DNA of 18,040 nucleotides from Promethearchaeota archaeon (GCA_048940445.1 JBHLON010000048.1:1-18040), one strand, 5' to 3'. Positions 1-18,040 are shown, counted from the first letter of the stretch. The notes: a model not told the origin generated them from the sequence alone. Numbers and translations are program-made.

Positions 1-211
1 ACATGATCAATCTTATTGTTACTCATTAGGATTTTCAAGGGGGAAGCCTAAATCTGGAAATTTTTATTAGAATTAAAAATTAAGTGTATAATATTATATA
101 TTGGTAATAATTTAATAAAAATTTAATCTAGTAGCTACTTTTTCATAGATATTACGAATTACTGCTTTTGATTTACAATACACTTAAAATAATAGAATTT
201 AAGCTTTAATT

Positions 212-1192
212 TTAAACATGTAAAACCTTTTTAAAATTTTCAAACTGCCATTGATGTTGTAGGTTTAATCCTTCTTCAATCTTTATTTTGGGGTTGAAGT
301 TTAATACTTTCTTAGCTTTAGTTATATCTGAATGAGTGATATCAACGTCTCCTTTTTGTTTTGGTAAATATTTTATTTTTTTAGTTTTATGTGTTATTTT
401 ATACATTTTATCTACTAGATCATTCACTTTTAGGGGGCTCGAACATCCTAAGTTGAATGTCTCACCAACTGAACCATCATTCTCTGCAGACAATATCAAG
501 CCATTAATGATATCAGAGATATATGTAAAATCTCTAATCTGTTCACCATCTCCATAAATAGGAATTTCTTTGTCTTGATACATTAAATCAAAGAACTTAT
601 ATATAGCCATGTCAGGTCTTCCTCTTGGTCCATATACAGTATAAAATCTTAAGGAAGTAATTGGCAAATTATATTCCCGGTGATAATAGTTTGCATATAC
701 TTCTCCAGTTAATTTTGATGCAGCGTATGCAGATATTGGAGCTTTCGGATGTTTCTCATCGCAAGGAGTGTAAATTGGATTACCATATACTGATGACGAT
801 GAGGCATATATTATTTTACTGATTTTATCAATTTTACAAGAAAATTCAAATAGATTAATTGTGCTTATGATATTATTACGTGCAACTTGTAGTGGATGTT
901 CTACAGAATATCTTACTCCCGCTTGGGCTGCTAGATGAAAGATTACGTCAATATCTTTATCAATTTGACTATAAATTGTTTCATCTAAAAGATCGTTTTT
1001 AAAGAGGATATAATCTTTTAAATTTTCATAATTATGTACTATAGTTGCCAATCTTTCTTCCTTGCCTTGATAATAATCATTAAAGTTGTCGATTAAAATT
1101 AAAAAGTTGTTGTTATTAAGTAAAATTTCAGTTAAATGTGATCCAATAAAACCAGCTGCCCCCGTAATGAGGATTCTTTTATTTTTTAACAT
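212..1192 (-). CDS. NAD-dependent nucleotide-sugar epimerase/dehydratase (extended SDR; UDP-glucuronate/UDP-glucose 4-epimerase-like)
   Basis: Rossmann motif LITGAAGFIGSH, HLAAQAGVRYS, YASSSSVYG, catalytic YAASK (YxxxK), LRFYTVYGPRGRPDMA, GDGEQIRDFTY. ATG at 1192; the ORF track starts two codons earlier at a TTG (1198). Confidence 0.93.
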   Translation of the reverse strand: MLKNKRILITGAAGFIGSHLTEILLNNNNFLILIDNFNDYYQGKEERLATIVHNYENLKDYILFKNDLLDETIYSQIDKDIDVIFHLAAQAGVRYSVEHPLQVARNNIISTINLFEFSCKIDKISKIIYASSSSVYGNPIYTPCDEKHPKAPISAYAASKLTGEVYANYYHREYNLPITSLRFYTVYGPRGRPDMAIYKFFDLMYQDKEIPIYGDGEQIRDFTYISDIINGLILSAENDGSVGETFNLGCSSPLKVNDLVDKMYKITHKTKKIKYLPKQKGDVDITHSDITKAKKVLNFNPKIKIEEGLNLQHQWQFENFKKVLHV

Positions 1193-1388
1193 TTTCAAAG
1201 AATAAAAAAAATTATCTAAGTAAACTAATATATATTAAAGAATTAAAAACTTAGTAAATGTAGTATTAAGAGTAGATGAAAATTAACAACTAATTAACTC
1301 CTAAATATGAATAAACTTCCAAACAAAACTAAATATATTTAGAATAATTAAATAAATTACATTTAAATATAATGAAGAGAGCCTTAGA

Positions 1389-3674
1389 ATGGTATCTATG
1401 AATCATTCGAAAGAGAATTTTAACAGATTAATATATTTATTATACCAAAAGAAGCAAATTTTGATTTGTCTTGTATCGTCATTAGCATTATTATTTGTCT
1501 TCTTTCACGTAATTAATTTAGATGCAAATCTAGGGATAGAAAATAGTAGTATAGGAGTATTTTTTAGCTTAATCTTATTAATAAGTACTGTTTTTATCGT
1601 ACTGCTCTTACCTTTTTATCCTTTATATCATATTATTTTGAAAGAAAAAGGTTTTAATTTTTTAGAAAGAACAGGTTTAACCATTATTAGTAATTTAACT
1701 TTCTACATTCTATCAGGTTATATAGGAAATTTTTTTGGTGTCCCAATGACTGGCTTATTTTTCATTCTTATTATCATTATTACCTATTTCTTATTAATAA
1801 TTTACATAATTTTCATGGAAAGAAGAAAGAATCTAAATTTATTTTTGAAATCCGAGAAAAAAATAAGAAATAAAGAACAGTTTTTCATAAATTTCTCATT
1901 GAAATCTTATATAAAGAAAAAAGTTCCATTAATTTCAGTATTAATTATATGTTTTCTAATATTGCTTTCTATTTTAAATGGAGTCAGATTTAGCTACTTT
2001 TATGGCACTGATGCGATGTATCATATATTTATGACTAAATTGATAACTTCTCTTAACTACTTGCCCATTAACCAATATTTTGGAGCTTTAGGCTTACATC
2101 TCTTTACTGCTATTCTTTATTTTTTTTCCGGTATAGATCATTTGATTTTGGCAAAATATTTCTCTTTTTATACGTTTTTTGCTTCCGGATTAATAATTTA
2201 TAATATTTTAAAAAGGATTTTTAAAAATCGAAATTTAGCTGTTTTTGGAGTATTTCTTCTAGAATTTAGCTCATTAGGATTTAGTAATATGATGTATCAA
2301 TTTTGGCCAACATCCTTGGCTACTATTCAATCTTTATATATCCTCTTTATACTGTACGCAAGATTACAAAATTTCGTCAAAGAGAGTAAACCTACTAAAA
2401 AGGAGATCTTATCAAATCTAATATTCTCATATATATTGATTATTTTAATTTATATTAGTGCTTTATTTACTCATTCCCTGATTGCAACAATTTTCATGGT
2501 CTCGTTTACATTTATTTTTTTAATCTATTTTATGAAAAGCTATAGGAGAGGTTTCGATTTTTTGATATTGTGCATTTGCTTAGTTATTTTTATTAGCTTA
2601 TTTAATTTTACTGAAATTAGAGCTCATTGGGCTTTAGTTGATTTTGGAGCATTACCTTGGTTTTTTTTCATATTTGCGGGAATTCTCGGATTAATATTAG
2701 TATTAAAATTACGAATCGGAATCAGATTTGAAAAAGGTAGGTTTAAGTCAACAATATTAGGTCATAACTATAGGTATTATAAAATAATTGAAGATAAATT
2801 ATTGTTTCCAGTTTTCTTTTCATTTATTGCTGTTATGGTGATTAGTTTTATATTTATTAATATAGAGACGCTTAATGTAAGCTTTTCAAAAATAATAGTA
2901 GTAATCGAAGTTAGTATATTCATGTTCTTCGGAATATGGGGATTAATTATTTTTCAAAAGAAGCCTTTAGGAAAACCATTAGCTTTATGGTTTCTTGGTT
3001 TGGGTATAATTTATTTAGGAGCATTTTCATTGGACATTTTTGTATTACATCAATTTTGGTCAGGAAGAATTCTCTTATTATTTTCACCTGTAATTATTTT
3101 TGGGTTTATCTCTTATTTATTTAAATTGTTGAAATTGAAGCGTATTACAAAAATTAAGATTAAAGTGTTTATTCTTGGTGTAGTTATTTTCATGTTTATT
3201 TCACAATTTACCGACCAATTATGGGATATTGATGATCAACGATATAGTTTAAATAAACGAGAAGTATATTCGCTTCAATGGTATTCAAATTATACATCTG
3301 AAAAAAATTTCTTAATATGTGAATTTGGAATTCCCTACGTTGTTATGTACTATAAATATCCTTACGATGCTCATAATAAAAGTATTTTAGTGAACAGCTT
3401 TCTCGATTTTATACAAGAACCAAAAGGATATTTTAAACCTAGCGATCATTTTTATGCAAATGGCACGAATAAGTTACAACAAATGAAACAAAGCCTAAAT
3501 ACAGATATTTATCTCTTATTAGATGCTAATTATTTAGCATTCAGTGGGTTTGAGGTCTATGAGAGATTGTCACCAGCGGAAGTACAAGCATATTACAATA
3601 TGAATTATCTAGATAGAGTTTGTTCTTCCAAAAGTGTAAATGGTATAGATTTTCCCTATTATTGGGTTATTTAA
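1389..3674 (+). CDS. Large polytopic membrane protein, probable GT-C-fold glycosyltransferase (AglB/STT3/PMT-like architecture)
   Basis: More than a dozen hydrophobic segments. The first large loop carries GTDAMYH (DxxYH, like the DPYYH motif of STT3/AglB-like GT-C enzymes). A soluble C-terminal domain begins EVYSLQWYSNYT. Divergent from an NDP-sugar epimerase. No WWDYG motif. Confidence 0.6.
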   Translation: MVSMNHSKENFNRLIYLLYQKKQILICLVSSLALLFVFFHVINLDANLGIENSSIGVFFSLILLISTVFIVLLLPFYPLYHIILKEKGFNFLERTGLTIISNLTFYILSGYIGNFFGVPMTGLFFILIIIITYFLLIIYIIFMERRKNLNLFLKSEKKIRNKEQFFINFSLKSYIKKKVPLISVLIICFLILLSILNGVRFSYFYGTDAMYHIFMTKLITSLNYLPINQYFGALGLHLFTAILYFFSGIDHLILAKYFSFYTFFASGLIIYNILKRIFKNRNLAVFGVFLLEFSSLGFSNMMYQFWPTSLATIQSLYILFILYARLQNFVKESKPTKKEILSNLIFSYILIILIYISALFTHSLIATIFMVSFTFIFLIYFMKSYRRGFDFLILCICLVIFISLFNFTEIRAHWALVDFGALPWFFFIFAGILGLILVLKLRIGIRFEKGRFKSTILGHNYRYYKIIEDKLLFPVFFSFIAVMVISFIFINIETLNVSFSKIIVVIEVSIFMFFGIWGLIIFQKKPLGKPLALWFLGLGIIYLGAFSLDIFVLHQFWSGRILLLFSPVIIFGFISYLFKLLKLKRITKIKIKVFILGVVIFMFISQFTDQLWDIDDQRYSLNKREVYSLQWYSNYTSEKNFLICEFGIPYVVMYYKYPYDAHNKSILVNSFLDFIQEPKGYFKPSDHFYANGTNKLQQMKQSLNTDIYLLLDANYLAFSGFEVYERLSPAEVQAYYNMNYLDRVCSSKSVNGIDFPYYWVI

Positions 3675-4452
3675 AAATCTCAAATTTCTCTGGAAAAAAA
3701 TATTCTATATTTTTTTTAAGTATTAATTCTTTATCCCTTGCAATTTTAAACATCTCGGGGATTTTTCCTGTAATACCTATTTTATTTTGGCGGGTTATAA
3801 AAGCACCAAAAATATCAGTTAAATCATCAGCAGCGTTTAATCCCTTTTTAATAGAGCTTTCGATATCATTTCCCTTTACAAGGTTACAGATTTTTGTTGC
3901 AGCTCCATCAGCAATAGTAGCATTTTTAGCAAAAATGGTTACAGCATCCGCTTCGCCTAAACTAATTGCATGTCCTATTGTAGCAGAACTAGTTGCGATT
4001 CCAATAGGACAATCTTTCTTTTTAATCAAAAATCCAATATTTATATTTAATTTATTATTTCCAGCAAATAAGGCTATTTTCATAGATTTCATTGAATCAA
4101 CAGCTACCTCTCCACCATTTTCAATTAAAGCGACTTTTAATTCATCAGATTCATTATTCCTATCTTTCATTACATTGAGCATTAAATCTACGAAAGCTCC
4201 CGCTACAGTAGCCATGGGACCGACATCACATAAGATTGCTGCTTGAGCCATTAATTTAATTATTTCTAAATCAGTTTGAATTTTTACAGGAGTAAAGGAG
4301 GAGTAAAATTCTTTATGATGAGATATATATTCTTCTAATAGAGGCCTTTGGTAATAAAATTCTTTCTTCGCTCTTAAAATGGCTTCTCTGGATTCTGAAA
4401 TAATTGTAATGTTTGATTCTTTTTCAATAAAATGAAATTTAAATATTTGCAT
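3667..4452 (-). CDS. UPF0280 family protein (ApbE superfamily)
   Basis: VGPMATVAGA, ENGGEVA, GIATSSATIGHAISLGEADAVTIFA and ADGAATKICN are characteristic of archaeal UPF0280/ApbE-like proteins. Its 3' end overlaps the convergent membrane-protein gene by 8 bp. Confidence 0.88.
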   Translation of the reverse strand: MQIFKFHFIEKESNITIISESREAILRAKKEFYYQRPLLEEYISHHKEFYSSFTPVKIQTDLEIIKLMAQAAILCDVGPMATVAGAFVDLMLNVMKDRNNESDELKVALIENGGEVAVDSMKSMKIALFAGNNKLNINIGFLIKKKDCPIGIATSSATIGHAISLGEADAVTIFAKNATIADGAATKICNLVKGNDIESSIKKGLNAADDLTDIFGAFITRQNKIGITGKIPEMFKIARDKELILKKNIEYFFPEKFEIFK

Positions 4453-4560
4453 GGTTATCTTCTATTAAAATATAAAATATATTGAATCTTAAAATTATAC
4501 TTCAAATAAATATAAATAAATTATCGGCTATTATTTAATCAAAATAGGTATATTTGAATA
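4453..4560. promoter_or_regulatory. Divergent promoter region (UPF0280 gene and roadblock-GTPase pair), with TATA-like elements
   Basis: 108-bp extremely AT-rich gap between divergent starts. AAATATAAATA at about 4508-4518 lies upstream of the roadblock ATG. Specificity is low because of the AT background. Confidence 0.35.
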
Positions 4561-5052
4561 ATGAGAGAAATAAATTATGATAATATCGTCTCACAATTGA
4601 AAGCAGATTTAAATTCAGAATGCGCAATTGCAAATCAGTACGGAATAATTCTAAGCTCTGCGATTAAAGAATTTTCAAAAGGGAAAGTCATTCCTCAAAA
4701 AATTCTTTCTCTGATTGCGAATTCTCACGATATTGCGAAAGATTTAAATTTAAAAAAAATTAATTCATTTGCCTTAGAGGCTCAAGATTACAATTATTTA
4801 TTCACATTTAATAATAATTTAATTTTAATTTCAAAATTGAATTTAGACGTGAATTTAGCTAAATTCATGCCAAGTATTAGTGTATTTTTGAAAAAACTTG
4901 GAGAAACATCGAAAGGACAGGAAATTAATGAGTTTTCAGTCTTTGATTTCTCTAAAGAAATTAAAAAAATTGAAGATGTAATTAAAGAAGAAAAATCTAA
5001 GAATAAAAAATATTCCATCATAAAAGACCTTGTAAAATATATTTCAAGTTAA
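4561..5052 (+). CDS. Roadblock/LC7 (profilin-like fold) domain protein with C-terminal helical extension
   Basis: Helix, then CAIANQYGIILSS (two strands with turn Gly), helix, three strands (FALEAQDYNYLFTFNNNLILISK), helix (VNLAKFMPSISVFL). This is the roadblock pattern. It ends 21 bp upstream of a small-GTPase gene. Confidence 0.65.
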   Translation: MREINYDNIVSQLKADLNSECAIANQYGIILSSAIKEFSKGKVIPQKILSLIANSHDIAKDLNLKKINSFALEAQDYNYLFTFNNNLILISKLNLDVNLAKFMPSISVFLKKLGETSKGQEINEFSVFDFSKEIKKIEDVIKEEKSKNKKYSIIKDLVKYISS

Positions 5053-5073
5053 ATAATTTTATAGTGAATCCTA

Positions 5074-7005
5074 ATGTTAAGACAGGTTTATATATATAAA
5101 GCTAATGATTTAATTTATTACAGGCATTTTGGAAAAGCTCTAAAGGACGAGGTCTTTAAAACATTATTCACCGATCTAATAAGAGAGGCGTTTGCTAAAG
5201 GGACTGATAAGGTAGATTTTCATGATTATTATAGATATAGGATTTCGTTTATTACGGAATCGAAATTAGATTTAATATTTTTGTTTGTTACCGGTCTTAC
5301 TGATAATTTTGATAATATTAAAAAAGAATTGATAAAATGTAAAAAAGAATTCTTAAACTTATTTGAAGACATTATAAAGCATAAGTACGATGATAAGACT
5401 TTTGAGGTTTTTGATCCTACAATTGATGCAACTCATAAAAATTTGCGACCAAAAATATCGTTAGTAGGATTTTCTGGAGTAGGCAAGACGACAATAACTA
5501 GATTAATCAAGGCTGAAGAAATACCTATGCAACATATTCCCACAATCACAGGAGATATCGCTACAATTAAAATTGGCAAACTACATTTCCATCTTTGGGA
5601 TTTTGCTGGTCAAGAACAGTTTAGCTATCTTTGGAATAACTTTATTAAAGGTAGTGATGCTGTTCTCTTAATTACAGATTCTAGCTTAGAAAATGTAGAA
5701 AAAAGCAAATTCTTTCTAGAATTAATAAAGGAACAAGCCCCACATGCTCATACCGCTATTATCGGGAATAAACAAGATTTAGAGAGCGCTATGAAACCAG
5801 ATCAAATTGAAAAAATTTTAGGATTAAAAACCTACTCCATGATTGCGAAAGATTCTAATAATAGAGACAAAATGATTACCATCATTGCAGATATTTTAGA
5901 AATGAGTGCAGAAATATCTCCTTTATTGCAGCCATTGCTAAAAAGAGACACATTTATCGAACAAGCTACAAAAGCATTAGAAAATGCTGAATTTGAAAGA
6001 GCGGCCAAGTTGTTTGAAAGAATTAGTGATTTATGTATAGAACTGGGCGATGATTCTTTAGGAAGGGAGTTTTACGAAAAATCACAAAAGATTTTAAGTA
6101 TGCTTCAGCAAGTTTCAGGTTCACAACCTAGTAAAACTCCACCAAAAAGTCAGCAAATTGAAGCTCCAATAAAGCCCGTAGAAGACAGTAGTTTGGTAAT
6201 TAAAGAATCCAAAAAGAGTGAAGGATCAAAAGACCTTAAAGAGAAACCTATTGTTCTTAAAAAACCGAAAATGCCTGAAAAACCATCGCCAATTGAACCG
6301 ATTACTTTTAAAAAACCGGTGGAAATGATTACAGAACCAGTTGCTCCTAAAAGATTTGAACCTGAAAGTACGTCATCTTCTTCCCAAGAACCAGAACCCG
6401 TTTTTCCTAAACAAACTGGTTTAGATCTAAATCCCGATGATTTTATGGTAAAGCAGAGACCTAAAACAATTACTACTGTGCCCAAGGATGCAAAGGAAAA
6501 ATTAAAAATTTCTCCTTATGCCCAAGTAACTAATGAGGAAGTTAAACCAATTCCAAAAGATGAAGAACTCAAGAAATTGACTCCACCAAAATCATTCGTT
6601 CCTTTAAAGTCATCAATAGCATCTGCTAAAATAGAAGATTCACCTCAAATAGCTGAAACGGATACAAAACCTTTAGAGCCTGAAGATGTAATTAAACCTC
6701 AACGTTCTCCTCCTAGTAGACCTCCGGAAATTTCGACAGAACCCGTATCAGAAGAAATAAGTCCCGTAGACGAATCTAATACTCAAAATGTTCCAGAAAA
6801 AGCAAATTTAGAAAAAACTCTTATTGACTTAAAAATTAAAAAGGCAAACCTTTCAAAAATGTCATTAGATTTTGATATGAAGGAATTAACTGGAGAAATT
6901 ACTGCCAAAGAGCTTGAAGATAAAAAGAGTAAATTAAGAGAGATTGAAGAGAACATTAATAATCAGATTAAAGAAGTTGAAGAATTACTTAAAAATATTA
7001 AGTGA
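5074..7005 (+). CDS. Multidomain Ras-superfamily small GTPase: N-terminal longin-like domain, GTPase, TPR/MIT-like helices, Pro-rich linker, C-terminal coiled coil
   Basis: G1 GFSGVGKTT (aa 132), G2 PTIT, G3 WDFAGQE, G4 NKQD. The N-terminal ~120 aa (MLRQVYIYKANDLIYYRHF...LIFLFVTG..DNFDNIKKEL) have a longin-like beta-beta-alpha-beta-beta-beta-alpha-alpha pattern. About 230 aa of P/E/K/S-rich low complexity precede a heptad-rich tail. Confidence 0.85.
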   Translation: MLRQVYIYKANDLIYYRHFGKALKDEVFKTLFTDLIREAFAKGTDKVDFHDYYRYRISFITESKLDLIFLFVTGLTDNFDNIKKELIKCKKEFLNLFEDIIKHKYDDKTFEVFDPTIDATHKNLRPKISLVGFSGVGKTTITRLIKAEEIPMQHIPTITGDIATIKIGKLHFHLWDFAGQEQFSYLWNNFIKGSDAVLLITDSSLENVEKSKFFLELIKEQAPHAHTAIIGNKQDLESAMKPDQIEKILGLKTYSMIAKDSNNRDKMITIIADILEMSAEISPLLQPLLKRDTFIEQATKALENAEFERAAKLFERISDLCIELGDDSLGREFYEKSQKILSMLQQVSGSQPSKTPPKSQQIEAPIKPVEDSSLVIKESKKSEGSKDLKEKPIVLKKPKMPEKPSPIEPITFKKPVEMITEPVAPKRFEPESTSSSSQEPEPVFPKQTGLDLNPDDFMVKQRPKTITTVPKDAKEKLKISPYAQVTNEEVKPIPKDEELKKLTPPKSFVPLKSSIASAKIEDSPQIAETDTKPLEPEDVIKPQRSPPSRPPEISTEPVSEEISPVDESNTQNVPEKANLEKTLIDLKIKKANLSKMSLDFDMKELTGEITAKELEDKKSKLREIEENINNQIKEVEELLKNIK

Positions 7006-7009
7006 TTTA

Positions 7010-7032
7010 AGCTTTTTCTAGATTTTTAATTT
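7010..7032 (+). terminator. Possible archaeal oligo-T terminator after the longin-GTPase gene
   Basis: Two T-runs (gctttttctagatttttaattt) just after the TGA stop. T-runs are common in this genome. Confidence 0.25.
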
Positions 7033-7095
7033 GAGGGTTTGTGTTTGCTATTAAAAAATAAATTTTTAAAATTTCTTGAATTAATGGAATAGAAT

Positions 7096-8511
7096 ATGAC
7101 AGTTGTGATCATGAAATTTGGCGGAAGTTGTTTAAATGATCAAGCTGCATTTAATAAAATCCTCAAGATTTCAGAAATTTACGATAATGTAAAAAGAGTG
7201 TATGTTGCTTCCGCCTTTAATGGTGTAACAGATCTACTTCTGAAAATGGCTCAAAATGTTTCTAACGAAACACAATTAGATAAAAATATGGCTATTCTAG
7301 AAAAAAAGCATTTTGATATTATAGAGGAAATTTTTAAAGATGACTCTGAAGAATTTTATAAAACAAAAGAATGGGTAGATCAGAAATTAAGTGAACTTGA
7401 AGAGATTTTTGTTGATATTAGAGAATTTGGATTGGAGCCATATTATAAAGATTCTGTATTAAGTCATGGAGAAATAATCTCTACTTATATATTAAATCAA
7501 TTTCTAGTAAATAGAGGATTAGATTCAGTATATATTCCAGCAAATAAGTTGATAATAACTAATGATGAGTTTAATAATGCTTATCCTCTTTATAATTTAA
7601 CAAATGCTCGGATTGAAAAAATGTTAATACCTTTTTTAGAGAACCCTAAAAAGAACACTATAATTTGCATAACTGGTTTCATTGGAAGAAATAAAATAGG
7701 ATATACTACAACTTTAGGGAGAGGAGGCTCAGATTATACAGCGACAATATTAGCTCATTCCATTTACGAGATAGGTCAAGACAAGGATATTAAAGTAATA
7801 TTATGGAAAGATGTAGATGGTCTCCTTGCTATAGGACCCAATTATGTTCCAAAAGCAGTTTTAATTCGAAATTTAGACTATGAGGAAGCAAAACATATCG
7901 CAAACTTTGGAGCAAAAATTTTGCACCCAAAGTGCCTAGAAGCTATTGAAAAAAATCAAATTCCGTTAGAAATTAGAAATTTTGATAAACCATTAGAAAA
8001 AGTAGATTTTACTACAATTTCAGGATATACTGATAGAAACAATATAAAAGGTATATCTACAGTTGAAGATGGCATAATCATCACGGTAACTTCTGGAAGT
8101 TTAGTTGATGTACCTGGAGTGTTAGCTAAAATATTTAAAATAATGAGCAAAAACAATATTAGTGTCTCTTTAGTTGCTCAAAGCGCATCAGAAGTAAGTA
8201 CATCATTTATAGTCTCGAAGAAAGATGCTGAAAAAGCACTTATAGCTTTGAGAAGATCAGAATATTTTGCAGATTTTTTTGAAATCAAGAATGAAGAAGT
8301 AGCTATAATTAATATTACTGGTTTTAAAGTATTAGATAACCTCACTAAAGTTAAAATCTTTCAAGCATTAGAAAAAAAACAAATAAAAGTCAAGGCCCTA
8401 ACCCAAAGTATTGATGATCTTAACTTTTCGTTAGTGATAAAGAAAGAGAATCTTTTTGATGCGATTAATGTTATTCATCATGATTTATATGAAGATTTTT
8501 TAGAGGAATAA
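7096..8511 (+). CDS. lysC: Aspartate kinase with C-terminal ACT domains
   Basis: MKFGGS, VASAFNGVTDLL, GFIG..TTTLGRGGSDYTA, WKDVDG, GAKILHPK, and ACT motifs (VPGVLAKIFKIMSKNNISVSLVAQSASEVSTSF). Confidence 0.95.
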   Translation: MTVVIMKFGGSCLNDQAAFNKILKISEIYDNVKRVYVASAFNGVTDLLLKMAQNVSNETQLDKNMAILEKKHFDIIEEIFKDDSEEFYKTKEWVDQKLSELEEIFVDIREFGLEPYYKDSVLSHGEIISTYILNQFLVNRGLDSVYIPANKLIITNDEFNNAYPLYNLTNARIEKMLIPFLENPKKNTIICITGFIGRNKIGYTTTLGRGGSDYTATILAHSIYEIGQDKDIKVILWKDVDGLLAIGPNYVPKAVLIRNLDYEEAKHIANFGAKILHPKCLEAIEKNQIPLEIRNFDKPLEKVDFTTISGYTDRNNIKGISTVEDGIIITVTSGSLVDVPGVLAKIFKIMSKNNISVSLVAQSASEVSTSFIVSKKDAEKALIALRRSEYFADFFEIKNEEVAIINITGFKVLDNLTKVKIFQALEKKQIKVKALTQSIDDLNFSLVIKKENLFDAINVIHHDLYEDFLEE

Positions 8512-8552
8512 CATATTTTAAAAATTCAGTAAATAAAAGGAGATTTAAAACC

Positions 8553-9080
8553 CTATTGTGTTCTTGAATCAATAATCCTTTTTGTTAACTCTGTAAACGC
8601 CGCATCTACATTCTCACCAGTTTTTGCAGATGTCTCGATGTATATACTTTTTTCTTTCTCTGCGAAGGATCTCGCTTCATTTTTATCAATTACCACGCCA
8701 ACATCTTCTAATAAATCAGCCTTATTTCCAATCAAAATAAAAGGAATGTTCTCTCCAGCAAATTGTCGGATTTCTGTTAGCCATTTCCTAGTTTCTGTGT
8801 ACGTCTGTTCTCTCGTTAGATCAAATACTAAGAGAGCGCCAGCTGCTCCTTTGTAAAAAGTGCTACGGATAAATTCGAATCTTTGTTGACCTCCTATATC
8901 CCAGATTGAAAGTGTGGCAAACTCTCCTGATCTAAATTCAACGTCCTTAGTTAGAATATCAACACCTACAGTGAGTTTATAATTCGCAGCAAATCTGTTT
9001 TTTATAAATCTCTGAACTAAACTTGTTTTTCCGACAGCAGCAGCTCCGGTAAGCAAAACTTTTAGTTTAAAACTCGACAT
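8553..9080 (-). CDS. Rab-like small GTPase (Ras superfamily) without a prenylation tail
   Basis: G1 GAAAVGKTS, G2 TVGVD, G3 WDIGGQ, G4 GNKAD, G5 ETSAK. RabF-like motifs VGVDI, LSIW, RFEFIR, FYKGA and LVFDLT. Confidence 0.95.
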   Translation of the reverse strand: MSSFKLKVLLTGAAAVGKTSLVQRFIKNRFAANYKLTVGVDILTKDVEFRSGEFATLSIWDIGGQQRFEFIRSTFYKGAAGALLVFDLTREQTYTETRKWLTEIRQFAGENIPFILIGNKADLLEDVGVVIDKNEARSFAEKEKSIYIETSAKTGENVDAAFTELTKRIIDSRTQ

Positions 9081-9355
9081 ATAGTTTTCTTCTGGACTAT
9101 ATTTCTTATATTATTTAAAAAATATTCAATGGTATATAAATTATTATCGTAATTGTTATTTAAGAATTTATTTAATTCTTTTTAAAAAGTTTATAATTTT
9201 AATGAATTTATATCTTAAATACTTTTACCCAATTTTTAATAGTTTAAAGGTTAAATTGTTGCCTCGCAATAGCTTATGATAAGTTCTATAGCCATAGTTA
9301 AAATTTTTTTAAAATCTCATAATTTTTTATGATTATTGGCTATTAAAATTGAATA

Positions 9356-11290
9356 TTATCTGAGGGGGAGATTTTTATAAAAATCTAAACTGGGAAATAA
9401 ATTCAAATTTAAATGTGGAAAATACATTGCTTCTGCATATTCTCTTTGGAATTTTTTATCTAAAGCTATCTCTATGTAATCTATATTTTTTACTAGATTT
9501 TGAGCTTTAATACGTAGATCTTTATTTATCAAACAATTTTTAGCGCCAACTCCAGCTGCATTACCTATTTGAAATATTTTATCTGAACTAATATCCGGAA
9601 TCATCCCTATAAATTTAGCACTTTCTTTATTAATATAATTGCCAAAAGCTCCTGCTAGAAAAATTTGGGAGATCTTATAGTTTTTGTCATATTTATTTTT
9701 CAGATACGCCATCATGAGCCTTGTTCCTGAGAAGAATGCGGCTTTTGCCATTTGAATTTCTCTTACATCTGTTTGCGAAAGAGTGATTTCTCTTCCATCA
9801 GAGGTTTCATTTTTATAGGCAATTATAAATTCAAGTTTTCCAGCTCTGGTCTGGAATCTGTCATTTTTGATCATAAGTTTATTAAAATTACCACTTCGAG
9901 TTAATGCTTTAGATTTTAGTAGTTCACACACAGCATCAATTAAACCAGAGCCGCAAATACCAATGGGTTTTTTATTTTTTATAGTTGTAAATGATACATC
10001 TAAAGTTTTAGGATGAATCTTTATTGTATCTATCGCACCCCCTGCAGCTCTCATTCCATCTTTGATGTGAGCTCCCTCTAATGCTGATCCTGCTGCACAT
10101 GAACCAGTAATTAATACATCCTTATTACCAATTACTAATTCACCATTAGTGCCAATGTCTAAAGCTAATGTTAAATCAGATTCCTCATCAATTTTAGATG
10201 ATAATATTACACCGACAGTATCTGCGCCAACGAAGCCTGCTATTAATGGTAAAATGTAGACATTTCCTTGAGGAAATATATTTAGATTAAGTTGATTAGG
10301 AGAATAATTTAATCCTTTTTGAATCACAGGAACATAAGGACTCAATCCAATACTGATAGGATTTAATCCAAGAAAGATATGGTGCATAACTGAATTACCC
10401 ACTATAGTAATTTCAAAGATTTGATAGGAATCTATCTTTGCTTTAGTACATAATTTTTTTATCAGTTTATTTAATGCTTCTACTACTATAGAATTCAATT
10501 TACTAAGTCCGTCTTCATTATCTTTAGTATAAGTGATCCTAGTTATTACATCTTCTCCATAAGCTGTTTGAGGGTTTAGCATGGAAGCGACTGCATATGT
10601 TTTTCCATTATGGAGATTGATTAAATATCCTACTATAGTGGTTGTCCCTATATCAAAAGCAACTCCAAAATTTTCTTCAGTTTTATTTCCAGGTTCACAC
10701 CGAATGATTTTAGAACCATTCAGAAGAGTAATAGTAAAATCATTATGCTTCACCAATCGAGGAAGATACTTTAATACTTCAAAATCGATATCTAATACTT
10801 TATCACTGTTTATTTCAGCTAATATTCTTTCGAACTGGGGAATAGGATTGTCTAATGATGGTTTTTCGACTTGGAGGTGAAATTTTCGTATATTAGGAGA
10901 AAGTTTAGTTTCTTTTGTAATACCAGATGTTAAAATCTTAAAATCTTCAATTAATAACTCATCATGCAGGAAAATAATAATTTGGGGTAAGGCAGAATTT
11001 TTTAATATTTCAATTTTATTGGGATTGATTTTTAATTGACATGCTAATCTCCAATGGTCATCTAAATCTTGTTGTTTTAAAAATTTAACTTCTAGTTGAG
11101 TCGGTGAATTAAAAAACTCTTTTCCCTTCTGAATCTGCAATTTACATTTCCCACAAGTACCTTGTCCTCCACATAATGTCCTGATTTGGATTCCTGAATC
11201 GATAATGGTTTGATAAATGGTTTTATCTTTTGAAAAATGCAGTCTTCTTGAAATTGGCTCCAAGTCTAAAATAAAATTAAAATTCTCCAT
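9356..11290 (-). CDS. ASKHA-domain reductive activator of corrinoid proteins (RACo/AcsV-like, DUF4445) with N-terminal [2Fe-2S] ferredoxin domain
   Basis: [2Fe-2S] ligands CGGQGTCGKC...RLACQ. ASKHA motifs FDIGTTT, NPQTAYGEDVITRI, AGFVGAD, LDIGTNGE, SCAAGSALEG, GICGSG, LAGAFGNYI and GNAAGVGA. Confidence 0.92.
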   Translation of the reverse strand: MENFNFILDLEPISRRLHFSKDKTIYQTIIDSGIQIRTLCGGQGTCGKCKLQIQKGKEFFNSPTQLEVKFLKQQDLDDHWRLACQLKINPNKIEILKNSALPQIIIFLHDELLIEDFKILTSGITKETKLSPNIRKFHLQVEKPSLDNPIPQFERILAEINSDKVLDIDFEVLKYLPRLVKHNDFTITLLNGSKIIRCEPGNKTEENFGVAFDIGTTTIVGYLINLHNGKTYAVASMLNPQTAYGEDVITRITYTKDNEDGLSKLNSIVVEALNKLIKKLCTKAKIDSYQIFEITIVGNSVMHHIFLGLNPISIGLSPYVPVIQKGLNYSPNQLNLNIFPQGNVYILPLIAGFVGADTVGVILSSKIDEESDLTLALDIGTNGELVIGNKDVLITGSCAAGSALEGAHIKDGMRAAGGAIDTIKIHPKTLDVSFTTIKNKKPIGICGSGLIDAVCELLKSKALTRSGNFNKLMIKNDRFQTRAGKLEFIIAYKNETSDGREITLSQTDVREIQMAKAAFFSGTRLMMAYLKNKYDKNYKISQIFLAGAFGNYINKESAKFIGMIPDISSDKIFQIGNAAGVGAKNCLINKDLRIKAQNLVKNIDYIEIALDKKFQREYAEAMYFPHLNLNLFPSLDFYKNLPLR

Positions 11291-11474
11291 ATATGTAGCT
11301 TAATAAAGACTATAAATTCTTAAGTCTAAATTATTGATAAATTTGATTAACATAATTGGTTAAATATAAAAAATTTATTTGATTAAAGGATTTTATTTAT
11401 TGTAAGAATAATATATGTTTTTATTCATCACTTTATTTCCTATTTTCGAATTATTTTGAGGAAGTTAGTTCAAA

Positions 11475-14400
11475 ATGCAAGATAACGATTATTTAGCTCA
11501 AGAAGCCCTTAAATATCTAGACATAGCTCAAAAGTTTGAGCAAGAGGGAAAAAATGAGGATGCTATTGAAAATTATCAATTAGCTGCTGATTATCTTAAA
11601 AAAAGCGGATATATGATGCATCGAATCAGTGATTTATATGAGAGAATCGAGGAATTAAAATCTTTTATGCGGAATCAAAAGTTATTCCAACATGAACAAT
11701 TATCTGCCCAAATTGAGAAATTTCAAGATCAGGCATTTATATTAATTGATAAAGCGAATAATTTAGAATCCGAAGGGTTTTTTCAAGATGCTATTGAACG
11801 TTATAATTCAGCTTTAAAATTACTACTTCAAGCTGGGTGGTCCCAAACTCAAATTCAGAATATAAAAACGAAAGTTTCAGATCTAATTGAAAAACAAAAT
11901 CTTCAAAAATCAATCAAAAGTCAAAAAGAAATCCAATTACCTACAGATGTACAAAGTAGCCCTCAAATAGTTGATGCATTCGGGGAAAAAATAGATGTTG
12001 AAAAGGCTGAACAACTTATAAAATATAGAGAAGAAAAAGCAAAACAAGAACGTATTCAGAATGATGCATTCACTTTTATTGATAACGCAAAATTCTTCGA
12101 GAGAGATAATCAGTTCGATAAAGCTATTCAAAATTATGAAAAGGCAATTGAATTGTTAATTTCAATTGGATGGGCAGAACAAACACAAAATCTCCAATTT
12201 ATAGTAGAAAAACTTAGAATAGAGAAACAGAAATATGATAGTTTCAAATTACAACCTCAAATAAGTGAAGAAGATTTAAGTAGAAGAATTTATGATGAAT
12301 CTCAAGTATCGATTAATGGAACCAAAATTATTGAATTTGACCATAAAAAAAGAACCGAGGAAGAAATCCAAATTGAAGCGTTTAATTTAATTGATTTTGC
12401 AAAAAAATTAGATAGAGAGAAAGATTATAATAAAGCGATTGAAAAGTTCCAAAGGGCTATACAACTCTTTAAATCAATTGGATGGGATTCTTATATCCAA
12501 CCTATTATGAATTTTATAAAAGACGTGAAGAAGAAACAGAAGAGTGAAGATTCACTTGAAAATTTAAAAAGCAAGAGAGAAGTGGAAATAAAAAAAATTC
12601 AGGATTCTTTTTATGTTAAAGAAAGGGAAGAGATAGTCCAGACAGCTAAAGAACAAGAAATCAGACGTAAAGAATATGAACAAAAAAGGAGTAAACAGAT
12701 AATAAAAGAGAAAGACTTTTTTACTTTTTTAGATAAAGCTGATGATGCTCTTCAAAAGAAACGTGATTTTGATACGGCGTTAACGGAATATCAAAACGCA
12801 TTAGAAACACTTTTTGATCTTGGTCCAAGTTGGGAATCATATATCCCTATGATTAAAACCACAATTAATAGTGTTAAAAAGCTGAAGGAAGCACAGTATA
12901 AAAAGGAATTTGAAACTCAAAAAAGATTAGAAGATAAGCAGAAAGAAGAATCAAAATTTCAGCAACAAATTACAGACATTTTACAAAGAGAGCGTGAAAA
13001 GCTAAAACAAAGAGAATTTGAAATCAAATTAGAACAAGAAAAGTCGGAGTACTTCGAGCATAGGAGAGATTCTGCATTTCAAGCATTAGATGATGCTCAA
13101 AAGTATGTTAAAATGGGAGATTTAGATAAAGCAATTCAAAAATATCAAAATGTAGGGAATATTTTTGCAGAAATTCAGTGGAATGATGAATTACCCCTAA
13201 TCGAAGAATCAATTAAAGAATTAGAGCAAATGAAAAAAGAGTCAGAGATAAAACGACAGGAAGGTATGCAAAATGAAATTGAAAGGCAAAAAGAAGAGCA
13301 AGCCTTTCAGGAGAAGATTTCAATCCAATTACGTTTAGAACAGGAAAGATTGAGAAAGAGAGAAGTAAAATTAAGAGAAAAAGAAAAAGAATTAGAATAT
13401 CGCCAAAAAAGAAAGGAGGATGCTTTTAAGTTATTAGATGAGGCTCAAAATTTAATTAACCAAGCAGATTTTGATAAAGCAATTGAATTGTATCATGATA
13501 TTACTAACATTTTCGCTGAAATCCAATGGTATGATGAAGTAGAATTCATAGGTAATGCAATAATTGAAATTGAAAATAAAAGGCGCGAATATTTTCTAAA
13601 AAGACAAGGAGAATTACAAGAAAAATTAGAGAGGGAAAGAGAAGAAAGAGATTTTCAAATTAATATCACTGAAAAATTAAAGTCTCAAAAAGAGAAATTT
13701 AAAGAAAGATCATTAAAATTAAGAGAAAAAGAGAAGGAACTTGAATATAGAGAAGATAAGCGTAGAGATGCATTCAGATTGATAGAAGAAGCACAAAATT
13801 TTCTTTCATTAGGTAAGTTTAATGAAGCTATAGAGACTTATAGAAAGGTTGCAAATCTATTTGCACAAATTCAATGGAGAGAAGAAATTCCTATTATAAA
13901 TAATGCCATTCTTGAAATTGAAACCATAAGAAAAAAGAAAGACATCATTGATCAAAAACATATGGAAGATGTTATTAGAAAAGAGATGGACAATAGAGAA
14001 TTCGCTGAAAGAATAAGACTTCAGAGAGAAATAGAAGGTAAACGATTAACCACAGATCAAGAATTAATTGCAAAAAAGAAGAAACTTTCTGCCCAAAATC
14101 TTTCTAAACAAGAAGAGGCATTTAAATTATTAGATAAAGCTGATGATATTCTTAAAAGAGAAGAATTTAATGACGTTCTTGGGATTTATCAGCAGGCTTT
14201 AAATATATTAGAAAATATTGGGTGGACCGGGGGGTATATTAAATTAATAAAAGAAACTATCAATGAATTAAAGATTAGAAATGAAGAGAAGCAGAGACGA
14301 GAATTAAAAGAGAAGGAATTATCAAGAAAGCAAATTGAATCTGAGAAGAAATTTGAAATGCAAATTAAGGAATCTATGGAAAAGGAAAAAGCAAGATTAA

Positions 14401-16421
14401 AAGTAAAAAAGATTGAAATAAAGAAGAAAGAAGAATTAATTAGACAGATGGAATCGCTAAAAATCGAAGCTTTTAATTTGATGGATAAAGCAGAGAATTT
14501 AATGAATCAAGGATTATATGAACAAGCTATCGAACTTTATCATCAAGCAGAACTAGTTTTAAACGAATTGCAATATCCAACAGATTCCATTAAAGAATTA
14601 ATCTTGGACATACAAGAAAAGAAGAGAGAAAAAGAATTAGCAAAACAATATGAAATGGAACAACAAATTAAAAAACAAGAAGAACAAAAAATCTTTCAAC
14701 AAAAAATTACTGAGAACATGAAATATGAAACAGATCGAATAAGAAAAAAGGAAATTGGACTTATAAAACAAGCACGAGCTAAAGAGTATATAGAGAAACG
14801 GAGAGAAGATGCTTTTGATCTTTTAGAACAAGCTGAAATTCTTATGAAGAAATCTCAATATAATAAAGCAGTTGAATTTTACCATAGTGCTGAACTAATC
14901 TTTAATGAAATTCAGTTTCCCACAGACTCACTAAAAGAATTAATAATAAAAGTTAGAGAAAAGAAAAGAGAACAAGAATTAGAGAAACAAAAACAATTGG
15001 AATATGAGATTCAAAGGGAAAGAGCTAAACAAAAATATGATACGAAATTAGTAGAACAAATTAGTAAAGAGAAGGAAAAATTAAAAAGAAAGGAAATTAA
15101 AATCCAAAAATTAGAGGAAATCAGAATTAAAGCTGAAATTAATAAAGAGAAAGCATTTAAAATCTTAGATGAAGCCGAAAGATTTACAAAGAATAAAGAT
15201 TATGAAAAAGCTATTAATAGTTATAGAAAGGCCATGTTGATTTTGAATGAAATCCAATATCCTACCGAACCTATCTCCCAGACAATTGTAAAAGTAGAAG
15301 AACTAAAGAAAAAGAAAAGTGAAGAAGAGCAGTTAAATCTAAAGAAACAATTAGAAAAAATGGAAGAAGAAAAGAGATTGATATCACTTATAGAAGAAAG
15401 GAGAAAATATGAAAGAGAAAAAGAATTAGCTCAAAAACTTGCTATCGAAGAAAAAGAGAGGCTAGTCCAAGAGCAATTAAGCAATAGAGAGACAGCATAT
15501 AATCTCTTAGAAAAAGGTGGAACCTATCTTAAAAGAAATCAACCAGATTATGATAGAGCAATTTCATTATACGTACAAGCAAGAGATATTCTAGCAGAAA
15601 AGGTCGGTTGGGAACCTGAAATAAATAATTTAGATATTTTAATCGGAGATTTAGGGAAGGAGAGGAAACATTCTATGGAAAGGAAAGAATTAGAGACTCA
15701 AATACAAATTCAACGTCAAAAAGAGTATGATAGATTTCAAGAGGAGATAAGAAATAGACGTGAAGAGTATTTAAGAAAAAAGAAAGAACAACAAAGTAAG
15801 ATGAGGCAATTATCACAACGTAGGGAGCAGATTGATCAAATTAAACAAGATGCCTTAGAGCTAATAGATGAAGGAAAACGATTAGCAGTCCATCATGACT
15901 TTGAAGGTGCTTACTTGAATTTTGAAAAAGCACTTACTAAATTTAATGAAATTGGTTGGACAGAACAGGCAAAATTTATTAAAAGGGAAATTGAAAATAC
16001 AAAATTATTACAAGAAAATGTAAAACAAGATGAACTAAGAATACAAGAAATTTATGAGGATTTGACAAGTAAAAAACAATTAGAAGAACTTCGTCTATTA
16101 GAAGAAGAAAAAAGGATACAGCAAACTGTGGGCAAAGTAAGCGATATGACAAATGAGGTATCCCAACTAATTAAAGAACAAGATAAAGAGATAAAAACAA
16201 AATTAAAGAAAGAAAAAGTATTATTGAAAAAAGAAGCAAAATCATTTAGTAAAGATATGGCAAATTTATTAAAGTTAAAGCAAGAGCTTATCGAAGAGAT
16301 AAATAGATCTAAAGAAAAATCTGCAAAAGAGAGAGAGGACCTGCAAAAAGCGAAAGACAAAGAAAGAGCTAATGAGATCAAGAAAATGTTAAAGGATGTA
16401 TCTAAAAAAGAAAAGAATTGA
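11475..16421 (+). CDS. Giant helical repeat protein: 14 MIT/TPR-like modules joined by E/K/R/Q-rich helical spacers
   Basis: Uninterrupted 1648-aa ORF. The motif AFxL(L/I)DxAxxxxxxxx(F/Y)xxAIxxYxxAxx(I/L)(F/L)xx(IGW/IQW/IQYP) recurs 14 times with charged spacers between copies. Confidence 0.85.
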   Translation: MQDNDYLAQEALKYLDIAQKFEQEGKNEDAIENYQLAADYLKKSGYMMHRISDLYERIEELKSFMRNQKLFQHEQLSAQIEKFQDQAFILIDKANNLESEGFFQDAIERYNSALKLLLQAGWSQTQIQNIKTKVSDLIEKQNLQKSIKSQKEIQLPTDVQSSPQIVDAFGEKIDVEKAEQLIKYREEKAKQERIQNDAFTFIDNAKFFERDNQFDKAIQNYEKAIELLISIGWAEQTQNLQFIVEKLRIEKQKYDSFKLQPQISEEDLSRRIYDESQVSINGTKIIEFDHKKRTEEEIQIEAFNLIDFAKKLDREKDYNKAIEKFQRAIQLFKSIGWDSYIQPIMNFIKDVKKKQKSEDSLENLKSKREVEIKKIQDSFYVKEREEIVQTAKEQEIRRKEYEQKRSKQIIKEKDFFTFLDKADDALQKKRDFDTALTEYQNALETLFDLGPSWESYIPMIKTTINSVKKLKEAQYKKEFETQKRLEDKQKEESKFQQQITDILQREREKLKQREFEIKLEQEKSEYFEHRRDSAFQALDDAQKYVKMGDLDKAIQKYQNVGNIFAEIQWNDELPLIEESIKELEQMKKESEIKRQEGMQNEIERQKEEQAFQEKISIQLRLEQERLRKREVKLREKEKELEYRQKRKEDAFKLLDEAQNLINQADFDKAIELYHDITNIFAEIQWYDEVEFIGNAIIEIENKRREYFLKRQGELQEKLEREREERDFQINITEKLKSQKEKFKERSLKLREKEKELEYREDKRRDAFRLIEEAQNFLSLGKFNEAIETYRKVANLFAQIQWREEIPIINNAILEIETIRKKKDIIDQKHMEDVIRKEMDNREFAERIRLQREIEGKRLTTDQELIAKKKKLSAQNLSKQEEAFKLLDKADDILKREEFNDVLGIYQQALNILENIGWTGGYIKLIKETINELKIRNEEKQRRELKEKELSRKQIESEKKFEMQIKESMEKEKARLKVKKIEIKKKEELIRQMESLKIEAFNLMDKAENLMNQGLYEQAIELYHQAELVLNELQYPTDSIKELILDIQEKKREKELAKQYEMEQQIKKQEEQKIFQQKITENMKYETDRIRKKEIGLIKQARAKEYIEKRREDAFDLLEQAEILMKKSQYNKAVEFYHSAELIFNEIQFPTDSLKELIIKVREKKREQELEKQKQLEYEIQRERAKQKYDTKLVEQISKEKEKLKRKEIKIQKLEEIRIKAEINKEKAFKILDEAERFTKNKDYEKAINSYRKAMLILNEIQYPTEPISQTIVKVEELKKKKSEEEQLNLKKQLEKMEEEKRLISLIEERRKYEREKELAQKLAIEEKERLVQEQLSNRETAYNLLEKGGTYLKRNQPDYDRAISLYVQARDILAEKVGWEPEINNLDILIGDLGKERKHSMERKELETQIQIQRQKEYDRFQEEIRNRREEYLRKKKEQQSKMRQLSQRREQIDQIKQDALELIDEGKRLAVHHDFEGAYLNFEKALTKFNEIGWTEQAKFIKREIENTKLLQENVKQDELRIQEIYEDLTSKKQLEELRLLEEEKRIQQTVGKVSDMTNEVSQLIKEQDKEIKTKLKKEKVLLKKEAKSFSKDMANLLKLKQELIEEINRSKEKSAKEREDLQKAKDKERANEIKKMLKDVSKKEKN
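13074..15494 (+). repeat. Degenerate intragenic tandem repeat core, period 342-351 bp (114-117 codons)
   Basis: Unit starts (Ala of the AF/AY motif) at 13074, 13422, 13770, 14118, 14469, 14811, 15153 and 15495, giving spacings of 348, 348, 348, 351, 342, 342 and 342 bp. KLREKEKELEYR is identical in two consecutive units. Confidence 0.9.
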
Positions 16422-16598
16422 GCCCTTTTTCTTAATAATAGTTATTATATTTCTAAAAATTGTTATTAGATTTTTAAATAGAGAGTAAAATTTGATAATC
16501 TTAAATCTTAATGTTTATTCTCATTAAATACTGAAAGAATTTAAATTATTTTGATTTGTTAATATATTCATAGAATAATTAAATAATGCCATCTTAAA

Positions 16599-18040
16599 AT
16601 GACGGAAAATAAGGAGGATGTTTTAAAGTCTAGAGTATATGCAAGGCAGCAATTAATTGATGGATGGGATCAAGAGGCTCTTGAGAAAGCATGTTTAATG
16701 ATTGTGGGAGTTGGTGCACTTGGATGTGAAATTGCTAAAGATTTTGCATTAATGGGCATAGGAAAACTCATTCTTGTAGATTTAGATACTATAGAAACTT
16801 CTAATTTATCAAGGCAAATGTTATTCAAACCCGGAGATGAGGGGCGTTCTAAGGCAGAAGTAGCAGCTGAGCGATTGAAAGAAATGAATCCCTTTTTAGA
16901 AACTGATTCTTATTTTGAGAAGCTCCAAAAATTATCTATGTCAGTATATGAAGAATCTGATGTAGTGGTTGCCGCTTTAGATAATTTTAATGCTAGATTG
17001 GACTTGAATAAAATTTGTCTAAGATTAAAAAAACCAATGATTGAAGGAGGGACTGTAGGTTTTGAAGGACATGTTCAAATTATAATCCCTGAAGGTTCTG
17101 GAATTAATTATAAAGATAGAATCACTGAAATTCAGAATATTGTTGATAGTAAAATGTGGGAGCTTGATACACCCGAATATCAGGATGCTTTAAGAGAAAT
17201 TGATGAGTTAGAACAAAAAATAGAAAGAATAAGGCAAAATGTAATCGATCCTATTAGAGAACAAATTCGGAAACAAGTGGAGGTGGATTTTGATACAAAG
17301 TATGCTGAAAATGTGTTGAATGTTACTCCTTGTTATAGATGTCTTGTTCCAATTCCACCTGCTGATGACAAATTAATTGCTGCTTGTACCTTAAAGGGGT
17401 TACCTAGAAATAGAAATCATTGTGTAATAAAAGCGGAGGTTGACTTTGAAAAAAAATATGGTTTTAAACCAGATATGAATATGGATGAAGACGTTATAGA
17501 GTTAAAACAACTGGCACAACAAGAACTCGAAAAATTAAGGCAACGTGTATTTAATGAAAATGTACCTACAGAAAAGCTAGAGTCTTTAGGTTCTGAAGAG
17601 ATCCAAGAATGGAAAGATAATATTAAAGGAACATTTGGTCCAGATTTTAAATTCGAAGAAATGGAGAATATATTGGGAAATAAAATTGCTGCTATTCAAT
17701 CAGTAAGCTCAGTTATAGCTAGCATACAATCACAGGAAGCATTAAAATTAATATTTAGATTACATGGTAGAGATGTTGGATCACCAATGGATCCTCCCTA
17801 TATTAATTATAACGGTGTATATGGTCAATTTGATCATCTTGATATTGTGAAAAGAGATGATTGCTTAGCTTGTGGCAAAATTGAAGGTGAAGAGAATATA
17901 CAAATTGTTGTACCTTTTGATGCAGATATTGGATATATATTTAAGGCTCTGAGAATAGTTGGACATTCCTTAGAGCCAATCTTGTGGATGATTACTAATC
18001 CTGCTTCAAAAGAAATATATTGGAATCCATATATTCCTTC
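16599..18040 (+). CDS. Eukaryote-type ubiquitin-like activating enzyme E1 (UBA3/UBA2-like, ThiF superfamily), 3'-truncated by the window
   Basis: Not in the ORF track; translated by hand from ATG 16599 with no stop before the window end (480 codons). Motifs: VYARQ, IVGVGALGCE (GxGxxG), DLDTIETSNLSRQMLF, GRSKAEVAA, ALDNFNAR, PMIEGGTVGFEGHVQIIIP, Zn sites CYRC (C245/C248) and CLAC (C422/C425), catalytic CTLKGLPRNRNHC (C263, codon at 17385), NKIAAIQSVSSVIASIQSQEALKL. Confidence 0.95.
   Translation, partial: MTENKEDVLKSRVYARQQLIDGWDQEALEKACLMIVGVGALGCEIAKDFALMGIGKLILVDLDTIETSNLSRQMLFKPGDEGRSKAEVAAERLKEMNPFLETDSYFEKLQKLSMSVYEESDVVVAALDNFNARLDLNKICLRLKKPMIEGGTVGFEGHVQIIIPEGSGINYKDRITEIQNIVDSKMWELDTPEYQDALREIDELEQKIERIRQNVIDPIREQIRKQVEVDFDTKYAENVLNVTPCYRCLVPIPPADDKLIAACTLKGLPRNRNHCVIKAEVDFEKKYGFKPDMNMDEDVIELKQLAQQELEKLRQRVFNENVPTEKLESLGSEEIQEWKDNIKGTFGPDFKFEEMENILGNKIAAIQSVSSVIASIQSQEALKLIFRLHGRDVGSPMDPPYINYNGVYGQFDHLDIVKRDDCLACGKIEGEENIQIVVPFDADIGYIFKALRIVGHSLEPILWMITNPASKEIYWNPYIP

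Follow-up and report, generated by a model that had tools for sequence, protein, structure and literature searches.

A gene for a giant repeat protein, REP1, stands directly upstream of a gene for a eukaryote-type E1 in a Promethearchaeota archaeon, and the question raised by this locus is whether the two neighbours form one system or share an inherited gene order. The original prediction had considered the former possible, i.e., a ubiquitin-coupled module of membrane trafficking or remodelling, in which the repeat protein would serve as a long multivalent scaffold or as a Lys-rich conjugation substrate. The window, which is the whole stretch of 18,040 nucleotides that was analysed, corresponds to the entire contig C138 of the 3.64-Mb genome. 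The arrangement from which the prediction started was confirmed by the open reading frames: REP1 (1648 aa; positions 11475 to 16421, plus strand; identified by reading frame, Pfam and repeat profile) and the E1 gene (16599 to 18040, plus strand) are separated by a gap of 177 bp (16422-16598). The E1 reading frame is still open at the end of the window, which encodes aa 1-480; contigs C138 and C52 overlap by 77 nt and the frame runs on into C52, where it is completed to a total of 524 aa, so that a truncation of the E1 in the genome was ruled out. Likewise, an assembly artefact was ruled out by intact orthologues in more than 80 genomes.

Both small GTPases that had been noted upstream were verified, the first being an Arf-like fusion (5074 to 7005, plus strand) composed of an N-terminal domain, the G-domain, a helical segment, a Pro-rich linker and a helical tail, and the second a Rab-type protein (8553 to 9080, minus strand; Pfam and synteny) encoded divergently from REP1. 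Two unrelated metabolic genes locate to the same region, namely those for an aspartokinase (7096 to 8511, plus strand; Pfam and synteny) and for the corrinoid-activation protein RACo (9356 to 11290, minus strand). Of the roadblock gene that had been named along with the GTPases (4561 to 5052, plus strand), a candidate roadblock-fold protein is left as a lead only: look-alikes of the Robl_LC7 type were found at 0.86-0.90, and its product has no match in Pfam.

Architecture and distribution of the repeat protein

Using a repeat profile, fourteen three-helix units were identified in REP1, which start at aa 6, 82, 193, 297, 410, 529, 645, 761, 877, 994, 1108, 1222, 1336 and 1455, with continuous charged helices in between and a conserved helical tail of ~130 aa at the C-terminus. 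The first two units are arranged in tandem, 76 aa apart, and the later ones mostly follow a period of 113-119 aa; the long, scaffold-like, multivalent architecture that had been proposed is supported. An AlphaFold2 model of units 6-8 (111 aligned sequences; pLDDT 84, pTM 0.37) predicts helices of 17 residues alternating with unbroken helices of 73-94 residues, and one bundle would thus be formed by the tail of a long helix, the short helix after it and the head of the long helix that comes next. Considering helix geometry, a length of ~11 nm per unit and of ~150 nm for the 14 units may be expected. The homodimer prediction for units 6-8 returned a score of 0.00, which carries no weight either way. 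Searches with the three-unit model against the PDB (Foldseek) yielded nothing at E≤0.001, and the clusters retrieved by structure and feature searches of the ESM Atlas were all either without annotation or of the TPR kind (best TM 0.51; best score 0.84); neither outcome proves a new fold. REP1 is rich in Glu (15.7%) and Lys (14.5%), the latter having been read as the sign of a conjugation substrate; a charged-helix rod has such a Lys content anyway, which is uninformative on conjugation, and this reading of the Lys content was rejected.

Among the orthologues the spacing of the units is almost fixed (116, 116, 116, 117, 114, 114, 114 and 119 aa), the modal period of the family is 116 aa, and ~100 family representatives gave a modal linker of 74 aa. 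The number of units varies by whole-unit duplication, with 14, 15, 18, 20 or 25 units in the own family, 7 in genome G008, which belongs to a second family, and roughly 5-7 in the sister family. Neither a transmembrane segment was predicted nor an obvious fused globular domain found among the ~100 representatives, in which a few low-charge segments are present, and REP1 itself is devoid of an enzyme domain.

At E≤1e-8 the family profile identified members in 148 of the 154 genomes of one order, the Promethearchaeales, and gave no match among the 246 Asgard genomes outside it. The level of 1e-10 is attained by about 240 clusters (50% identity), and the database homologues are labelled Promethearchaeota or Lokiarchaeota. 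A second giant paralogue, probably divided between contigs C64 and C58, and a third, shorter paralogue are encoded in the present genome. In the cultured species the two giants correspond to DSAG12_01966 and DSAG12_01611 (P. syntrophicum) and to NEF87_004398 and NEF87_004034 (L. ossiferum), all of them being annotated as hypothetical or TPR proteins. Within a partial coverage of the literature, no publication dealing with the family or naming its locus tags came to light, and accessible supplements of L. ossiferum papers do not list the tags of the giants. The novelty of this locus is the protein family, comprising soluble rods of about 5-25 units, rather than the proposed system.

Fold class of the repeat units

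The fourteen units had been described as MIT-like, a description that holds for their predicted three-helix fold only. If the units were functional MIT domains, REP would bind ESCRT-III tails, above all via its N-terminal tandem pair, and would cross-link or space the filaments independently of the E1. Tandem MIT domains are known from calpain-7, ULK3 and Vta1, and the 76-aa spacing of the REP pair is invariant among orthologues. Also consistent with this idea, Pfam MIT (PF04212) matches the whole of REP1 with 71.7 bits (cut-off 30) and unit 2 scanned alone with 30.2 bits, and it is the commonest family among 98 single units (60). TPR families exceed the Pfam cut-off on REP1 as well, and in a genome scan for Pfam MIT no single REP1 stretch was found above the cut-off. 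Structural comparison of a REP1 unit by VIA-align revealed the MIT domains of Vps4, USP8, katanin, NRBF2, Atg1 and calpain-7 at Z 8.0-9.2, but TPRs and designed bundles score equally or better and plectin scores alike; the match to 2w2u (Z 8.4; 63 aa aligned with an rmsd of 1.2) is not diagnostic, as unrelated bundles score alike. When the unit profile was aligned to 30 Asgard Vps4 MIT domains (hhalign), the match covered only 29 columns, i.e., the hairpin of helices 1 and 2, which is common to MIT and TPR. The helix-3 signature (Y56, R59, A60 and L63), invariant in the Asgard Vps4 MIT domains, is absent from the REP unit consensus.

With Vps4, katanin p60, USP8 and NRBF2 the REP units share the ~60-aa three-helix bundle and the pattern A-x6-A-x11-A-x3-Y in helices 1 and 2. 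They differ in copy number, which is 14-25 as compared to one or two in MIT proteins (including the tandem proteins calpain-7, Atg1 and Vta1), and in helix 3, which lacks Y-x-x-R-A-x-x-L and is predicted to extend as a ~90-aa helix. Moreover, REP possesses neither an ATPase nor a protease domain and, unlike MIT proteins, has no ESCRT neighbours, no ESCRT gene being located near either of the two giant paralogues. Taken together, the units should be regarded as MIT-like in their predicted fold and should not be classed as Vps4-type MIT domains. A unit may still act in an MIT-like manner by presenting a groove for a helix, with ESCRT-III as a putative ligand; a genuine MIT function of the whole protein is considered rather unlikely.

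Two other classes of helical repeats were compared. REP shares the helix-turn-helix motif with TPR and SNAP solenoids, a sequence search of the PDB gave consensus TPR proteins as its best matches and some family members carry the database label "TPR protein". Whereas TPR proteins consist of contiguous 34-aa repeats in a superhelix, REP has its period of 113-119 aa with long single helices in between, and in the model these linkers keep its units apart, with no superhelix arising by stacking. Spectrin and plakin rods, on the other hand, resemble REP in that three-helix bundles are chained, helix C running into the next helix A, at a similar period, which in spectrin is 106 aa; a local VIA-align match of the REP units to plectin reached Z 9.1. 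In spectrin and plakin repeats, however, the three helices are all long and bundled, whereas in REP only some half of a period takes part in the bundle, helix B has a length of only 17 aa in the model, an actin-binding or EF-hand domain is missing and REP1 has no match to Pfam spectrin (PF00435) at E≤0.1.

A further possibility is that REP assembles with itself into a cytoskeletal or nucleoid filament, whereby the hydrophobic faces of the linkers would dock into the bundles of neighbouring chains, giving rise to a periodic polymer. Such docking would be in line with the nearly fixed linker length and with the conserved hydrophobic stripe (F-x3-I-x3-hydrophobic) that the linkers bear, and so would the free expansion of the unit number and the near universal occurrence of the two giants in the order. 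Yet covariation on 1343 units revealed linker-bundle couplings that are weak and confounded by subfamilies, and a test for helical-phase quantisation of linker lengths did not reach significance; self-assembly is regarded as improbable.

The E1, its probable E2 and the ubiquitin and ESCRT genes of the genome

The claim of a eukaryote-type E1 with a catalytic Cys motif was supported by sequence and model. The Uba3/Uba2-type enzyme matches Pfam ThiF with 197 bits, its adenylation domain is intact (GxGxxG and SNLxRQ motifs present), and Cys263 (codon at 17385 to 17387, plus strand; motif ACTLKGLP) is invariant in 34 orthologues and aligns to the catalytic Cys of Uba1, following the crossover loop. 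Furthermore, two Zn-type CxxC pairs (245/248 and 422/425) and a UFD-like C-terminal domain from ~aa 430 were identified; the model of an 88%-identical orthologue shows a beta-grasp-like tail and has Uba3 as its best Foldseek match (E 2e-23), which extends over the full length. With its adenylation domain, Zn-type CxxC pairs, catalytic-Cys half-domain and UFD the enzyme resembles eukaryotic Uba3 (the NEDD8 E1), Uba2 (the SUMO E1) and the Asgard E1s, from which it differs by two extra helical inserts and by the absence of an adjacent ubiquitin gene. An APPBP1/Aos1-like partner was not identified. The inserts (~aa 165-242 and ~312-343) are lineage-specific and confined to three families, f1 (the own family) to f3, all of which have REP; a fourth family, f4, has REP and an E1 without inserts. 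E1 orthologues as such occur throughout the class Lokiarchaeia, including orders and families without detectable REP.

Reading on past position 18040, the E1 gene is followed on C52 by genes for a GNAT acetyltransferase, a HAD hydrolase and membrane proteins and, ~7 kb downstream and on the opposite strand, by the gene for a probable cognate E2 (C52:3944-4450), which is highly conserved (62-98%). Linkage of E1 and E2 was observed in the own family, in f2 (G008) and in G006 of another order, where the two genes are divergent and a JAB homologue lies alongside; in the cultured species the E2 is unlinked from the E1. The E1 and its downstream E2 would accordingly be a better-supported functional pair than REP and the E1.

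The ubiquitin, JAB or ESCRT genes for which the original prediction had proposed to look beyond the window were not seen on C52 and locate to other contigs. The canonical set, an operon of Ubl, E1, E2 and JAB genes, extends over C68/C70 and a third one is found on C110, amounting to three E1-E2 sets in the genome; candidate Ubls are encoded on C68 and C110, those on C68 including two ubiquitin-like paralogues ending in STAG, and genes for Vps4 and ESCRT-III reside on C101 and C69. Of the genes that make up a ubiquitin-ESCRT cluster (Ub, E1, E2, E3/JAB or ESCRT within 10 kb), only the E2 at ~7 kb accompanies the E1. Ubiquitin-system genes have been described in Lokiarchaeia, and according to the accessible part of that work (Hatano 2022, PMC9192718) Ub and ESCRT genes occupy discrete regions in Lokiarchaeota, as they do in the present genome. 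Many multidomain ESCRT-related proteins were reported for Asgard archaea (Makarova 2024, PMC10936438, accessible part). Compared with the ubiquitin-ESCRT clusters in the accessible parts of both papers, the REP-E1 locus lacks an ESCRT gene, and these parts contain no mention of a multi-MIT rod protein or of this E1 subfamily.

Gene order and what the two genes may stand for

REP lies upstream of the E1 gene, on the same strand and contig, in 83 of the 86 genomes of the own family for which both genes are listed, and the distance is below 600 bp in at least 50 genomes; in the sister family the two genes still lie within 30-50 kb. All three observations are points against a view of two separate units. 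The genomes are kin rather than independent, and counts are given in place of statistics. The predicted synteny was thus found within the family, but the genes are not neighbours in the sister family: in the complete genomes of P. syntrophicum (G021), L. ossiferum (G016) and G013, REP adjoins the orthologous Rab gene (65-68% identity) and is separated from the E1 gene by 30-50 kb (47-50 kb in the two named species). In G008 the E1 gene is inverted relative to REP. Moreover, REP and the E1 gene are separated by a subtilase gene, on the strand opposite to REP, in at least 24 genomes; it was identified in 23 genomes of six genera of the own family and in G008 of the second family, six cases being Pfam-verified, and no orthologue was found in the present assembly. 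Its spread over six genera and a second family suggests an ancestral subtilase gene with several independent losses since.

A T-rich tract just 3' of the REP1 stop codon (16426 to 16433, plus strand) is a possible archaeal terminator, a weak assignment in AT-rich DNA, with like tracts in many orthologues. The E1 gene is preceded by a BRE- and TATA-like promoter motif (16530 to 16547, plus strand) ~50-60 nt 5' of its ATG, and this motif is kept whether the upstream gene is REP or the opposite-strand subtilase. As the enrichment of the pattern upstream of open reading frames is only modest genome-wide, the assignment of an E1 promoter is based on its conservation among orthologues; a sigma-70 promoter scan is inapplicable to archaeal promoters. 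Thus, in place of an operon's unbroken, co-oriented adjacency without internal promoter, an intervening gene (in at least 24 genomes) and a conserved E1 promoter motif were found. The block comprising the genes for the Arf fusion, aspartokinase, Rab, RACo, HAD hydrolase and E2 is likewise collinear across the family, with RACo serving as control for inherited order. Given this block, the subtilase in between, the E1's own motif, the separation by 30-50 kb and the inversion in G008, the adjacency in 83 of 86 genomes loses most of its force and seems to reflect a gene order passed on by descent more than a system formed by the two genes.

That this E1-E2 cascade has in REP its scaffold or a dedicated substrate, the genes being kept together by selection, is decidedly unlikely: same-strand collinearity, the extension of the linkage to the second family and, within 50 kb, to a third, and E1 inserts confined to REP-bearing families speak for it, but unrelated genes are equally collinear, the subtilase, the separate promoter motif and the inverted E1 of G008 speak against it, and the E1 occurs without REP in other orders and REP without E1 inserts in f4. 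A dedicated ubiquitin/ESCRT module is therefore not supported, considering also that ESCRT genes are located elsewhere and that the helix-3 signature is absent.

Probably, the locus comprises two separately transcribed genes within an inherited, family-wide collinear block, which encode a soluble rod and the enzyme for the activation step in a second ubiquitin-like cascade. The rod would be extended, with a short three-helix bundle and an unbroken charged helix of ~90 residues per ~116-aa period, whereby this helix would run on to form helix 1 of the bundle that follows. A unit number that changes while the linker length stays fixed would be expected of a ruler, tether or cortical scaffold, and the rod would either present regularly spaced helix-binding surfaces or pair with other copies. 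Judged by architecture and neighbourhood, the most likely role of REP is a structural one, as tether or scaffold. The E1 would charge a Ubl encoded elsewhere, such as the C68 paralogues ending in STAG, and would use its UFD to hand it on to the E2 encoded ~7 kb downstream, as suggested by analogy to the chemistry of eukaryotic Uba2 and Uba3 and by the E1-E2 linkage in three families.

As regulators of REP, small GTPases would be the most likely candidates, if weakly so, since both giant paralogues retain GTPase neighbours across families: Rab is the deepest conserved neighbour of REP, though inside a generally collinear region, and in the sister family the second giant keeps a small GTPase gene nearby. 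This link is a lead only, as genes for a PDCD5-like protein and a deacetylase also travel with the REP region. Small GTPases are common in the genome (33 by strict motif count), which counts against a role of theirs in REP function.

For this family it follows that adjacency is a poor guide to function, since long blocks are collinear. The E1 indicates a second, Uba3-like cascade with a conserved E2 of its own, which bears on the question of when parallel ubiquitin-like pathways arose. The undescribed rod family merits attention, the proposed REP-E1 system not yet. Cultured Asgard archaea possess protrusions and an actin cortex, but to our knowledge few long proteins that act as linkers or tethers have been described in them. 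The two giant periodic rods, specific to one order and nearly universal in it, represent a concrete linker or tether candidate in the cultured species. Tentatively, and with doubt prevailing, the two giants may be envisaged as a lineage-specific structural system of the Promethearchaeales, i.e., as periodic rods of 100-300 nm, regulated by small GTPases and possibly by the second Ubl cascade, which would tether or space membrane or cytoskeletal structures (e.g., in protrusions) or scaffold ESCRT-III via multivalent MIT-like surfaces. If this holds true, the giants would represent a prokaryotic counterpart to spectrin or to golgin-type tethers.

Arf-like GTPase fusion and repeat-gene variants

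Within the collinear block that also carries the repeat gene REP1 and the E1, an Arf-like GTPase fusion (window 5074-7005, +) was found directly downstream of the roadblock-like gene. In this protein the GTPase is joined to an N-terminal domain as well as to a short, TPR-like stretch of helical character, a long linker rich in Pro and a helical tail. This fusion was identified to be conserved class-wide. As to the repeat gene, the source genome possesses a second giant paralogue, which is present as two fragments (C64:3-1466 and C58:40121-43351, both -) that probably represent a single gene, interrupted by an assembly break at near-identical internal repeats. In the sister family this second paralogue encodes 2274-2547 aa, with its C-terminal units being short-spaced. 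Two variants of the repeat gene itself were identified: in genome G136 (locus L008) a frameshift splits the gene as assembled, and in genome G040 (L079) the assembled gene encodes just 501 aa with 4 units, both of which may reflect either real loss or an assembly error.

Domain layout of the E1

A short stem-loop with a T-run (window 16589-16605, -) overlaps the E1 start codon. Comparison with orthologues revealed two helical inserts within the E1 (window 17091-17324 and about 17532-17627, +), which were gained in families f1-f3 and are missing from f4 and f7. Two f4 orthologues (L071:8992-11286, - and L083:1616-4072, -; 765 and 819 aa, respectively) possess an extra N-terminal adenylation domain, which precedes the active one and whose Gly-rich loop is degenerate. 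This layout, with an inactive and an active domain on a single chain, resembles that of eukaryotic Uba1 and probably arose by independent duplication.

Putative introns and candidate ubiquitin-like partners

Short hairpin insertions were identified after aa 41 in the E1 orthologues of loci L136-L144 and at aa 57, 65, ~128 and 146 in the E2 orthologues of L139 and L145-L155. Gapped alignments revealed lengths of 30-39 nt, whereas frame-shifting insertions measure about 24-27 nt; the insertions are located within conserved motifs, most contain in-frame stops, and several adopt a bulge-helix-bulge fold. They are probable tRNA-type mRNA introns. The source genome's own E1 and E2 lack the insertions of their orthologues. 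This genome encodes two paralogous ubiquitin-like proteins (C68:31156-31530 and C68:33390-33713), which possess acidic N-terminal extensions and end in STAG instead of GG, and which are candidate partners for the window E1.
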